NCBI GenBank assembly: GCA_036278915.1
Contig: DASUKB010000004.1
Location: 9,441 to 73,440 of the forward strand
DNA length: 64,000 nucleotides
Direction of reading: 5' to 3'
DNA from: Patescibacteria group bacterium
GTDB lineage: Bacteria; Patescibacteriota; Doudnabacteria; UBA920; O2-02-FULL-48-8
The stretch's first letter is position 1. Each line of letters opens with the position of its first letter. The position numbers and the translations under genes were made by a program. Below the pieces are notes generated by a model. It made no database searches. It saw only the letters and a list, made by a program, of their open reading frames with translations, and was not told where the DNA came from. Positions 1 to 64,000 of this stretch are shown piece by piece.

Positions 1-139
1 CAAATTCTTCGGTATTCCGAAGTAATTTACTGATAGCTTAAAGATATTAACAGAAATTGTAGAGACTGTCAAACAGTAAAATCGCAAATCCTATGACTTG
101 ACAAATCTGCTACAAATCAGTCTAATATGGGAATAATTT

Positions 140-1807
140 TTACTGAGACAGTTTAGACTCGATGTAAATTTTCCCGTTTAGTTTGGGTGCTTTGTTTACG
201 AAAAAGGGCGAGAACTGCACGTCTACCCGGTCAATTTCGGGTTTCTGCAACAATATATCCTTGACCTCGTTGGCGGTTTTGCCAGCCAGAAGTTTGGGCA
301 TATTTGAAGTATCCACTTTATACGCGGCAACAGTTTCGTAATGCACGGACAAAACGCCGCTGCCGTGGTCCAAATCCAAGGATTTAAAAATTGCGGTAAC
401 CGTTTCCTGTGCGTCTGGCAGGAGGTATTTATCGGACGAAAGCACCTGATTGATGTTTTGCTTAATCAAATTTTTAACATCGCTTTCTTTATAAGATAAA
501 CCAGAGATTTTGGAAATCATAGTCATATCAAAGCTGTCAGCCTGATCGCCCGCGTTTTTGTTGGCAGTCTTGGCCAGAACTTGTTTGGTGATTCCGGTGG
601 GCAGAATTTTTATATCGCCGTCAGATGGATTCTCGGAATTAAGGTCCGCTTCGGCCTGGTCGGGAATCGACGCGGTCATGCTTGCCACGGCATTATCCAA
701 ATCCTGCTGACTCACAATTTTTACAGTTTTGGAGGTACCGCCCGTGATGGCATCCTCATCGATGGCGTAAACATTCTGGTTGCCAAGTGCGGCATTGACC
801 ACGGCAAATTTGGTATTGGCCGCGATATTGTAATCGGCTCCGGCTTGGGATGCGGCCACCTGCACTGGCGGTATCAAACTGGTGCGGTCAACTTCCATAT
901 CATCCCCCGAACCGATCTGCGCCGTAGGGCGCAGGCCAGTGATGTCGTTGACCAAATTAAATTTTTTCCCATTCACAGTCAGCACCGTCGTGGCCGCTCT
1001 CAGAGTCAAGGTATTTTTGGTGAAATTATATAGCACTACCGAACCACCGGCTTTGTCTCCAATATCTTTGCTGCCTGTGGCCGGAAAACTTTTCGTCTGT
1101 GAGACTTGCCTGCTCACAAGTGCTCCTGGAATAACTGCGCCTGTGGTATCCACTGCTGTAGCTGCCGTGTTGACGGTAATTTCCGCGTCGCGGGTGATGG
1201 GTTCGGAACGGGCATAGACTGTAATTTGCGCAGTAGGCAAAAGTACCGCCAAGGCAAAGACCACCAAAACAAGGACGGCCATTGTGATTATAAATATTTT
1301 GGAAAAATTGGATTTTTTGGTTTTGGTCGGCAGCGCCTCTTTGTCTTTTTTGCTTAGAAATCTATCTCGAACGGATTTAATGTAGGACTTCTTGGCGCTT
1401 TTTACCGGTTCGATCTCCGAAGCTTCGGGCACAGTCGCAGGACGTATAGCGCTGGGCATTGATTTAACGCTGGCCTTCCTGGTGATATCGCTAAACCTCG
1501 GCCGAACGTCGCCCAGAACGCGCCCTTTGGCTACGGGCATTTTCTTGGCCGAAGATTCGGGTTTTTCGATCCCTTCCAGCGCTTCAGCTTTCATGGCCAA
1601 TACTCGGCCGGTGGGATCACTGGTGCGGATGCGGATTTTTTTACCCAAAAATTCGCCAGTCTTTTTCATAAGCTTCATATTTGTGGATGATGCCAGAAGC
1701 GGCGAACCTTTTTCTAATTCAAATACAATATCGCGATCCTTGAGGTCGCGGATGTACTGGATGACTTGGGCGATGTCGTCAGTTTTATTTAGTTTAATGA
1801 CGCGCAT
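140..1807 (-). CDS. hypothetical bitopic membrane protein (cytoplasmic N-domain, one TM helix, large extracytoplasmic domain)
   Basis: 555-aa ORF; hydrophobic helix IFIITMAVLVLVVFALAVLL near residue 170; no recognisable catalytic motif. Confidence 0.45.
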   Translation of the reverse strand: MRVIKLNKTDDIAQVIQYIRDLKDRDIVFELEKGSPLLASSTNMKLMKKTGEFLGKKIRIRTSDPTGRVLAMKAEALEGIEKPESSAKKMPVAKGRVLGDVRPRFSDITRKASVKSMPSAIRPATVPEASEIEPVKSAKKSYIKSVRDRFLSKKDKEALPTKTKKSNFSKIFIITMAVLVLVVFALAVLLPTAQITVYARSEPITRDAEITVNTAATAVDTTGAVIPGALVSRQVSQTKSFPATGSKDIGDKAGGSVVLYNFTKNTLTLRAATTVLTVNGKKFNLVNDITGLRPTAQIGSGDDMEVDRTSLIPPVQVAASQAGADYNIAANTKFAVVNAALGNQNVYAIDEDAITGGTSKTVKIVSQQDLDNAVASMTASIPDQAEADLNSENPSDGDIKILPTGITKQVLAKTANKNAGDQADSFDMTMISKISGLSYKESDVKNLIKQNINQVLSSDKYLLPDAQETVTAIFKSLDLDHGSGVLSVHYETVAAYKVDTSNMPKLLAGKTANEVKDILLQKPEIDRVDVQFSPFFVNKAPKLNGKIYIESKLSQ

Positions 1808-1829
1808 GATTTTTGTGCCCTAAACTTGG

Positions 1830-2645
1830 TTACGATGTAATACTAGATAATTCCACGGCGAATTTATGCGGATTGTTTAGAAACTCCAGCCTGCCCGGGT
1901 GGCGGATGCCGGTCTCGTACATTGGCTCGTCCACCAAAAATCCAAGGGACGTATTCATATGGCCTTGCGCAAACCGCATCTCAGGCAAGGATTCGTAGTG
2001 CTTATTTGGAACAATTTCAAACTGCTTGCCATCCGATCCTTCCACGACGTAGTAGCCCATGCCATGCCGGTCAGAAATGGATTTGTAATCCGCAGTATAC
2101 TCCGAAGAAACCCAGTTGGCGGTTACCAGCACATCGGACCCGATGTTTATAATTATATGCGCATAGTTTGGCGGGTACACGACTTTTTCACCACGCGAGG
2201 CTCTGATAGCCATAATCGTGCGGATGTTGCCGCTGTGGCCGTGGTCTAGTTTTTGGATCATAAACAGCGCCTGGCCGTGCAGGACTTCATACACTTCCGG
2301 GAAGTCAATTTCTGTAGCTTCTCCGGGTACTGGAGAATGAAAGTGCCCGACAGTTTTAACAAATTCGCGCCCAATCATACAGGGCGGGATAACCGTAATA
2401 TCGTAGCGGATTTTGTTCTCGCGTATCAGCTCCTCATTTTGCGGCAAATGCACATCGCGGTACATATAATACAGCTCCTCTCGGTCGGGGTTTGGCTTGG
2501 CTTCAGGGTCCATAAGTACCGGCTTCATTTCCTCAAACACGCGCACGGCAGGAACCATGTTTTCCATTGGCGCCTTAAACTTCAGCTTATATGTTTTTTC
2601 ATCCAGTTCCATGGGCAAACCGGAAATTTTCGATAGGTCGATCAT
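1830..2645 (-). CDS. cupin-type (archaeal-type) glucose-6-phosphate isomerase
   Basis: Motifs TVGHFHSP...EVYEVLHG and YPPNYAHIIINIG match the cPGI signatures TxGHxH...EVY and PPxxxHxxxN of Pyrococcus/Thermococcus cupin PGI. Confidence 0.6.
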   Translation of the reverse strand: MIDLSKISGLPMELDEKTYKLKFKAPMENMVPAVRVFEEMKPVLMDPEAKPNPDREELYYMYRDVHLPQNEELIRENKIRYDITVIPPCMIGREFVKTVGHFHSPVPGEATEIDFPEVYEVLHGQALFMIQKLDHGHSGNIRTIMAIRASRGEKVVYPPNYAHIIINIGSDVLVTANWVSSEYTADYKSISDRHGMGYYVVEGSDGKQFEIVPNKHYESLPEMRFAQGHMNTSLGFLVDEPMYETGIRHPGRLEFLNNPHKFAVELSSITS

Positions 2646-2697
2646 ATATTTATAATACTTTCAAAAGATTCTTTTGTCTAATTCAAAAAATAATTTC

Positions 2698-3030
2698 CTA
2701 AAGATACTTTGTAAATTCTTCCTTCAACTTTTTTTCTACGGCATCTTTAAGCTTTAAATCCGAAATATCTTTATGGTGCGGTCCGGGATTGATGACCACT
2801 CTTCCATCTTTAAGCTTGGCGTAAGCGGCTACCAAAATGTCGTCTTCATCTCTTACCATATGGTCATGATACATTGAGCCGTAATACACGCTATAATCCT
2901 TGCTTACGGTTATAGGTATTTGAGAACCATCCAAAACCATACTTTTTATCACGGATTTGCTTAATTCTCCGGTGTTTAAAACAGACAGAGAATTATTGTA
3001 GTCAATTTCTCTTCCTTCAGGATTTTTCAT
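2698..3030 (-). CDS. hypothetical protein (110 aa), overlaps alaS stop by 4 nt
   Basis: ORF only; 4-nt overlap with upstream alaS suggests co-transcription. Confidence 0.4.
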   Translation of the reverse strand: MKNPEGREIDYNNSLSVLNTGELSKSVIKSMVLDGSQIPITVSKDYSVYYGSMYHDHMVRDEDDILVAAYAKLKDGRVVINPGPHHKDISDLKLKDAVEKKLKEEFTKYL

Positions 3031-4772
3031 TCTATAATCGCCTTTATCCGGCGCACGCCAGCGGAGACGGCCTCTTCTTTTTGGATCTTAAACTGGCCAA
3101 TTTGGCCCGTATGCTCCACATGGGGGCCGCCACAGAACTCACGGGAGATAATCTCCCCCAAACTCTTGTCATATATAGTATACACCGAAACTTCGTCCGG
3201 GTACTTTTCCCCGAACACTCCTATGGCCGAAAGATCGCGTGCTTGCGTAAGCGGCATAGTCTCCCTTTTCACGCTCAAATCCCTTTTTATCCATTCGTTG
3301 ACGAACCGTTCGACTTCGGTTTTCTGCTCTTCGGTCAATTTTTGCCCGTGCGTAAAATCAAACCGCGTGCGCTCTTCGGTAATGTTACTGCCTTTTTGCC
3401 AGACACCCGGGCCCAAAACTTTCCGCAGAGCTGCGTTCAGCAGATGCGTGGCTGTGTGCAGGCGCACGACTTTGTCGGAATGGTCTGCAAGGCCGCCTTT
3501 GAACTGCCCGGCAGATGCGGTGCGGGAAAGTTCCTGGTGTTTTTTAAATTCCTGCTCGAATGCCGCAGGGTCCGAGACATTGGCAAACTCGCGCGTGAGT
3601 TCAAACGGAAATCCATAAGTTTGAAAGAGGTCGAAGGCTTGCGCCCCCGAAATGTCCGGATTTTTTTCCAAAATCTTTAGACCACGGCCGAGCGTAGTGC
3701 GGAATTTCAATTCCTCTTTTTTAAGTTCGATTTCTATTCCTGGATTTTTTAGCTCCGGGTAGGCATGCGAATAATTTTCGATTATAACATTGGCAATTTC
3801 CGTGGTGAAGTCATGTTCGATGCCCAACTTTTGTCCATAAGTTACGCTGCGACGGATAAGCCTGCGCGCAATGTAACCGCGATCTTTATTTGAAGGTACC
3901 ACGCCGTCGGCCAGCAAAAAAGTTGCCGCGCGCATATGGTCGGCTATAATGCGCTCGGATTTTTTGTCCGAAGTTTGCTCCAGCGATTTAATCTTATCAA
4001 TAATCGCCGAAAGGATTTCGGTTTCATAAACGCTGTTTTTATTTTCCAAAATCGCGGCCATGCGTTCCAGCCCCATGCCGGTATCTACGTTGCGCTGCGC
4101 AAGCTCTGTAAATTTGCCATCTGCTTGCTTTTCGTATTGCATGAAGACGTTGTTCCAAATCTCCACCCAATTCGGATCATTATGGGTGTCCTGGAAACTT
4201 GCCGGAGCGTCTTCTGTGCCGGTCCAGTAGAACATTTCGGTATCCGGTCCGCAGGGCCCAGTGACACCCGGCGGTCCCCACCAGTTATCTTTTTTAGGCA
4301 AATACGCAATCTGCCCTGGCTCAAACCCGAGTTTGGTCCAAATTTTTGCCGATTCTTCGTCGCGTGGCGCATCCGCATCTCCGGCAAACACGGACACCGC
4401 GAGTTTTGATTTGTCTAAATTCAGCCAGTCGCTGCTTGTTAAAAATTCATACGACCAGATGATGGACTCCTCTTTCCAATAGTCGCCCAGCGACCAGTTG
4501 CCGAGCATCTCAAAAAAAGTCAGATGCGTGTCGTCCCCGATTTCATCCAAATCATCTGTCCGCAGACACTTCTGGACATTGGTCAGGCGGCGGCCTTCCG
4601 GATGCGATTGCCCCAGTAAATATGGCACCAGCGGATGCATGCCAGCCGTAGTAAAGAGGACTGTCGGGTCATTGGCCGGAACAAGCGATGCCGACGGGAT
4701 AATTTTATGGCTTTTTTCCTGGAAAAACTCCAGGTATTTCTTTCTTAAATCATTGGCAGTCATATGCCGCAT
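3027..4772 (-). CDS. alaS: alanine--tRNA ligase, short form lacking the C-terminal C-Ala domain; alternative start at 4763 (MTANDL)
   Basis: N-terminus LRKKYLEFFQEKSHKIIPSASLVP...TAGMHP and editing-domain HxxxH motif (HTATHLLNAALRKVLG); ends after CGGPHVEHTGQIG at 581 aa. Confidence 0.85.
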   Translation of the reverse strand: MRHMTANDLRKKYLEFFQEKSHKIIPSASLVPANDPTVLFTTAGMHPLVPYLLGQSHPEGRRLTNVQKCLRTDDLDEIGDDTHLTFFEMLGNWSLGDYWKEESIIWSYEFLTSSDWLNLDKSKLAVSVFAGDADAPRDEESAKIWTKLGFEPGQIAYLPKKDNWWGPPGVTGPCGPDTEMFYWTGTEDAPASFQDTHNDPNWVEIWNNVFMQYEKQADGKFTELAQRNVDTGMGLERMAAILENKNSVYETEILSAIIDKIKSLEQTSDKKSERIIADHMRAATFLLADGVVPSNKDRGYIARRLIRRSVTYGQKLGIEHDFTTEIANVIIENYSHAYPELKNPGIEIELKKEELKFRTTLGRGLKILEKNPDISGAQAFDLFQTYGFPFELTREFANVSDPAAFEQEFKKHQELSRTASAGQFKGGLADHSDKVVRLHTATHLLNAALRKVLGPGVWQKGSNITEERTRFDFTHGQKLTEEQKTEVERFVNEWIKRDLSVKRETMPLTQARDLSAIGVFGEKYPDEVSVYTIYDKSLGEIISREFCGGPHVEHTGQIGQFKIQKEEAVSAGVRRIKAIIE

Positions 4773-4919
4773 TATAACATTTTAAGCAGTAAAAAAGCGA
4801 GAGCACATTTTTGGGACACTCGGCATTTTCATCAAAAAATGACGCGTGAGCAAAAATCCACTTTGAAGTAATTTAAATTGCGGATTTTTGCGTTCCCAAA
4901 AATGTGCTCGATGCTTTTA

Positions 4920-6176
4920 TTATTTGAACTGGGCCAGAGCGGCATCCATCTGAGGATCACGTCCGGCGTTCACGTCGTCTGCGGTGAGATCAACTTTGAT
5001 GTCAGGGTCCAGGCCGATTTTATCGATGGCGCGGCTTTGAGGAGTCAGCCACTTGGCGACGGTAATTTTAAGCTCAGAGTTGTCCTTGAGCGTGGAAAGT
5101 TCCTGGACTGAACCTTTGCCAAAGGTTTTTTCGCCGATCAAAGTTGCAAGCTTGTAATCCTGCAACGCGCCCGACAAAATTTCCGAAGCCGAAGCCGAAC
5201 CGCCGTTGACCAAAACCACTGTCTGAATCCCTTTGAGCTGGTTGACTCCGGATGCCGGGTATTGTTTGATGTTGCCCGCGTAATCTTTTTCTTGGACTAC
5301 AGTTTGGCCGGAATCAACCCAGTTGGAAGCGATAGACACTGCTGTGTCCAAATATCCGCCTGGATTGTTGCGCAAATCCAAAATTATACCGTTATCGCCG
5401 TCTGCCAGAACTTTTTCCACGGCCGCGTCAAACAAACCTTTAGTGTCGTCGCCAAATTGCGAAACGGTTATAATGGCCAACTTATGGTTGTTAACATCTT
5501 TTTCCGTGACATTTACGCTTTTAACATTGATCTGGGCGCGCGTGATTTTTATGTCCTGCGCGCTTTTTTGCCCGACGTGGAGGATGCTGAGCGTAACTTG
5601 GGTATTGGCAGTGCCGCGAATTTTGCTTACCGCTTCATCCACTGTCATGCCGGAAGTTGATTCGCCGTTGATGGCCAGAATCGCGTCGCCTGCCTGCAGC
5701 CCGGCTTTTTGCGCTGGCGTGTCGTCCAGCGGCGCAATTATTACCAACTGATTATTCTTTTCGCCAACTTCGGCGCCTATGCCCTCGAACGTGCCGGAAA
5801 GCTGATCTGCAAAGTCTTTGGCTTGTTGCGGGTCAAAATATACTGTGTAAGGATCCCCGGCTGCGGAAACCAAGCCGGAAATAGCGCCGTAGAGCAGTTT
5901 TTGCTGGTCCAGTGGCCTATCCACGTACTTGGAATTGAGCTGGTCAAGCGCGTCCCAAAGCAGGCTGTAGTCAGCCGTGCCCGATGGCGGCGGCGTGCCT
6001 TTGCTAATGTGCAGTTGGCCGTTGATTTTGAGTTTCTGCGCGCCAAAGGCGAATCCTGCGTAAAAAATCAGGCCAAGAATAATCAGGCCGGCGGCGATTT
6101 TACGCGCGCTGGCCGGAATTTTATCGGAGAATTTCTTATTCGGAGTATTTGTGTCTGAAACTTCTGGAGTATCCAT
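4920..6176 (-). CDS. ctpA: carboxyl-terminal processing protease (S41 family) with PDZ domain and N-terminal membrane anchor
   Basis: S41 motifs LRNNPGGYL, GGSASASEI (Ser) and TFGKGSVQ (Lys); TM helix near the N-terminus. Confidence 0.8.
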   Translation of the reverse strand: MDTPEVSDTNTPNKKFSDKIPASARKIAAGLIILGLIFYAGFAFGAQKLKINGQLHISKGTPPPSGTADYSLLWDALDQLNSKYVDRPLDQQKLLYGAISGLVSAAGDPYTVYFDPQQAKDFADQLSGTFEGIGAEVGEKNNQLVIIAPLDDTPAQKAGLQAGDAILAINGESTSGMTVDEAVSKIRGTANTQVTLSILHVGQKSAQDIKITRAQINVKSVNVTEKDVNNHKLAIITVSQFGDDTKGLFDAAVEKVLADGDNGIILDLRNNPGGYLDTAVSIASNWVDSGQTVVQEKDYAGNIKQYPASGVNQLKGIQTVVLVNGGSASASEILSGALQDYKLATLIGEKTFGKGSVQELSTLKDNSELKITVAKWLTPQSRAIDKIGLDPDIKVDLTADDVNAGRDPQMDAALAQFK

Positions 6177-6202
6177 GGACTTAATATTAACACAAAATAA
6201 TG

Positions 6203-7057
6203 CTAGTGCACAGATTTGCTCGCGCGGAACCAGTTGGCCACAATCACCAGATATTTGCGCAGTGTAATTCCCAAATACACAAATTGGTTAAACAAAAAAT
6301 TATGTTGGCTCGCGTAGTGCTTGCGATAAAAAATCGACATCGCATCGTGCGCCCACTCCACTGATCGAAATTTTATGCCCTTAGACGAACCGTAAAGGTA
6401 GTGCGTAATTTCGGCTTTGGGAAAATATACGACTTTGTACCCGGCTTCCTTTGCCCGCCAGCAAAAATCCAAATCTTCGCCATACATAAAAAATGATTCA
6501 TCCAGCAAACCGATCTTATCTATAACAGGTTTCCTGACCATGAGAAACGCACCGACTACGGAGTCCACTTCCATCTCCTGATCCACAGAAACATTGCGGT
6601 AGTTGTAATCGGAATATTGGCGAAAACCAAAAAGCCGCAAGAAAGCGTTTGCCGGATTTGGAAAACGCCGGCGGCTTGCCTCGTGCAGGCGGCCATCGGG
6701 CAGAAGCACTTTGCAGCCCAGAATTCCCACATCCAGGTGCTGTTCCAAATATCTTAGGCAGAGATCAAACGTGTCCGGCCGCACAGTGGTGTCGGAATTC
6801 AAAAGCAGGACGTACCTGCCCAAGGCCTGCCGGATGGCGACATTGTTGCCCTTGGAAAATCCCAAATTGGCGCGATTTTCAAGTAATTTAACCTGCGGAA
6901 ATTTTGTCCAAACCATTTCCAAACTGCCATCCGTGGAACCGTTGTCGGAGACTATCGCTTCAAATTGAAAACTACCCGCGGATGCAAAAACTGACCGGAG
7001 ACACTGCTCCAGCAAATCCTTAGTATTGTAATTGACTATGATAACCGATAAATCCAT
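6203..7057 (-). CDS. glycosyltransferase family 2
   Basis: MDLSVIIVNYNTKDLLEQCLRSV... GT-A N-terminal signature, DxD region. Confidence 0.8.
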   Translation of the reverse strand: MDLSVIIVNYNTKDLLEQCLRSVFASAGSFQFEAIVSDNGSTDGSLEMVWTKFPQVKLLENRANLGFSKGNNVAIRQALGRYVLLLNSDTTVRPDTFDLCLRYLEQHLDVGILGCKVLLPDGRLHEASRRRFPNPANAFLRLFGFRQYSDYNYRNVSVDQEMEVDSVVGAFLMVRKPVIDKIGLLDESFFMYGEDLDFCWRAKEAGYKVVYFPKAEITHYLYGSSKGIKFRSVEWAHDAMSIFYRKHYASQHNFLFNQFVYLGITLRKYLVIVANWFRASKSVH

Positions 7058-7111
7058 AGGTCTTGCTTAAAGTATACCAAAATGCTAATATATGCGAGCT
7101 AAAGGAGGAGC

Positions 7112-7303
7112 ATGACTGAAAAAAACGAGATTGCGAAGAATTTCCCAGGGCCGGTGGCAATGCCGACAATGGGGCTCTACAACCCGCACACGGAACCCAT
7201 GCCCCGGCCGCTCCCCTTGCCGCAGGGGCACCGCTACCGACATGTGGCCACGAGCGAACTGGAGATCATGAGCCAGAGATTTCTCCAAAGTGGCAGAATC
7301 TGA
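7112..7303 (+). CDS. small GC-rich ORF (63 aa, Pro-rich) with canonical SD and intrinsic terminator; could instead be a small RNA
   Basis: AAAGGAGGAGC immediately before ATG at 7112; UUCG-tetraloop terminator directly after stop; ~60% GC versus AT-rich flanks. Confidence 0.3.
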   Translation: MTEKNEIAKNFPGPVAMPTMGLYNPHTEPMPRPLPLPQGHRYRHVATSELEIMSQRFLQSGRI

Positions 7304-7318
7304 ACATCTAAGCCGCGC

Positions 7319-7357
7319 CGCCGCGGACTTCCTTCGGGAGGTCTGCGGCGTTTTTTT
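7319..7357 (+). terminator. rho-independent terminator (14-bp stem with two G-U pairs, UUCG loop, T7 tail)
   Basis: cgccgcggacttcc-ttcg-ggaggtctgcggcg followed by ttttttt. Confidence 0.75.
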
Positions 7358-8309
7358 ATTCCGATAATATATATTTACGCTTGCGCATCATTTTGGGCCA
7401 AAACCGCAGTATCTGCGGAATTACTGCCAATGTACTGGTTTCAAAAACCAAAATATATCCAAGCATTGCAATCTCGCGAAATATAAACTGTACGCTCGGC
7501 CATCTGGTATTTTTGAGGTACATAAAAATGTGGTTTTGATAATTCCATTTGAGAATCTGCTTATTGAGTTTCTGGTGATGCTGGATAAATTTAAACAGGT
7601 GCAGATAACCTTTTTCTGCCTGGCCCGCGGTGCGGCCATGATACCCCACGGCACCCGGCACATAAGCGCATTTATATCCGCAATGGTTTAATCGCCAGCT
7701 TAAATCAACATCTTCCCAATACATCACAAAGTCTTCATCCATGTACTCGCACTTATAATTTTCACAATATTTAATTTCCTCCAAGGCAGATCTTCGAAAC
7801 ATTGGCCCGGCACCAGAAACAGCAAAGACTTCAGTCTCGTTATCAAATTGGCCCTGATCTTCCTGCAATTGCCCGCGGTCGCGCGCGCGGCCGGAATTCG
7901 AAATCACAATTCCAGTTGTATCTATAATGTTGGTCTTCTGCATTTTGTCAAAATCATAGCGCAAGAGCTTGCCGGTTGCCGCGGCTACTCTTTTGTCTTC
8001 AAACGCCTTCAACATTTGTTCTATGTAATCCGGCGCAAGGATAAGGTCCTGGTTCACAAGCTGGATAAACTCACCCGTACTTTGCATAATCGCCAAATTG
8101 TTTGACGCCGACCAATTATTTACTGGCGGTTCCAAAATTTTCACCTGCGGATAACTTTGCTCAATCAGTTCTTTGGATCCGTCTGCACTGCCATTTATGA
8201 CTGCGATGATTTCCAAATCTTTGTGCGTCTGCGACAAAATTGCATCAAACACCCGCTTGATGTACTTTTTGGCATTGTAAATTACCAGAATGACGCTGAC
8301 TTTTGGCAT
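7356..8309 (-). CDS. glycosyltransferase family 2
   Basis: MPKVSVILVIYNAKKYIKRVFDAILSQT...IIAVINGSADGS GT-A fold signature. Confidence 0.8.
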   Translation of the reverse strand: MPKVSVILVIYNAKKYIKRVFDAILSQTHKDLEIIAVINGSADGSKELIEQSYPQVKILEPPVNNWSASNNLAIMQSTGEFIQLVNQDLILAPDYIEQMLKAFEDKRVAAATGKLLRYDFDKMQKTNIIDTTGIVISNSGRARDRGQLQEDQGQFDNETEVFAVSGAGPMFRRSALEEIKYCENYKCEYMDEDFVMYWEDVDLSWRLNHCGYKCAYVPGAVGYHGRTAGQAEKGYLHLFKFIQHHQKLNKQILKWNYQNHIFMYLKNTRWPSVQFIFREIAMLGYILVFETSTLAVIPQILRFWPKMMRKRKYILSE

Positions 8310-8455
8310 AACTATAACTTTAATTCTTTTCGCAATCTCTTCGCCTCTTCTTTTCTTCCCGAACCCGCTCGCCTTCTTTAATCAAATCTTCTAAGTTTTC
8401 TGACATAATTTTTATATAAGTAATTACGTAATTACCTCCTTACATTAGTACATAC

Positions 8456-9730
8456 TTATGTACGTTGTTTAGTACTTACATATATATGCGTCAACAGCAA
8501 AAACGCCAGGTCCAAATAAAATTCGGCGCGGACTGTGAAGGACAAATAAATTGTCATGACGATGAAAAAACAAGTATAAGCGTAGAGATTGATGGACAAA
8601 TAATTCGGGCTCGATCGCCAATACCGCCAGGCCAGCGCAATGAGTCCTGCAATGACAAATGGTGCGAAGAAGAAAGCTGCTTCCCCAAAGTCCTGCACAA
8701 ACGGAAACAGATAAGTGCCCGTGTTCCACCACGAGTAGAAAATTGCGCCCAGATCATATTGTGACTTTAACTTATTTAAGATGGGTAGGGCTTTGCCAAA
8801 CAAATTTGTAAACGGGTCCAAGGATACTTTGCCGTGCTGCAGTGGATGGGTCTCGTAGTACATTTGCGCGTGCAAGAGCGCCTGCATATTAAATGACACG
8901 CCTACGTAGATAGGCACCAAATACGATGATCCCTTGGCGTAGTGAGTGGTGTCTATTTGCGTGACCCCAGCAAGGTAATTGCTCGTGCCGTAGCTTTTGT
9001 AATTGCGGACCGCAGGCACAGCGCCCAGCACCACCACGGAAATTATCAAAAAGAACGGATAAAACTTGAATGCCTGACGCCAAGTTGGTTTGCGGATAAC
9101 CAAATACAGCGCCATGACCCAAAGGTCAATGAAAAAGATCTGGGTCCGCGAGGCAAATACAGTCAGCGACACTGTGCCGAGTACGGATAGCAGCAAAAGG
9201 TCCCAATGTTTCTTAAAAGAAAACCCTTCCCAAAACATTACAAAAAATGACAACGGGATAAACAATCTTGCAAACTGGGCAGTGTAATTAATAAGGCCAG
9301 GAACTTCGGTGTCGGCGGCAAACCGAAACGCGTCGGAATCGGGCGCAAGTAGCGGGAAATTACCAGCCTTTTTATAAAACAAATATAAACCGACGAGGGA
9401 AAGGCCAAAAACCAGGTAAATTACGTAGCGCAAACGCCGCACCGAAACTCCCTGACGCACAAGAACGGAAAATTTTACCCACCACGGATACTTTTTCCAA
9501 AGTTTATTAAACAGAAAAAAACCTAAAGCAAAACTTATGAGCGAAATCAGAATTAGAAGACGAAACTTAAGAGGCAGTGCAATTTCCAGAGGCGATAAAT
9601 GCAGACGCGGGATGCCAATCCCAAGGCTCCACGCAGAAAGCATAAGCCAAAGCGGGTTGTGTGTGCGGCTGCGGGCAAAAAGATAAAAAAAGTAAACCGC
9701 AAGTATGAGGAATGCAAAAAATAACAGCAT
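8456..9730 (-). CDS. polytopic membrane protein, Wzy-like oligosaccharide repeat-unit polymerase candidate
   Basis: ~10 predicted TM helices; position between GTs and flippase in a Wzx/Wzy-type cluster. Confidence 0.5.
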   Translation of the reverse strand: MLLFFAFLILAVYFFYLFARSRTHNPLWLMLSAWSLGIGIPRLHLSPLEIALPLKFRLLILISLISFALGFFLFNKLWKKYPWWVKFSVLVRQGVSVRRLRYVIYLVFGLSLVGLYLFYKKAGNFPLLAPDSDAFRFAADTEVPGLINYTAQFARLFIPLSFFVMFWEGFSFKKHWDLLLLSVLGTVSLTVFASRTQIFFIDLWVMALYLVIRKPTWRQAFKFYPFFLIISVVVLGAVPAVRNYKSYGTSNYLAGVTQIDTTHYAKGSSYLVPIYVGVSFNMQALLHAQMYYETHPLQHGKVSLDPFTNLFGKALPILNKLKSQYDLGAIFYSWWNTGTYLFPFVQDFGEAAFFFAPFVIAGLIALAWRYWRSSPNYLSINLYAYTCFFIVMTIYLSFTVRAEFYLDLAFLLLTHIYVSTKQRT

Positions 9731-9732
9731 AA

Positions 9733-10854
9733 TTATTTAAGACTCTCCAAAACAGCCAGGGTCTGTGCCGCAGTCCGTTCCCAGGTGAATTGTTTGGCGC
9801 GCGCAATCCCGTTTTTACCGAGTTCCGCCTGAAGACTTTTATCGGATAAGACCTTAAGTATGCCCTCGGCAATTTTCTCCGCGGAATTTGGATCCACGAG
9901 CACGCCTGCATCCCCCACCACTTCAGGCAATGATGAGATATTCGAAACCACAACTGGTGTGCCGCAGGCCATAGCTTCCAAAGGAGGAAGCCCAAACCCT
10001 TCGTATAATGCCGGCAAAGTTAAAAGCACTGCTCCATTATACAACGCCTGTTTGTCTTGTTCATCCACGTAACCCAAATGCACAACGCTCCCAGAAATCC
10101 GGGACTGGTTCAGTTTGCTTTCAATTGGTTCCCAAAGCCAGCCGCGGCCACCTGCTATCACGAGCTTTTCTTCAATGTGATACTGCTGGCGAAGCGTAAT
10201 GTATGCATCGACCAGGCGCGAAATATTTTTGCGCGGCTGGAGCGTACCCAAAAATAAAATATATTTTTTGTAACTCAAATTATATTTATCCAAAACTTTT
10301 TGAGTCTGCTCATACGGCAATGGCGCAAATTTAGAGTCCACGCCCAGGTGGACCACGGAAATTTTGTCAGGCGAAAGCTTGTAAGTTTTAACCAAATCGC
10401 TTTTGGTGGATTCCGAGACGGCTATAATTTTGCGCGCGGCGCGCACGCCAAACCTCGTGGTCAATTTAAGATAGAAGCGCATAAATCTTGGAAACGCGTC
10501 CGGAAAAAATTCATAGGCAATGTCGTGGACCACAATCACGGATTTGCGCGGATGCACAAACGGCAAGGCTTGGATTGGCAAGAAAAACACATCCACAGGA
10601 TGCAGCAGTAGTTCCAGCGCTAGGCGAGTCTGGGTCCAAAATTTCGGGAACGGAATCACACGCCGGACAAAATTTGCGGGCAAACTCTTAAACTGTTCCA
10701 TAGGCTGTGTGCGAAAATAAAGCAGGTATTGGTTCTCAGTATCGAGTTTCGACAAATTCGCAATCAGTTCTGAGGCAAAGCGCTCCACGCCTGTCGGGTT
10801 CGGCAAATTCGCGCGCTCGGCTTCCATTCCGATTTTCAAAGGTTTTCCAGTCAT
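9733..10854 (-). CDS. glycosyltransferase family 1 (GT4-type)
   Basis: C-terminal [33 protein letters not shown] motif typical of GT-B retaining transferases. Confidence 0.8.
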
Positions 10855-10883
10855 TAGGAATTAGTAATTAAAAATTAGAAATT

Positions 10884-12326
10884 TTACAGAATATCTCTTT
10901 CTACCGGAGCAGGGTTGATGCGCAACCCGCCCAAGAGGAGCTGTTTGTCTTCAGCGCGGAAAAATTTCATCGCGGCAAGCAGCGCCAAATAAATTATTCC
11001 ACCAGCGCCAATAAGCAGCCAGAGGTTCTGATGGATCAAAAGCTTCACCGCAAACGCCATAACGAGCGCCGCAATCGCAGGCCTGACAAAATTGCCGACA
11101 AATTTAAATGCCATAACGCGCCGGTGCACTACATAAGTATATCCAATCCACTGCACGCACTCGGAAGCAAGCGTCATAAATGCTGCGGCCACAAACCCGT
11201 ACCGCGGGATGAGAATTAAATTGAGAATGAGATTGAAAAACAAATTACAGCCGGTGATTATAACTGCGGCGCGTGTCTTCTGCGAAATTATGAGGGCGTT
11301 GACCGGGCTGTAGATAAACAGCACAGAGACCGCGGCCACCAGTACCCAGAGCGCTCGCGAAGCCGGCGCGAATGCCGGACCGAAAAAAGCCACAGTCAGC
11401 CGGTCGGATAAAACGTAAGCCCCGAATGTCAGCGGCAATGCCAGCGCTACCATATACCTGGTGTAGGCTTCCAACCCCCTTTTAACATCCGCCAAAAGGC
11501 CCTTCGTCATCGAATCGGCAAAAAACGGATACAAACTTGCCGAGACCACGGCCGGCAAAAACGCCAGCGTGTCCCAAAATTTATAGACTGCCGTGTAGTA
11601 GCCATTTTCCGTAAACGAACGCAGGTGAGGCAAGATGAGCGTGTCGATGCGATTGTAGATGGAAAAAAACGTCAGGAGCGTAAAGGGCAAATTGAGCGCA
11701 AACAGGGTTTTCCAGAATGGAAAATCAAAATGCAAACGGAACCGGGCAAAACCTTTCTCCACAATCCGCCAGTAGACTATAAAATCAAACGCGCCGACAA
11801 TTAAATTTACAAACGACAGGAAGAAAATATCTTTATGGAAAAAAATCGTCAGGCCCATCATTCCGGCATTGATTACGGAATTGGCAAAGTTGATTTTGGC
11901 CACGATGCCAAGCCTCTGGAATGCGTTAATGATAGACATAAACGGCATAGACAGCGAAGTCACCAGAAGACTTAGAGCCGTGACATACAACGAGTGTTTA
12001 ACTATCGGCGGATAATTGGAAAACAAAACGATGGCATCCATAAGCAGCATAAAACCCAAACCCAGGAGGAATTGAATGCCAAAATAATTCGCCAAGTACT
12101 TACCGGCCTCATTGCGGTTTTCGCTGACGCGTTTGATGACCAGCTGCTGCATTCCCAAATCAACAAAGAAATTGAATACGGTCAAAAATGCGACTATGAG
12201 CCCATACTGCCCTGCGACATTCGGGCCGAAGTACTGGATGAGGCGCGTGTAAATTAAAAACAGGATGATGCCTGCGATCACCCTCGAAAACAAAAGGCTC
12301 AAGATATTCCTGCCAATTTGCTGCAT
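10884..12326 (-). CDS. polysaccharide flippase (Wzx, MOP superfamily)
   Basis: 480 aa, ~12-14 TM helices, polysacc_synt-like N-terminus; clustered with GTs and Wzy. Confidence 0.7.
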   Translation of the reverse strand: MQQIGRNILSLLFSRVIAGIILFLIYTRLIQYFGPNVAGQYGLIVAFLTVFNFFVDLGMQQLVIKRVSENRNEAGKYLANYFGIQFLLGLGFMLLMDAIVLFSNYPPIVKHSLYVTALSLLVTSLSMPFMSIINAFQRLGIVAKINFANSVINAGMMGLTIFFHKDIFFLSFVNLIVGAFDFIVYWRIVEKGFARFRLHFDFPFWKTLFALNLPFTLLTFFSIYNRIDTLILPHLRSFTENGYYTAVYKFWDTLAFLPAVVSASLYPFFADSMTKGLLADVKRGLEAYTRYMVALALPLTFGAYVLSDRLTVAFFGPAFAPASRALWVLVAAVSVLFIYSPVNALIISQKTRAAVIITGCNLFFNLILNLILIPRYGFVAAAFMTLASECVQWIGYTYVVHRRVMAFKFVGNFVRPAIAALVMAFAVKLLIHQNLWLLIGAGGIIYLALLAAMKFFRAEDKQLLLGGLRINPAPVERDIL

Positions 12327-12422
12327 ATGTAAGGTTTGCGGTAATTATAGCAAATTAAACGATTTGCCGGTACCGGCCGTCTATAATTGCTTCTGTTATT
12401 TTTTTGCTGTAAAATTCAATTT

Positions 12423-13019
12423 ATGCTTTTCAATCTGGCTAATTTAGTCCCCTGGTTCATCCAATATAAATATTGGGTAATCTTTCCCATCGCTGTGGTG
12501 GAGGGGCCGATTATTACAATCATTGCTGGATTCCTGGCCTCACTTGGCTATCTGAGTCTCTTGGGAGGATTCCTAACCGTGGTTCTTGGGGATTTAGTTG
12601 GTGACATCGCCACATACTGGGTCGGGCGGCTCGGCCGCGAACGGTTCGTGCGCAAATACGGCCATTGGATCGGACTCGACTGGCCGCGCGTGGAGAAAAT
12701 GGAAAAATATTTTGAGAACCACACCAACAGCACATTTATTTTTGGCAAATTTGTGCACGGCACCGGCTATTTAATGTGGTTTGCCACGGGCATTGCCAAA
12801 GTGCCGTTCGGCAAGTTCGTTTCCATAAACATTGTGACCACGGCCATCAAATCAGGCATTCTTATCCTCATCGGCTACTACTTCGGCCAGGCATATTCAA
12901 CTTTCAATACCTATTTAAGCAATATCGCGCTCATTTTGTTTATCGGGTTTATTATTCTTTATCTTATTGCCATCAAAACTTCACTTCTCGACAAATTCTG
13001 GCAAAAATTGGAAGAATAA
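12423..13019 (+). CDS. DedA/SNARE-associated family membrane protein (ORF track start 12387; Met at 12423 more likely)
   Basis: VEGPIITIIAGFLASLGYLS...FGKFVHGTGYLMWFATGIAKVPFGKF matches DedA conserved regions. Confidence 0.7.
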   Translation: MLFNLANLVPWFIQYKYWVIFPIAVVEGPIITIIAGFLASLGYLSLLGGFLTVVLGDLVGDIATYWVGRLGRERFVRKYGHWIGLDWPRVEKMEKYFENHTNSTFIFGKFVHGTGYLMWFATGIAKVPFGKFVSINIVTTAIKSGILILIGYYFGQAYSTFNTYLSNIALILFIGFIILYLIAIKTSLLDKFWQKLEE

Positions 13020-13035
13020 ATAACTCATTAATTAA

Positions 13036-13070
13036 GAAAAAGCACGGACTCAAAGATGTTCGTGTTTTAC
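13036..13070. terminator. possible bidirectional terminator (imperfect 7-bp stem, T-rich tail)
   Basis: aaaaagcacggac-tcaaagat-gttcgtgtttta downstream of DedA. Confidence 0.35.
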
Positions 13071-13108
13071 TTTTGATTAACCTTAGCTCCTGAATATTTC
13101 TCTATAAT

Positions 13109-13465
13109 CTACCTCAGTATATCTTTAATTGTCGTAAGGTTCATAGTTAAAAATAAAATTAAAGATAAGGGAATCGGCAAAATCGCGTAGAGGAGTCGAT
13201 TTGTAATCTTATTAAACTTATCGAATGGCAGCAAGATTAAAGCCTCAATGATTGCGCCCACAAGAATTATCCATATCCTCGGAATAAATTCAACCACAGT
13301 GGCAACGCTACTGATTCCTAACAAATAGCCTAACCCTGGGCAATTCAGGTTACTGGCTACACACTGACGATAATAATCTTGGCCTACCAGTATCAACCAA
13401 AAGATGATCAGATAAACAATACAGATCAAAAAAATTACAACAAAATTTTTTATAAACCGTTTCAA
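13109..13465 (-). CDS. small hypothetical membrane protein (118 aa)
   Basis: three hydrophobic helices; no homology recognised. Confidence 0.35.
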   Translation of the reverse strand: MKRFIKNFVVIFLICIVYLIIFWLILVGQDYYRQCVASNLNCPGLGYLLGISSVATVVEFIPRIWIILVGAIIEALILLPFDKFNKITNRLLYAILPIPLSLILFLTMNLTTIKDILR

Positions 13466-13479
13466 ATAGTTGTGTTAAA

Positions 13480-14847
13480 TTAATCCCCATTTAGATCATC
13501 TATATCTTGCTGGTAGGAAGCGGCTTTGGCCACCACGCTGTCGCCGTAAAATCTGTAAGCCGGATTGGTGCCGCCAGAAAAATAAATCATTGCCGCTTTC
13601 CACTCATTGGCCTGGTCTGTGGCGCCGGCCGCTGCCAATTTGAGCCCTGCGGCTATAAACGCATCGCGAATATCCCAGGGGTTGGCGGTCTTGCCCGTCA
13701 GTGCCGCGATCTTGTCTTTGTACCCCATCCAGGTTGACGGGATAAACTGTGCCGGGCCCATGGCACCGCCCCAGCCGACTTGCTTGCCATTGGTAAACAT
13801 CGGACAAGATACCGGAGTTGTGTCAGGGTCCAGCCCCAGCTCTGACGTGATTTGTAAAAATGGCTGAATATCGCGAGTCGGTTTCATAATGACCTTGTAG
13901 CTTTTGCTGGGCGGATCTCCGGCGCGGTTGCAAGTGCCCACATTTTTGCCCAAGTTGGATTCTTGCGAAAGAATTGCCAAAAGAAATGCGGCGCGCACGC
14001 CGGTCATGCTCGATACCGATTGTGCTATAGCCACGGCTTGGCCGAATGTCACCTGCTGGCCCGGACCCACGCCGAACAAATCATAAAGTCTGTTTTGGAT
14101 TTGCGCAGCCTGGGCTTTTTTATCATTAAGCGAGGCTTGATAATTCGCCTCCACGCCTTTGGTTTGCGCAAGCAGGGTGCTTTGGCCATTAATGTTTTCA
14201 GCCAGCTGCTGGTTTTGCAAACTCTGAATGGACAAAAAATCCTGTTGCGACTGTTGCTGGTCGGTCAGTTCGTCCTGTTCGGCCTTAAGCGCAATGCTTT
14301 CCGTATCGAGCTGGTCTAAAAGCGCTTTGAGGTTATTGTTGATCTGCTCGTACGCGTCCTGTTCGGCGTAGAATCCAATAAGGCCACCTTCGTTGAGCAG
14401 CATTTCCACGGAAGACTGCTGATCTTTTTCATAAATGGATGGGATAAGATCCCCGATTTCGCCGCGCAGAGTCACGATGTGCTGTTGTTTGTCCGCGATT
14501 TCGTCAGTGGTTTGAGTAAGTTGTTGGGAAATATTTTGTAGGTTTAAATTCGTTTCCTGAATTTGCGCATTGATTTTATTCTTTTGCAATTGCAGTTGTC
14601 TAATTTTATTGTTGAGCGTATTGGACTGCGATTGCGTTGCGGAAAGCTGCTGCTCGTATTGGGCAATCTCTGCCTGCACTTGTGCCAACTCCTGTTCGAG
14701 CTTAGTTTTTTCGATCGGATCGGGGCTGCTCTGTGCCAACTGCAATGGTTCAGCAAAAGTGAATTGGACAGGTACAAACAATGCCAAAATCGCCAATAAA
14801 CTTACGAATACGGGTGTTTGTTTCAGTAATTTCTTGATTTTACTCAT
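13480..14847 (-). CDS. secreted coiled-coil protein with C-terminal lytic transglycosylase (SLT) domain
   Basis: Signal peptide; ~250 aa Q/E-rich coiled coil; C-terminal AAFLLAILSQESNLG (ES catalytic motif) and GPAQFIPSTW typical of SLT domains. Confidence 0.6.
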   Translation of the reverse strand: MSKIKKLLKQTPVFVSLLAILALFVPVQFTFAEPLQLAQSSPDPIEKTKLEQELAQVQAEIAQYEQQLSATQSQSNTLNNKIRQLQLQKNKINAQIQETNLNLQNISQQLTQTTDEIADKQQHIVTLRGEIGDLIPSIYEKDQQSSVEMLLNEGGLIGFYAEQDAYEQINNNLKALLDQLDTESIALKAEQDELTDQQQSQQDFLSIQSLQNQQLAENINGQSTLLAQTKGVEANYQASLNDKKAQAAQIQNRLYDLFGVGPGQQVTFGQAVAIAQSVSSMTGVRAAFLLAILSQESNLGKNVGTCNRAGDPPSKSYKVIMKPTRDIQPFLQITSELGLDPDTTPVSCPMFTNGKQVGWGGAMGPAQFIPSTWMGYKDKIAALTGKTANPWDIRDAFIAAGLKLAAAGATDQANEWKAAMIYFSGGTNPAYRFYGDSVVAKAASYQQDIDDLNGD

Positions 14848-14872
14848 CCAAAATATTATACCACGAACCGCT

Positions 14873-16024
14873 CTATTTCTTCAAATATTTTTTACCTTTA
14901 AGTTTCTCGGGTAAAAGATCTTCTTTGGGATACAATTCATAACCTTTGTGGTAGCCAAGTTCTTTCATCAACTTTGTAGGCGCGTTGCGGATCATCATCG
15001 GGATTGGAAGATTGCCCGTTTCTTTGACATCGTCCATGGCCTCAAAATACGCGTTGTATGACTCGCGGCTTTTCTGCGCCAAAGCAAGATACGCTACTCC
15101 GTGTGCCAAATTTATGGCGCATTCCGGGTACCCGATAGTCTCACACGCTCTGAAAACATCGTTCGCCAGCTGCAAGGCCACAGGATCTGCCAAACCGACA
15201 TCTTCTGAGGCAAACACCACCATGCGCCTGGCTATGAATTTCGGATCCTCGCCTGACTCCACCATGCGCGCCAAATAATAGAGTGCCGCGTCAGGCTTTG
15301 ATGCGCGCATCGATTTGATAAACGCGGAAATTGTATTGTAGTGCTCCTCGCTTTTTTTATCATAGCGCAGTTGCTTGCTCTGCAAAGTTTTTTTGAGAGT
15401 ATCCAAATTTATCTCATGATAAAACTTGGAGGTATTTTCAAGCATGGTAATTGCCTGGCGCGCATCGCCATTTGCCATACGCACAAGCCAATCCTTTGCG
15501 TCATTATCCAGTTGGTATCCGGTGCGGGTAATTATGTTCAGCATCTCGGCATCGCTGAATTCGTTCAGCACAAATACCCGACAGCGCGACAAAAGCGCAG
15601 GGATAACCTCGAAGCTCGGGTTCTCGGTTGTGGCGCCTATGAGGGTCAACTCGCCGGACTCTACATACGGCAGCAAATAATCCTGCTGGGCTTTGTTGAA
15701 TCTGTGAATTTCATCCAAAAATAAAATTTTCGGCTTGCTGCCCGATAAAAGATCTGGTTCCTTTTGCAAAATCTGACGGATGTCATCTTTGCCCGCGGAC
15801 ACAGCGGAAAGTTCGTGGTAATCCGCGTCCAAACTGTGCGCGTAAATCCGGGCAAGAGTCGTTTTGCCAGTGCCCGGCGGCCCCCACAAAATAAAACTAA
15901 AAAGCTGCCGGGTGCGCACGGCTATACCCAGAGGTTTGTCGGAAGCTACCAAATGCTCCTGTCCGATAAATTCATCCAGGGATTTGGGCCTAATTTTTGC
16001 GGCTAAAGGTTCCATAGGTCTCAA
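14873..16024 (-). CDS. rarA: replication-associated recombination protein A (AAA+ ATPase); ORF-track start is TTG, ATG at 16015 more likely
   Basis: WGPPGTGKTTLARIYAHSLDADYHELSAV Walker A; LFLDEIHRFNKAQQD Walker B/sensor; MgsA C-terminal helical domain. Confidence 0.85.
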   Translation of the reverse strand: MRPMEPLAAKIRPKSLDEFIGQEHLVASDKPLGIAVRTRQLFSFILWGPPGTGKTTLARIYAHSLDADYHELSAVSAGKDDIRQILQKEPDLLSGSKPKILFLDEIHRFNKAQQDYLLPYVESGELTLIGATTENPSFEVIPALLSRCRVFVLNEFSDAEMLNIITRTGYQLDNDAKDWLVRMANGDARQAITMLENTSKFYHEINLDTLKKTLQSKQLRYDKKSEEHYNTISAFIKSMRASKPDAALYYLARMVESGEDPKFIARRMVVFASEDVGLADPVALQLANDVFRACETIGYPECAINLAHGVAYLALAQKSRESYNAYFEAMDDVKETGNLPIPMMIRNAPTKLMKELGYHKGYELYPKEDLLPEKLKGKKYLKK

Positions 16025-16049
16025 AAAGAGCGACAGAAGCCGCTCTTTA
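16022..16049 (-). terminator. intrinsic terminator-like hairpin downstream of the 16123..16665 gene, lying in the rarA leader
   Basis: minus strand reads AAGAGCGGCUUCUGUCGCUCUUUUUG. Confidence 0.45.
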
Positions 16050-16122
16050 TCTTGTCCATCAAAGGACTATGTGGTTGTTGGAAACATTATACACCCAATA
16101 CTCTGGGTTATGCAAGCAATAT

Positions 16123-16665
16123 CTAAGGCTGGACTACAAACCAGACGCCACCGACGTTTTGGCCATTGGTATCACCAGCTTTGGTGTCTCCGTGCCAGAA
16201 ATACAGCGGTTGATTGTCGTAAGTTAATTGCGCAGTACCATCAGCGCGAGTAATAGTTCCTAATTTGCCAGTAATGTCGGCTGCGGCTGTGAGGCTTGAA
16301 GCGGCAGTCACAGTGTATGGCGGCCAGTTGGTGGCGCAAGTGCCAGAACAGTTGCTTACGCCCGGAGTATCATTCGTATAGCGATAAAGCGTCATGCCGT
16401 TTGTCGCTGTGAGAAAATTCCCGAGCGTTGCGTTGCTGGATGTAGCCAAAACCGCGCTAGAGGTTGGCGGGGGCGGAGTCGTATTGTCCGTCGAGGTGCT
16501 GTTTGAATTGTCGGTGCTGGAATTCGCACTTGTGCCAGTGTCATTTGTGGCCGGCGGATTGGTATTCTGATTGGTATTATTATTGCCTCGCTTAGCAAAC
16601 GCGTACACACCGAGGAAAATAATTATGATGACCACGATAATTGTAACAATTGTTGATTTTCTCAT
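16123..16665 (-). CDS. secreted/lipoprotein-like protein with Yx(FWY)xxD repeat (COG4315-like)
   Basis: N-terminal TM/signal, low-complexity N/T-rich linker, C-terminal LYRYTND...LYFWHGDTKAGDTNGQ motifs. Confidence 0.5.
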   Translation of the reverse strand: MRKSTIVTIIVVIIIIFLGVYAFAKRGNNNTNQNTNPPATNDTGTSANSSTDNSNSTSTDNTTPPPPTSSAVLATSSNATLGNFLTATNGMTLYRYTNDTPGVSNCSGTCATNWPPYTVTAASSLTAAADITGKLGTITRADGTAQLTYDNQPLYFWHGDTKAGDTNGQNVGGVWFVVQP

Positions 16666-16788
16666 ATAAGTTAATTAATGGTTAAAACCCATTCACCCCT
16701 GATTTACACCTTTCTTATTAATGCTTAGGCTTGCATTATAGTTTGCGCCTTATTTTTTGGCTATAGTACTTCCGGTCAAAAAATGAGT

Positions 16789-17394
16789 TTAAACTAGATT
16801 TTTAATGTCTTCTATGATTTCCGGAAATTGCTTTTGGTTGAAATGGCCGCGATCTTCAAAGGTCCGAAGCAACGCTTGGGGCAGCTGGTCGGAATATTTT
16901 TCATGCTGGTCAAAGTCAACAATTGGGTCATTCGTACTGTAATAAAGGTAAATTTTGCCTGCTGGCAGGTTTAATTGGCTTGGCAATTCAAAGGTATGCA
17001 GAGAATTTCCATCGGAGTCCGCGTCTGCCGGCGCTGCTACCAAAGCCAGCGCTTTGATTTTTTTGGGAAATTGGTTTTCCGTAAGATATTTGGCCAGGAA
17101 TGCTCCGCCCATTGAATGGCCGATCAAAATAATGTCATCGCGTAGAAACGGAAATAATTTTTCAAACCACAGTTTCCATTCGGTAAACCGCGCGTTGAAC
17201 TTATTCGGCATGCTCGGCAGGATGACCTCGTAATCCGCTCCGAGATCGCGGCGCAAGTTGCGCTTCCAGTCAGTTTTGTCAGAAGTCAGGCGGGCGTAAT
17301 CAAGCTCTATGTCTTGCAGAAATTGAATATACTTATCGTAATCCGTATCCGCAAACGTATCACCGCCATGAATAACCAAAATTTGCTGCTTCAT
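16789..17394 (-). CDS. RBBP9/YdeN-family alpha/beta serine hydrolase
   Basis: ~200 aa, GHSMGG nucleophile elbow, downstream Asp (TNDPIV) and His (RGHF). Confidence 0.6.
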   Translation of the reverse strand: MKQQILVIHGGDTFADTDYDKYIQFLQDIELDYARLTSDKTDWKRNLRRDLGADYEVILPSMPNKFNARFTEWKLWFEKLFPFLRDDIILIGHSMGGAFLAKYLTENQFPKKIKALALVAAPADADSDGNSLHTFELPSQLNLPAGKIYLYYSTNDPIVDFDQHEKYSDQLPQALLRTFEDRGHFNQKQFPEIIEDIKNLV

Positions 17395-17789
17395 AATTTA
17401 TAATAATCTTCCTTAACTTCCTCAGGTTCTTCCAGTGTATTGTAATCAATCGTAATTTCTTCGCCTGCTTTAATGTCTTGCAGCGCAAACCATTTATAAT
17501 CTGCATTGCGAACTGCGTTTGGATTTTGAGAATGGTTTAAATACCACCCTATCGACATCTGCGAAAAATCGGGCGGGCAAATCAGTTTATCTCCCCAATC
17601 CAAGCAATACCCTCGAAACTGGTCTGGCACACTGGCCTTATCGCGGGCAAGTGATTCGGCAGACAAACCTTCTTCATTTTCGAACATCCGCAATTGAGTT
17701 CCTTTGGCGATATCGTGTACGGCAAAAACTCCAATTCCATATTTGGCGGGTTTTAATAAAAAAGAAAATTCATTGGTCTCGCTTGCCAT
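17391..17789 (-). CDS. SET-domain protein (putative lysine methyltransferase)
   Basis: YLNHSQNPNAV (NHSCxPN-like) and GEEITIDY (ELTxDY-like) SET motifs; 4-nt overlap with the downstream hydrolase. Confidence 0.55.
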   Translation of the reverse strand: MASETNEFSFLLKPAKYGIGVFAVHDIAKGTQLRMFENEEGLSAESLARDKASVPDQFRGYCLDWGDKLICPPDFSQMSIGWYLNHSQNPNAVRNADYKWFALQDIKAGEEITIDYNTLEEPEEVKEDYYKL

Positions 17790-17855
17790 ATAACAATAAT
17801 ATCAAAAAACCGCCATTTAGGCGATCTTGTAAGATTCCGGAACCTTGTCCTGCCA

Positions 17856-17885
17856 TTGACGCCGATTGCAAACCTCTGGTATATT
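17856..17885 (+). promoter_or_regulatory. sigma70-like promoter TTGACG-18-TATATT upstream of the histidine phosphatase
   Basis: ttgacg at 17856-61, tatatt at 17880-85, followed by AAGGAGGA SD 6 nt before ATG 17923. Confidence 0.5.
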
Positions 17886-17922
17886 GATTGGCTCACTAAA
17901 GAGCGCGTAAGGAGGAAATGCC

Positions 17923-18714
17923 ATGAAGTGGCCGGCACAACTTGTGCTCATAAGGCATGCGCAATCCGAGTATAACGTCTTACGGCAAAAAAAAGCGCAG
18001 GACCCGACGTACAAGGAATTCGTGGAAAAGTTCGACAAGGGCGAAGACGGACTTGAAATGAGAAACTTGGCGCTTAAGGTCCAGGGTGACTTCGCTTTGA
18101 GATGCAGCGACCGCGGTACACCAATTACACAAGAAGGTTGTTCGCAAGCATCGAGAACAGCGGCGGGAATGAAGGAAGCTCTGAAGTTATGCCACATCAG
18201 TCTACCGGACGTAATCTACGTGTCTCCGTACTTGCGTGCACGGCAGACGTACGAAATCTTCCTCGCCGAAATCCCGCCTCTTAACCATATACCTATGTAC
18301 GAGGAGGAGCGTATCCGCGAGCAAGACCACGGGCTCTCGCTTCTCTACAATGACTGGCGGGTGTTCCATACGATCCACTCGGAGCAGCGAAAGCTGTATA
18401 ACCTGCTCGGACCATACGACTACCGCTACCCCAACGGTGAAAACGTACCGGATGTGCGCATGCGTGTCCGCGACTGGCGCGCTACGCTCATTCGTGAATT
18501 CCGAGGCAAGGACGTGTGGGCTTTCACCCACCACCTAACCATTCTCGGATTTCTGGCCGACCAGGAACGCTGGCCTGTCCAAAAGTTCTGCGAAATGGAT
18601 TCTGGAAAGAACAAGCCCAGGAATTGCAGCATAACCCTGCTTGAGGCTGCAGACGGCGGACGCGCAGGGCAAGGACAACTCCTGCGCAAATTCTACAATC
18701 AAATCTGGTACTAA
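17923..18714 (+). CDS. histidine phosphatase (phosphoglycerate mutase-like) family protein
   Basis: LVLIRHAQSEYN RHG-type motif; GC-rich relative to flanks; strong SD. Confidence 0.7.
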   Translation: MKWPAQLVLIRHAQSEYNVLRQKKAQDPTYKEFVEKFDKGEDGLEMRNLALKVQGDFALRCSDRGTPITQEGCSQASRTAAGMKEALKLCHISLPDVIYVSPYLRARQTYEIFLAEIPPLNHIPMYEEERIREQDHGLSLLYNDWRVFHTIHSEQRKLYNLLGPYDYRYPNGENVPDVRMRVRDWRATLIREFRGKDVWAFTHHLTILGFLADQERWPVQKFCEMDSGKNKPRNCSITLLEAADGGRAGQGQLLRKFYNQIWY

Positions 18715-18808
18715 GAACACGGCTGGCGTCTCTTTCCCGAGACCCCAGCCGATTTTTTATGCCAAAAAAAGCCTACTTGGTCACGCATGACCGTTCGGCT
18801 TGAAGGAT

Positions 18809-19282
18809 TCAAAATAGCCCTTCACGATGCAAAATAGCCTCGCGCTGCCTTGGTGTGAATTGTAGCGTAGAAGATCCGAGCCTTTGGCGCTCGCATTCAA
18901 GATAGACTTCAAGCACGCATTGTTCTATTTGGCGCCGGATGTAGCCCCAGCGCGTTGGATCATCTTTCACCAATCTTTGCATGTTCTCGCGCGCTTTAGC
19001 GCGTCTGGTGTAAGCGCGGCGGGTCAACAAAAATGCCGCGCCAAGCAGAAGAAGACTCCCCACGCTTACATGCCTGTACTGGATAGGAGACAGCATTAGC
19101 GCGCAGAACATAAGCGCAATTGCCACCACCCAATGACTCAAGAACTGATCTAGCGACGCTTTGCCGGCGAGCTTGGTGAGGACACGGACATCGTCCTGCA
19201 TTTCTGTCGGAATCGTCTGCCGGATTCTGTTGCCTATATTATATGTGCGCGCAAATGTTTCGGCGTCAACTCGGCTTGGCAT
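18809..19282 (-). CDS. hypothetical membrane protein (157 aa)
   Basis: two TM helices; strong AAAGGAGGAGGGT SD before ATG; GC-rich. Confidence 0.4.
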   Translation of the reverse strand: MPSRVDAETFARTYNIGNRIRQTIPTEMQDDVRVLTKLAGKASLDQFLSHWVVAIALMFCALMLSPIQYRHVSVGSLLLLGAAFLLTRRAYTRRAKARENMQRLVKDDPTRWGYIRRQIEQCVLEVYLECERQRLGSSTLQFTPRQREAILHREGLF

Positions 19283-19410
19283 ACCCTCCTCCTTTGCACG
19301 AGTATACCAAAAAACCGCCCCTTAGGCGATAGGTATTGCAAGAGTCGGGCCGATTGTGAGGATTGACCCGACCAAAAATAAATGCTATTATTTGTTGTCC
19401 AGGAGGATTG

Positions 19411-19776
19411 ATGATAACTCGTTCTCAGACGATTTTTGCGCTTCATTGTGCGCTCTTTGTCAGCTTAATCATCACGTGTATCGCGGCTTGTGGGCTGTAC
19501 ACTTTCTATACCGATTTTTATCGGCAGGTGTTCTTCCCAGCTTACGCACTCGTAATGGGTATTATAATGGCTGGCTGGTCGCACAAAATGGGCGGCTGCT
19601 TCCTCACTAAACTTGAGAACAAATACCGCAAGCTGGAGGGCAAAGAGGTTTACGATGAATCGTTCTTGCAACACTATGTGCCATTGGTGTTGGGCAGACC
19701 TGTCAAGAAAACTACGGTTAACGCCGGATTGTTTTCATTGATTTCTGTTCCACTCATCCTCTGGTTAATTACCTAA
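19411..19776 (+). CDS. hypothetical membrane protein (121 aa); ORF-track start 19363 is a TTG
   Basis: CAGGAGGA SD before ATG at 19411; TTGACC-17-TATTAT promoter upstream; 3-4 TM helices. Confidence 0.4.
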   Translation: MITRSQTIFALHCALFVSLIITCIAACGLYTFYTDFYRQVFFPAYALVMGIIMAGWSHKMGGCFLTKLENKYRKLEGKEVYDESFLQHYVPLVLGRPVKKTTVNAGLFSLISVPLILWLIT

Positions 19777-19887
19777 TCGGCCGGCGTCCCAACAACAAGA
19801 CCCAGCCGATTTTTTTTATTTATACCGCCCGGGGTGCGAGCGGTTTCAAAATTTCTCATTACTCTTTACTAATTACTCTTTACTATT

Positions 19888-20994
19888 TTACTGCCTCTTC
19901 TCCTCAAAACTAAACACGTAGTTGGCTAGGCCGACCAGGGCGATGGACCAGGCCAGCATCCAGAGCAAATCGGAACGGATAGCAGAAATCCCCGCGGCTT
20001 TGGTCATCACCTGCCGCATGGAGTCGGAAAGGAATGTCAGAGGCAAATAATTGGCAAAGTGCTGCAGCCACGTCGGGAAACTTGAGATCGGGAAAAACGT
20101 GCCGCCCAAGAAAAGCATTGGGAAAGCAATGAGGTTGGCAAATGCCGGCACGGATTCCTGCGTCTTGGAAACGCCGGAGATCGTAAATCCAAGTCCCAAA
20201 AACATTACAGATCCAAGTACGGTTATAAGCGCAACCAGCCAATAGGAACCGATGACGTGCGCTTTCAAAAACGTGATCCCAACAATTACAAATACCGCGG
20301 TCTGCAAGAACGAAACAATAAGCCGGGTAATGACATTGGCTGTGACAAATGACAAAGGCTTCATAGGCGTAGCCAAAAGCCTTCGGAGCACGCCCTTTTC
20401 TTTGTAATTTGTAAACACAAATGCCACCGAAAATATGCACATTTGCATTAGAGACAAGGCAATCAGGCCAGGCAGCAGGAAGTCAACGTATTTGAGATGG
20501 TTGGAATTTACCTCTTGCGTGTCCAGTTTAAACAAATTTGCGCCGTGCGTGATATTGAGCGCTGTATTATTTAAAATTTCACTCATAATTGTCTGAGCTT
20601 CCGAGGCCTGCTGCGCTTCACCAGAATTTGTGAGTACTGTTACAGTTTTGGTCTGGTTTAGGGCATCTATAGGATTATCCGGCAAAAGATCGTGCGGGAT
20701 CACGAACACGGCCGAAACTTTGTCGTCTGCAATCTGGGCGCGCATCTGCTCTTCTGTCCCCTCCTGGATTTTCATAAGAGACGATTGCTTCAGCTGATCT
20801 ATGAATTGTTGCGTGGCCGTAGTCGGCGGCGCATCCAGCGACAGGCCAACGTCTATGGGACTGACTTTGTCAAAACCGATGAGGCCAAAGACAATCATTA
20901 TAAGTAGCGGCGAAAAGAATGTGAAAAACAGCGCCTGCTTGTTGCGAAAAAACATTTTGATGGATGAGACTGTAAGTGTGAGAAGTGATTTCAT
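19888..20994 (-). CDS. ABC-2 type transporter permease
   Basis: 368 aa; N-terminal TM plus large extracytoplasmic loop, then 5 TM helices (ABC2_membrane architecture); adjacent to ATPase. Confidence 0.7.
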   Translation of the reverse strand: MKSLLTLTVSSIKMFFRNKQALFFTFFSPLLIMIVFGLIGFDKVSPIDVGLSLDAPPTTATQQFIDQLKQSSLMKIQEGTEEQMRAQIADDKVSAVFVIPHDLLPDNPIDALNQTKTVTVLTNSGEAQQASEAQTIMSEILNNTALNITHGANLFKLDTQEVNSNHLKYVDFLLPGLIALSLMQMCIFSVAFVFTNYKEKGVLRRLLATPMKPLSFVTANVITRLIVSFLQTAVFVIVGITFLKAHVIGSYWLVALITVLGSVMFLGLGFTISGVSKTQESVPAFANLIAFPMLFLGGTFFPISSFPTWLQHFANYLPLTFLSDSMRQVMTKAAGISAIRSDLLWMLAWSIALVGLANYVFSFEEKRQ

Positions 20995-21049
20995 GATGAA
21001 TTTCTAATTACTAATTTTTAATTGACCTAAAATTTAGAAATTGTGTAAA

Positions 21050-21967
21050 TTAATCGCGTAGAGCATGCCCTGTTAATTTAAGGAAGACGTCTTCCAGCGT
21101 CGGCTGGCGCAGCTGCAGATCCAGAACATGAAAATTCAGTTCAGCTGCTTTGGCAAACAAAGCCGTGAGCGAAAACTGGGGATTCAGAGTGACGAGCGTG
21201 TACTCGTACGCATCCTGGCTTACCGATTCCACTTCAGGCAAACTCTCTAACATACCCAAATCTACCGCATCATGAGTTTTAAATACAATTGTGGAATTCA
21301 GTCCCGGCAATTTAAGCAGGTTTTGCGTGGGTTCCAAAGCCACGATGTGCGCATGGTCCATAACGGCGATCCTATCGCAAAGCACTTCCGCCTCGTCCAT
21401 GTAGTGCGTAGTCAGCACGATAGTTTTGCCCTGGTTGTTGATTTGGGTAATCAGTTCCCAAAGATTCCGGCGCGCCTGCGGGTCCAGGCCTGTAGTTGGT
21501 TCGTCCAAAAACAAAACCTTCGGATCATTGACTAGCGCTACGGCTATGGACAACCGCTGTTTCTGTCCGCCGGACAAGGCTTTCACTTCATTTTTCCATT
21601 TATCTTCCAGCTGAACCATTTTGAGCAGCTGCATAGCGTCCACTGAACGTTCATATAGCGAGGCAAAGGTCTCAATAAGCTCCTTGAGATTGAGTCCCTC
21701 AAAAAAACTTGACGCCTGAAGCTGCACGCCAATGATATTTTTAACCTTCTGCGCCTGAGTGGCGACATTTAATCCATCCAACTGTGCTGAACCGGACGTA
21801 ATGCCTTTGAGCCCTTCAATCATTTCAAGCGTAGTAGTCTTCCCTGCCCCGTTCGGTCCGAGAATTCCAAAAATCTCTCCCTCCACCACGTGGAAGTTGA
21901 TTTGGTCAACTGCTGTAAAATCGCCGTACTTTTTGGTTAAATCGCGAACTTCTATTATCTTTGCCAT
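21050..21967 (-). CDS. ABC transporter ATP-binding protein
   Basis: GPNGAGKTT Walker A, LSGGQKQRLSIA signature, LFLDEPTTGLD Walker B. Confidence 0.85.
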   Translation of the reverse strand: MAKIIEVRDLTKKYGDFTAVDQINFHVVEGEIFGILGPNGAGKTTTLEMIEGLKGITSGSAQLDGLNVATQAQKVKNIIGVQLQASSFFEGLNLKELIETFASLYERSVDAMQLLKMVQLEDKWKNEVKALSGGQKQRLSIAVALVNDPKVLFLDEPTTGLDPQARRNLWELITQINNQGKTIVLTTHYMDEAEVLCDRIAVMDHAHIVALEPTQNLLKLPGLNSTIVFKTHDAVDLGMLESLPEVESVSQDAYEYTLVTLNPQFSLTALFAKAAELNFHVLDLQLRQPTLEDVFLKLTGHALRD

Positions 21968-22020
21968 AATTTACTCCAGTTACAAACTATAATCGCTTCA
22001 GGCATGTTTGTCAATTCCCA

Positions 22021-22052
22021 AAACAGAAGCAGAATTTCCTGCTTCTGTTAAA
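22021..22052 (-). terminator. rho-independent terminator (11-bp perfect stem) after the 22064..23785 gene
   Basis: aacagaagcag-aatttc-ctgcttctgtt; minus strand gives stem + UUUUGG. Confidence 0.6.
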
Positions 22053-22063
22053 TTTATAAGTTG

Positions 22064-23785
22064 CTATTTGGCTATTACCTCGCCGCTTACGTAAGAATCC
22101 ACCTCTGCTTCAGGCAAAACCACGGGCGCGGGAGTGCGCAGGCGTTTGTACGAGGCTGGAGTCAGCAAATCTTTTTGCCCGTCTACCATCTCGTAAATTC
22201 CGTCAGAGGCATCGCCCTTTATAAACGTTCCGTCCTTGGGCGGCAAAGGCGATACTGTTGGAATCGTAGCAAATTCATCCAGTCCCAATATCACGAGCGG
22301 GAAATTGCCAACGGATCGCTGCTTAAATACAAACGCGGACACAAATCGCTTCTGGCCATCTTTATACCAGTAGATGCCGGTGTCGCCTTGAAGCTGGATC
22401 TGAGTTGAGTCTGGTGGCGGCAGAAATGCTCCTGTGGCAATGCCGGAAACTTCACCGTCGGAAAGTTTGAGCAGATTCTTAAAGCTCAAATTGCGCGCTA
22501 CAAAGACATTGTAAGTGATAGGGCGCTTCTGGCCGTTTTCTATAAGGTACACGGTCTGGTCGGTCGCGCCTGTAATAAGCGTGCCGTCCAAAGGCGCCAA
22601 AAACGCACCGGTTGGATAACTTGCGGCTTCAGACTGCGGCAAAGTTACAACTTTGGCAAATGAAAATTTGCGCTGGGCAAAGATCGGCCCCGAGATCGGC
22701 TGTTTGGCTCCCGACTGCATTAAGTAAACCGTGGCGTCGGAATCGCCTTTTATAAGCGTGCCGTCCAAGGGCACAAGCGGTGCGCCAGTTGTATACGAAT
22801 CAAATTCCGTTTCTGAAACGTCTACTACCTGATTGAGGTTGATCTTGCGTTGGCTGGCTACAAACGCCGAGAAGAATTGTTTCGTGCCGTTGTTTATGAC
22901 ATACAAACCTGTGTCGCCGATGCGTCGTATCACCGTGCCATTGGGATATTTGAACCACAGCGTGTAATATTTCCAAAAGTTATAATTGCCATTGAAGACA
23001 TGCGGCGTGTAGCGATAGAGCGCGGCTGTGGCAAAGTCGGCAATAGTCACAGTCTGGCTCGGGGCGACTCCGCTGAATCCACCCAAGGTATTCGGAAGGC
23101 TTATGGTATCGCCCAAAACCGAAGTCCGTACGGCTGGACCGCCGGACGTATTGCCGTTTGCGTCCACTTCAGGGCCGCGGCCGGTGCGAATGCCGTTTTG
23201 CGTGTAGTTAAAGGATTTCATAAGCGAAGCCGCGGCGCCCAAATACCTGTCGCCGTTGGCATCAAAATTTCCAAAGAGTTGGAAATAAAATCCCAGAAAA
23301 ATACTGCCGCAAGGAGAAGAATCCGGACAGCCGAACCCAAGCGCGCGGTCCAGAGCTTGTTGCAGCGATGCTGATGATGAAAATGTTCCAAGAATCAAGC
23401 TTTGCTCTTTTTGCAGAGTCACTAAAATTACTTGCGGATTTAGCCCAGTCTTAACAGTTGCATCATAGATAAGCTCCGCTGCAGTGCGAGACTGCGGCAA
23501 ATTCGGTTCCGGGTCTTCCAGACCAGTTTTGGTCTGAGTTCCCGGTTCTTTGAACTTGGCCACGAAATCCGGCGAAGTGTTGGCTAAAACCGAACCATGA
23601 TCTGAAAGCCAAGTTTGGATGGCCGAAGCAGACCCAAATGTTCCTGTGTCGCCAAAAGCCGCGTCCGTAATGAGCAAGTTTGGATTGAATGCCGGATCCA
23701 CTGCTTCCTGGGCATGCGCAATCGGCACCGCCATGGTGCTTAGGAAAAATGAAACCAAAATTGCTATGGAAAATTTATTTTTCAT
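22064..23785 (-). CDS. secreted protein with N-terminal unknown domain and 4-5 C-terminal ~65-aa repeats (DGTLIKG..TVY.I.NG.KRPI..F....F..V motif)
   Basis: Signal peptide MKNKFSIAILVSFFLSTMAVPIAHA; internal tandem repeats also present in the adjacent S8 protease. Confidence 0.5.
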   Translation of the reverse strand: MKNKFSIAILVSFFLSTMAVPIAHAQEAVDPAFNPNLLITDAAFGDTGTFGSASAIQTWLSDHGSVLANTSPDFVAKFKEPGTQTKTGLEDPEPNLPQSRTAAELIYDATVKTGLNPQVILVTLQKEQSLILGTFSSSASLQQALDRALGFGCPDSSPCGSIFLGFYFQLFGNFDANGDRYLGAAASLMKSFNYTQNGIRTGRGPEVDANGNTSGGPAVRTSVLGDTISLPNTLGGFSGVAPSQTVTIADFATAALYRYTPHVFNGNYNFWKYYTLWFKYPNGTVIRRIGDTGLYVINNGTKQFFSAFVASQRKINLNQVVDVSETEFDSYTTGAPLVPLDGTLIKGDSDATVYLMQSGAKQPISGPIFAQRKFSFAKVVTLPQSEAASYPTGAFLAPLDGTLITGATDQTVYLIENGQKRPITYNVFVARNLSFKNLLKLSDGEVSGIATGAFLPPPDSTQIQLQGDTGIYWYKDGQKRFVSAFVFKQRSVGNFPLVILGLDEFATIPTVSPLPPKDGTFIKGDASDGIYEMVDGQKDLLTPASYKRLRTPAPVVLPEAEVDSYVSGEVIAK

Positions 23786-23789
23786 AAAT

Positions 23790-25808
23790 TTATAAAATTG
23801 GGGTTCCTGGCATAATTACATCCATCTCCGCTTGCGGCAAAGAAACAATAGAACTGAAGCTATATTTGCGTTCAGCAAACGCCGCTGCAGAAAGCGCCCG
23901 CTTAGTGCTGTTTTCTATCACATATACCGTAGGGTCGCTGACAGATTTAACCAAGGTTCCATCGAGCGGCGACAGCCAGAAACTATCTTGCGGTCTGGGC
24001 ACGTGTGAAAATTCATCAGTTGTAACAGAAATAACTTTTGCGAACGACAACTTGCGCTGGGTAAAGACATAATAAGTCACGGGTCTGGCGACCTGATTGC
24101 TCATGACATACACCGTGGGATTGCCTTTGATAAGCACAAGTGTCCCGTCAGGCGGCCAGTACCAGTCCGCCAATGGGATCGAGGCCAAATCCGACTCTGA
24201 CATAATTTTAACGTTGGCAAAACTGAAATTGCGCGACACAAAAACTAAATACGTAAGCGGCCTGCGTACGCCGTTATCGATGTAGTAGACGGTTGGATCT
24301 GTTTCGCTTTTAATAAGCGTGCCGGTATTGGGCGCCACCGGATCGCCCAGAGTATAATTATCCAATTGGCCCGATTGTTCTATAAGAATTTGCGCGCCAG
24401 GATATTTTTGGTTGAGCACAAATTGCGATACATAATGTTTAATTCCGCCGGAGACGAGATAAATATTATTGGTAGCGGTTTCGCGGACCAAGGTATTATT
24501 TAAAATTGGCTGCGGCTGCAAGGCGGACAGCGCATCAATTCGCCCCTTGCCTAGAAAGCCATTACAGCTAGATCCCAGACAGTTGTCCTGATTCAGGGCA
24601 TCAATATTATCTGCGGTGTTGAGGATCAGATCGCGAATTTGCGCGTTGGTCATGGACGGGTTTTCGGATTTTATAAGCGCGGCCACACCGGCCACCACGG
24701 GCGTTGCCAGAGATGTTCCGGAGGCGTATATAAGCACGTTATCGGATGGATCAGACGGAAAAAACGCGGTCGTCAAAATTTCTTGGCCTGGAGCTGTGAT
24801 ATCCACGCAGTTGATGCCGAAATTGGAGAAATCCGATTTGCGATCGGAAATGTCGGACGCGGCCACGCCCAAAACCATATTCTGGCCATTATCTTCGCAC
24901 ACCGGGTACACCGGATTCTGGTCGAGGTTCAGACCCTGATCGGCCTTGTCATTCCCTGCGGCCGCTATTACGAGACTGCCCTTGCTGTATGCGTAAGACA
25001 CTGCGTTGGCCAGATCAGAACTGTTGGGGAATCCTGAGCCGCCCAAAGATAAATTTATAACATCAGCACCGTGATCAGCGGCCCACATAATCCCCTCGGC
25101 AATTACAGAAATGTCCCCTTTGCCTTCGGAGTTAAGCACTTTAACCGGCATCATTGACACAACCCAATTAATACCCGAGATTCCTTTTTGGTTATTTGGG
25201 ATAGCCCCAATAACTCCGGCCACAGCCGTGCCATGGCCATTGTCGTCCGAGTCACTGTTGGCTGGTATGATTTCTCCGGTAGTCATGTCAAACCCCGCCA
25301 CAACTCGGCCGTCATTGAGATCGAGGTGGCTTGAGTGGATGCCTGTGTCAACTATAGCCACAACGACACTTGCCGAACCGTGCGTGTAGTTCCACGCTTC
25401 GGGCGCGCGAATTTTTGGCAGGTACCACTGCTTGTCCTGCTGGCTTGGATCAGTCGTGAAAAAAGGATCATTGGTCGTGACCACTTGCGACACACTCAAT
25501 TGCGCAACTGAAACTGCGCTATCGTTCTCTGCGAAGTTAATACGAAAATCAGAACCAAGTAAGACTTGTTCATCGCTTGTGGTATCCGCGGTATACACGT
25601 TCGCCAACTGGTTTCCCGTATAAAGCTTTTGGAAATTTTGTAAATTATATTGATGCGCGAGAGCAGAAAGATCAACGCCAGGTTTTATTCCCAAAATTAT
25701 TTGGACTCTGCTTTCTCCCGAAGCCTTACTTATTGCGGGGCTAAACAAAAAAGCGGCTAGACAGACGCAAGCCAAAATTTTTATAAAATTATTTTTTAGT
25801 TTAAGCAT
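23790..25808 (-). CDS. subtilisin-like serine protease (S8) with C-terminal ~65-aa repeats
   Basis: Catalytic triad motifs AIVDTGI (Asp), NGHGTAVAGVIGA (His), GTSLATPVVAGVAAL (Ser); repeats GTLIKSETDPTVYYIDNGVRRPLTY... x3. Confidence 0.8.
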   Translation of the reverse strand: MLKLKNNFIKILACVCLAAFLFSPAISKASGESRVQIILGIKPGVDLSALAHQYNLQNFQKLYTGNQLANVYTADTTSDEQVLLGSDFRINFAENDSAVSVAQLSVSQVVTTNDPFFTTDPSQQDKQWYLPKIRAPEAWNYTHGSASVVVAIVDTGIHSSHLDLNDGRVVAGFDMTTGEIIPANSDSDDNGHGTAVAGVIGAIPNNQKGISGINWVVSMMPVKVLNSEGKGDISVIAEGIMWAADHGADVINLSLGGSGFPNSSDLANAVSYAYSKGSLVIAAAGNDKADQGLNLDQNPVYPVCEDNGQNMVLGVAASDISDRKSDFSNFGINCVDITAPGQEILTTAFFPSDPSDNVLIYASGTSLATPVVAGVAALIKSENPSMTNAQIRDLILNTADNIDALNQDNCLGSSCNGFLGKGRIDALSALQPQPILNNTLVRETATNNIYLVSGGIKHYVSQFVLNQKYPGAQILIEQSGQLDNYTLGDPVAPNTGTLIKSETDPTVYYIDNGVRRPLTYLVFVSRNFSFANVKIMSESDLASIPLADWYWPPDGTLVLIKGNPTVYVMSNQVARPVTYYVFTQRKLSFAKVISVTTDEFSHVPRPQDSFWLSPLDGTLVKSVSDPTVYVIENSTKRALSAAAFAERKYSFSSIVSLPQAEMDVIMPGTPIL

Positions 25809-26542
25809 TATGGAGAGTACTTACCCCTGAGCAGCCGCCATTTAATCACAAACAAAGATAAAAGAGATTGTATGTAAGCCTTAAGCGGCACGTGCGAGCC
25901 GCCGTGTTCTTCCCAAGACACCGGGACTTCTTTAATTCTATATCCGAACTTGAGCGCGATGGCAAGCAATTCCATATCAAACGCCCATCCGTAGATGCTG
26001 ATGTTCTTAAAAATTTCCTTGCCTGCGGAGGAGCGGAATGCTTTAAACCCGCATTGCGTGTCTTTGATGTGCGGAATCAAGACAATTTGGATCAAGAGGT
26101 TTGCCATGCGCGAGAGAATGACTTTGTATAACGGCTGGCGGATTTTTACGCTGGACGGATCCTGATAACGCGAACCGATCACAACTTCCGTGCCATTTTC
26201 CAAATAAGGCCAAAATTTCTGGATTTCGGAAATCGGCGTGGCGTTATCCGCATCCATAAATACCACGTATTCACCGATTGATTCCAAAATGCCTTTTTTG
26301 ACGGCATTGCCTTTGTTGTTGCCCGGCACGATTGGCGGCTGCTCAAGCACTCGCAGATTTGGCATGGAAGAAGCCAATGCTTTAACCGTATCCACGGTTT
26401 TGTCGCGCGAACCGTTGTCCACAACTATTATTTCATAATCATAATCCTGCGTTTTAAGGTAATTATTGGCATCTGAAAGCGTCGCTGTTATGCGATCTTC
26501 TTCGTTGTAGGCCGGGATAACTACTGAAAGTTTTTTGCTCAT
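25808..26542 (-). CDS. glycosyltransferase family 2, dolichyl/polyprenyl-phosphate sugar synthase-like (start at Met 26542)
   Basis: MSKKLSVVIPAYNEEDRI...VVDNGSRDKT...DADN; ORF-track N-terminal 26 codons lack support. Confidence 0.75.
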   Translation of the reverse strand: MSKKLSVVIPAYNEEDRITATLSDANNYLKTQDYDYEIIVVDNGSRDKTVDTVKALASSMPNLRVLEQPPIVPGNNKGNAVKKGILESIGEYVVFMDADNATPISEIQKFWPYLENGTEVVIGSRYQDPSSVKIRQPLYKVILSRMANLLIQIVLIPHIKDTQCGFKAFRSSAGKEIFKNISIYGWAFDMELLAIALKFGYRIKEVPVSWEEHGGSHVPLKAYIQSLLSLFVIKWRLLRGKYSP

Positions 26543-26655
26543 GTTTGTTTCAAATAAAGATTTTTGAACAGCCAAATTATAACACAAATTGCCGAATTTT
26601 AGAAATGCTGTTATGCACATCTAAAAATTCTTTCCAGCAAATTTACTAAACTCAA

Positions 26656-27816
26656 TTATTCCTTGGCAAGTTCTTCAACCTTATCGTTGATTGGGGGCTT
26701 GGCAAAAATTTTCTTGTGCCAATTCCATGCGGTGCGGACGATCGTGTCCAAATCGGAATTAGACAAAGCTAATCCCAATTCGGATTGGACTTTTTTGGAA
26801 TCCGCCACCAGGACCGGTGGATCGCCCGCGCGCCGTTCGTGCTGTTCTATGGGCACCATGCGGTTGGTGACCTCCACAACTTTGTCTACGATCTCAGCAA
26901 CGGAATACCCTTTGCCTGTACCGATGTTGTAAGTAAACGTGCCCATCTCCTCCTCAAGCTTTCGGATTGCCAGTACGTGCGCCGCGGCAATATCGGAGAC
27001 ATGCACGTAGTCGCGGATCGCCGTGCCGTCGGCCGTGGGATAATCGTGGCCATAAACGCGCAGAGCATCCAATTCTTTGTTTGCCACCTGAAAAATTTTC
27101 GGGATGAGATGCGTCTCTATGAAGTGTCTCTCACCCGCCCGGCCGTCCTTGTCGGCACCAGCGGCATTGAAGTAGCGGAAGACTACCGCGTTCAAATCAT
27201 GCGCGTGCGAGTACCAATTTATGATTTTCTCAAAAATCAATTTTGTCTCGCCGTATGGATTCAAGGGTTCGGTCGCGTGGACTTCATCTATGGGCACGTA
27301 ACGCGGACTGCCGTAGACTGCGGCCGATGATGAGTAAACCAAGTTCTTCACGCCGTGTTTGAGCATAGCATTGAGCAAATTTATACCTGCCACGATATTA
27401 TTATGGAAATATTTTTCCGGCAACAGCACGGATTCTTCCACAATTATGGATCCGGCCAAGTGGACCACTGCTTGAATTCGATATTGCTCGAAAATCTTAT
27501 CCAAAAGATCCGCATTATCCAGGTCGCCCACTACAAACGGACATCCCAGAGACGGCACCGCGCAATTGGAAAGGTTGTCCAGGATAATCGGATTGAATTT
27601 GGCGGCCAAAAGTTCCAACACCACATGCGAACCGATGTATCCCGCGCCGCCGGTAACTAAGATGTTTGGCCGGGATTCGTCATAATTGGCAAAATGCGGG
27701 TATCTAACCGGATCCAAAACCACAAATTTCGGCTTGTCATTTTCAAAAACCAAATACCGGCCATCGTTTTTGGCCAGTAAATCTTCAATTTCTTTGGAAT
27801 TAAAAACTTGAGTCAT
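26656..27816 (-). CDS. galE: UDP-glucose 4-epimerase with ~50-aa N-terminal extension
   Basis: ILVTGGAGYIGSH Rossmann motif, YxxxK catalytic region, NAD-dependent epimerase family throughout. Confidence 0.8.
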   Translation of the reverse strand: MTQVFNSKEIEDLLAKNDGRYLVFENDKPKFVVLDPVRYPHFANYDESRPNILVTGGAGYIGSHVVLELLAAKFNPIILDNLSNCAVPSLGCPFVVGDLDNADLLDKIFEQYRIQAVVHLAGSIIVEESVLLPEKYFHNNIVAGINLLNAMLKHGVKNLVYSSSAAVYGSPRYVPIDEVHATEPLNPYGETKLIFEKIINWYSHAHDLNAVVFRYFNAAGADKDGRAGERHFIETHLIPKIFQVANKELDALRVYGHDYPTADGTAIRDYVHVSDIAAAHVLAIRKLEEEMGTFTYNIGTGKGYSVAEIVDKVVEVTNRMVPIEQHERRAGDPPVLVADSKKVQSELGLALSNSDLDTIVRTAWNWHKKIFAKPPINDKVEELAKE

Positions 27817-27964
27817 ATTGATAAAATAAAAAACCGGCGCAAGCGGTTTGGTTTTTGTTTTTGGATTAATTAAATTCTAAGCAACAAAAAAAATTTGCGC
27901 AAGGCAAATCAAGGGACAAACGGTGGATAAACCCTTACAACAAGAATTGTACGCGGGCAAATAT

Positions 27965-27992
27965 AAAAGATCAGGCAAAAGCCTGATCTTTT
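27965..27992. terminator. bidirectional intrinsic terminator (12-bp perfect stem) separating the surface-protein operon from the galE operon
   Basis: aaaagatcaggc-aaaa-gcctgatctttt. Confidence 0.6.
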
Positions 27993-28014
27993 ATAGCTAG
28001 ATTTTTTCTAACTT

Positions 28015-28662
28015 CTAATTATTCGGCTTGCCGAGCTTATAGGCCACACGGAACAAAAACACGCCGAGAGTGATGAATGCCGCCAAACTTACGCTGATCC
28101 AGCCCGGGATGCCCGTTTTCGGGGCCGTAAAGGAAGTGCCGGAGCCCAGAGTGCCTGGGCGGTTTGCCGGTTGCGTGGACGGATTGACGTCGCCAAGATT
28201 GGTAATGACTTGGTTGTTGTACGAAACTTTAGCCACGCGCTGGGCAGAGTCGGTTGGCAATGGATCCTTGACGCGCACCGTGAACTGCTTTTGAATTGAA
28301 CCGTTTGCTGGAATATCCAAAGGCGTCCAGATGAGCGAATTGTTGCCAGAATTGTAATTGGCACCCTGCGCGTCTATAAGCGTGGCGACATTGGTGACAT
28401 CGCCAATGCCGACCTCAATTACAAATCCGCTGATAACTTTATCCGTTGGATTTTGCGCCGTAAGCGTATAGATAAGCGAATCGTTTGGGTGCGCCGTGAT
28501 TGTGGTGCCATCCGCGTTTTGAGTCTGATCCTGCACGCTTACCGAGAGGTTTGGATTAGTATTTGAACTGTTGGATTTGTGGTTATGGTCATATATGAGC
28601 CATGCTCCGACAGCCACTATCACTATTAGAACTATAATGCCTATGATTCTATTTCTGGTCAC
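28015..28662 (-). CDS. cell-surface protein with N-terminal signal anchor and C-terminal APKTG + TM + basic tail (sortase-type sorting signal variant)
   Basis: C-terminus ...FTAPKTGIPGWISVSLAAFITLGVFLFRVAYKLGKPNN. Confidence 0.5.
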   Translation of the reverse strand: MTRNRIIGIIVLIVIVAVGAWLIYDHNHKSNSSNTNPNLSVSVQDQTQNADGTTITAHPNDSLIYTLTAQNPTDKVISGFVIEVGIGDVTNVATLIDAQGANYNSGNNSLIWTPLDIPANGSIQKQFTVRVKDPLPTDSAQRVAKVSYNNQVITNLGDVNPSTQPANRPGTLGSGTSFTAPKTGIPGWISVSLAAFITLGVFLFRVAYKLGKPNN

Positions 28663-28675
28663 GGTATTCCTTTCT

Positions 28676-31585
28676 TTAGGATTTAATCAATCCAGTTAAA
28701 CGCACGAGCGACAATATTCTGCCGTTACGGTAACCCGCAAAGCCCAACAGTGTCAAGCTCGCAAGGATAATGCTTAAAGTCGCCGTGTTGCCGGTAGGAG
28801 GCGCCACAAACGGAGTCATGCAAGAGACTGAAACATTCACAGTGTTGCCGAATGTGTTGCTCATGGTGCAGTCCGTGGTGCCGGCTGGAATCGGATTTTT
28901 TACCTGCACGCGGAACGCGCGGTTGACCGTGGCTCCGGCGGCTATGTCCGTGGCTGGATAAGTCAGAACATTGCCGTTGAGCGTAGCTCCGTCAATATCA
29001 ATGAGGTTGGAAAGCTTAACCACGTCCGAGACGTCATCCGTAAACACATAATTGGCCATGGTGGCATTGCCGGTGTTGCTTGCGGTCAGGGTATACGTGA
29101 TCATATCACCTGCTTTGGCAGTCACAGTGGTTGCATCTTTGTTCTGGGTGTCGTTCCAAGCTTTCTTGGAAAGGCTCAAGTTGGGGTTGCCGGACGGACA
29201 GTTTTGAGTGGTGACAATCGCAGTATCGCTTACCTGGCCTGCGTTATCCGCCACAGCAGTGGCGCGATTTGTCAAAGTTTGGCCGCAATTGGCGTTATTC
29301 ATAACTGCCTGGAAACTTGTGGTTACGGACTGGCCGGGATTTAAGGAAGCAATTTTTAAGTACGGCGAGACTGTTGGATTGCCCGAGGAGGACAAGCTGA
29401 CAGACAAATTATTGTTGTAATTTATGCCGTTTGGCAAGACATCTGTGATAACAACGTTTTGCGCCACAGCTGAACCGGTATTGGTAACGACTAAACGATA
29501 AACCAATTGGTCGCCGAAGGAGCTGGCAACGGATTTTTGGAAACCAGTGCCGGTTGTGGAATCGGAAACCGTCTTCACGATGCTCAAGCTCGTGTTGGTG
29601 GAGAGATTGCAAAGAACTGTAACCTTGGCTGAATCAGAGACTTTGGAGGCATTATCCGCAACAGCTGTCGATGTGTTGGTTGCGGAATTATCACAGCCGC
29701 CCGGTGCCACATCAAATGTAATCGTGTCCAACTGACCTGCTTGAAGGAGTCCAAGTTGAATGTTGGGTAAAGTGTTTGAACTTGCCTGTCCATTGATCTG
29801 GAAATTTCCGGCAAACGGCAGGGTTCCTGGCAAGACATCTGTGACAACAACGTTTTTGGCAACGCTTTCGCCTGTGTTGGATACGACAATCTTAAACGAT
29901 ACGCCCGTGCCAGCATTTATAGTCAGACTGTCGGCATAATTTTTGCCGCCGTCTTTGCTTACAGTTTTGCTGATAGTCAGCACTGGGGGCTTCGGTGGAG
30001 GCGGACAGACTGGTCCTGTGAGTTTGGCTGTGTCAGAAACCGGTCCAACTTCGTTGGATTGGGCGGTTGCCGTGTTGGTCACAGTTGTGGCACAAGTAAT
30101 ACTGTTGACCTTGGCATTGAAGGTAAATGTCTGCGAAGCACCAGGGGCAATTGTACCCATGGCAATGTTGTTCAAATCCGCACTACCCGAATTGGATAAA
30201 CCTGCGGGTAAAACATCTTTAGCAACCACGTGAGTGGCATCTCCTGTGCCAGTGTTTGACACAACAAGTTTGAATGAAACACTATCTCCTGCTTTAGCCG
30301 GGACTGATTCCACAAAACCTGATCCTGTGGTGATATTGCTTACAGTTTTGCTGATAGTCAGCACTGGGGGCTTCGGTGGAGGGGGCGTATTGGTTTTGAC
30401 TACGAGCTGGTAAGTTACGAAGTGTAAAAACTGAAAACAACCGCGCATATCGCCGATAGAAACACCTGAACCTGTGATGCCGTCAGGCAAGTTGGCCTGG
30501 AACGCACCGGTGTTGTCGTAAAGTTTGGTGGAACCGGAAACATACTGCAAGACTTGATTGGCACCCAAAGACACGTTGACATTGCCGCCTTTTTGCGCGG
30601 AAGTTATCGTGTCGGCATTGTCCGCCCAGGCTGTAGCAGTGATTGCACCGGACCCGTTTGGAACACTTGATTTCACTTGCACGTTGTGTGCGATGTTTTC
30701 CGGGAAATCCAAAACGCCGTTGTGCACATAAAGTTCAACGGTTATGGTTTGGCCGTCAGTGGCCGCAACTGTCCCATTGCTGGTGACAAATGCGCCGCCA
30801 GTGGTGGCATTTTTGGCTGCAAGCATATGGTAGTCGGTGCAGGTTGCGCCGGATTCGGAAATCGGCCAGATGTTGAGCATTGGTTTGCCGCGAGGTGGAG
30901 TTGGCAGACAAACATCGCCGCCACCATCGCCTCCGCCTGTGTCTTTGGAAATCAAAGACGCCTCAAGGGTCGTGTCTGAATCCATAATCACAGTGTAGCT
31001 GCGTTCGTAAAAATCAGTCAGGTTTGCGCCAATGTCCGCGGTGTAGGTTCCGCTGTTCAATTTGAAAGTCGCGGATCCGGAACCGTTCGTATTGGCTGAC
31101 TGGCCGTTGGACAGAGAAACTTTTGCATTTGGTATCAAAATATTTTTTGCCGGATCACCGTTGAACACGCGGACATTCAAGGTAAATTGGGCCGGATCTA
31201 CCGCTTTGGCGATAAGCGATGCCTCAAGCGTAGTGTCCGAATCGATAATCACATGGTACGAACGGTCTTGGTAGTCCTTGCCTGAAAGCTGAAGCGTGTA
31301 GCCGTCTTCCGCGACATTAGTAAAGACCACGGTACCGGAACCGTTGGTAGTGGCCTTGGTCAAGTTCGACGGATTGCCGCTTGTATCTGCATGCAGCGTC
31401 ACGTCTACGCCCGAAATTAATTTGTTCTGGGCCGGGTCGCCTTCAAACACTCGCACAGTTAAATTGTGCTTGGACGAGAAATCGGCATGAGTAATAGCCA
31501 CGGCTCCAACCACACAGGCCAAAGCCAAAGCAAGCCCCACAGATCGGGCCACGCCTGTTCTCGTAATTTGCGAAAACTTTTGCAT
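28676..31585 (-). CDS. large surface protein (969 aa) with two N-terminal ~100-aa repeats, 3-4 DUF11-type repeats and C-terminal APPTG + TM + basic tail; true start at Met 31585
   Basis: DUF11-like modules (VVSNTG..A.NVVVTDVLP.GL); duplicated PPPKPPVLTISKTVS linkers; C-terminus FVAPPTGNTATLSIILASLTLLGFAGYRNGR; AGAAAGGAAAG SD before ATG 31585. Confidence 0.6.
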   Translation of the reverse strand: MQKFSQITRTGVARSVGLALALACVVGAVAITHADFSSKHNLTVRVFEGDPAQNKLISGVDVTLHADTSGNPSNLTKATTNGSGTVVFTNVAEDGYTLQLSGKDYQDRSYHVIIDSDTTLEASLIAKAVDPAQFTLNVRVFNGDPAKNILIPNAKVSLSNGQSANTNGSGSATFKLNSGTYTADIGANLTDFYERSYTVIMDSDTTLEASLISKDTGGGDGGGDVCLPTPPRGKPMLNIWPISESGATCTDYHMLAAKNATTGGAFVTSNGTVAATDGQTITVELYVHNGVLDFPENIAHNVQVKSSVPNGSGAITATAWADNADTITSAQKGGNVNVSLGANQVLQYVSGSTKLYDNTGAFQANLPDGITGSGVSIGDMRGCFQFLHFVTYQLVVKTNTPPPPKPPVLTISKTVSNITTGSGFVESVPAKAGDSVSFKLVVSNTGTGDATHVVAKDVLPAGLSNSGSADLNNIAMGTIAPGASQTFTFNAKVNSITCATTVTNTATAQSNEVGPVSDTAKLTGPVCPPPPKPPVLTISKTVSKDGGKNYADSLTINAGTGVSFKIVVSNTGESVAKNVVVTDVLPGTLPFAGNFQINGQASSNTLPNIQLGLLQAGQLDTITFDVAPGGCDNSATNTSTAVADNASKVSDSAKVTVLCNLSTNTSLSIVKTVSDSTTGTGFQKSVASSFGDQLVYRLVVTNTGSAVAQNVVITDVLPNGINYNNNLSVSLSSSGNPTVSPYLKIASLNPGQSVTTSFQAVMNNANCGQTLTNRATAVADNAGQVSDTAIVTTQNCPSGNPNLSLSKKAWNDTQNKDATTVTAKAGDMITYTLTASNTGNATMANYVFTDDVSDVVKLSNLIDIDGATLNGNVLTYPATDIAAGATVNRAFRVQVKNPIPAGTTDCTMSNTFGNTVNVSVSCMTPFVAPPTGNTATLSIILASLTLLGFAGYRNGRILSLVRLTGLIKS

Positions 31586-31737
31586 AACTTTCCTTTCTGA
31601 ATAATTAATTCTATCCGATTTTATTTTGAAATTTTTGAGAATGATCAATCCACCCGCGTTTATGGATGAACTGAATGATTCACAAAAAAAGGTTGGAGGA
31701 GAAAACACGTTTCGTGTTCTCCCCTCCCGATTTGAGA

Positions 31738-32643
31738 TTAGCCACCAGTCGGCCTGGGTGGCGGCGGAATACCCTGCTTCTGGGACTCCGGCGGCGGTTC
31801 GGAACTGTGGTGGTTTTGATCGACTCCAATCACAATTCCGCCGACCACGGCGGCGGCAACTACGGGCCACACCCAGCACGGGGCGCCCCAGGCTCGGCAC
31901 GGCTTGTGCACGGGTACCGGAGGCGGTGGCGGAGTTGGCGGCAGTACGATTTTGACGTTGTTGACTGCCACAGCGATAGGTCCCGGAGCTGGCGGTACAA
32001 CAGTCGGCGCAGGTGCAGGCTGCGCTTTGACCACCACGTCCTTCGGAGGGTTGACCACCATAGGCGGTACGTCTCGGAAACCCGAGACGTTGCGACACCG
32101 TTCGTAGATGATCGGCCGCACTGCTTGTCCGGCGAATGGACCCGAGGTGATCGGAATCGCTTCGTCCAATTCCCAACCAGTGATCGGACCGCTCGTTTTG
32201 TTAACCGGATAGTCCCGGTCGACATACACGGCAGAATTTCCATTAGCATCAGGGTGGCTACCAGAAGCCATCGGGAAGTCGCCGGCCACGCCACCGTTCT
32301 GAATGGTCTTGGGATGGACCTTGCCATCCTGAAACTGGCGCACAACCTGATCCCAGAATTCCTGTGGCAGCGGAGTGAGTATGGATCCGAAATAAGCTCC
32401 AGCCATTCCGCGACGGATCTTATCCTTCGCGGCTTGGTAACTGGCTGCATCCGACAGCACCATGTTGGTGATCTGCGGCTTCTCACTGGGTTCCACTCCG
32501 GTAATCGGCGGAACCATCCTGTCTGGCACCAGCGGATTCACCGCGTAATGGCGCCAAATGAAAGGCTTCTCGGTCTTGTTCTGTGCCTGCGCGGGAAGCG
32601 CAAAGCACAAACACACGGCCACGAACACCACTAATCTCTTCAT
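31738..32643 (-). CDS. GC-rich secreted proline-rich protein with C-terminal TM (start at MKRLVV, Met 32643)
   Basis: Signal peptide MKRLVVFVAVCLCFALPAQAQ; AAAGGAGGGA SD 5 nt before this ATG; PPTPPPPPVPV low-complexity; ~60% GC. Confidence 0.45.
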   Translation of the reverse strand: MKRLVVFVAVCLCFALPAQAQNKTEKPFIWRHYAVNPLVPDRMVPPITGVEPSEKPQITNMVLSDAASYQAAKDKIRRGMAGAYFGSILTPLPQEFWDQVVRQFQDGKVHPKTIQNGGVAGDFPMASGSHPDANGNSAVYVDRDYPVNKTSGPITGWELDEAIPITSGPFAGQAVRPIIYERCRNVSGFRDVPPMVVNPPKDVVVKAQPAPAPTVVPPAPGPIAVAVNNVKIVLPPTPPPPPVPVHKPCRAWGAPCWVWPVVAAAVVGGIVIGVDQNHHSSEPPPESQKQGIPPPPRPTGG

Positions 32644-32758
32644 TAGTCCCTCCTTTAAGGACATGAAAGTCTATCTGAAGTCGCTTGAAAGCAACAGCTA
32701 AGAATACTCTAAATGGCCGCGTTTGTCAAGGCTTAAAACCTGCACTTAACCGTCAAAT

Positions 32759-33892
32759 TTATAGGCTCGAAAGCTCTGCAGACACGACCATGCGGTTTTT
32801 GGCAGTGCCTATGGGCCAGCAGGTGGAAAGGTTAAGTTTGGCCGAGGAATTGTCTATAAATTGCGTCTGGTCATCGGGTGAGAACACGTTTTGGCCAGTC
32901 ACGCGGTAACGGTAGTTATAGACCTTGCCATCCTTGCCGTAGACCGTGATGTAAATGTCGTCGCCTGGTTTGAGATAATTGATTTTGGTAAAAATCGTGG
33001 CAAACGGATCGTGCTTCCAAACGTAGTCGGAAGAATGGCCGGATACGTACATCGTACCGACCTCGCCAGGCAGAGCGGTGCCCGGGTAATGTATCACGCC
33101 GTGTTCCAAGTCGTTATCAAAAGCGGAGGCGTCCGGACTAAATATAAACGGCGCGGAAATATTGAGCTTAGGTATAGACAAAACGCCCGGTTTGGACAAA
33201 TCAAAATTATCCGCATCCGCCGTGGTTATAGCTGATCCTTTGTTGGACGAAACCGCGTAACTTATACGCTCCGAAACCATATTGAGGTTAACGTTTGTCA
33301 AAAGCTTGCTCTGATCTGAAGTTAATCCACCCGCGCCCCAAGGGTTAGTAGAATTCAAGGCCTCCACGCCGTCTGCCGTGCCATCACCGTCGGAATCAGA
33401 AAGGGTTGGGTTGGTACGCAGCATATATTCATCATAGTTTGTAAGCCCGTCGTTGTCGTAATCATTATCAGGCGCCAACAGGTCTTTGTTGGAAACTGAG
33501 TAAAAATATCCACCGATCCACTGATTATAAGCGGTTAAATCCTCGCCCAAAATTTGCTGATCTTGCGGCTTGGCAAAAAATCCTTGCGCCTGCGCGGCAA
33601 GCGATGGAAAATTCATCGTCGAATAAAAAATCAAAAACGAACCGGCAAACACTGCTGGGTAAACTAAAATACTTTTATACGGATGAAATATTCGGCGTAA
33701 AAACGCGAGAAAATTTGTAACTTCTAACCCCTTCTCATTTTTTGGCAGTTCCAAAGGTTTGGCCTCAATCTGCGCGCTTTGTTTAAGCACAAACCCGGTT
33801 GCGTCTGCAGTCACGTCAAAATTCCCGATTTTGAGCAATCGGTAAATCTCGGGCTGGTCTGAATTTGATTGTGGGAGTTCCTGTGGATTCAT
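32759..33892 (-). CDS. sortase-family transpeptidase with N-terminal TM and calcium-binding DxDxDG repeats
   Basis: YVSGHS (His), LNLSTCWP (Cys), NRMVV (Arg) catalytic motifs; DNDYDNDGLTNYDE and DSDGDGTADGVE TSP3-like repeats. Confidence 0.7.
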   Translation of the reverse strand: MNPQELPQSNSDQPEIYRLLKIGNFDVTADATGFVLKQSAQIEAKPLELPKNEKGLEVTNFLAFLRRIFHPYKSILVYPAVFAGSFLIFYSTMNFPSLAAQAQGFFAKPQDQQILGEDLTAYNQWIGGYFYSVSNKDLLAPDNDYDNDGLTNYDEYMLRTNPTLSDSDGDGTADGVEALNSTNPWGAGGLTSDQSKLLTNVNLNMVSERISYAVSSNKGSAITTADADNFDLSKPGVLSIPKLNISAPFIFSPDASAFDNDLEHGVIHYPGTALPGEVGTMYVSGHSSDYVWKHDPFATIFTKINYLKPGDDIYITVYGKDGKVYNYRYRVTGQNVFSPDDQTQFIDNSSAKLNLSTCWPIGTAKNRMVVSAELSSL

Positions 33893-33904
33893 ATGTTTCT
33901 TGAC

Positions 33905-33942
33905 TCCAAACTATACTCCTTTTTGGCGAATTTGTCAACCCC
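33905..33942 (-). promoter_or_regulatory. sigma70-like promoter TTGACA-17-TATAGT for the sortase gene (coordinates +/-3)
   Basis: minus strand: TTGACAaattcgccaaaaaggagTATAGTttggagtcaagaaacatATG. Confidence 0.45.
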
Positions 33943-34003
33943 GAGTGAAGGTTTAAACTTATTTGCTAAAAGTTGCCGTTTTGCTTAAAATTAACTATAG
34001 ATT

Positions 34004-35173
34004 ATGCCAAAAATAAAAAACTACTTCATCGCGTCCGAAACCAACGATTATCGCCCATTTATTACATCAACCACGGCATTAGTCCTGTTTGTGGCCATTA
34101 TTTGGTGCTTGAGGCTTATACTTCCAGCATCAATTAGTCTGGCCCAAAGCTACATTGACCCCACGGATGTAGCCAACCGCATAAATACCGAACGGACATC
34201 ACGCAACATCCCCCCGGTCTCCACTAACGATAAACTTGTCACGGCTGCCAATGGCAAGGCAAATGATATGCTCTCCCGAAGCTATTTTTCGCACATTGAC
34301 CCGGATGGCAACTATGTCTGGCCACGCATTGAAGCGGCCGGCTATACTCCCTACTCTATTCTGGGCGAAAACTTGGCTATGGACTTTACTTCTGCCTCCG
34401 ATATGGTCGCGGCCTGGATGAACAGCCCTACCCATCGCGCAAATTTACTCAATGACCAATTTAAAGATCAAGGGGTAGCCCAAGCAAGCGGTCTGTATGA
34501 ACCCGGACACGACACAACTATAGTCGTAAGTCTGTTCGGAGCGCTTGCGCAAACTTCGCACGTCCAGACAGCCCCAACGGGGACCTCCAATCCCCCGGTT
34601 GCGGGAACTTCCACCCCGAGCAATGATACTTCCAAACCCGACCAATTGGCAATTGGTTCGGATGCACAAGTCAGCGTGACCCAAGTTTCCGGCCACAGTT
34701 TGGTTTCCGTAAGTGTTTCCGCCACTGGCAATCCGACATTGGTTACGGCAAGGCTTTTGACGCAATCCATAACTCTCCTGCCGCAGGACGGCCGATTTGC
34801 CGGTACGTTTACATTTAATTTATCCGACCAGTTGAGCGGCCAGCAAATTTCCATTGAAGCGCGAAATGCCGCCGGCGAAAAAACCGAAAGTCAGGTTCAG
34901 CTTTCGCAGATTGAAAGCATTCCTCCTGGTCCGGATGCAGAAAACGCAACGTCCACAACGGCGCCATCTCCCATCCCCGTCTCGCAGGAAGCGCAGGTTA
35001 TGAATATTTTGCGAATTATTTTTGGAATTCTTTCTGTAATCTATCTGGGATTCCTGGTCACCGACTGGATTATCATCCATCGGGCACACGTGGACCGACC
35101 CGGCGCGCACCTGGCCCCACAAATCGCAGTATTCTTCATCCTGGCTTTAGTAAATCTCTTCGTAAAATTCTAG
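34004..35173 (+). CDS. CAP/SCP/PR1-like domain secreted protein with C-terminal TM
   Basis: SYFSHIDPDGNYVWPRIEAAGY...NSPTHRANLL CAP-domain motifs. Confidence 0.6.
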   Translation: MPKIKNYFIASETNDYRPFITSTTALVLFVAIIWCLRLILPASISLAQSYIDPTDVANRINTERTSRNIPPVSTNDKLVTAANGKANDMLSRSYFSHIDPDGNYVWPRIEAAGYTPYSILGENLAMDFTSASDMVAAWMNSPTHRANLLNDQFKDQGVAQASGLYEPGHDTTIVVSLFGALAQTSHVQTAPTGTSNPPVAGTSTPSNDTSKPDQLAIGSDAQVSVTQVSGHSLVSVSVSATGNPTLVTARLLTQSITLLPQDGRFAGTFTFNLSDQLSGQQISIEARNAAGEKTESQVQLSQIESIPPGPDAENATSTTAPSPIPVSQEAQVMNILRIIFGILSVIYLGFLVTDWIIIHRAHVDRPGAHLAPQIAVFFILALVNLFVKF

Positions 35174-35220
35174 AATAGATTGGAAAAGAAATGGACATCC
35201 CACCACGATCGCGGACAAAC

Positions 35221-35246
35221 AAAAAAGGCCTGTCCGGCCTTTTTAG
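35221..35246. terminator. short bidirectional terminator between convergent genes
   Basis: aaaaaaggcc-tgtcc-ggccttttt. Confidence 0.45.
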
Positions 35247-35270
35247 CTACTGAGCATGCTCCGTAGCATT

Positions 35271-36719
35271 TTATATATATTCCTTAACCTTTACAAACTC
35301 ATAACCTTGTTTGTTGCTTTGTTGGATAAATCGTTTGATCATTTTTAGAGTCTCATCTGCTGGAAATACTTCACCTTTGTCGTAATCCACTTCTGAGCGT
35401 TGCATTGGCAATCCTGTATCTTCCATAGTGCCAATATGGAAAATTCTTATTCTGCCCTGGCCATTGCTACTTAGGGCTTTTTTTAATAAATTTTCTGCTT
35501 TCAGAGTTTTGCTCGGAGGAATCGCGACCACATCGTAAGGGTTTCCGTGTACTACTTCCAGGCCCATTGCCTGAAATTCCCGCAGACTGTCTACTGTGCC
35601 GTGTACTCCTGCAATCCTGCCTATGGTTGGCTTTTCACCCGTAACTTGTTGGATCAGGTCTGTGGTCTTTTTTACATCACCTAAATCTTTCCTTGGACCG
35701 ACAAATCTTTTGGAGTATTCTTTCAAACCCGCTTTTGGCTTTGCGCCTTCTTGCGCCCATTCGTGAACGCCGACATCATGGCCCTCGTCAATTATCCGTT
35801 TTACGGTGTGTTCCCGCCCTTTGATAAGTGACCCGACCAAAAAAAATGTCGCTTTAGTATTCATTTCTTTGAGAATATCGAGAAGCTTTTCTGTTTCTTC
35901 GTTTGGACCATCATCAAAGGTTAAAGCCATGGCTTTTTTGCCTTCCTGTTCAAGTTTATTTTTATCCATAGACCAATGCACATTTTTACCTTTTATCCAC
36001 TCTGGTGCTGCACTTTTTTCAATTGCCCAATCTATTTTTTCAACCAGATGTGCCAACCCTAAAGCTTTCAAAACTCGCAAACGATCAACACTGGGTTCAA
36101 ACTTTTGCTCGTTACCGCTTATTTGTTTTACTAAATCAGGATTGAACTTGAATAGATTAGTGATTTTGGTGTCAGCAGTTTTCGGCGAATGCAGGACATC
36201 TTCTTTGAATTGCTTGGCATCCAACGCCTGGTTATCTATCCAATCTACGGGCAGATCTTTTCCGTGTTCCCCAAGAAATTTATTGATTCGTTCTTGAATA
36301 TTGAGCAATTGATCTAAAAACTCAACTGAAAACTCTTTTGAATTGAGTTCGTCTAACTTTTTAGCAGTCTTATAAAATTCGTCCTGCTCATATTTTTGGA
36401 CCACATAAAAAGACTTGCCTTCTTTGGAGGCATTCGATGGCGCGCCCTCTACGAACATTGCCTTCGGCAAATAATCGCCAAGTTCTGCTTGTGTGGCTTC
36501 GTAGAACTTTTTGAGTTTAACAAATTGTTCGTGATTTTTTCCGCCGTCGTCAAAGTATTCAGTTACGCCGTATTCCGGACCACTAAATTCTTTTTCTTGT
36601 CCGCCAGGAATTTCGAATGATTTTTCCACGTGGCCAAGTTTATGCAAATCAAATTCCGCCTCTTGCTTCAGAGTCTCTGTCTCGCCATTTATAAATGGTA
36701 TTTGTTTTTCTTTACGCAT
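35271..36719 (-). CDS. polysaccharide deacetylase (CE4/NodB homology domain) with ~230-aa N-terminal domain of unknown function
   Basis: ALTFDDGPNEETEKLLDILKEMNTKATFFLVG...HEWAQEG NodB motifs. Confidence 0.7.
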   Translation of the reverse strand: MRKEKQIPFINGETETLKQEAEFDLHKLGHVEKSFEIPGGQEKEFSGPEYGVTEYFDDGGKNHEQFVKLKKFYEATQAELGDYLPKAMFVEGAPSNASKEGKSFYVVQKYEQDEFYKTAKKLDELNSKEFSVEFLDQLLNIQERINKFLGEHGKDLPVDWIDNQALDAKQFKEDVLHSPKTADTKITNLFKFNPDLVKQISGNEQKFEPSVDRLRVLKALGLAHLVEKIDWAIEKSAAPEWIKGKNVHWSMDKNKLEQEGKKAMALTFDDGPNEETEKLLDILKEMNTKATFFLVGSLIKGREHTVKRIIDEGHDVGVHEWAQEGAKPKAGLKEYSKRFVGPRKDLGDVKKTTDLIQQVTGEKPTIGRIAGVHGTVDSLREFQAMGLEVVHGNPYDVVAIPPSKTLKAENLLKKALSSNGQGRIRIFHIGTMEDTGLPMQRSEVDYDKGEVFPADETLKMIKRFIQQSNKQGYEFVKVKEYI

Positions 36720-37615
36720 TAAATCACCTGTGCGGCGAAGTTGTGAGTGGCTAAAATTATTGAAACCACCAAAAGCCCCAAAACCAAATATTCCAATGCG
36801 ATTTTACTGGTGAAAGTTTTTTCCAGGTAGTGATGCATAAATCCCCAGACCGTATTGTACAAAGCCAAAAGTATGAGCGCCGCAGTCAGATACTGGTAAG
36901 TCCAGTTGTGGAAAGCCCAGACTCCAATTAAGCCCGAAAAAAGTGCAAAAATTATCGCAAATAAATATACTCTGCTCTTTTGGAACCCGTGCGCAAACAG
37001 AGCCTGATGCATAAGGAAAAAAGTCACGGCCACAGTCAGCCAAAACACCACTTTTGTCGGGTATGCAAAATACCAACAAATGCCAATTATGCCCGCATAG
37101 GCTTCGTAAGCCACCAAAAGTTTGGCCACGGACAAAATCCGAAGCCAAGCGGAATTGGCAGAAAGCTTACGCGACAAATGCTCGTGCATATGCGCGAAGT
37201 TTAGACAGAAAGCAAAGGCAGAAATCAAAATTACCACCTGCTTGAGTTCGGGCCGGAACGGATTTAAAAACAGCAGAGCTGCCGCGGACCAAAATAAAAT
37301 TGTCGGCAGCACATAATAATTGGCAAAGTGCCTCAAATATTGGAAATTGCCGAAATGCCGAAGACGCTGCACAAACGCGTCGCGCAAAATATGGCGAAAC
37401 TGTACGGAAGCCAAACTTACGGGCCTGCTGTCTTTGAGGTGCAAATCGAACATAAACGCAATCCAAATCACCTGGAACGCGAACAAATACCAAGCCACGG
37501 ACAAAAATTCCCAGATCTGGTTTAGGCCAATCAACACCGAAAGGGTTTCCAAACCCAAGAACAGGACCACCGTGATTATGAAATTGGATAGAATTTTATT
37601 TTGATGTGTGTTCAT
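36719..37615 (-). CDS. hypothetical polytopic membrane protein
   Basis: ~8 TM helices; no motif recognised. Confidence 0.4.
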   Translation of the reverse strand: MNTHQNKILSNFIITVVLFLGLETLSVLIGLNQIWEFLSVAWYLFAFQVIWIAFMFDLHLKDSRPVSLASVQFRHILRDAFVQRLRHFGNFQYLRHFANYYVLPTILFWSAAALLFLNPFRPELKQVVILISAFAFCLNFAHMHEHLSRKLSANSAWLRILSVAKLLVAYEAYAGIIGICWYFAYPTKVVFWLTVAVTFFLMHQALFAHGFQKSRVYLFAIIFALFSGLIGVWAFHNWTYQYLTAALILLALYNTVWGFMHHYLEKTFTSKIALEYLVLGLLVVSIILATHNFAAQVI

Positions 37616-37630
37616 CTAATTTCTGGCTTC

Positions 37631-38344
37631 TTACTTTTTACTTTTCCGGTAGGCGAGGAGGTTTGCTCTATATAGTGTATCAAATGTTCCGGCATCTATC
37701 CACTCGCCGTCTACTATATCCACAATGAGCTCATTTTGCTTAAGGTAAGCCTCAACTATATCTGTTACCTCAAGCTCTCCCCTTGCTGACGGTTTCAAAT
37801 TTTTTGCAATTGCCGTGGCGTTTTTGTCAAAAACATAAAGACCAGTGAGAGCATAATCAGAAATTTTGACCTTGGGTTTTTCAGCGACTTCAATTGCTTT
37901 CATCTTCTTGTCAAATTTTACCTGACCAAATCTTTCTGGATCGGCAACTTTCTTTACAAACACGAGTCCGCCTTTTTTGAATTTCTTTATAATTTTGGAC
38001 ACATCATCCTCGAACAAATTATCTCCAAGAATCATACAAACATCACCCCCATCGATAAAATGCCTGCCAATGATGAATGCTTGCGCCAAACCCTCCGGCT
38101 TGTCTTGAATTTCGTAAGTAAACCGCGCGCCGAATTCCTTGCCGCTGCCAAGAAGTTTAAGGTAATCCCCCGCGTGATCAGGGGCCACGATAATAAGAAT
38201 CTCTTTGATGCCGGCAGAAAGCAGGACATCAAGCGGATACATAATCATTGGCCGATTGTAAACAGGCAAAAGCTGCTTACTGGTAACTTTGGTAAGCGGA
38301 TAAAGCCTTGTGCCCAATCCTCCAGAAAGAATTATGCCTTTCAT
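37631..38344 (-). CDS. rmlA: glucose-1-phosphate thymidylyltransferase (short form)
   Basis: MKGIILSGGLGTRLYPLTKVTSKQLLPVYNRPMIMYPL...LAQAFIIG...ILGDNLF near-identical to RmlA consensus. Confidence 0.8.
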   Translation of the reverse strand: MKGIILSGGLGTRLYPLTKVTSKQLLPVYNRPMIMYPLDVLLSAGIKEILIIVAPDHAGDYLKLLGSGKEFGARFTYEIQDKPEGLAQAFIIGRHFIDGGDVCMILGDNLFEDDVSKIIKKFKKGGLVFVKKVADPERFGQVKFDKKMKAIEVAEKPKVKISDYALTGLYVFDKNATAIAKNLKPSARGELEVTDIVEAYLKQNELIVDIVDGEWIDAGTFDTLYRANLLAYRKSKK

Positions 38345-38358
38345 ATTTAGAAATTAGA

Positions 38359-39201
38359 TCAATTAGAAATTAGAAATTCTTTTAACGCCTCGCTCCAAGG
38401 CCGAAGTTCTATAAATTTGGTATTTTTCAATAATTCATATTTGGGGCGGGCGGCCGGCCTTTCAAACTGCGAACTTGAGACTCCAAATATATCGGGATTT
38501 AGATTTTTGATGCGGAATATTTCGCGCGCCCAATCAAGCCTTGAGGCCATGCCGGAATTCACCAAATGGTAAATTCCAAAAGCTTTATGCTCCTCCACCA
38601 AAGCGCGGGAGGCTTGCGCCAAATCGTAAACGTAGGTTGGCGTACCGAATTCATCTTCTATGGCTTTGATAGGTTCTTCTCCGTCCGCAAGTTTGAGCAT
38701 TATGTCTATGAAGCTTTTTTTATTCCCCACCGAATTTTTGGCAAAATTCCCAAACAGCCAGGCCGTGCGGATAATGTAAAACTTGTCCATATTGTTTTGG
38801 ACTTCCATTTCCCCCACAAGTTTGGACTGACCATAGGCATTCACCGGATCCGGCAATGCGTCTTCGGTGTAACCTTCCGCCTTTTTGCCATCAAAGACCT
38901 GACCCGTGCTGTAATGTACAAAAGTGATTTCGAGCTGCTTGCAAGCTTTCGCTATAAATCCCGGCGCGTAGCCGTTCAGAAGTTCGGCTGACTTGCGGTC
39001 GGTCTCTGCCTCGTCCACTGCATTGTAAGCCGCGCAGTTGATGACCAAATCCGGTTTAAGAGCTGTGATTTTTTCCAAAACCTGAGATTCTTCCGTGATG
39101 TCCAGTTCGTCACGATCCCAACCCACGACTTGCGCGTCATGGTAAACTCTGGCAAACGCCTGCGCCAAATTCCCATTTGATCCTAAAATCAGAACTTTCA
39201 T
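38359..39201 (-). CDS. rmlD: dTDP-4-dehydrorhamnose reductase
   Basis: MKVLILGSNGNLAQAF Rossmann N-terminus, RmlD family length and YxxxK. Confidence 0.8.
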   Translation of the reverse strand: MKVLILGSNGNLAQAFARVYHDAQVVGWDRDELDITEESQVLEKITALKPDLVINCAAYNAVDEAETDRKSAELLNGYAPGFIAKACKQLEITFVHYSTGQVFDGKKAEGYTEDALPDPVNAYGQSKLVGEMEVQNNMDKFYIIRTAWLFGNFAKNSVGNKKSFIDIMLKLADGEEPIKAIEDEFGTPTYVYDLAQASRALVEEHKAFGIYHLVNSGMASRLDWAREIFRIKNLNPDIFGVSSSQFERPAARPKYELLKNTKFIELRPWSEALKEFLISN

Positions 39202-39752
39202 TGGAAAGCCTCCACTTCCGAAAGTTTAGGATTGTTCCGATCCTTTTCTGAAATTATGGATTTATCCAAGGCAATCGGCCAGGAAATATTCAATCCAGGA
39301 TCGCCGGGATTGACCGATTTATAGATGCCTTCGGGATTCCAGTGCGCATTTACCAAATAACAATAATAAACATCTGGTACTAATGTTTGGTAAGCGTTGG
39401 CTACTCCACGAGGCACAAACACGGCTTTGCTTTCGTCTACGATCGTGGTGTAAACTTTGCCAAAACTTTGACTGCGCAAATCCACCCACGCACCGAACGC
39501 CTTCCCTTTGGTAACAGTGATGTATTTGTCCCAAGGTTCGGCGTGGATGCCGCGCAGAACTCCTGCTTCTTTGTTGTAAGAAATATTTTGCTGGACAATC
39601 CGAAAACTTTCCGGAAACCCGGCGGCAACCAGCTTTTGTTTCTGGAATTTTTCCTGAAAATACCCTCGAGCATCACCAACAGATGAAATGCTAATTTCGA
39701 GCAGGCCGGGAATTTCAGTTTCGGAAATTTTAAATTCAGTTGTTTGCGGCAT
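39198..39752 (-). CDS. rmlC: dTDP-4-dehydrorhamnose 3,5-epimerase
   Basis: 184-aa cupin; GVLRGIHAEPW... RmlC motifs; operon position. Confidence 0.8.
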   Translation of the reverse strand: MPQTTEFKISETEIPGLLEISISSVGDARGYFQEKFQKQKLVAAGFPESFRIVQQNISYNKEAGVLRGIHAEPWDKYITVTKGKAFGAWVDLRSQSFGKVYTTIVDESKAVFVPRGVANAYQTLVPDVYYCYLVNAHWNPEGIYKSVNPGDPGLNISWPIALDKSIISEKDRNNPKLSEVEAFQ

Positions 39753-40746
39753 ATTGTTTTTTATAATAATCAGCGTAGTCCTGGTTCAAAAGTTTTTTCC
39801 ACCAATTCTCATGAGTCTCATACCACTTAATTGTCTGGGACAGACCAGATTCAAAATCATATTCGCGCTTCCACCCGAGCTCTTTTTCAATTTTACTCGC
39901 ATCGATGGCATACCGCGCGTCGTGCCCAGGCCGATCTTTCACGAATTCAATAAGACTTTCATCTTTGCCCATCAATTTGAGGATTGTTTTGACTAGTTCA
40001 AGATTTGAATGTTCCGCGTTTCCGCCCAGCAAATAAGTTTCGCCTACTTTGCCCTTTTGAATTACCAAATCCACGCCGGCATTGTGATCGTTTACATGAA
40101 TCCAGTCGCGCACATTTGACCCATCACCGTAAACCGGCAATTTCTTGCCCAAGGTCGCGTTTATAAACATCAAAGGAATTAATTTTTCTATAAACTGGTA
40201 TGGCCCGTAGTTGTTGGAACAATTTGTAATTGTAGCTTGCAGCCCGAATGTCCGAACATATGCTCGAACCAAATGGTCACTGCCCGCTTTGGATGCCGAG
40301 TACGGACTTGAAGGATCATACGGCGTGTGCTCGTCAAACTTTTTACTTGTCCCCAGTCCCAATGATCCGAAAACTTCATCCGTGGAGATGTGGTGAAAAC
40401 GTATTTTGTGTTTGGTTGCGGCATCGAGCAGAACTTGCGTACCCAAAACATTTGTGCGCACAAATTCCGCCGGTCCGAGTATGGAGCGGTCTACGTGAGT
40501 TTCCGCCGCAAAATTTACTACGATGTCTGTTTCGGCTACGAGCGAGTCCACGGCTGCCGGGTCGGCAATATCCCCTTTTACAAATTTAAACCGATTGTTA
40601 TTTTCAAAGTCGGCAAGGTTGTCCAAATTGCCCGCGTAAGTCAGTTTGTCCAAAACCACCACTTCGCAATCTGGATATTCGCGAAATAGATAGTGTACAA
40701 AATTGGATCCGATAAATCCCGCCCCGCCCGTGATGAGGTATTTCAT
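39736..40746 (-). CDS. rmlB: dTDP-glucose 4,6-dehydratase
   Basis: MKYLITGGAGFIGSNFVHYL; YSASKAGSDHLVRAY catalytic YxxxK. Confidence 0.85.
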   Translation of the reverse strand: MKYLITGGAGFIGSNFVHYLFREYPDCEVVVLDKLTYAGNLDNLADFENNNRFKFVKGDIADPAAVDSLVAETDIVVNFAAETHVDRSILGPAEFVRTNVLGTQVLLDAATKHKIRFHHISTDEVFGSLGLGTSKKFDEHTPYDPSSPYSASKAGSDHLVRAYVRTFGLQATITNCSNNYGPYQFIEKLIPLMFINATLGKKLPVYGDGSNVRDWIHVNDHNAGVDLVIQKGKVGETYLLGGNAEHSNLELVKTILKLMGKDESLIEFVKDRPGHDARYAIDASKIEKELGWKREYDFESGLSQTIKWYETHENWWKKLLNQDYADYYKKQYAANN

Positions 40747-41069
40747 TTTCTTGGAATTATATGGAAATGCAGATGCATTATTTCTTGTCCGGCAGAAGGA
40801 CCGTTATTGGCGGAAAAATTGAAACCAGCCGCACCGTATTCGTCCATCAATTTCTTTGCAATCAATTTTACCTTAGGCATCATCTGCGCCAACATCTCGT
40901 CGGATGTGTTCATCAGGTCTGGCGTATGAGTTTTGGAAATCACCAGCGCATGCCCGGGAGCTTTGGGCCGCAAGTCCAAAAATGCGAGCACTTCGCCGTC
41001 TTCATAAACTTTTTCCGTCGGAATTTCGCCCGCAACAATTTTACAGAAGAGACATTCGGAATCAGCCAT
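40743..41069 (-). CDS. HIT-family (histidine triad) protein
   Basis: HLHFHIIPRK histidine triad motif. Confidence 0.7.
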   Translation of the reverse strand: MADSECLFCKIVAGEIPTEKVYEDGEVLAFLDLRPKAPGHALVISKTHTPDLMNTSDEMLAQMMPKVKLIAKKLMDEYGAAGFNFSANNGPSAGQEIMHLHFHIIPRK

Positions 41070-41070
41070 T

Positions 41071-42126
41071 TTATTTATAAATTAATTTTGCTGTCACGTT
41101 CACATTCTGGCCGTTGCGCAAGATTGTAAAAGACAAATCCCCGCTTTGCTGGTTTAAAATCGTTTCGAAGTTGCCGCCGGAAATATTCTGCCCGGAAGCT
41201 TGGGTGATTAAATCGTTCGGTAAAAGTCCTGCTGCCTGTGCTGCACTACCCGCCGCCACGGACACCACCTCAACTCCACCTTGGGGCAAATTTTTCAGAT
41301 GAGCCTGCGCGTCCGAAAGATCTAAATATTTCATTCCCAAATATGGCCGGGTAATCTTCCCCGTGCGAAGGTACGTATCCACCGCGGTGTGCAGATCTTC
41401 CGAAATCAAAACAGACAAATTCGAACGGGTCATGCCCACTACCTTGCCGTCCAAATCTATAACCGGGCCACCCGCGAAGTCAGCACTTAAGTTGGACTGC
41501 GCCAGAATTTCGTTTTCAAATGCGTCGGAATCCAGTATCTGGGACAAACTTTGATTGTTGTCTAGGCTCCTGTTGACTCTGCCCAGGGCGAAATCGCGCG
41601 TAAAAGAATTGTTTGACCGGCCCAAATATATAAGCTGCTGGCTTGCGGCAAGCGTGCCGGCATCGGCAAACTGCGCAAACGGCAGGTTTTGCGCGCTAAT
41701 TGTGACCACAGCCAAGTCGGAGCGGGGATCCTGTGCTCGAATTTGCCCGGTGTATGCAGTGCCATCATTGGTTACGACGGTCACATCCCCCGCTGCCGGC
41801 AAATCGGATTTGGGCGTGATAATCATGCCGTCGGCTGTAACTATAATTCCGTTGGCCAAAAATTTGTGGTCAGGCGTAGACGCATATACGTCCGAGGTGT
41901 AACCGGCTGCCTGTTTGGACAAATCTATGAGATTGGCCCCTTCGTTGAGCTCCACCTGTTGCACGCGATTTATAATCACAGGATTACTGCTTTCAAGTTT
42001 TTGCACCCACGACATCCCCGGAATTCCCGAAATAAATGGAATTCCAAACCGGTTAAGGAGCACGCCGCCTATGGCTCCCAGCACGAATGCCAAAATTATA
42101 ATCCAAATCCAATTACCTTTTGTCAT
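41071..42126 (-). CDS. HtrA/DegP-like trypsin-fold protein with PDZ domain; catalytic His and Ser replaced (predicted inactive)
   Basis: Homology to DegP around DPRSDLAVVTI (Asp retained) but TNNHV -> ITPKSD and GNSGGP -> DFAGGP. Confidence 0.55.
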   Translation of the reverse strand: MTKGNWIWIIILAFVLGAIGGVLLNRFGIPFISGIPGMSWVQKLESSNPVIINRVQQVELNEGANLIDLSKQAAGYTSDVYASTPDHKFLANGIIVTADGMIITPKSDLPAAGDVTVVTNDGTAYTGQIRAQDPRSDLAVVTISAQNLPFAQFADAGTLAASQQLIYLGRSNNSFTRDFALGRVNRSLDNNQSLSQILDSDAFENEILAQSNLSADFAGGPVIDLDGKVVGMTRSNLSVLISEDLHTAVDTYLRTGKITRPYLGMKYLDLSDAQAHLKNLPQGGVEVVSVAAGSAAQAAGLLPNDLITQASGQNISGGNFETILNQQSGDLSFTILRNGQNVNVTAKLIYK

Positions 42127-42409
42127 GTATATATCCTTCCATTTTAAGTAGGGCCAGTTTCCGCTTGATGCCGCCCGGGGCCGAGTACCCGGTCATGCGG
42201 CCGCTTGTGCCAATCACCCGATGACAAGGTATGTATGGCACATCCATATTTCTGGACAGGGCGCCGCCGACGGCGCGGGCAGCGTTTGGTTGCCCGATTT
42301 TTTGGGCCACCTGGCCGTAAGTCCAAACTTGGCCTTTGGGAATTTTAAGAATGGCGCGAAAAACTTTTTGCTGAAACGGCGTATATTTTTTCCAATCAAT
42401 CTTCTTCAT
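42113..42409 (-). CDS. methylated-DNA--protein-cysteine methyltransferase C-terminal domain-only protein (98 aa)
   Basis: VPYIPCHRVIGTSG PCHR active-site motif. Confidence 0.7.
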   Translation of the reverse strand: MKKIDWKKYTPFQQKVFRAILKIPKGQVWTYGQVAQKIGQPNAARAVGGALSRNMDVPYIPCHRVIGTSGRMTGYSAPGGIKRKLALLKMEGYIHDKR

Positions 42410-42451
42410 TAATCCTATTCCTAATTACTCGTTACTACTTACTAATTACTA

Positions 42452-43183
42452 TCATTTAATTCCCGTCAGCGGCCGGAAACTTGTGGTGGCCAGCACTGCC
42501 AAAAGCACCAGGCATACAAATCCCAACTGCCAGAGAATTTTGTTGCGGGTAAGCTTGCCGAAGAACGCCGAAAACGAAAAAATCCAAAGCAGATAAAAAA
42601 TCGCAAACACGACGATAGCATCCACCACGTAGTATGTCGGCCACAGGTACAAGCCAAGTGATGCTTCGGCGCAGACTAGTGCAGTAAGGAAACTGAAATA
42701 CTTTTTCACCGGCAGCGAAAACCCCGCAAAGCCCTGAATTATGAGCAGGTACGTCGCGACAAAGACTCCCAAGCCAAGCAGCACGAAATTGAAATTAAAG
42801 TAAAATTGCACCGCAAACAATCCGACAAAAATCGCAAACGCCGAAAACAAATAGACATTCTGCAAAAAATGGCTTTCTTTGCCCAGCTGAACTTCCATTG
42901 CGTAAAAAGTCAGACTTGCGGCAATGAGAAACACTTCGCGAAATCCGGGACCTGTGATAACCGCAAACAGACTGCCGAATCCCGCCAAAAACAAAATTGG
43001 CAGCAGGAGATGCGGCCAGACAAATCCCACCCTACGACTGTTGACCACGAGCACGGCAGCGGCAAATACGGCCAAAGACAGCACGAATACCATAAGGCTT
43101 GCGGGATTCTGGCCTGAAATGGACCACCAAGACAACAAAAACAGCAAAATGGTCAAAATTACCGACGAAATTCGGTTAAACAT
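42452..43183 (-). CDS. hypothetical polytopic membrane protein
   Basis: 7-8 TM helices. Confidence 0.4.
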   Translation of the reverse strand: MFNRISSVILTILLFLLSWWSISGQNPASLMVFVLSLAVFAAAVLVVNSRRVGFVWPHLLLPILFLAGFGSLFAVITGPGFREVFLIAASLTFYAMEVQLGKESHFLQNVYLFSAFAIFVGLFAVQFYFNFNFVLLGLGVFVATYLLIIQGFAGFSLPVKKYFSFLTALVCAEASLGLYLWPTYYVVDAIVVFAIFYLLWIFSFSAFFGKLTRNKILWQLGFVCLVLLAVLATTSFRPLTGIK

Positions 43184-43241
43184 ATCCGATATTCAATAAT
43201 CTTAACCATCATACCAAAAACGACGATGTTTTGCGAGTTAT

Positions 43242-44096
43242 CTAGGCCCGCGCGCGGGCCGACCTCCAAATCATAAGCAGCGCCACACCAGCAGCCAGAA
43301 CACCGGCTACGGCAGTAACCTGATCAACTTTAATTCCATGTATGTAAGATGAATCCAGACGGATGCCTTCTATAAAAAACCGGCTTAACGAATACAGTCC
43401 GAGGTATGTAAACACGAGCACGCCGGGCAGAACTTTCATGCGCATAATTCGCACAAGGATAAAAAAAATAATAACGCTGCAGAGGGCTTCATACAAAAAT
43501 GTCGGATGAAAAAAACTTGCCTGGATGTAAGCGGCCGGCCGGTGCGCGGCGTCGACGTACATTTTCCATGGCAGATCGGTAGGCAGCCCAAATGCTTCCT
43601 GGTTGAAAAAATTCCCAAACCGTCCCAAACCCTGAGCCAAAGGCAAAGCCACCGCCAGCAGATCCAGCAAACGGAACGCTGCGAATGCCTTTGTCCGCGC
43701 ATAAAAATAAGCAAAAATCAGACCCGAAATAATCGCGCCATAAATAGACAACCCCCCGTGCCAGATTTTGTAGATTTCGGAAAGATTGTTTCTATAGAGG
43801 CCAAAGTCCACGGCCACATAGTAAACGCGTGCGCCAAGAAACGCTACAATAGTAATCCAAAACGCCACGTCGTCCACTGACTCCTGGCTTATGCCGAACC
43901 GCCACGCGTAATGCCTGGCCACTAGATATCCCACAAGCACGGATGCGGCCATGGTGATGCCATAAAGCCGAATGGCAAAACGGCCGAACGTAATCTGCTG
44001 TGGGATGCTAATGTTCCCGGCAAACGCCGGGATAAAGAAAAAAAATATAAGCACCGCCGCAAGGCAAATACCCGAAACCCAATAAAAATATTTCAT
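43242..44096 (-). CDS. lgt: prolipoprotein diacylglyceryl transferase
   Basis: GRFGNFFNQE Lgt signature, conserved YRNNLSEIYKIWHGGLSIYG region. Confidence 0.85.
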   Translation of the reverse strand: MKYFYWVSGICLAAVLIFFFFIPAFAGNISIPQQITFGRFAIRLYGITMAASVLVGYLVARHYAWRFGISQESVDDVAFWITIVAFLGARVYYVAVDFGLYRNNLSEIYKIWHGGLSIYGAIISGLIFAYFYARTKAFAAFRLLDLLAVALPLAQGLGRFGNFFNQEAFGLPTDLPWKMYVDAAHRPAAYIQASFFHPTFLYEALCSVIIFFILVRIMRMKVLPGVLVFTYLGLYSLSRFFIEGIRLDSSYIHGIKVDQVTAVAGVLAAGVALLMIWRSARARA

Positions 44097-44211
44097 GGAA
44101 GCGTTAATCGTTATTCGTCAGAGCGGTGCGTATTGTTTCGGCTTGCGGTTATGGACTCTCTACACAGAAACTTGCCGATACGCGCAGCGCCGCCGATAAA
44201 CACTACCGGAT

Positions 44212-44796
44212 TTAAAATAAACTCGTTTGCCTTGCCGCCGGCATCCGCGGCGAAGGTTCGGCAAACGCAATCTTTATTTCGCGGGTGTCAAAATAATCTT
44301 TGTACAAAAGTTTTCCGTATTTTGACGCGTAATCATAAATTTCCTTGGTTATTTTCACATCGTTGCTGCAGTATTTTTTGAGCTCGTCGATTCGGTTCTG
44401 CTTGTATAGGCGCAGAGCCTGCAAACCGTCGCCGTTTTTGCCAACTCCAAGCGTAGTGGAAGCAAGATTGTCGAGCTTGAGCCTGTGGCCGATAAGCTTT
44501 TCTACCTCTTCCATAAGGTCCAAAGTTGGCAACTCCTGCGGATTGTAGGACAAATATGGCCGGAGGACCTCGTAGTCAAAGTGTTTGATGTTGTAGCCGA
44601 TTACCAAATCCGCTTCCTGAAACATTTCTCCGGCGCGGTACACCTGGTCTTCGGTAAAGCAAAAATGTTTATCTTGGATGTATGAGTACACTCCGATGAC
44701 CGAAATCTTGAGTAGATGATTTTTGCCAAACCCCCCAACATCATCAAAAGATTTTTGGGTTTCCAGATCAAACACAATTTTATTTAACGCCGCCAT
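44212..44796 (-). CDS. PolB-exonuclease-like DEDD 3'-5' exonuclease (standalone)
   Basis: Exo I FDLETQ, Exo II YNIKHFDYEVL, Exo III YCSNDVKITKEIY. Confidence 0.5.
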   Translation of the reverse strand: MAALNKIVFDLETQKSFDDVGGFGKNHLLKISVIGVYSYIQDKHFCFTEDQVYRAGEMFQEADLVIGYNIKHFDYEVLRPYLSYNPQELPTLDLMEEVEKLIGHRLKLDNLASTTLGVGKNGDGLQALRLYKQNRIDELKKYCSNDVKITKEIYDYASKYGKLLYKDYFDTREIKIAFAEPSPRMPAARQTSLF

Positions 44797-44880
44797 TTAG
44801 TTTTGTTTCCTCAATGTTACTTTCAACCTAACAATTATAGCACAAACGGAAAAAACACAGATTAGACGTACAAGCTTCTG

Positions 44881-45462
44881 TTAATTGCCGGATTTATTTT
44901 TAAAATTTTTAAATTTTATATTAAGCCAATCCAAAACAGCTAATTGGTCATCAACGGTTGCCCGTCGGATTTGAGATAGCAGATGTATCTTGTCAGGCTT
45001 TGCCATAGCAGTATTTTGGAGTCCTTCATTACAATTCGTACAGATTGCCCTCAGGTTTGAAGGCGTGTCCTCTCCTCCCTTTGACTTATCAATTATATGA
45101 CCTAAGGTTAAACGTATTGTACGCTCAGGATGAAACGGATCAGCATCGCCAGCTGCCACACCACAACTCTGGCATGTAAATCCATTTCTCTCTAAAACAA
45201 AGGCGCGTGTTTCTTTCGAAATTCCTCTTGCGAAGGCTGGACGCCGTTTTGATGTTTCAAGTAAGTACTCTCCTGGCTTTAAATTAGCTCGATCCTTATG
45301 TGACAAGATCTGGTATCCTTCTTCATCACGTAATTCTCTAAGTCTACGCCCCCATTCTGCAACCCAGCCAGATGCCTCTTGTATTTCTTTGGCATGAATC
45401 ACTCTCCCTTTATTTGCAAGCAAAAAATCAAGAATCTTCCGCTTAGACCCGTTTCTTGTCAT
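44881..45462 (-). CDS. HNH endonuclease, putative type II restriction endonuclease
   Basis: CQSCG...H..D...N.......CTNCN HNH/zinc-ribbon motif; 20-nt overlap with upstream C5-MTase. Confidence 0.6.
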   Translation of the reverse strand: MTRNGSKRKILDFLLANKGRVIHAKEIQEASGWVAEWGRRLRELRDEEGYQILSHKDRANLKPGEYLLETSKRRPAFARGISKETRAFVLERNGFTCQSCGVAAGDADPFHPERTIRLTLGHIIDKSKGGEDTPSNLRAICTNCNEGLQNTAMAKPDKIHLLSQIRRATVDDQLAVLDWLNIKFKNFKNKSGN

Positions 45463-46414
45463 ATTGTTCTAACGCTCTAATGATCTGAAGTGCAACGGCC
45501 TTCGCTACAGGGGGCGGAAAAGCATTTCCGATTTGCCTATAAGCCGTAGTCTTTCTTCCAAAAAATTTCCAATTATCAGGGAATCCCTGTATTCTTGCAG
45601 CCATTCTAACAGTCAATTTAGGTTGGCCGTTGATTGGAAAATCGCTGGTCGGCGAATCGTCGGCTATTCCTCTTCCATCGACTCCTAATTTCTGCCATTG
45701 CATCTTAGCTCGCGTTGGGCCGAGGTCAGGGCCGCCATGTTTCGTAGAACCACCAACTAATGTGGGTCCAGCACCAACGGCATTTAATGCCCATTTTTTT
45801 GCACCTGGCCAGCCATTTGATGACATTAAATCTTCTATTAATTCGCCAACATTTACAATCTTATTCGAACCCGATGGCCATTCAAAATATTTTTCGATGC
45901 CTTTACTGAAGCCCACCAATACAAATCTTGACCGTAACTGGGGGGTGCCAAAATTATGTGCGTGTAAAATCGTCCAATCAGTCCAATACCCTAACATTCC
46001 CAAGGATTGCTGAATAGAATTCCTATAGTTCTCAAATTTTCTGGAAGCAAATCCTGGGACATTTTCTATAAGTATGGCCCGAGGGGCAGCTTCACTGATT
46101 ATTCTTAAAGTTGCTGGGAATAAATCCCTTTCATCATTTTGCCCAAGTTGCTTTCCTGCAATTGAGAATGGTGGACAAGGCACGCCGCCAGCAATCAAAT
46201 CAACCTTCGCATATTTATTTGCGGAGAATGTCTTTAGATCTCCATTTATAACATTTAAATCAGGTCTGTTTAACAGAAGTGTATTACAATAATTTGCTTC
46301 TATTTCAACAGCTCCTATGCAACTGAAACCAGCTTGTTCAAGTCCAATAAATTGGCCGCCTCCGCCAGCACATAGTTCTAGAACAGTTTTTTTGTTTGAT
46401 ATTTTTTTATTCAT
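45443..46414 (-). CDS. DNA (cytosine-5)-methyltransferase
   Basis: LELCAGGGGQFIGL (motif I), GGVPCPPFSIAG (PC motif IV), ENV (VI). Confidence 0.8.
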   Translation of the reverse strand: MNKKISNKKTVLELCAGGGGQFIGLEQAGFSCIGAVEIEANYCNTLLLNRPDLNVINGDLKTFSANKYAKVDLIAGGVPCPPFSIAGKQLGQNDERDLFPATLRIISEAAPRAILIENVPGFASRKFENYRNSIQQSLGMLGYWTDWTILHAHNFGTPQLRSRFVLVGFSKGIEKYFEWPSGSNKIVNVGELIEDLMSSNGWPGAKKWALNAVGAGPTLVGGSTKHGGPDLGPTRAKMQWQKLGVDGRGIADDSPTSDFPINGQPKLTVRMAARIQGFPDNWKFFGRKTTAYRQIGNAFPPPVAKAVALQIIRALEQYDKKRV

Positions 46415-46467
46415 TTCAGTTCAATATGATTATAGTATAAGTTGCTTTAAAAAACAAAATAGCGGCA

Positions 46468-46495
46468 CTGCTGCCGCTATCGATATTCACAATTT
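46468..46495 (-). terminator. intrinsic terminator downstream of the AAA+ regulator gene
   Basis: atagcggca-ctgc-tgccgctat hairpin; minus strand followed by TTTGTTTTTT. Confidence 0.5.
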
Positions 46496-46597
46496 GTATT
46501 TATTATACCCCATCCATATAAAAAGTCAAATTTTTGGATATAAAAAAGGCGCAGGTCTGCGTTAAGCAGCCCGCGCCCGATAATTGGCCATCTGGCC

Positions 46598-47656
46598 TTA
46601 AGACTCCTCCAGCTTGTACTCCTTAATCTTGGCGCGGAGGCCCTTGATGGAAAAACCAAGTTTTGCCGCGGCCTGCGTCCGGTTCCAGCCGCATTTGCGG
46701 AGCCTGTCGAGCAGCACAAGCCGTTCGATATCAAGCCGAACCTTGTCCATCACCTCGGTCACCGTCTGCTTAAAGCTCTTATGCTCATCAGTTTCAGGCA
46801 GGAGATAGGCCAGCGGAGAATCCGTGGTGGTTTTTGCTCGTGACTCCAAAACTTCGAAATCCTCTGTGCAAAGTGTCTGCCGTCCCTGCATAGAAGCCCG
46901 GATCACGGCACCGGTGAGAGCCTTGTTCAGCTGGCGCACATTGCCGGGCCACTCCCTATTCTGCAGCCAATTGGTCACACTCTCACCCACACTCATCTTC
47001 GGGACGTTTTGGGCAGCTGCAAACTGCTGCAGGAAGTGCTCCGCCAGAATCGATATATCTCCGACCCGCTGACGCAAAGGCGGCATGGTGATCGTAAAAT
47101 CGCAAATGCGCCAGTACAGATCTTCACGGAATTTTTTTTCGGCCACAGCCTGTGCGAGATCTATCCGCGACGCAACAACGATTCGGGCAAGACACTTGAG
47201 AGGCTTCGAGCTGCCCAGCCGCAAGTATTCGCGTTCGTCCATAAGCCGGAGCAAGCGCTGCTGCACATAATCGTTCGCTTCGCCGATTTCATCGAACAAC
47301 AGTGTTCCATCCGCGGCTTCGTCGATGAGTCCGGGCTTCTGCCTGTTGGCATCGGTATACGCGCCGCTGTCGTTGCCGAACAATTCGCGCTCCACCATGT
47401 TTTGGGGAATGCGGGATAAATCCGCAACCACAAACGGCAGGGTGGAGTTCTTCTCATATCCCCGGGTCCTCTTGTGCAGAAACCTTGCGGCCTCTTCTTT
47501 GCCAGTGCCCGTCTCGCCGGTAAACAAGGTAATCACGTTATGGTACCCAGACAGCGCCTGAATTTGTTCGCGGATTTTTCTGATCTGCAGACTATTGCCG
47601 ACCAGATGCTTGGGCTTATCAACCGCGCTCTCTTGCATACTGACCGTCGTAGTCAT
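46598..47656 (-). CDS. sigma-54-interaction-domain AAA+ ATPase with C-terminal Fis-type HTH, no receiver domain, degenerate GAFTGA (GAYTDA)
   Basis: GETGTGKE Walker A, LLFDEIGE Walker B, ELFGNDSGAYTDA, C-terminal NRTQAAAKLGFSIKGLRAKIKEY HTH; GAAGGAGGATC SD before ATG. Confidence 0.7.
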   Translation of the reverse strand: MTTTVSMQESAVDKPKHLVGNSLQIRKIREQIQALSGYHNVITLFTGETGTGKEEAARFLHKRTRGYEKNSTLPFVVADLSRIPQNMVERELFGNDSGAYTDANRQKPGLIDEAADGTLLFDEIGEANDYVQQRLLRLMDEREYLRLGSSKPLKCLARIVVASRIDLAQAVAEKKFREDLYWRICDFTITMPPLRQRVGDISILAEHFLQQFAAAQNVPKMSVGESVTNWLQNREWPGNVRQLNKALTGAVIRASMQGRQTLCTEDFEVLESRAKTTTDSPLAYLLPETDEHKSFKQTVTEVMDKVRLDIERLVLLDRLRKCGWNRTQAAAKLGFSIKGLRAKIKEYKLEES

Positions 47657-47790
47657 GCGATCCTCCTTCGCAAATGCAGGCTTTTGCCTGACAGCACATC
47701 ATAAGTCCAACCCATACTTTTGTCAAAAATCAAATTTGGTTATTAAGCAATCTTTATGGTATAATTTGGGCACATTACTAAGCTTAAATC

Positions 47791-49197
47791 ATGACACGCA
47801 CATATATTTTGGATACGATTGGGAAAACAGGAGAAACAGTAAAGCTAAACGGCTGGGTGGCGGTCAGGCGCGACCACGGCAAACTTATCTTTTTGGATTT
47901 GCGCGACAGCACAGGTCTCATCCAGCTGGTGGTCAATCCCAAAGTTTCAGCCGAAGCGCATGCCGCGGCCAGTGACGTGCGCAACGAATACGTGCTTGAA
48001 GTAGAAGGCAAGGTCAACCCTCGCATGGAAAATCAAATCAACTCCCAACTGCCCACCGGCAAAATTGAACTAGAGGTGACCAAACTCACGATCTTAAATA
48101 AATCCGAACCGTTGCCGTTTACAGTGGACACCGACGGCTACGAAATCAGCGAAGAAGTCCGGATGAAGTATCGGTACTTGGACTTGCGCCGCCAAAGACT
48201 TAACAATGATCTCAAAAGCCGCCACAAGGTGATTAAATTTATACGCGATTTCCTTTCCGAGCGCGGCTTTACCGAAGTAGAAACCCCCGACCTTTCCAAA
48301 TCCACGCCCGAAGGCGCGCGAGACTATTTAGTGCCTGCCAGACTGCATCCGGGAACTTTTTATGCCCTGCCGCAAAGTCCGCAGCAATACAAACAGCTGC
48401 TCATGGTCGCGGGCTTGGAAAAATATTTTCAAATTGCGCGCTGCTTCCGCGACGAAGACACGCGCGGCGACCGCCAGCCGGAATTCACGCAATTGGATTT
48501 GGAAGCAAGCTTCGTGACGCAGGAGGACATCCTGGCTCTCAACGAAAAATTACTCATAGACATTGTTACCAATCTCTACCCTAACAAAAAAATCCAGGAA
48601 CTACCCTTCCCCCGCCTGACGTACAAAGAGGCTATGGAAAAATACGGCACCGACCGGCCCGACCTGCGAAAAGACAAAAACGATCCGGAACTTTTGGCCT
48701 TCTGCTGGATTTTGGATTTCCCATTCTTTGAAAAAGAAGATGAGGGTGGGTGGACTTTCACTCACAACCCATTCTCCGCGCCAAAGCCGGAATTCTTGGA
48801 CGACCTGCTCCAGCAGAAAAATATAGGCGAGATCCTGACCACACAGTACGACGTGGCGCTCAACGGATTTGAAATCGGCGGCGGGTCCATACGCAATCAC
48901 CGGCCCGAAGCGCTGAAGGCTGTGTTTAGTATTATGGGTTTTGAGGACGAGAGAATTGAAAAAGACTTCGGACACATGCTGCAGGCGCTCTCGTACGGCG
49001 CGCCACCGCACGGCGGCATTGCCTGGGGTTTGGACCGGCTGGTGACGATTCTTCAAGGTGAACCAAACATCCGCGAAGTTATCGCCTTCCCCAAAACCGG
49101 CGACGGCCGAGATCTTATGATGGACGGTCCCGCCCCCGCCACCGACAAGCAGCTCAAAGAACTGCATATAAAAGTAGAGATTCCTAAAAAGAAGTAA
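47791..49197 (+). CDS. aspS: aspartate--tRNA ligase, short form without GAD insertion
   Basis: Class II motifs FRDED, QLD, GGGSIR; N-terminal OB fold; 468 aa. Confidence 0.85.
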   Translation: MTRTYILDTIGKTGETVKLNGWVAVRRDHGKLIFLDLRDSTGLIQLVVNPKVSAEAHAAASDVRNEYVLEVEGKVNPRMENQINSQLPTGKIELEVTKLTILNKSEPLPFTVDTDGYEISEEVRMKYRYLDLRRQRLNNDLKSRHKVIKFIRDFLSERGFTEVETPDLSKSTPEGARDYLVPARLHPGTFYALPQSPQQYKQLLMVAGLEKYFQIARCFRDEDTRGDRQPEFTQLDLEASFVTQEDILALNEKLLIDIVTNLYPNKKIQELPFPRLTYKEAMEKYGTDRPDLRKDKNDPELLAFCWILDFPFFEKEDEGGWTFTHNPFSAPKPEFLDDLLQQKNIGEILTTQYDVALNGFEIGGGSIRNHRPEALKAVFSIMGFEDERIEKDFGHMLQALSYGAPPHGGIAWGLDRLVTILQGEPNIREVIAFPKTGDGRDLMMDGPAPATDKQLKELHIKVEIPKKK

Positions 49198-49198
49198 C

Positions 49199-49263
49199 AA
49201 CTCCCCCAACCCCCTCTTTAGTCAAAGAGGGGGTGATCGAACGCCAGTTCGATCGGGGGAGTT
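49199..49263 (+). repeat. GC-rich structured element: 9-bp outer stem enclosing two hairpins (CCCCCTCTTT-agtc-AAAGAGGGGG and gatcgaac-gcca-gttcgatc)
   Basis: aactccccc...gggggagtt closing stem; directly after aspS stop. Confidence 0.55.
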
Positions 49264-49283
49264 CTGAATGAGTTGATACAATC

Positions 49284-49301
49284 GTCGACTCATGAGTCGA
49301 C
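49284..49301. promoter_or_regulatory. 18-bp perfect palindrome GTCGACTCATGAGTCGAC, candidate operator 10 nt upstream of the small AbrB-like ORF
   Basis: perfect dyad symmetry. Confidence 0.45.
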
Positions 49302-49311
49302 TCAAACTTAA

Positions 49312-49503
49312 ATGAAACACAAAGCAAGCAGATTGAGCAAAGTAGGAAGGAGCGCAACAGGAGTCATAATACCTGCCGTCATTTTAGGCGAGCTTGGTTG
49401 GCACAAACGACAACTCGTGTTGGTCAAAAAAGTCCCCCGCGGGATTCTCATAATTGATGCAATTACAAAACATGATCACAAAAAATCTAGAAAAAATTCT
49501 TAA
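49312..49503 (+). CDS. AbrB/MazE/SpoVT-like small DNA-binding protein (63 aa)
   Basis: KVGRSATGVIIPAVILGELGW...RGILIID resembles swapped-hairpin AbrB/MazE fold; palindrome upstream. Confidence 0.4.
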   Translation: MKHKASRLSKVGRSATGVIIPAVILGELGWHKRQLVLVKKVPRGILIIDAITKHDHKKSRKNS

Positions 49504-49933
49504 ATCCAATAAAATCAAATACGAGATCGTGGAGCATCGGAAAGTCTACACGGCTTTTGATGCGGCTGAAACGCAAGATCTCAAACTGACCGAAGTCGTG
49601 AAGGCTGTGTTGTTGAAAGGAAAAAAGGGTTTGTATTTGGCTGTATTGCCTGCTGGTAATAATTGCGATTTCAAATCCTTGGGCAAATTAACTGGCGATA
49701 GAGTTTCCATGGCCAAAGAGGCGGATATCAAAAACAAGCTAAAAACCAAAATTGGTCTTATCGCGCCGTTCGGCTCGCTTTATAAATTGCCCGTTTACAT
49801 AGACAAAAAACTTCTCAAAAATAAAAAGCTGAACATCCCCGCAGGGTCCTACACGGAATCAGTGATTATGAACACGAAAGATTATGTTAATTTAGAAAAT
49901 CCAGTGCAAGGGAATTTTTCAGTTAGGAAGTAA
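49472..49933 (+). CDS. YbaK/ProX-family aminoacyl-tRNA deacylase (ORF-track start 49454)
   Basis: IKYEIVEHRKVYTAFDAAET...KAVLLKGKKG...GLIAPFG YbaK-like conserved positions. Confidence 0.55.
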   Translation: MITKNLEKILKSNKIKYEIVEHRKVYTAFDAAETQDLKLTEVVKAVLLKGKKGLYLAVLPAGNNCDFKSLGKLTGDRVSMAKEADIKNKLKTKIGLIAPFGSLYKLPVYIDKKLLKNKKLNIPAGSYTESVIMNTKDYVNLENPVQGNFSVRK

Positions 49934-49943
49934 CCCCTCCCAA

Positions 49944-50021
49944 CCTCCCCTTATCCTAAGGGGAGGAGTAAACCGAACCAGGTTGCAGCTTGGTTTTACC
50001 CCCTCTTAGAATAAGAGGGGG
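49944..50021 (+). repeat. second copy of the GC-rich hairpin module (cctcccctta-tcc-taaggggagg and ccccctctt-agaat-aagaggggg)
   Basis: second hairpin near-identical to that at 49210..49233. Confidence 0.55.
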
Positions 50022-50062
50022 TGCATAACACAAGGATTATCGGGAGAGTTAGAAACAAGTCT

Positions 50063-50764
50063 ATGCGCATCAAATTAGAACAACATCAATTCGAGGGGCC
50101 GTTGGATCTGCTGCTACAGCTTATAGAAGACCAGCAGATGGACATCACTGCCCTGGCACTGTCCGAAGTCACGGAGCAGTTTTTAAATTACGTCCGGTCA
50201 TTGCAGGAAAAAAACCCCACCAACCTGGCTGACTTTCTTATCATCGCGGCCAAGCTTTTGGTCATCAAATCCAAAGCCCTGCTGCCAAACCTGGATTTGG
50301 GCGCGGATGAGGAAGAGGCGGCGTTTGATCTGACCGCGCAGCTGCTCACCTACAAAAAATTCCGCGAAGTGGCGAAGTTTTTGAAAAATTTGGAAGCGCG
50401 AAGAAAACAGTCCTGGAGCCGCGAAACCGAATTTACCGATCGCGTAACCTTTTTGCCTGATCCGGAAGTAACCGTAGACGTTTTAGCGGGAACTTTAGGT
50501 AAACTCGCCACGGAACTTAAAGAAATCGTCAAACTGCCGGAAAAAGTTTTGGAAAAAGTCGTTTCCATAACCGAAAAAATCAACCACATCCAGGCGCTTA
50601 TCGGGCAAAAGGTAGAAACCAGGCTTTCCGAACTTCTAAAAGACGCAAGCGGCAAAACGGACGTCATCGTGACTTTCCTGGCGCTATTGGAACTGACCAA
50701 ACAGCGCATTCTCTCGCTTGACCAGGAAGAAAAATTCGCAGATATAATTATTAAGAAAAATTGA
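50063..50764 (+). CDS. scpA: segregation and condensation protein A (start at MRIKLEQ, 50063)
   Basis: FEGPLDLLLQLIEDQQMDITALALSEVTEQFL ScpA N-terminal signature. Confidence 0.8.
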   Translation: MRIKLEQHQFEGPLDLLLQLIEDQQMDITALALSEVTEQFLNYVRSLQEKNPTNLADFLIIAAKLLVIKSKALLPNLDLGADEEEAAFDLTAQLLTYKKFREVAKFLKNLEARRKQSWSRETEFTDRVTFLPDPEVTVDVLAGTLGKLATELKEIVKLPEKVLEKVVSITEKINHIQALIGQKVETRLSELLKDASGKTDVIVTFLALLELTKQRILSLDQEEKFADIIIKKN

Positions 50765-50835
50765 CCTAATTACTAATTGATCTAATTTCTAAACTTTAGG
50801 TCAATCAGAAATTAGTAATTAGGAATTTTTACTTT

Positions 50836-51381
50836 ATGGATCTCAATAAACTTAAGTCGCAAATTCTCTCCATTTTATTTGTAGCCAGCAAGCCGGTAAG
50901 CATTAAAGAGCTTACGGAAACTTTCGGCATGTCCGAATCCGACATCAAGGAAGCCGTGGAAGAAATCGTTTCGGAAAACGACACGTCGGGTATAATTCTC
51001 CTGGCGCACAACGACCGGCTGCAGCTTGCTTCCAATCCGGAAAACAGCAGCCAGGTCAAAAAATTCCTGTCTTTGGAGCTGCGGGAGAAGCTCACGGAAG
51101 CAGCGCTTGAGACTCTGGCGATAATTCTCTACAAACAGCCGGTGTCGCGCGCGGAAATAGAAAACATCCGCGGCGTCAACTCGCAGTATAGCATCCGGCA
51201 GCTGCTCATACGCGGACTTATAGAAAAAAGTTCGTCGGCCCAAGACCGGCGCGTGCAGAATTACCAGACGACTCATGAATTTATGCAGACGCTAGGCATC
51301 ACAGATATGCGCAAACTCCCTGATTTTGAAACGCTCACTCAAAATATCCAGCTGCCGGAAAACAAACCGGACCAATCCTAA
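50836..51381 (+). CDS. scpB: segregation and condensation protein B
   Basis: ILFVASKPVSIKELTE... tandem winged-helix ScpB pattern. Confidence 0.8.
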   Translation: MDLNKLKSQILSILFVASKPVSIKELTETFGMSESDIKEAVEEIVSENDTSGIILLAHNDRLQLASNPENSSQVKKFLSLELREKLTEAALETLAIILYKQPVSRAEIENIRGVNSQYSIRQLLIRGLIEKSSSAQDRRVQNYQTTHEFMQTLGITDMRKLPDFETLTQNIQLPENKPDQS

Positions 51382-51832
51382 GCGTACTGCTCCCGCAAAC
51401 GGAACAGCTGAATGCGCGCCACCTGTTCAATCGCTGCGTCATGGTATGTGCGCAAAACCTGCTGAATCCATTGCTCATAAAGCCGAAAGGCTTTTTTGCT
51501 TGTAACCTGCGAGGCCCGTTGCGCTATTTCGTATAACACAAGTAGGTTTTTCATTTTTAGAGTCCAATGCTTTTGGCTCGCAAACCGCGAAATTTTTTGG
51601 TAAATTTAGAGAAATCCACCCAACTGGGTTTTATGTCGGACAAGCGGAAAATCTGCGTTTCTAGAGCAGCCTTCGCCTCTTTTTCACGTTTGAGGCGGAA
51701 TCTTTTTCCCGATTTAGATTTCATAAGCCATCATTCCCTTCACAAGGAATAATACCTGCTTATGATTGCAAATTTAATAGGATAAACGCACAAAGTTTGG
51801 TTTCAAATCAAGCCGGAATTGGTTCAAATCTG

Positions 51833-53083
51833 CTAAACGGCATGGACAGCAGATTTCTCCAGGTATAGCACGCGATTTAAGATAAGCGCGACTTTAAGTT
51901 CCATGGCATCGTTGAATTTGCGCGGATCAAGTCCTGTGACTTTTTTAATCTTATCGAGCCGGTACAAAAGCGTGTTGCGGTGGATTTTGAGCTCTTTTGA
52001 GGTTTGCGTCAGGCTCATATTTTTATCAAAGAAGACTTCCACTGTCTGAAGCAGGTACTCTTCGGCCAAAAGCTTCATGAGGAGCCGGCGGACGAAATTG
52101 TCCTGCCATTTTTTGTTGCCGCCGGCCAGAGTGGCAATCATCCCTAAATCATCGATATGGTACATCGTGCGCGCCTCGCCCATAGACAAGCCCAGATTCA
52201 GCGCGCGGCGAGCTTCTTCGTAGGCCAGCATCACGCCTTCTTTACCGCGGTAAAAACTGCCAATTGCGATGAGCAATTTTGAAAATTCGGCTCCGAGATG
52301 TTCTTTGATGATTTTTTGGAATTCATCGGAACGGCTGCGGATGGCATCCACCATTTCACGGCCGTCCATACTGTAGAGTTCGTCCACCAGCACCACGAAC
52401 GTGTCCGAGCCGAAATACGCAACACTGCAGCCGGAGAGTCTGCCGAAAAATTGCGACAGCGACAAAAATAGCTTCTTTTTGTATGCGGAAAGTGCGGTTT
52501 GCTTTTCGTCTTCCGACGCGGAAAGTTTGTCGCCGAAAAGTGTACTCCAAAAATTTTCGATGGTTATTATAAGCACAACTTTGTCGCGGTTTAGGTTGAG
52601 GTCAAACAAATCCGCTTCTTCCCGAACTTTGTTATCTTCCATGGCAAGTCTCCGGTGGAGCAAGCCGAAAATGAAATTATCCTTGATCTTGTCTTTGTAG
52701 GGAAAGTGGTCCACGACCATGCTCTGATGAATGAGAAGTTCAAGCGTAGTCGTAAGGATCTGACGGTAATGCTGATAATTTTCTGGCTTATCTTCCACGA
52801 ACAAGGCGCCCACAACCTCATCGCTGTAATTAATTGGTATAACGACGCCTTCTCCCAAGGAAGTCTTGGTGGCGGGCCCAGCGCTTTCCAGTTCCTTTTT
52901 GGCATCCACAGCCTGGCGGAATTGTTCGTAATTTTTACCGGTTTCCGACAAGTCGGATGAGGCCAAAACATCACCTCGGCTGTTGGAAACAGTAATTTTC
53001 TTTTTGAGCATAGACGAAAGCTTATTGACTATGTTTTCGGCTATAATTTCGCCAAGTTCCATTTGTTTCTCCGTTCTTCCCAA
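51833..53083 (-). CDS. CdaR/PucR-family transcriptional regulator
   Basis: C-terminal HTH TQTSKELKIHRNTLLYRLDKIKKVTGLDPRKFNDAMEL typical of PucR C-terminal domain. Confidence 0.65.
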   Translation of the reverse strand: MGRTEKQMELGEIIAENIVNKLSSMLKKKITVSNSRGDVLASSDLSETGKNYEQFRQAVDAKKELESAGPATKTSLGEGVVIPINYSDEVVGALFVEDKPENYQHYRQILTTTLELLIHQSMVVDHFPYKDKIKDNFIFGLLHRRLAMEDNKVREEADLFDLNLNRDKVVLIITIENFWSTLFGDKLSASEDEKQTALSAYKKKLFLSLSQFFGRLSGCSVAYFGSDTFVVLVDELYSMDGREMVDAIRSRSDEFQKIIKEHLGAEFSKLLIAIGSFYRGKEGVMLAYEEARRALNLGLSMGEARTMYHIDDLGMIATLAGGNKKWQDNFVRRLLMKLLAEEYLLQTVEVFFDKNMSLTQTSKELKIHRNTLLYRLDKIKKVTGLDPRKFNDAMELKVALILNRVLYLEKSAVHAV

Positions 53084-53192
53084 TTGGGATTGTTTAATTA
53101 GCTAATCAATATATATCAAATATACAATAAGCATTAAATAAATCAAGCCCTGAGTTAGAGTTTTCAACAGTTTTTTGGTTATTTTGTACAAA

Positions 53193-53222
53193 ATAAAACT
53201 AGACATTTGTCTAGTTTTTGTA
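53193..53222. terminator. bidirectional intrinsic terminator (11-bp perfect stem)
   Basis: aaaactagaca-tt-tgtctagttttt. Confidence 0.55.
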
Positions 53223-53253
53223 TTTCTTACGACTTTTTAGGACTTATCTACAG

Positions 53254-54255
53254 CTAAAGTTGTCCTGAAAATAGTTTTTTGGCTTCATTCCACATTCCCC
53301 AGTCGTTATTTTTCTTGGCCATCCAATACCACCATTCCACACCCCACAAATAGTGCGTACCAACTCCGGTGCTTTCGGCGTATTTAATATTTTGATCAAA
53401 GACTTTGGGGTTCATAAGCGCATCCTGCACATCCAAAGGCGTATTGAGCGCCCCATCTGTAAACCACGGCTCCATCTGCAACTCTACGTCTTCCACCTGC
53501 TTGGTATGCGTAAATGTCTGTAAAATCCCCGCACGGACGCGATAAAACGCCGCTGGCAGTGGATATTTATAGTACCCGCCGTATTTTTGGTCATAAGAAA
53601 CGCGGTAAAGCGTAAAGCCCAGAATATCCGCGCCGGAATTGGCCGCTGGGATCCAGCCGCCACGGTCGCCCGAGTCTGTGACCACCACCGGTCTGGAATC
53701 CAGAGACTTTACGAGCGCCACTTCTTTGTCCAACAGATCACTTGATTCCGTGGGGCAGTCCGGACCAAAGCCAAAGTACGGTTCGTTCTCCACCTGCCAG
53801 GCTGTAACCGCCGGGAAAGATTTGAAATGCTCAATCTCTGTTTGGACAAAATCCAGCACTGCGGCGTCTTGATCTCCTTTGGATAACGAATTATACCAGG
53901 ACGGCACGTGGCATTCGGGCCAGCGCGGCTGTTTGAGCCCCACCACAAGCAAGACCTGGACATTTTGCTTTGCGGATTCCTCAAGCATCTGGTCCGGGAT
54001 ATTGAAGTTAAATTGTCCTGGTTGCGGCTCTGCATCCTCCCAGTAAGTCATAAGGCGCAAATTTTTTGGTTTTAAATCCGAAAGCATGTCCAAAAACATA
54101 GTCTTCCAGTCAAATCCCAAGCCTTCGGCTTCTTGGTACGAAAAAGTCAGGCCCCAAGTCTGGCTTTGCGCGGGCTTGAACCGGAAATAAAAAAAACCGC
54201 AAGCTATGATGAGCAGTAAAATAATAATTCCCAAAATTTTCCAGAATAATTTCAT
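53254..54255 (-). CDS. membrane-anchored TIM-barrel glycoside hydrolase (clan GH-A, GH5-like)
   Basis: N-terminal TM; WQVENEP motif (acid/base Glu in NEP). Confidence 0.45.
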   Translation of the reverse strand: MKLFWKILGIIILLLIIACGFFYFRFKPAQSQTWGLTFSYQEAEGLGFDWKTMFLDMLSDLKPKNLRLMTYWEDAEPQPGQFNFNIPDQMLEESAKQNVQVLLVVGLKQPRWPECHVPSWYNSLSKGDQDAAVLDFVQTEIEHFKSFPAVTAWQVENEPYFGFGPDCPTESSDLLDKEVALVKSLDSRPVVVTDSGDRGGWIPAANSGADILGFTLYRVSYDQKYGGYYKYPLPAAFYRVRAGILQTFTHTKQVEDVELQMEPWFTDGALNTPLDVQDALMNPKVFDQNIKYAESTGVGTHYLWGVEWWYWMAKKNNDWGMWNEAKKLFSGQL

Positions 54256-54258
54256 GAA

Positions 54259-55155
54259 TTACTTAGTGAGCAAAAACAAACCGATGCTTATGGCCGCAAT
54301 TGCCGATGCCTTGAGGATTACAGTTTCGGTATTAATGCGCTCCTTGAGAACTTTGGGATAATAGATGGACAAAAATGTCGTGAGAATCAGCAAAAAAACG
54401 AATTGCATGCCCTGGAGGGCGTTGACCACGGTCACGCTTCCAAGCTTAACCGCATATTTTTGCAGATATCCCCCTATAGTGCCTGTGGCGCGGGATGAAT
54501 AATACAGCGCCACATTTTTTTTGCCTGCTTCTTTGGGTGCGTTAAATATAGCTTTGCGGTTGCTCTTAAACGGCAGGATAAACGCCAAGGGAATCACAAA
54601 TCCCACTGATGGCCAGACCAAACCGGTGATGTAATTACTGTGGTTGAAAGTATACTTGGTAAGTACCGAAGTCAGGGCAAAAAACAGCGCTGAAAGCGAA
54701 GCATACCAAAGTGAGCTTGGCGCCCAGCCGCTGCTGCTTCTCCGGAAAGATATGAGCACCGCGCCAAACACCAGCAGCACAAATCCGAAACTTTGCAAAA
54801 TCCCCAGCCGTTCGCTAAGTATAAAATACGACAGGATAAACGTAAACAAAGGCCCAAGGCCAGCTTGTATAGGCACTACGCGCGATACGGAAGCCTTGCC
54901 AATGGCCGACCACGAAAAATAAATGCCGATAATAAACGCGATGCCCGCCGAGAGCGCCACCAGCATGTCCGGCAGATTCAAAATTTTGCCGCCAAACGGC
55001 AAAAGCAATAAGGAAAATGGCCCGGTGACCGCGGTGTAGAACGCGTAAGCCACTGGCGCGCGCACCACTTTGGACACCAAAAATTTATCGGCCACGCTGC
55101 TGAAAGCCAGCAAGAAATATCCGGACAAACCTACCAACAAATAACTGATTCCCAT
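54259..55155 (-). CDS. EamA/DMT-superfamily transporter
   Basis: 10 TM helices in two 5-TM repeats. Confidence 0.65.
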   Translation of the reverse strand: MGISYLLVGLSGYFLLAFSSVADKFLVSKVVRAPVAYAFYTAVTGPFSLLLLPFGGKILNLPDMLVALSAGIAFIIGIYFSWSAIGKASVSRVVPIQAGLGPLFTFILSYFILSERLGILQSFGFVLLVFGAVLISFRRSSSGWAPSSLWYASLSALFFALTSVLTKYTFNHSNYITGLVWPSVGFVIPLAFILPFKSNRKAIFNAPKEAGKKNVALYYSSRATGTIGGYLQKYAVKLGSVTVVNALQGMQFVFLLILTTFLSIYYPKVLKERINTETVILKASAIAAISIGLFLLTK

Positions 55156-55167
55156 TTTGTTTAGATC

Positions 55168-56400
55168 TTAATTTTTAACTACTTCTTTTTGATTTAACAG
55201 TTCGTGGAATACGTTCGCGCTCCTCCGCACCTTGCGTTCCAGAGTTTCGCGGTTTACTTCCACCAGACCAAACAGCGGCCCGTAGCCATCGGCCCATTCG
55301 TAATTGTCTATAAGCGACCAGTAGAAATAGCCGCGCACATCGGAGCCTTCGGAAATGGCTTTGGCTGTCCAGCGCAGATGCTCGAGGATAAATTCGCTGC
55401 GCATATCATCGCGGGCGTTGGCTATGCCGTTCTCGGTAATGTAAATGGGCTTGCGGTATTTTTTGAGATCCCGGAGTACGTGGTAGATGCCTTCCGGGAA
55501 AGTCCGCCAGCCCATGTCGGACTTTTGGTTTTCCAGGGGGCCGCCTGGCTGATTTACAAAATTTTTGTTTAGGTCCACAAACCCGCCCGGAAAACTCAAT
55601 TTCATGAGCTTGTAAAAATAATAATTGAGCCCAATGAAGTCGAGCTTGTTGTTGATGCGGTCCAAAAAATAATGGTTGCTGATTTGCTTGGAAATCCAAA
55701 CTAAGGCCCGATCAAACGGACTTCCTTTGTGGTATGGCTCGTAATACATATTGTTCTTGGCCAAACCAACTTGGGCTTTAGGCAAAACCTGCTTGATAGC
55801 GTCGTAGGCTTTTTTATGCGCTGCCGCGAGATGGCTTAGCACCCGTAACAACAAAATATAATTGCTTTTAAACGGCGGCCACTTGCCCTGATTGTAGGAT
55901 TGGCCAACATAAACTTCCGGCTCGTTGATAGTGCACCATAAGTCAATTTCGTCACCAAGGTTGTTTGCCACAAACCAGGCGTAGCGCGCAAACGCTTCTA
56001 TGATCTGCGGATTTTCGAATCCGCCTTTTTCCGCCACCCACGCCGGAAGCGAGAAATGCCAGAGCGTCACCATGCGCTTAAGGCCCTGTTTCTTCATTGC
56101 CTGCAGGACTTTGCGGTAATGTTCCACTTCGCGCGTTTCAAACTGGCCCTCGGCCGGCTCGATGCGCGCCCACTCAATAGAAATGCGGAAAGCGTTCAGA
56201 CCCAGACCGTGAGCAATCTCAAAATCCTCTTCGTATTTGTGGTAATGATCACAGGCCAACCCGGATTTGGGCACTAGACCTTTTTGTTCGGCTGCCCACC
56301 AGTCGGAATTGATATTGTCGCCTTCCACTTGGTGGGCGGACGTGGCCGCGCCCAGAAGGAACCCTGGGGGAAGTGGAATATTTGCATTGGTTTCAGTCAT
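55168..56400 (-). CDS. glycoside hydrolase family 1 beta-glucosidase
   Basis: LLGAATSAHQVEGDN N-terminal signature, TINEP acid/base, YITENGIA nucleophile. Confidence 0.85.
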   Translation of the reverse strand: MTETNANIPLPPGFLLGAATSAHQVEGDNINSDWWAAEQKGLVPKSGLACDHYHKYEEDFEIAHGLGLNAFRISIEWARIEPAEGQFETREVEHYRKVLQAMKKQGLKRMVTLWHFSLPAWVAEKGGFENPQIIEAFARYAWFVANNLGDEIDLWCTINEPEVYVGQSYNQGKWPPFKSNYILLLRVLSHLAAAHKKAYDAIKQVLPKAQVGLAKNNMYYEPYHKGSPFDRALVWISKQISNHYFLDRINNKLDFIGLNYYFYKLMKLSFPGGFVDLNKNFVNQPGGPLENQKSDMGWRTFPEGIYHVLRDLKKYRKPIYITENGIANARDDMRSEFILEHLRWTAKAISEGSDVRGYFYWSLIDNYEWADGYGPLFGLVEVNRETLERKVRRSANVFHELLNQKEVVKN

Positions 56401-56532
56401 CTAGGTCTGGGATACTTTTGGTTATAATGTCTAAATTAATTATACTGAATTCCGCAAAAATTATCCAATTCTGATGATGTCACAAAATTGCCGCAGTGTT
56501 TAGAATACGGATGTAACCGATAAGTAAACTCT

Positions 56533-57357
56533 ATGAAATTTTTTCATCTCCTGGCATGCTTCAGCATCATTTTACTTGGATTGGTGAATCTATCAACCAA
56601 TGCCCAAGCGGATTTCGCGCAAACTCCGCAGGCACCGCAAGCACTTAATTTCCCAGCCACCAAAGATGAGTCTTACAACTGGGCAGGCTACGTGTCAGTA
56701 GATGCGGGCGTCTATACGGCGATCTCAGGCACGTGGACCGTGCCAACGCCGACAGATAATGATTATAACTCAGATGCGGCCTGGGTCGGCATTGGCGGCG
56801 TCACTTCGGACGATCTTATCCAGGCTGGGACGCTGAATTCCAATGGCGTCACCGAAAGCTGGTACGAGACTTTGCCAGACGTTATAACGCCATTGCCGCT
56901 GCGGATTTCACCTGGCGACAAAGTGAGTGTGTCGCTGGATTGGTTGTCCGGAAATGTCTGGAAATTGGATTTCCGCAACGATACGACAAATAAAGATTAT
57001 TCTACTTCCATTTATTACGCTTCCTCTTTCTCTTCGGCCGAATGGGTTGAGGAAATGCCCAGCTCAAACTTGGGTCTGATGCCGCTGGATGATTTTGGCG
57101 CGGTTGAGTTTACCTCCGCTACTACTGTAGAGAATGGCAATACAGTCACTATAGACCAATCAGGCGCCCAGCCGATGGATATGGTTAATCCCCAAGGGCA
57201 AGTCCTTGCAAGAGCCTCAACGATCAACCCCGACGGCACAAGTTTTACCGTCAGCCGCACAAACGCGCAAGCTTTAGCCCAAACCCAGAGCCGGTCCCGC
57301 AGGAAGCGTCTGAACAACCAGCAAAATTTCTGGCAATTTATCTTCTCATTCCAGTAA
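56533..57357 (+). CDS. G1-family (eqolisin/scytalidoglutamic-type) glutamic peptidase homologue, secreted
   Basis: YNWAGYV...YTAISGTWTVPT, AAWVGIGG, LIQAGT (Gln) and SAEWVEEM (Glu) align to scytalidoglutamic peptidase catalytic regions. Confidence 0.55.
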   Translation: MKFFHLLACFSIILLGLVNLSTNAQADFAQTPQAPQALNFPATKDESYNWAGYVSVDAGVYTAISGTWTVPTPTDNDYNSDAAWVGIGGVTSDDLIQAGTLNSNGVTESWYETLPDVITPLPLRISPGDKVSVSLDWLSGNVWKLDFRNDTTNKDYSTSIYYASSFSSAEWVEEMPSSNLGLMPLDDFGAVEFTSATTVENGNTVTIDQSGAQPMDMVNPQGQVLARASTINPDGTSFTVSRTNAQALAQTQSRSRRKRLNNQQNFWQFIFSFQ

Positions 57358-57369
57358 ATATCTCCACCA

Positions 57370-57397
57370 AATCCCGCTTCCAAGCGGGATTTTTTAT
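57370..57397 (+). terminator. rho-independent terminator after the peptidase gene
   Basis: atcccgctt-cc-aagcgggat followed by tttttt. Confidence 0.6.
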
Positions 57398-57489
57398 TGT
57401 CTAGGTTCAGATGATGGTGGCCACTCTTAAGTTTGTAAAAGTAATAGTTTATAGTAAATTGGAATGGTTCCACAATCCAAACAGAATTA

Positions 57490-57525
57490 AAAAATTCACC
57501 ACCAGAAGGTGTTGAATTTTTTTGG
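57490..57525. terminator. probable bidirectional terminator
   Basis: aaaaattcaccacc-agaa-ggtgttgaatttttttgg. Confidence 0.45.
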
Positions 57526-57577
57526 CTCTCTGTAGTTGAAAACGTTAGAACTTATTTCAGCAAAGCTTTTGTCTATA

Positions 57578-58195
57578 TCACTTAGTAAAACTTATACTAT
57601 TTAAGAAAGTAGCATATCGAGAATCCTGTGTAGTATCAGCGTTTTGGCGAGTTCCTTGAATCCAATAGAGATGATTATTATAGATAAAGTAATAGTCATC
57701 TAATCCGGGACGATTAGCAGGAAAATCAACTACATGCAGGGCTTTATTACCCACAATTGTGGTGTTAGTATCAGTTGTGCTGTTTGCGTCCAATGTTAAA
57801 GAATATTGTTTATTATTGCTATGTAGAAGCAGTTGCTCTACATCGGTATTATTTGGGAGAGTATTGCTATTATACAAAATTCCTAATGCAAATGTAGGCG
57901 TGCCAGTAGCTGTTATTTCTAATGATCCGTTGGCTAATACTACACTTGATTGAGGAAATACGTTAAAAGACATGCCCCACGGAGTGTACGTATAAGGTAG
58001 CCAAGAGTTTGTATTATTTTCTGCAATCTTTTGGTCATTTGTTTCTGTGATTGAGTAAGGGAAAGTTACTAAAGAGGTATCTGTATTATCAGCACGGTGT
58101 GCAGAATTGTTATTTTTATATTTAAAAACCAAAAACCCTGCCCCAATAATAATCACAAGTACTATAATGGTTATTATTATATTGCGTTTATTCAT
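57578..58195 (-). CDS. hypothetical secreted protein (205 aa), AT-rich
   Basis: N-terminal signal anchor; N/T-rich. Confidence 0.35.
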   Translation of the reverse strand: MNKRNIIITIIVLVIIIGAGFLVFKYKNNNSAHRADNTDTSLVTFPYSITETNDQKIAENNTNSWLPYTYTPWGMSFNVFPQSSVVLANGSLEITATGTPTFALGILYNSNTLPNNTDVEQLLLHSNNKQYSLTLDANSTTDTNTTIVGNKALHVVDFPANRPGLDDYYFIYNNHLYWIQGTRQNADTTQDSRYATFLNSISFTK

Positions 58196-58353
58196 AAGTT
58201 AGTAATTACTAATAAGGAGAAGCAGTGAGGGCAGGAAGTCCTCAGAGAGTTTAGGTTGAATTTCAGCCTAAGTCAAATCAGAGCTTGATATTTAAACCAA
58301 AAATATCTACCGCAAATATCTTGGTATGAAACCTGCTGGACCAGAAAATTTAT

Positions 58354-58382
58354 TTGAACAACACCCCCAAAAAAGCTATAAT
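58354..58382 (+). promoter_or_regulatory. near-consensus sigma70 promoter TTGAAC-17-TATAAT ~45 nt upstream of tRNA-Glu
   Basis: ttgaac at 58354-59, tataat at 58377-82. Confidence 0.4.
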
Positions 58383-58427
58383 ATCGAAGTTAAGTTTGTT
58401 TATTTTGTGAAGCGAATCGCGACGAAT

Positions 58428-58502
58428 GGCGCTATCGTCTAGTGGTTAGGACGGCTGGTTCTCATCCAGCAAACTCGGGTTCGATTCCCGGTAGCGCTGC
58501 CA
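58428..58502 (+). tRNA. tRNA-Glu (anticodon CUC), CCA encoded
   Basis: Cloverleaf: acceptor GGCGCUA/UAGCGCU(G-U at 1:72), D-arm GUCU-AGUGGUUA-GGAC, anticodon arm GCUGG-UUCUCAU-CCAGC, T-arm UCGGG-UUCGAUU-CCCGG, discriminator G + CCA. Confidence 0.8.
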
Positions 58503-58566
58503 ACAAAGGACATTAGCTTCAGCTAGTGTTTTTTGTTATAGTAATTCTATATTATTCGGAAAACTG

Positions 58567-59787
58567 ATGAATATTTTTCCAGAAAAATTGAGTTGGAAAT
58601 TGTCTACACTTTACACCACATTGGTCCTTGTTATCCTGGGGACTTCAAGTCTTTTTATGTACCGATATCTTGCTTCGAGAACACAAATCAAAACACCTAC
58701 GAATCTCACACCTTCAACTTCGCCACAGACCCAAACTCCAACCGACTCAACTGGAACGACAAGCTACCTGGATACATCATTTGATTTGGGAAAATGCAAA
58801 ACTACTATGCCTGTGGTGCCAAGCAAATCGGGACAAGTACAATGGATCGAGCCAAAATATCAACCGGATATGAAAATATTCGAATCTGGCGATATGGGAA
58901 ATGACTACTTGGGCGGAGAAGCAAGTTACTTAGTAGGCCGCGTAATGTCCGGTAAATATAAAGGCGGAGATGTATTTCTTACTACTGTTCCTTACGCTGG
59001 TTTTTTCGGATCAGAACAGTACGATCATGAAATAAAACTTAACGGTAAAATTTATTATCTGTCAAAATACTCGGAAGACGATTTAGACAATAAAAACTCA
59101 GAAGTTACTCCATTAAAAAATGTAACTATCGATAAGCAGTTCGATTTAATTGATTTAGATTTGCCGCAAATTATTCATCTTGACAATCCTGTCGTCGATT
59201 TAGTCCAACTCCCCCCATATTTCGGTTTCACGCAATACGCGGACCAGCGCTTCTGTGGCGACAATAAGGTGCAAAGTTTTTATGATAATTCCGTAGACGT
59301 CATCTATACTCTTAATGACGCGGGCCGGGCAAATCTTTTCAAGGAAAATAAATCCACACCCACGAGCTATTATGTGAAAGCGCCGGATAGCACGCAGCGA
59401 GTATACGTTATCAAGCCTAGTTTTATGCAGAACAACGACATCCCGTCTATCACATGGAATGATATTGGCGTGAATACGCAAAAGTACACATATCAAAATA
59501 TGACTGGTTGCGGTCCGCTGGCTTTTACTGATATCTCAAACGTCTACCCGTCAGATCTGATCCAGACTGGGACCACGTCGGATAACCAAACAGTATTTGA
59601 GTACAAAGACTCCAATAACTCAGGATTAAAAGAGGTTTATAATAAAACTGACATGTACGAACCAAATCTCAAACCAAGTTATGACGTTTTCAAATCAAAT
59701 CATCCGGTGTTTTTTTGGAAAGACCCATTCGGTTATTATGTGCGTTTTATCAACGAACAATATGAAGCATCAGCCTATTGCGGATAA
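58567..59787 (+). CDS. hypothetical membrane-anchored/secreted protein (406 aa), AT-rich
   Basis: N-terminal TM, S/T/P/Q-rich linker; no motif recognised. Confidence 0.4.
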   Translation: MNIFPEKLSWKLSTLYTTLVLVILGTSSLFMYRYLASRTQIKTPTNLTPSTSPQTQTPTDSTGTTSYLDTSFDLGKCKTTMPVVPSKSGQVQWIEPKYQPDMKIFESGDMGNDYLGGEASYLVGRVMSGKYKGGDVFLTTVPYAGFFGSEQYDHEIKLNGKIYYLSKYSEDDLDNKNSEVTPLKNVTIDKQFDLIDLDLPQIIHLDNPVVDLVQLPPYFGFTQYADQRFCGDNKVQSFYDNSVDVIYTLNDAGRANLFKENKSTPTSYYVKAPDSTQRVYVIKPSFMQNNDIPSITWNDIGVNTQKYTYQNMTGCGPLAFTDISNVYPSDLIQTGTTSDNQTVFEYKDSNNSGLKEVYNKTDMYEPNLKPSYDVFKSNHPVFFWKDPFGYYVRFINEQYEASAYCG

Positions 59788-59879
59788 TTAAGCTAGGAAT
59801 TTCTGCTGGTGATTTGCCTGATTTACTCTTCCACGCATAAGAGTTAATATACAACCAACAAGTAACCCCGCCCAAATTT

Positions 59880-60176
59880 ATGCCAATGGAAACCATCCTC
59901 CCAGGTGTGCCGGAAATAAACGAAAGTTCGGATCCAGTATTGGATCATTTAGTGGAATTGCGTACGCGTCTGATTACCCAAGGAGATGTTGAGTCCACTA
60001 TTGAGGAGCTGCGCTGGTATATGGGTCTGCGCGACTCCGCGGAATCCATCCAGCCCGAGGATCGCATTGTTTGGAAACAGCTGCATGGCGTGTACCAGGA
60101 TCTTTCGGATGAGCAAATCTTACGGCTCATAAACGAGTTGGACAAAACGGAATCCGGCGATTACATCAACCAATAA
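59880..60176 (+). CDS. hypothetical protein (98 aa)
   Basis: ORF followed by strong terminator. Confidence 0.35.
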   Translation: MPMETILPGVPEINESSDPVLDHLVELRTRLITQGDVESTIEELRWYMGLRDSAESIQPEDRIVWKQLHGVYQDLSDEQILRLINELDKTESGDYINQ

Positions 60177-60183
60177 CTACATA

Positions 60184-60212
60184 AAAACCCAAGACAACGT
60201 CTTGGGTTTTTA
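60184..60212. terminator. bidirectional terminator (10-bp perfect stem) between convergent genes
   Basis: aacccaagac-aac-gtcttgggtt + ttttt. Confidence 0.6.
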
Positions 60213-60641
60213 TGATGCCTGCGGCGGATTAAAAAGCTTTTTGAGCATCCAGCCGGTGTAGGCGCCCAGAAGGCTTACCCCAACGGCCACCAGGCCAGTC
60301 GTAATTTCCGAGATATGGCCTCCGGTACGCAAGATCGCCATCGCAGGAAGCCCCAAGCCCATGATAATGCCGTAAAGCCACGGTTTGGAGGCGGCCATAA
60401 TGCTGACTATGAAGCTTGCGGCCAGAAGCATGGCCACAGTTACGGCTGTGTCGGTCCGATGCAAATCAGAAAAACCGACATAAGCCGAGAGTACTATGGC
60501 AAGCAGAATTGTCAGGGGTGTTCTCATAGCATAAGTGTAGGAGTCGGGCCTACGTTCGTCAAACCTAATCCCCAGTTTTGATTCGCCTAGGGTAAACAAC
60601 GATTTTGTTATCCATAGTTGATCAAAACTGGGGCTGGGCAA
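60210..60641 (-). CDS. hypothetical membrane protein (143 aa)
   Basis: 3-4 TM helices. Confidence 0.4.
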   Translation of the reverse strand: MPSPSFDQLWITKSLFTLGESKLGIRFDERRPDSYTYAMRTPLTILLAIVLSAYVGFSDLHRTDTAVTVAMLLAASFIVSIMAASKPWLYGIIMGLGLPAMAILRTGGHISEITTGLVAVGVSLLGAYTGWMLKKLFNPPQAS

Positions 60642-60675
60642 ATTAGAATTTTTGCTGTAAAATAAAAATAAGCCA

Positions 60676-61488
60676 ATGTATATAATTTTCGATATTGGCG
60701 GTACCTATACCAGATTCGCCTCGTCTTTAGACGGTGCCACCATAATAGACACAAAAATTGAACCCACCCCGCAGAACCTAGACGAAGCCGTGTTGCTTTA
60801 CAAAAAGCTCGTGACGGATCTTTCGCATGGGCAGAAAATCGACGCGCTTGCCGGCGGTGTTCCCGGGCCACTCAATCCGGAGAAAACCATGCTCGTTAAC
60901 GCCCCACATCTGCGCAACTGGATAAACAAGCCTTTAGACCAGCGGTTCCGCCGCATAGCAGACTGCCCCGTGTTTTTTGAAAATGACTCGGCACTGGCAG
61001 CATTGGGCGAAGGCACAAAAGGCGCTGGCACGGGCTATCGAGTGGTCGCATACATCGGCGTCGGCACTGGCGTCGGAGGCGCGCGCGTGGTCAATCAGCA
61101 GATAGATGTTTCAAGCATCGGGTTTGAGCCAGGCGACATGATTATCGATGAAGGCAATACTTTGGAGTCATTCATCTCCGGCAATACCATTAAAGAAAAA
61201 TACGGAAAAAAAGCTTCCGAAATGGAGAATGAAACTTTTTGGCGCGACTTCGAAGCCAAACTGACTCTGGGACTTAACAATGTAACAGTCATGTGGTCAC
61301 CGGATATTATAGTACTCGGCGGTGGCGTAGGACAGTGCCCGCAAGTATCCGTAGACAGAATTATGCTGTCTATGTACCGGCGGCTGACAATTTACCCGAA
61401 ATTGCCGCGCGTGCTTAAAGCCACACTTGGCGACCACGCGGCTCTGCTCGGATCGTTGACTTATCTGTCGCAAAAACTTGGAAAATAA
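60676..61488 (+). CDS. ROK-family sugar kinase (glucokinase-like)
   Basis: IFDIGGTYTRFA N-terminal ATPase motif; YIGVGTGVGGARVVN ROK signature region. Confidence 0.6.
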   Translation: MYIIFDIGGTYTRFASSLDGATIIDTKIEPTPQNLDEAVLLYKKLVTDLSHGQKIDALAGGVPGPLNPEKTMLVNAPHLRNWINKPLDQRFRRIADCPVFFENDSALAALGEGTKGAGTGYRVVAYIGVGTGVGGARVVNQQIDVSSIGFEPGDMIIDEGNTLESFISGNTIKEKYGKKASEMENETFWRDFEAKLTLGLNNVTVMWSPDIIVLGGGVGQCPQVSVDRIMLSMYRRLTIYPKLPRVLKATLGDHAALLGSLTYLSQKLGK

Positions 61489-61490
61489 AT

Positions 61491-63212
61491 TTAGCGAGAC
61501 GGGGGGATTTGCAGATAATTTAAAATGAAACTTGCTATATCGCCGAATGCCGGAGCCGCGGTTGATTCGGCGAATTTGACGTCCTTGGGATCGTTAATGC
61601 GCACCAACATCAAGAATACCGGATTATCTACCGGTCCAAATCCTATAAACGTGCCAATATTGCGGGAGGGGTCATACCCGGCCCTGTCAGTGTAAGCCAC
61701 CTGAGCCGTACCTGTCTTGCCGCCAATATAGTAGCCAGGCACGCCAGCCTGTTTGCCGTGGCCGTTTTCCACCACGTCCACAAGCATGGCCGAAACCGTA
61801 GCCGCGGTTTTGGCGCTTATCACCTGACCCGCAGGCTGCGGTTCTTTTTGGATCACACTTCCGTCCGGATGGACGATTTTGTCTACAACGTAAGGCTTCA
61901 CCATTTGCCCGCCGTTGGCAAAGGCGGTGTAGGCTTGAATCAACTGCATGGAGGTCACGCTTATACCCTGGCCAAATGACGCTGTCGCGTAAAAAATATT
62001 TCCTGCATTATTCAGCTGGCTCAAATTCCCCGCTGATTCACCCGGCAAATCAATTCCTGTGGTTTTGCCAAACCCGAACTTCTCTACATATTGCCGGAAC
62101 GTGTCCTGCCCAAGCAACTGCTGCACGTACACTGCGCCGGTATTGAGCGACTCGTCCAGTACCTGCGTCATAGTCTGTGTGCCCAAAGGCGCGGGATTGG
62201 AATTTTTTATGACGCGATCGTCCACCTGTACGGAACCGGTGTCGTTGTAGGTCGATTGCGGAGTAATTTTTCCTTCGTTTATACCCGCGGCTAAAGTTAT
62301 AGCCTTAAACACCGAGCCCGGTTCATAATCGGAATAAATCACATCGTTGTTGTATTGCGAAACCGAGTCAACCTGGCTGTAATTATTCGGGTCAAAATCA
62401 GGATAATTGGCCATGGCCATAATCGCGCCGGTTTTAGGATTGACCACGATAACGCTGCCAGAATCCGCGCCATGCGTCTGCACCGTGGAATCCAGCACCT
62501 GCTGGGCTTTAAACTGAATTGACGGATCAATCGTTAAGTAAATATCGTTGCCGTCCACGGGTCCGGTTTCGGTGCCGGCGTCGCTGGCCACGCCGTCATG
62601 ACCGGCTAAATCTGTTTGAAAGCCGCCTTCCACGCCGTACTGTCCCACGCGGTCATCGCCCTTGTATCCCAAAAATCCCAGAACCTGGCTGGCCAAGTTT
62701 GCCTGCGGATACAGACGGACGGACTCAGGCGTCAGATGGATGCCTGTCAGGTTTAATTTTTGTATCTGTTTGGATTGATCATCCGTTAAATTATGCTTCA
62801 ATGGCAGATATTTCTGGTTGCCGACCTTTATATCAGTCAGCACGTCGGCCGCATTCAGACCCAAAATCGGGGCCAACTCCATAGCCGCCAATTCCTCGTC
62901 ATCTGCTGTCATCTGGCTTGCATTGGCAAATACTAAATTTTGGTTGACGTTGGTGGCCGCGAGCATAGGCTGACCGCCCGATTTGGCATTGGAAAAATAA
63001 ATTTCGCCGCGCTTGGCCGGGATGACATTAAATTTCCCGTACTGGCCCGCGGCCTGGGCCAGGTACAAGGCGTGTTCTGTAATCTGCAAGTGGAACAGCC
63101 GGAAACCCAACAGACCCACGAACAGCGTAATCAATCCCATTAACAAAAAAACTCTTATTCGGTAAATATAAGAATCAGCTTGCGCGTTGTTTCGGGAGCC
63201 GTTTCTAATCAT
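61491..63212 (-). CDS. ftsI: penicillin-binding protein 2 / FtsI-type transpeptidase
   Basis: N-terminal TM + dimerisation domain; SVFK (SxxK), KTGTA motifs. Confidence 0.85.
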   Translation of the reverse strand: MIRNGSRNNAQADSYIYRIRVFLLMGLITLFVGLLGFRLFHLQITEHALYLAQAAGQYGKFNVIPAKRGEIYFSNAKSGGQPMLAATNVNQNLVFANASQMTADDEELAAMELAPILGLNAADVLTDIKVGNQKYLPLKHNLTDDQSKQIQKLNLTGIHLTPESVRLYPQANLASQVLGFLGYKGDDRVGQYGVEGGFQTDLAGHDGVASDAGTETGPVDGNDIYLTIDPSIQFKAQQVLDSTVQTHGADSGSVIVVNPKTGAIMAMANYPDFDPNNYSQVDSVSQYNNDVIYSDYEPGSVFKAITLAAGINEGKITPQSTYNDTGSVQVDDRVIKNSNPAPLGTQTMTQVLDESLNTGAVYVQQLLGQDTFRQYVEKFGFGKTTGIDLPGESAGNLSQLNNAGNIFYATASFGQGISVTSMQLIQAYTAFANGGQMVKPYVVDKIVHPDGSVIQKEPQPAGQVISAKTAATVSAMLVDVVENGHGKQAGVPGYYIGGKTGTAQVAYTDRAGYDPSRNIGTFIGFGPVDNPVFLMLVRINDPKDVKFAESTAAPAFGDIASFILNYLQIPPSR

Positions 63213-63526
63213 TTGTTTAGAGCAACGTTGTCGGCCTTAAGGTACGTGATTTTACCGGCGGGCACAAAATCCAGCTGGACAGATTCGGCCTGTAGAGTAG
63301 ATACAGACTGCAGGCTTGAGTTTTGAAGTTCCAGCTTCTGGTGCTGATCCTCCAAATCCGAAATCTGTGCGGATAATTTTTTCGTATTAAAATTTTCCGT
63401 AGCCATGGAAATGGTGCCATAAACATAGACCGCGCCCATTGCGAGGATGATTGCCAAAAGACACAGATTGGTACGAAGCACGGTTATTTTTGGTTTTCGA
63501 AAATTTTCATGTGCAGAAATTGTCAT
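63209..63526 (-). CDS. ftsL: FtsL-like cell-division protein
   Basis: 105 aa, single TM followed by coiled coil; located between rsmH and ftsI. Confidence 0.55.
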   Translation of the reverse strand: MTISAHENFRKPKITVLRTNLCLLAIILAMGAVYVYGTISMATENFNTKKLSAQISDLEDQHQKLELQNSSLQSVSTLQAESVQLDFVPAGKITYLKADNVALNK

Positions 63527-63563
63527 TGTCGCCGCCTTGTTTATTTTTTAAATAATTTATATT

Positions 63564-64000
63564 TTAAACTTTTTGCGCCACCCGCAGTTTGGCCGGAAAG
63601 CTTCTAGGATTTTCCGCCCGTTCTTGCTCCGAGGCCGTGACTGGCTTTTTTGTCAGGACCCGGAGTCTGGGATTGTGCTCGCAAACGCATTGCGGAAATT
63701 CAGGCGGACATACGCAACCCCTTGATTCTTGAACGAAAAATCTCTTTACTATGCGATCCTCAAGCGAATGAAACGAGATTACAAGCATTCTCCCGCCGGG
63801 AACCAAAAGTTCGGCAATTTCAGGCAGGGCAGTTGTGAGATTGGATAATTCCCCGTTAACTTCGATGCGCAAAGCTTGGAATATACGCCGCGCGGAGTCT
63901 GCGGCCTTGTGTTTTATTGGTTTAGGCAGGGCCTCGTGGATTATCTCAAACAGTTCGGAAGTTTTTGAGACAGCTGTCTTGCTTCGGTGTTGGACAATTT
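63564..64000 (-). CDS. rsmH: 16S rRNA (cytosine1402-N4)-methyltransferase RsmH, C-terminal part (5' end beyond window)
   Basis: RIFQALRIEVN and ISFHSLEDRIVK motifs; reading frame stays open to the window edge. Confidence 0.8.
   Translation of the reverse strand, partial: IVQHRSKTAVSKTSELFEIIHEALPKPIKHKAADSARRIFQALRIEVNGELSNLTTALPEIAELLVPGGRMLVISFHSLEDRIVKRFFVQESRGCVCPPEFPQCVCEHNPRLRVLTKKPVTASEQERAENPRSFPAKLRVAQKV

Follow-up and report, generated by a model that had tools for sequence, protein, structure and literature searches.

Sortases are common in CPR/Patescibacteria. The locus described here raises the question of what such an enzyme recognizes: in the 64-kb stretch of DNA that was analysed (the window), from a Patescibacteria genome that is Doudnabacteria-like, a sortase gene lies close to two genes encoding surface proteins, whose C-terminal ends carry APxTG. 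An earlier note had proposed that enzyme and surface proteins form a dedicated sortase/substrate pair, with an altered recognition motif. The genes of the locus, sortase, accessory protein, large substrate and small substrate, are all on the minus strand, and their open reading frames confirm those originally read:

34004..35173, plus strand: CAP/SCP-domain membrane protein, divergent from the sortase (Pfam CAP, 1.7e-16)
33910..33938, minus strand: promoter-like site upstream of the sortase, TTGACA-17-TATAGT, 11/12 (consensus scan only)
32759..33892, minus strand: sortase of 377 aa, in which a cytoplasmic N-terminus and a single TM helix precede TSP3-like calcium repeats and, at the C-terminus, the catalytic domain
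31738..32664, minus strand (from 32643 in the database annotation): accessory membrane protein of 308 aa, with a signal peptide, then an ectodomain, a linker rich in Pro, a TM helix near the C-terminus and finally a Pro-rich tail
31695..31727, minus strand: terminator-like hairpin between the accessory and large-substrate genes, 15 pairs followed by a T run (consensus scan only)
28676..31585, minus strand: putative large sortase substrate of 969 aa, which begins with a signal peptide, followed by two CarboxypepD_reg-like domains, one unassigned domain and four domains of CLIPPER/DUF11 type, and ends in the sorting signal
28015..28662, minus strand: putative small sortase substrate of 215 aa, GTG start; a TM helix at the N-terminus, then a single CLIPPER-like beta-sandwich and, at the C-terminus, the sorting signal
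27962..27995, no strand assigned: terminator-like palindromic hairpin just past the small-substrate gene, 15 pairs (consensus scan only)

The arrangement is conserved: in three related loci (L001, L003 and L005) the order is CAP, sortase, (accessory protein), large substrate, small substrate, epimerase, GT2, S8 peptidase, and the CAP/SCP gene, a conserved neighbor of the sortase, keeps its position and orientation. The two substrate genes are tightly coupled, being separated by 13 nt in the window and overlapping in L001 and L003. The conserved core is composed of the sortase and the large protein, while the small protein and the intervening 308-aa gene are confined to closer relatives. The listed loci are 80, from 79 assemblies. 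The window contains one sortase gene, and so does each related locus: within this scope, the description of the enzyme as a single sortase holds. Genes for glycan synthesis surround the locus (rmlABCD-like, epimerase, GT2, flippase, deacetylase); peptidoglycan-synthesis genes were sought in the window, where just glycan/polysaccharide genes, AlaRS and a Ctp protease are present. Rfam and tRNA scans of the window gave nothing relevant, a single tRNA-Glu being located at 58428.

The identity of the enzyme was evaluated by comparison with sortase models. The 377-aa protein scores 74.5 bits with Pfam Sortase, PF04203 (cutoff 26.6), and 44.6 bits with TIGR01076 (cutoff 39.35); 249 homologues were found, mostly from Doudnabacteria. 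The GHS, TC and R motifs, already recognized in the earlier note, correspond to residues 285–287, 356–358 (STC) and 367, and all three are invariant in 25 homologues. His286, Cys358 and Arg367 align in register with class C sortase structures: the classification, whose failure would have told against the proposed pairing, is therefore well founded. The catalytic domain, modeled by AF2 with a pLDDT of about 80, is predicted to adopt the eight-stranded beta-barrel sortase fold, and Foldseek matches it to more than 100 sortase chains with probability 1.00. The parts of the enzyme are located as follows:

33677..33892, minus strand: N-terminal cytoplasmic segment, residues 1–72, with the conserved motif (S)EI(H/Y)RLLK(L/I)G
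33608..33676, minus strand: single TM helix, residues 73–95, the sole strongly hydrophobic 19-residue window (AF2 helix at 73–93)
33362..33469, minus strand: two thrombospondin-type-3-like putative calcium-binding repeats, DNDYDNDGLTNYDE ... DSDGDGTADGVE
32762..33205, minus strand: catalytic domain, residues 230–377 (alignment, AF2, Foldseek)
33035-33037, 32819-32821 and 32792-32794, minus strand: codons of His286, Cys358 and Arg367

A type II topology is predicted, with the N-terminus inside and the catalytic domain outside. In the cytoplasmic segment E15, I16 and L20 are nearly invariant among the 25 homologues, and basic residues precede the TM helix; AF2 confidence is low in the whole N-terminal half, including this segment and the TSP3 stalk. 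As for the calcium-binding repeats of DxDxDG type claimed in the earlier note, the sequence stretches are real (DNDYDNDG at residue 142, DSDGDG at 166) and invariant in the family, at D144, D146, D148, G149, D166, S167, G171, D174 and G175 (25 homologues); their assignment is less firm, as Pfam TSP3_bac scores 19.1 bits on this sortase, under its cutoff of 25. PF18884 is a precomputed match on many homologues.

None of the NCBIfam class models, A–F or GN, reaches its cutoff, classes A and B not being among the listed matches. Scores, with cutoffs in parentheses, are 62.5 bits for SrtD (140), 58.2 for class D (165), 50.3 for class C (160), 44.5 for class E (160), 25.2 for GN (158) and 25.1 for class F (166). 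Class C membership was considered and rejected: its score is under the cutoff, the only DPF string falls after the catalytic His, with DP[FWY] preceding beta1 in just one of the 25 family members, so that a lid is missing, and no C-terminal TM helix is present, since the chain stops 10 residues past Arg367.

The large substrate is identical to database protein P0160. A longer ORF with a TTG start (28676..32176) was rejected, the real start being the ATG at 31585, as in P0160. Pfam matches include DUF11, DUF7507, DUF7619 and CarboxypepD_reg, and TIGR01451 scores 100.8 bits (cutoff 24). The DUF11 repeats, as anticipated, are found in four stretches by PF01345, now named CLIPPER (E 2.4e-32, 112.1 bits, cutoff 24.6); aligned to each other, the domains feature paired cysteines and a K...D...N pattern, present in D1–D3 and possibly in D4. 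A search of the protein against PDB sequences by phmmer gave no match at E up to 1. The duplicated linkers, another feature originally observed, correspond to PPPKPPVLTISKTVS, at residues 402 and 529, and stem from a 50-nt DNA repeat (29955-30004 and 30336-30385, 98% identity).

The small substrate aligns by BLASTP with residues 795–953 of the large one (32% identity, E 6e-22), and is a paralogue of its last module, module 4. Pfam gives no match for this protein. The AF2 model (pLDDT 82) has weak Foldseek matches to generic beta-sandwiches, at E 5e-4 or worse, including CLIPPER 9IFR; pilin, CLIPPER and CBM folds are not told apart by this comparison. The Lys found on the first strand of the remaining CLIPPER modules is absent, while Lys125 is nearly invariant and Asn150 invariant. 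A clear signal-peptidase site was not found in the N-terminal helix, and the protein may remain tethered to the membrane.

The accessory protein has no sorting motif and no Pfam or NCBIfam match. Its sequence homologues, searched by a local jackhmmer run against the fetched loci, are limited to eight close loci, and its architecture recurs at the same position in about 30. A further homologue search returned the protein itself and one weak match, the Pro-rich stretches having swamped the word index.

Both substrates end with APxTG, a hydrophobic helix and a basic tail, just where the earlier note had placed them:

28679..28810, minus strand: putative sorting signal of the large protein, FVAPPTG (28790-28810)-NTATLSIILASLTLLGFAGY-RNGR..., hydrophobic helix, basic tail
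28018..28131, minus strand: putative sorting signal of the small protein, FTAPKTG (28111-28131)-IPGWISVSLAAFITLGVFLF-RVAYKLGKPNN, hydrophobic helix, basic tail

Peptide sequences spanning the signals are GTPFVAPPTGNTA and SFTAPKTGIPG. In a six-frame scan of the window for xPx[TSA]G followed by a hydrophobic C-terminus, these two are the only real proteins retrieved.

The conservation of the signal was evaluated in related genomes. The motif is kept in orthologues of the large protein; among homologues of the small one, [AS]Px[TS]G is found in 35 out of 35, none having Leu. A tripartite C-terminus, in which a pentapeptide is followed by about 20 hydrophobic residues and a basic tail, is shared by both substrates and by 99 unique homologous tails, where the pentapeptide starts with Ala in 90 cases and with Ser in 9, and never with Leu. 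SPKTG is found within the family, for example in L003, L007 and L009. Two residues ahead of the Ala/Ser, a position not used for selection, Phe or Tyr is present in 94 of the 99 tails. Across sortases 28–70% identical, P, T/S and G are invariant amid highly variable linkers. The putative signal is accordingly longer than originally stated: the APxTG core stands, within an extended [FY]x[AS]PxTG.

The signal is linked to the sortase clade. In the 86 loci around related sortases, 69 [AS]Px[TS]G tails are found (61 APxTG, 5 SPxTG, 3 APxSG), and all the real ones are downstream of the sortase, on the same strand. In over 55 loci an [AS]PxTG protein follows immediately downstream with the strand unchanged, and these loci include some whose sortases are just 28–35% identical to the one in the window. 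The same scan of the 86 loci revealed no genuine LPxTG tail: a lone LPVTG match, in L061, is a false positive, being the C-terminal motif of a SEDS/FtsW protein. No other candidate substrate is present in about 1.5 Mb of related loci. Six distant loci (L036, L059, L066, L068, L079, L084) contain a sortase and no [AS]PxTG protein within 10 kb, indicating that adjacency is not universal.

The C-terminal module was followed outside of these loci, in 150 library representatives: 41 of them feature APxTG, with F/Y at -2 in 39, while 19 feature LPxTG, with F/Y at -2 in none, and 15 a LAxTG-like motif. The LPxTG and LAxTG modules of CLIPPER type belong to other lineages, and do not have the aromatic residue at -2. 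This split among homologous modules indicates that the motif tracks lineage and sortase, rather than the domain. The dedicated pairing suggested by the two original proteins thus gains support from the loci, the tails and the alternative motifs of other lineages: it recurs in dozens of genomes of relatives, and has the look of a genuine anchoring variant not yet described. TIGR01167, PF00746 and other curated sorting-signal models leave the tails unmatched even at E up to 10, a result which fits a new variant, without positively supporting it. In the literature, natural APxTG, APKTG or APTTG signals and LPXTG-type signals of CPR were sought, and just engineered SrtA variants and the SPKTG of C. 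difficile were found.

Among known systems, SrtB of C. difficile, which cuts (S/P)PxTG substrates at the T-G bond and does not accept LPETG (PMC4155245), is similar in keeping P-x-T-G and replacing Leu by a small or other residue, SPKTG being found in both. It is, however, a class B enzyme of Firmicutes, devoid of a conserved aromatic residue at -2, of TSP3 repeats and of a long cytoplasmic N-terminus, and Ala has not been reported at the first position of its signal. Class C and D sortases provide the best matches to the catalytic domain (phmmer E about 1e-7, Foldseek 1e-11, 22–30% identity) and the top partial NCBIfam matches, 50–62 bits against class cutoffs of 140–165. The Patescibacteria enzyme, in contrast, has neither lid nor C-terminal TM helix, its substrates have no pilin motifs, and the class C/D signals are LPxTG or LPxTA, instead of [FY]x[AS]PxTG. 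Class E, from Actinobacteria, is similar as a housekeeping type with a variant, Ala-containing motif, and NCBI records give certain homologues of the sortase the name "class E sortase"; yet LAxTG swaps Pro for Ala and keeps Leu, whereas here Pro is kept and Leu replaced, and the class E model scores as low as reported above. The core APxTG is shared with the class A variants F40, A1-22 and cW11 of S. aureus SrtA, lab-evolved mutants of the beta6-beta7 loop that accept APxTG with reduced activity (PMC8248031): the Patescibacteria enzyme would be their natural counterpart. It very probably belongs to fam000526, a sortase family which Méheust et al. 2019 (PMC6744442) report from over half of the CPR genomes; substrates and recognition motif are apparently not described in that paper. 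CLIPPER domains are reported to form isopeptide-stabilised stalks in fibrillar adhesins (PMC12617251), and the large substrate resembles these in its four CLIPPER/CLIPPER_2-type repeats, with K...D...N pattern and paired cysteines. The characterised example, 9IFR, derives from a Gram-negative adhesin with an OmpA-like anchor, while here the anchor is a putative sortase signal.

Most likely, the APxTG pairing is a variant of the known cell-wall anchoring system. The locus probably encodes a housekeeping-type sortase, which would cleave the Thr-Gly bond of [FY]x[AS]PxTG and anchor CLIPPER adhesins to the wall. The membrane-anchored enzyme would recognize the C-terminal [F/Y]-x-[A/S]-P-x-T-G of exported proteins, which the hydrophobic helix and basic tail behind the motif keep in the membrane, with Ala/Ser and the upstream aromatic residue taking over the contact made by Leu in LPxTG. 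Cys358 would cut between Thr and Gly, generating a thioacyl intermediate, and the Thr carboxyl would be passed to an amine of a peptidoglycan precursor. The product would be the covalent display of a long, isopeptide-stabilised CLIPPER fibrillar adhesin and, in the clade of the window, of a short, one-domain paralogue.

Different roles may be envisaged for the same elements. The C-terminal helices could be ordinary membrane anchors, with [AS]PxTG as a structural feature of the stalk-to-membrane transition and the sortase acting on unlinked substrates: the failure of curated LPXTG-anchor models and the related sortase loci with no such proteins nearby agree with this. It is nonetheless highly improbable, given the invariant P, T/S and G and the F/Y, 95% conserved, between highly variable linkers, a layout which exactly matches the tripartite architecture of sorting signals, the LPxTG or LAxTG found at the same place in related modules of other phyla, and the absence, in the related loci covered, of alternative candidate substrates. 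Very unlikely, too, is cleavage of the signal followed by simple release of the proteins, or by their transfer to an acceptor other than peptidoglycan, for instance a lipid or a wall glycopolymer. Glycan-synthesis genes around the locus, and the poorly known envelope chemistry of Patescibacteria, leave room for it; their presence may, however, merely reflect a general clustering of envelope genes, and no sortase is known to use a glycan acceptor.

A minimal sortase-assembled fibre, where a class C-like polymerase links the large adhesin, through its Thr, to a Lys on the small paralogue, the latter being the wall-anchored base, is unlikely, though several features are in line with it. Among solved structures and their sequences, pilus-specific class C sortases come closest to the enzyme; the substrates, like pilins, are made of CnaA-like domains of putative isopeptide type (PMC12617251); their genes are coupled, and the small protein, devoid of the first-strand Lys, retains Lys125 and Asn150. 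Against this stand the absence of the YPK/YPN pilin motif and of the E-box from both substrates, the lack of lid and C-terminal TM helix in the enzyme, a class C score of 50 bits against 160, and Foldseek E-values just about two orders of magnitude apart between class C and classes D, A and E. Moreover, most distant loci with sortase and large substrate have no small protein. A bolder proposal, likewise unlikely, takes the locus as the prototype of a Patescibacteria-specific sortase class, defined by the cytoplasmic N-domain, the TSP3 calcium stalk and the seven-residue signal [FY]x[AS]PxTG: the enzyme would create a covalent link between the large CLIPPER adhesin and the small paralogue, deprived of its first-strand Lys, with the fast-evolving single-pass protein, whose gene comes next after that of the sortase, as assembly partner, and these bacteria, of episymbiont type, would attach to hosts by the resulting two-protein covalent surface fibre.

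Wall anchoring through a variant signal, the favored reading, bears on both the enzyme family and the biology of CPR bacteria. The A–F classification does not cover the Patescibacteria enzyme, whose invariant TSP3-type repeats and conserved cytoplasmic N-terminus suggest a regulation unlike that of characterised sortases. Until now, acceptance of APxTG, as for histone H3, could be had only by subjecting SrtA to directed evolution: a natural APxTG-specific enzyme that also reads an aromatic residue upstream would be a further orthogonal tool for ligation, alongside the LPxTG, LAxTG and NPQTN sortases. Annotation in effect overlooks the substrates of CPR sortases, since they escape LPXTG models. 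With a defined signal such as [FY]x[AS]PxTG followed by TM helix and basic tail, covalently displayed proteins could be predicted genome-wide; these are obvious candidates for host attachment in such ultra-small bacteria. The signal also marks the CLIPPER-repeat proteins as candidate adhesins of this kind.

The locus consists of four genes, all on the minus strand, listed here from 5' to 3' together with two terminator-like hairpins.

32759..33892, minus strand: sortase, 377 aa, first gene
31738..32664, minus strand: accessory protein, 308 aa, second, after the sortase
28676..31585, minus strand: large protein, 969 aa, third, ATG start at 31585
28015..28662, minus strand: small protein, 215 aa, fourth, GTG start
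31695..31727, minus strand: terminator-like hairpin of 15 pairs
27962..27995: terminator-like hairpin of 15 pairs

Promoter and terminator calls at the locus, these hairpins included, are consensus matches only; the two hairpins bracket the large and small genes, which suggests a transcription unit apart from the sortase and accessory genes. A TTG at 32176, proposed mechanically as the start of the large protein, was rejected, since the ATG at 31585 yields a signal peptide and a product identical to the database protein P0160.

The large protein ends in FVAPPTG, followed by NTATLSIILASLTLLGFAGY and RNGR..., and the small one in FTAPKTG, followed by IPGWISVSLAAFITLGVFLF and RVAYK...: both neighbours of the sortase thus carry the tripartite, non-LPxTG tails described in the earlier note. 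Sorting-signal models from Pfam and NCBIfam give zero matches to these tails, even at E values up to 10. Within the 64-kb window, a six-frame scan finds no further real protein with such a tail, and the family HMM no second sortase; the count of one sortase and two candidate substrates refers to this window, that of one sortase also to the fetched loci.

The enzyme scores above cutoff with Pfam Sortase (74.5 bits vs 26.6) and TIGR01076 (44.6 vs 39.35). His286, Cys358 and Arg367 align in register with solved class C sortases and are unchanged in 25 of 25 homologues, so that membership of the sortase family, as originally proposed, is confirmed. The AlphaFold catalytic domain, modelled at a pLDDT of about 80, resembles over 100 sortase chains, the best match being class C (E 1e-11); class C sortases, however, feature a lid and a C-terminal TM helix, both missing here. 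None of the NCBIfam class models comes near its own cutoff (class D, 62.5 and 58.2 bits vs 140 and 165; class C, 50.3 vs 160; class E, 44.5 vs 160), and NCBI labels of the homologues are inconsistent ("class D", "class E" or plain sortase). A cytoplasmic N-terminus of about 70 residues (33677..33892, minus strand), with a nearly invariant EIxRLLK motif, precedes a single TM helix (residues 73-95) and a conserved extracellular stalk, placed ahead of the catalytic domain and containing two TSP3-type calcium-binding repeats (33362..33469, minus strand). The DxDxDG repeats noticed earlier are indeed present, as two stretches invariant in the family, while the TSP3_bac model stays below threshold here (19.1 bits vs 25). 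Characterised sortases are not known to have such stalk repeats or the EIxRLLK N-terminus; the AF2 model has low confidence over both regions.

In the large protein a signal peptide is followed by two CarboxypepD_reg-like domains, then by an unassigned domain (about 170 aa) and, ahead of the sorting signal, by four CLIPPER/CLIPPER_2-type modules. The latter are the DUF11 repeats previously recognised, four by Pfam/NCBIfam models; DUF11 has been renamed CLIPPER, a CnaA-like fold whose Lys-Asn isopeptide bond confers thermal and protease resistance (PMC12617251). At the sequence level, modules 1-3 show the K...D...N pattern found in CLIPPER, and paired cysteines. The PPPKPPVLTISKTVS linker, correctly reported as duplicated, occurs at residues 402 and 529, and is encoded by a 50-nt direct repeat with 98% identity (29955-30004 and 30336-30385, 381 nt spacing); it sits within CLIPPER repeats that have otherwise diverged, which suggests that the duplication or gene conversion behind it was recent. 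With 32% identity (E 6e-22) to module 4 and its signal, the small protein is a paralogue of that part of the large one. Its AlphaFold model (pLDDT 82) places a single beta-sandwich between an N-terminal TM helix and a C-terminal helix, with weak, generic Foldseek matches, among them the solved CLIPPER structure 9IFR. At residues 38-45 the beta-sandwich lacks the first-strand Lys seen in all four modules of the large protein; Asn150 is invariant and Lys125 nearly so. Because no signal-peptidase site is obvious in the N-terminal helix, the protein may be embedded in the membrane at both ends until the sortase acts.

Homologues of the sortase number 249, overwhelmingly labelled Candidatus Doudnabacteria. 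Three more distant relatives (loci L001, L003, L005) keep the gene order: CAP-domain protein (divergent), sortase, 330-425-aa protein, large protein, ~210-aa protein, epimerase, GT2 and S8 peptidase, with rhamnose-pathway genes upstream. In the window, the CAP/SCP-domain protein (34004..35173, plus strand), found beside the sortase in the same three loci, combines an N-terminal TM helix with a Ser/Thr-rich region and helices at the C-terminus. Between it and the rhamnose-pathway genes lies a polysaccharide deacetylase-domain protein (482 aa; 35271..36719, minus strand), whose absence from that position in the three relatives indicates a lineage-specific insertion, the region being syntenic otherwise. 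The S8 subtilase, a conserved downstream neighbour (672 aa; 23790..25808, minus strand), scores under cutoff with the NCBIfam mycosin-like model and ends in three repeats of about 60 aa each (...PTVYxIxNGxxRPL...).

The large proteins of these relatives end in VAPPTG, TSPKTG and VAPPTG, the small ones in KAPETG, KAPVTG and KAPTTG. In each of the small protein's 35 homologues (identity down to 42%), [AS]Px[TS]G directly precedes the hydrophobic helix, with Ala in 32, Ser in 3 and Leu in none at the first position; the linker ahead of the motif varies freely. Scanning GTDB species representatives gave 396 sortase relatives, and the best 80 loci of the 396 were taken. An unbiased search for a C-terminal helix and basic tail after xPx[TSA][GASN], run on these, the earlier loci and the window, returned 61 APxTG, 5 SPxTG, 3 APxSG and 1 LPxTG; the last is no sorting signal but a C-terminal motif familiar from proteins of the SEDS/FtsW type. 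Relaxed hydrophobicity thresholds added 3 FIAPKTG tails. All genuine matches share the strand of the sortase and lie downstream of it, even in loci where the identity of the sortase to the query is as low as 28-35%. The position two before Ala/Ser, unused in selection, is Phe in 49 and Tyr in 45 of 99 unique tails; the signal can therefore be written [FY]-x-[AS]-P-x-[TS]-G, the second x being mostly Lys. Three independent samples (35 homologues, locus scan, 99 tails) agree, and the variant motif is real. The dedicated sortase with altered-motif substrates, first proposed from this locus, is thereby supported: [AS]PxTG proteins follow related sortases, with no genuine LPxTG in the fetched loci.

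As an outside-clade control, the last module together with its signal (28679-29197 of the window, minus strand) served as query for an exhaustive search by HMMER, yielding 3250 representatives. In the best 150 of the 3250, 41 tails are APxTG, with F/Y at -2 in 39, and 19 are LPxTG, with F/Y at -2 in none; a further 15 are LAxTG-like. One domain family thus carries three different sorting dialects, of which APxTG forms a distinct group.

Some loci show variations. L007, L009 and L012, which are close relatives, encode three candidate substrates per sortase with graded motifs (in L007, for instance, FIAPKTG, FVSPKTG and YVSPNSG); SPxSG is the form used by the small protein there. Contigs L014, L016, L021 and L075 carry the Patescibacteria-type sortase locus and are assigned to MAGs of Binatia, Acidobacteriaceae, Verrucomicrobiia and Micavibrio; the three short ones (3.7-11.8 kb) are probably mis-binned, and L075, labelled Micavibrio, is 389 kb long.

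Most distant loci encode one large [FY]xAPxTG protein (900-2350 aa), immediately behind the sortase or one gene further on, and lack the small protein. The gene directly after the sortase is conserved in sequence in 8 close loci only; the same architecture (signal peptide, ectodomain, Gly/Ala-rich TM helix and short Pro/Gly-rich tail, often P-x-K-[TSN]-G-[SG]-P-G) recurs at this position in about 30 loci, such as L003 (12105-13382), L016, L017, L026, L050, L054 and L057. This accessory gene evolves too fast for sequence searches; its products have no sorting motif. In six distant loci (L036, L059, L066, L068, L079, L084) the sortase has a gene of the accessory type, GT2 and two copies of the S8 peptidase downstream, yet [AS]PxTG proteins are missing from the surrounding 10 kb: their substrates are either encoded elsewhere or absent.

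The most economical reading of these sequences, and probably the right one, is a housekeeping-type sortase attaching adhesins to the wall. The enzyme would cleave between Thr and Gly of the signal and join the adhesins to the wall, with Ala/Ser and the upstream aromatic residue replacing the Leu contact of LPxTG. A natural precedent for a non-Leu motif retaining Pro is C. difficile SrtB, which cuts SPKTG, PPKTG, SPSTG and SPQTG at the T-G bond and leaves LPETG uncut (PMC4155245).

A pilus-like linkage between the large and the small protein would fit the class C sortase as nearest structure, the tight coupling of the two genes and the missing first-strand Lys of the small protein; yet no pilin motif, E-box or lid is present, and the small protein falls outside the conserved core, making such a linkage unlikely. 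An acceptor other than peptidoglycan, or release of the proteins, is quite improbable, and so is the reading of the C-terminal helices as plain membrane anchors.

Sortases are enriched in CPR (fam000526, more than half of genomes), according to PMC6744442. Searches of open-access papers brought up no description of CPR sortase substrates or of their motif, none of the CPR papers listed mentions LPXTG, and the sole occurrences of "APxTG" concerned engineered variants of S. aureus SrtA (PMC8248031); a recently reported CPR pilus is a donor-strand-exchange system, not a sortase one. Judged by that literature, both the signal and the enzyme clade, add-on domains included, appear to be new, within a class of mechanism that is already familiar.

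Follow-up and report, generated by a model that had tools for sequence, protein, structure and literature searches.

The two GC-rich hairpin elements that flank a small AbrB-like gene and ybaK in the window, by which we mean the whole 64,000-nt stretch of DNA analysed here, are probably copies of one non-autonomous, selfish palindromic DNA repeat, similar in behaviour to REPs and to Rickettsia palindromic elements (RPEs), that colonises the short spacers at gene ends in this Doudnabacteria-type genome of the Patescibacteria. Its mobility is something we infer from its distribution rather than observe, since our analysis identified neither a transposase nor a parent element nor a target-site duplication. 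The REP/MITE-like nature that a preliminary description of this DNA had suggested is supported by the existence of a multi-copy family across phyla, by differences between orthologous sites and by in-frame insertions into genes.

The genes of the locus are all encoded on the plus strand. The aspS gene (47791..49197) encodes 468 aa, has no GAD domain and matches Pfam tRNA-synt_2 (1.8e-113) together with an OB domain, and its TAA stop lies 1 nt upstream of element 1. Beyond this element we found the 18-bp perfect palindrome reported previously, GTCGACTCATGAGTCGAC (49284..49301, no strand assigned), which contains two GTCGACTCA motifs 12 nt apart; relatives carry two to three CGT[AT][TG]ACG motifs at 12-nt spacing in the same place. 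This palindrome is outside the repeat family and is a candidate operator of the AbrB-like protein. The latter is encoded by a 63-aa ORF (49312..49503) that overlaps the start of ybaK by 32 nt, and its assignment as a small DNA-binding protein of the AbrB/MazE type (SpoVT/AbrB fold) comes from its homologues and their shared position at the aspS-ybaK junction. PF04014 MazE_antitoxin was matched by 6 of the 8 aligned sequences (the window ORF and seven homologues; best E 7.4e-7), but the window protein itself gave no Pfam match at E<0.1; a sequence-profile search of it against the PDB gave no match either. The metagenome scan for this family was run as a single-protein query. The next gene, ybaK (49472..49933), encodes a YbaK/ProX-family aminoacyl-tRNA deacylase, as had been proposed (PF04073, E 8e-25). 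The correct start codon, at 49472, yields a 153-aa protein to which NCBI protein P0010 is identical. After ybaK comes scpA (50063..50764; PF02616), whose start was set by alignment with the relative L016.

Element 1 (49199..49263, no strand assigned) is a complete 65-nt palindromic repeat and forms a perfect three-way junction. Its outer arms, AACTCCCCC and GGGGGAGTT, pair over 9 bp around two hairpins, as the preliminary description had stated, with zero mismatches anywhere. One of these hairpins is the 11-bp ACCCCCTCTTT-AGTC-AAAGAGGGGGT (49209..49234, no strand assigned), which is the core hairpin of the family and provided the pattern used in the collection scans; the other is the 8-bp GATCGAAC-GCCA-GTTCGATC (49235..49254, no strand assigned), a copy-specific insertion at a junction occupied in other family copies by different small hairpins such as GCCGAAGGC or GGCGCTGGAGCGCC. 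The element folds at -46.9 kcal/mol as RNA (z -8.3) and at -29.5 kcal/mol as DNA (z -10.0), and its fold is strand-symmetric (-46.9 vs -46.2 kcal/mol), whereas element 2 is weaker on the minus strand.

Element 2 (49931..50051, no strand assigned) is a 121-nt composite repeat, delimited by alignment with composites from other MAGs and by its folds. A second copy of the hairpin had been placed at 49944..50021, and a copy is indeed present there, but it belongs to this longer element, which has its own closing stem. The element is composed, in order, of TAACCCCTCCCA, the hairpin CCTCCCCTTA/TAAGGGGAGG (49944-49966), a further hairpin (49975-49996), the core hairpin in the form ACCCCCTCTTA/TAAGAGGGGGT (49998-50022), a spacer, and the 3' arm GGGAGAGTTA (50042-50051), which closes an imperfect outer stem enclosing three hairpins. 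At its 5' end, from 49931, stands a TAAC that includes the stop codon of ybaK (TAA), and its 3' end lies 11 nt upstream of the scpA ATG (50063). Over its length it aligns with composites of Doudnabacteria, Uhrbacteria and Deltaproteobacteria MAGs.

The pattern CCCCCTCTT-N-AAGAGGGGG occurs at two sites in the window (49210-49233 and 49999-50021), with 0 matches in 100 shuffles, and neither a perfect-hairpin scan nor BLAST of 31 family members found a further copy in the 64 kb, so the earlier statement that the hairpins occur only here stands. Two matches at 11471 and 59207 were rejected as extra copies, being 9-16-nt chance matches without a palindrome. The elements had also been ranked as the most GC-rich stem-loops of the window; two unrelated hairpins, at 32069 and 46459, have a similar stem GC content.

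Across the family, outer arms of the form (T)AAC-N-CCCCC ... GGGGG-N-GTT(A) close one or more perfect hairpins, and extra small hairpins are nested at the junctions of the units. The hairpins CCCCCTCTT/AAGAGGGGG and CCTCCCCTTA/TAAGGGGAGG have 5' arms made entirely of pyrimidines and 3' arms made entirely of purines. Copies range in size from 45 to 180 nt, the minimal units being 45-47 nt. Position 4 of the outer stem is non-Watson-Crick in 14 of 30 copies, mostly T.C or G.A and not G.U wobbles. The bases flanking the copies read T...A in 15 of the 30 and G...C in three, a palindromic arrangement rather than a direct repeat, and the position two bases outside AAC/GTT, with Watson-Crick pairs in 12/30, has no complementarity. 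Related composites of the AATCTCCCC type are present in two isolates, Acinetobacter sp. ANC 3929 (L034) and Rheinheimera pacifica DSM 17616 (L105).

The search of related genomes that had been suggested as a check recovered the hairpin in Doudnabacteria relatives and in other phyla. The collection scan covered one genome per species and required the exact 20-nt hairpin, and taxon breadth and copy numbers, taken from the matches listed, describe a biased sample; within it, the same arms stand beside the hairpin in at least nine phyla and in predicted viral contigs, and about 40 nt of the family are kept nearly identical across them. A family arm was located within 60 nt at 63 of the 127 exact-hairpin sites among the matches listed in the species-representative and viral scans, where the chance expectation is about 0.001 per flank. 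T-tails followed 15 of these 127 listed matches, which are ordinary terminators whose hairpin matched by chance. Among the Patescibacteria the carriers are Doudna-, Uhr-, Sacchari- and Zambryskibacteria, and the others belong to Nitrospirota, several Deltaproteobacteria/Desulfobacterota, Dehalococcoidia, Gammaproteobacteria, Saprospiraceae, Thermoanaerobaculia, Cloacimonadales and FCPU426, a phylum count that could be inflated by errors in MAG binning. Copy counts were drawn from the window (two copies) and from 8-kb blocks of other genomes, and among the matches listed reached at least six sites in the Doudnabacteria genome JACPFQ01, at least six in the Deltaproteobacteria genome JAUSKU01 and at least three in JAJYIV01. 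BLAST of element 1 gave no match in the PLSDB plasmids, and its sole match among the INPHARED phages was a 33-nt hairpin in Haemophilus phage SuMu. A Logan contig assembled independently matches the window without differences and breaks off at 50024, 2 nt past the core hairpin, while the IMG/VR contigs L121 and L124 start at a family copy.

Both window copies are intergenic, but at least six copies elsewhere lie in frame within five housekeeping genes, encoding IleRS (twice), UvrC, a UvrD-type helicase, a Mur ligase and a GT2 glycosyltransferase, and these inserts coincide with gaps in alignments to orthologues or PDB homologues. The IleRS of L052 has two copies, both in alignment gaps vs PDB 8c9e, and the GT2 glycosyltransferase of L025 differs from its window orthologue (61% identical), which is without the 21 element codons, by a 21-residue gap exactly at the element. 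Read conceptually, the in-gene copies are passed through in frame as short inserts such as NSP..PPL..RGG..GEL, and copies that have landed in genes persist where the bases they add contain no stop and number a multiple of three. Copies entered in the third frame provide the host gene with a TAA stop, and ybaK in the window is such a case; of 88 TAAC arms, eight end an ORF of 100 codons or more with their TAA, and the ybaK genes of the window and of JACPFQ01 are among these ORFs. The genes beside copies are unrelated housekeeping genes, with 149 Pfam families among 136 ORFs and none of them in more than three.

Orthologous spacers also differ in what they contain. JACPFQ01 is syntenic with the window at about 68% nucleotide identity, and has no element after aspS, a differently built one after ybaK, and an extra one in the scpA-scpB spacer that is absent from the window. 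After ybaK there is no family element in L126, L128 or L129, and in L127 only a short hairpin, maybe a remnant. The genomes in such filled-vs-empty comparisons are 60-70% identical, a divergence at which insertion boundaries are not definable, and the sole filled-vs-empty pair within a gene (GT2, L025 vs the window) is likewise too diverged to place them. The occurrence of an element after ybaK in both the window and its relative of about 68% identity could reflect retention for a function instead of repeated insertion.

Could the elements instead mark the two ends of a composite unit with which the AbrB-like gene and ybaK arrived between aspS and scpA, as the preliminary description had envisaged? 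The bracketing of the two genes by related elements unique within the 64 kb would fit this, as would the variable content of the aspS-ybaK spacer among relatives, but we consider it very improbable. Comparison of the aspS-scpA region showed that the order aspS-ybaK-scpA-scpB is syntenic in five related genomes, ybaK being therefore a resident; indeed, all relatives examined have ybaK between aspS and scpA. In L130-L133 the AbrB-like gene is found at the same place between aspS and ybaK, and L130-L132 are without any C5 element. Moreover, each element alone is a complete palindrome, and the architectures of the two differ (65 nt vs 121 nt). In L129, ybaK is bracketed likewise, by two copies of a different and unrelated repeat, which points to repeated colonisation of spacers, not block movement of genes. 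Neither the AbrB-like gene nor ybaK is cargo of the repeat; both belong to the locus as ordinary residents. We judge it unlikely, too, that the hairpins are functional RNA or DNA signals of the operon (terminators or attenuators, stabilisers of mRNA 3' ends, or translation regulators) whose similarity comes from a shared host factor and not from mobility. Both window copies do lie 0-1 nt past a stop codon within a co-directional string of genes, their stems are extremely stable, their purine arms, read directly from the sequence, resemble Shine-Dalgarno sequences, and the window and JACPFQ01, although diverged, both have an element after ybaK. The REPs of E. coli, which stabilise upstream mRNA and stall terminating ribosomes, also count in favour of such a function; the roles proposed for REPs are summarised in PMC3733652. 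However, neither element appeared in the terminator scan or has a T-run, their 3' flanks being CTGAATG and GAAACAA, whereas other hairpins of the window do have the A-run/T-run flanks of canonical intrinsic terminators, and element 1 folds equally on both strands. The alternative of a structured RNA, which had been raised together with paired terminators, fares no better in Rfam, where only a tRNA-Glu reached the gathering score in the window and the best E over 49100-50150 was 1.3 (E up to 10). Further against both are the in-frame copies in the essential genes for IleRS, UvrC, UvrD and the Mur ligase, where a terminator would harm, the mismatched position 4 of the outer stem in 14/30 copies, and the relatives with the same gene order and no element.

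The possibility that the elements are integron attC sites, or an attC cluster without an integrase, and that the genes between them are cassettes, strikes us as scarcely credible. The size of 65-121 nt and the branched centre are within the attC range, a small AbrB/antitoxin-like ORF is typical cassette content, and the family shares with attC sites its ...AAC / GTT... ends, a folded single-strand structure, a variable centre and a position just after ORFs. The inner parts of the R'' (RYYYAAC) and R' (GTTRRRY) boxes of attC sites resemble the element ends ...TAAC / GTTA..., but the resemblance is limited to the (T)AAC/GTT(A) pair, with no extension into RYYY/RRRY. Pairing is perfect in the hairpin stems and throughout element 1, where neither extrahelical bases nor an unpaired central spacer occur. 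Among the families listed for the 136 neighbouring ORFs there was no integrase or other recurrent recombinase, and no cassette array was seen in the loci examined, and the copies, unlike attC sites, are single, scattered beside housekeeping genes and found inside coding sequences.

A selfish repeat thus remains our preferred reading, and its closest counterparts are REPs and BIMEs, which are likewise short GC-rich palindromic units, repeated in the genome, often clustered or nested, located mainly just downstream of ORFs between co-directional genes and free of terminal duplications. REPs occur occasionally inside genes, notably DNA-repair genes (PMC3733652), and the hosts of the present family include UvrC and the UvrD-type helicase. 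The family differs from REPs in that its stems are perfect (8-11 bp) and enclosed by a second conserved outer stem, and in that its feet are (T)AAC / GTT(A), the unpaired GTAG or CGTC tetranucleotide that is the REP hallmark at one hairpin foot (PMC3733652) being absent from the window copies and from 30 arm pairs. No RAYT was found beside copies in the loci examined, apart from one weak Y1 match in L049. With RPEs the family shares the behaviour of palindromic selfish DNA found both between genes and in frame within unrelated housekeeping genes, to whose products it adds a translated peptide (PMC10969869, PMC3733652); the descriptions set the two apart, RPEs being about 150 bp and known from Rickettsia (PMC10969869), and the present family being 45-180 nt, of apparently different sequence and spread over many phyla. 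Bacterial MITEs (Correia, Chunjie, Nezha) are similarly short, non-autonomous, dispersed and without coding capacity, and have terminal inverted repeats and in-frame gene fusions; here the AAC-N-CCCCC / GGGGG-N-GTT arms are such inverted repeats, imperfect at position 4. The differences are that the flanking T...A fits an extended palindrome better than a target-site duplication, that minimal units are shorter than typical MITEs, and that no parent IS with the same ends was found.

As regards a mobilising enzyme, the census of neighbouring ORFs in the 8-kb blocks, based on the 25 most frequent families listed, revealed no recurrent transposase or recombinase family among 136 ORFs and no parent IS sharing the ends of the family. 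Approximate RAYT and IS200 queries, run with tblastn over 1.05 Mb of loci, gave one weak match, in L049, to a Y1_Tnp + DnaA_C gene; it is flanked by inverted repeats of its own, GGGGTCAG, and a family copy lies 95 nt downstream. We judged this gene coincidental and rejected it as the mobiliser of the family, given its own unrelated inverted repeats and a frequency, one case in about 60 loci, that is within chance. No target-site duplication was visible in the 30 copies, in which the T...A flanks extend the palindrome. Spread would depend on a hairpin-recognising enzyme acting in trans, our best guess being a single-strand HUH/Y1-type transposase as in REP-RAYT and IS200/IS605, since the conserved parts are the hairpins, units go down to 45 nt and no target-site duplication is visible. 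The window copies are probably near-neutral passengers in an aspS-abrB-ybaK-scpAB transcription unit, where such very stable stem-loops, 0-1 nt past stop codons, could hold back 3' exonucleases or make terminating ribosomes stall, in the manner of REPs in E. coli.

When the sequences of the arms and hairpins were looked for in full-text literature, the only matches were to unrelated primers or promoters, and a search for MITEs and palindromic repeats in CPR returned general REP/RPE papers, none of them on the C5/G5 hairpin family. It is conceivable, and we put this forward tentatively as a doubtful extension of the reading above, that the copies represent a hitherto undescribed REP/RPE-like superfamily, with AAC...GTT ends and C5/G5 hairpins, that in contrast to known REP families moves horizontally among at least nine phyla including ultra-small CPR bacteria, possibly via phages, and repeatedly writes short peptides into essential proteins.

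For this locus, the idea of a mobile abrB-ybaK cassette is removed. Practical consequences of the copies are broken assemblies (one Logan contig and two from IMG/VR stop at a copy), donated stop codons, and a risk of confusion with terminators, attC sites or RNA motifs. The literature describes species-specific REP families and REPIN-RAYT systems inherited for the most part vertically (PMC6006769; bioRxiv 10.1101/2022.05.22.493013), a picture to which this family would offer a counter-example. It is also a source of small insertions in essential enzymes (IleRS, UvrC, UvrD-type helicases) and, if truly mobile across phyla, would be a compact marker and a possible driver of genome plasticity in CPR bacteria and other streamlined uncultivated lineages.

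The two GC-rich multi-hairpin elements lie among genes that are all on the + strand (window GC 47%): aspS (47791-49197), a 63-aa AbrB/MazE-like ORF (49312-49503), a YbaK-family deacylase gene (ybaK, 49472-49933), scpA (50063-50764) and scpB (50836-51381). Element 1 (49199-49263) starts 1 nt past the aspS stop codon and, as the preliminary description had it, is an outer stem around two hairpins, a three-way junction with zero mismatches (9-bp outer stem, 11-bp and 8-bp hairpins) whose folding energy is 8-10 standard deviations below that of shuffled sequence, in RNA and DNA folds alike. Element 2 had been recognised too, but its extent, put at 49944-50021, was too short: refolding, and comparison with related copies aligned from elsewhere, place it at 49931-50051, with the ybaK stop codon as its initial three bases, an outer stem in which the 5' end TAACCCCTCCC pairs imperfectly with GGGAGAGTTA (50042-50051), and three hairpins inside. 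The exact hairpin pattern common to both had no match in 100 window shuffles and, within the window, is indeed confined to this locus, no further family copy being found in the 64 kb. An assembly artefact is ruled out by an independent Logan assembly, which agrees with the window at 100% identity across 12.2 kb; its contig ends at 50024, 2 nt beyond the core hairpin of element 2, a break of the kind a repeat would be expected to cause.

Judging by the copies recovered elsewhere, both elements are members of a repeat family with a wide distribution, the C5 family. Scanning one genome per GTDB species with the pattern ACCCCCTCTT-N(3-6)-AAGAGGGGGT gave at least 117 matching stretches, a biased sample since matches had to be exact. 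Chance matches were expected, because a 10-bp stem fits at ~1e-6 among the very many hairpins in the collection, and 15 of the matches listed, which have T-tails, are ordinary terminators that fit by chance. An arm of the family, AAC[TGC]CC[CT]CC or its complement GG[GA]GG[ACG]GTT, lies within 60 nt at 63 of 127 sites (matches listed, genome and viral scans), the chance being ~0.001 per flank. Both ends could be placed for 30 complete units, which are 45-177 nt long: the smallest are a lone perfect hairpin of ~22 bp (such as TAACTCCCCCTCACCCCCTCTTAA...TTAAGAGGGGGTGAGGGGGAGTTA), larger ones nest additional small hairpins at the junction, as element 1 does, and others, like element 2, have a second conserved hairpin, CCTCCCCTTA/TAAGGGGAGG. 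Among the matches listed, carriers include Doudna-, Uhr-, Sacchari- and Zambryskibacteria within the Patescibacteria, as well as Nitrospirota, several Deltaproteobacteria/Desulfobacterota, Dehalococcoidia, Gammaproteobacteria, Saprospiraceae, Thermoanaerobaculia, Cloacimonadales and FCPU426, assignments that come in part from MAGs whose binning may be wrong in places. Some genomes (JACPFQ01, JAUSKU01) have at least six matches each, and copies also occur on predicted viral contigs; nothing comparable was found in plasmid and cultured-phage collections. Related composites with AATC-type arms (AGGGGAGATT; TGGGGGAGATT) and the same core hairpin occur in Acinetobacter sp. ANC 3929 (L034, ~5899-5985) and Rheinheimera pacifica DSM 17616 (L105, ~1861-1900), cultured Gammaproteobacteria that are possible experimental hosts.

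Copies differ from site to site between relatives. The organism itself belongs to the Patescibacteria (CPR), near Candidatus Doudnabacteria, and three window stretches are syntenic with JACPFQ010000003, a Doudnabacteria MAG contig (~68% nucleotide identity). JACPFQ01 has hairpins unrelated to the family after aspS, a family element of different build after ybaK, its TAA again serving as stop codon, and, separating scpA from scpB, a composite family element. The corresponding spacer of the window (50764-50826) contains just an AT-rich inverted repeat (CCTAATTACTAATT...AATTAGTAATTAGG, plus TGACCTAA...TTAGGTCA) that has no relation to the C5 family. The order aspS-ybaK-scpA-scpB is also found in four more relatives, and their spacers hold no family element, one possible remnant, or other repeat families.

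Copies also lie inside genes, whose reading frames continue through them. One in JACPFQ01 falls within a GT2 glycosyltransferase gene, and its 21 residues are precisely those missing from the window orthologue, which is 61% identical; a Desulfuromonadales IleRS gene has two, each at a gap that appears when its product is aligned with an IleRS of solved structure, and UvrC, UvrD-type helicase and Mur ligase genes have one apiece. Two of three frames per strand stay open and encode peptides of the type NSP..PPL..RGG..GEL, while in the third the TAA of TAAC ends the host ORF (8 of 88 arms). From this distribution, family copies would behave as mobile, selfish DNA; the REP/MITE-like character first proposed is thus supported by the multi-phylum spread, the site-to-site differences and the in-gene copies.

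Two other repeats, both unrelated to the C5 family, were seen in relatives. A hairpin repeat, ATCCTGA...TCAGGATTGCGAG, occupies gene-end spacers of several Doudnabacteria relatives (L016, 6990-7050; L128, 3565-3640; L062, ~6515-6560; L133, ahead of the AbrB-like gene), the aspS-ybaK spacer of JACPFQ01 among them. A ~70-nt repeat (..CCTGAGTTTATC.AAGG.A...GCCTTCGACAGGCTCAGGC..) flanks ybaK in L129, a relative of identical gene order (2925-3000, after aspS; 3465-3545, after ybaK), mimicking the window arrangement. The L129 AspRS (1151-2926) is a 591-aa form with the GAD insertion domain, that of the window a short 468-aa form without it. On the minus strand of the window (44881-46414), overlapping genes for an HNH endonuclease and a C5 DNA-methylase, possibly a restriction-modification pair, stand immediately upstream of a gene for a sigma-54 activator; their domains are those precomputed for the Logan contig, which is identical.

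The preliminary description had offered paired terminators or an RNA element as alternatives, and neither is supported: there is no T-run, neither element appears in the terminator scan, other window hairpins do show the A-run and T-run that flank canonical terminators, and Rfam gave no match. Selection as RNA is also improbable, because element 1 folds equally well on either strand and, in 14 of 30 copies, the variable position of the outer stem has a non-Watson-Crick pair, in most cases T.C or G.A and not a wobble. Integron attC sites are rejected, since pairing ends at TAAC/GTTA, extrahelical bases are absent, no integrase or cassette array was seen at the loci examined, and copies lie inside genes.

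An inserted two-gene unit bounded by the repeats had been suggested as well, and here the relatives speak against it. Every relative examined has ybaK between aspS and scpA, which makes it a resident of the locus (the window protein has Doudnabacteria as closest named relatives, and NCBI holds an identical one, "Patescibacteria group bacterium"). The AbrB-like gene stands at the aspS-ybaK junction in L130-L132 without a family element and follows aspS behind unrelated hairpins in L133, indicating that its presence does not depend on the element; in other relatives the junction holds small membrane-protein ORFs or no gene at all. By homology the 63-aa ORF is a real gene: it has a homologue adjoining aspS at 70% identity, a search of 1.8 billion cluster representatives gave eight matches at E up to 1e-3, of which six are small proteins (57-82 aa), and 6/8 aligned sequences match the MazE/AbrB profile. 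A different small gene replaces ybaK after it in a JGI 3300041966 contig and in L133 (1750-1981), either an ORF of 108 aa that overlaps by 4 nt and matches nothing in Pfam, or a hydrophobic protein; with its downstream gene varying, the AbrB-like gene is not tied to one partner.

Just upstream of its start codon, relatives have two or three CGT[AT][TG]ACG palindromic motifs at 12-nt spacing (L130, 360-396; L133, ~1560-1605), and the 18-bp palindrome of the window (in 49270-49311) is GTCGACTCA twice, 12 nt apart. Because of this shared layout, the palindrome is best read as a candidate operator of the AbrB-like small regulator rather than a piece of the repeat; the arrangement resembles a conserved autoregulatory operator layout, in a protein family that is small and little known.

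The family's behaviour matches that described for REPs, with their intragenic copies in repair genes, and Rickettsia palindromic elements (PMC3733652, PMC10969869). In contrast to REPIN-RAYT systems, which are lineage-specific and mostly vertically inherited (bioRxiv 10.1101/2022.05.22.493013), it is distributed across phyla, and its elements have no GTAG or CGTC tag. This kind of element is known; the family itself appears undescribed in the literature searched. It combines AAC...GTT ends with C5/G5 hairpins, is nearly identical from phylum to phylum, and has in-frame copies in the CPR as well as in further uncultivated lineages.

The copies show no visible target duplication, their flanks prolonging the palindrome instead, and no gene family or protein was found to recur beside them (149 Pfam families, 136 nearby ORFs, no family in more than three ORFs). 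Given the conserved hairpins, very small units and lack of duplication, we favour an HUH/Y1-type enzyme that would act in trans and mobilise the elements as single-stranded hairpins. One locus from another genome, L049, has a Y1_Tnp (IS200-like) gene (4789-5830) with a DnaA_C-like C-terminal domain and an apparent N-terminal frameshift, 95 nt upstream of a family copy. It has inverted repeats of its own, GGGGTCAG, with a perfect 14-bp GGGTCAGGTCTACA/TGTAGACCTGACCC flanking the gene; these fit the GGGGWSAS "TIRYT" motif and so place it in subclass 2.1 (PMC3733652, PMC6006769). Its product is a candidate mobilising enzyme, its proximity to the copy, one case in ~60 loci and within chance, being probably coincidental. 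The copies at the aspS-ybaK-scpA locus are most likely passengers; by analogy with E. coli REPs, we conjecture that they may affect mRNA stability, or ribosomes terminating at aspS and ybaK.
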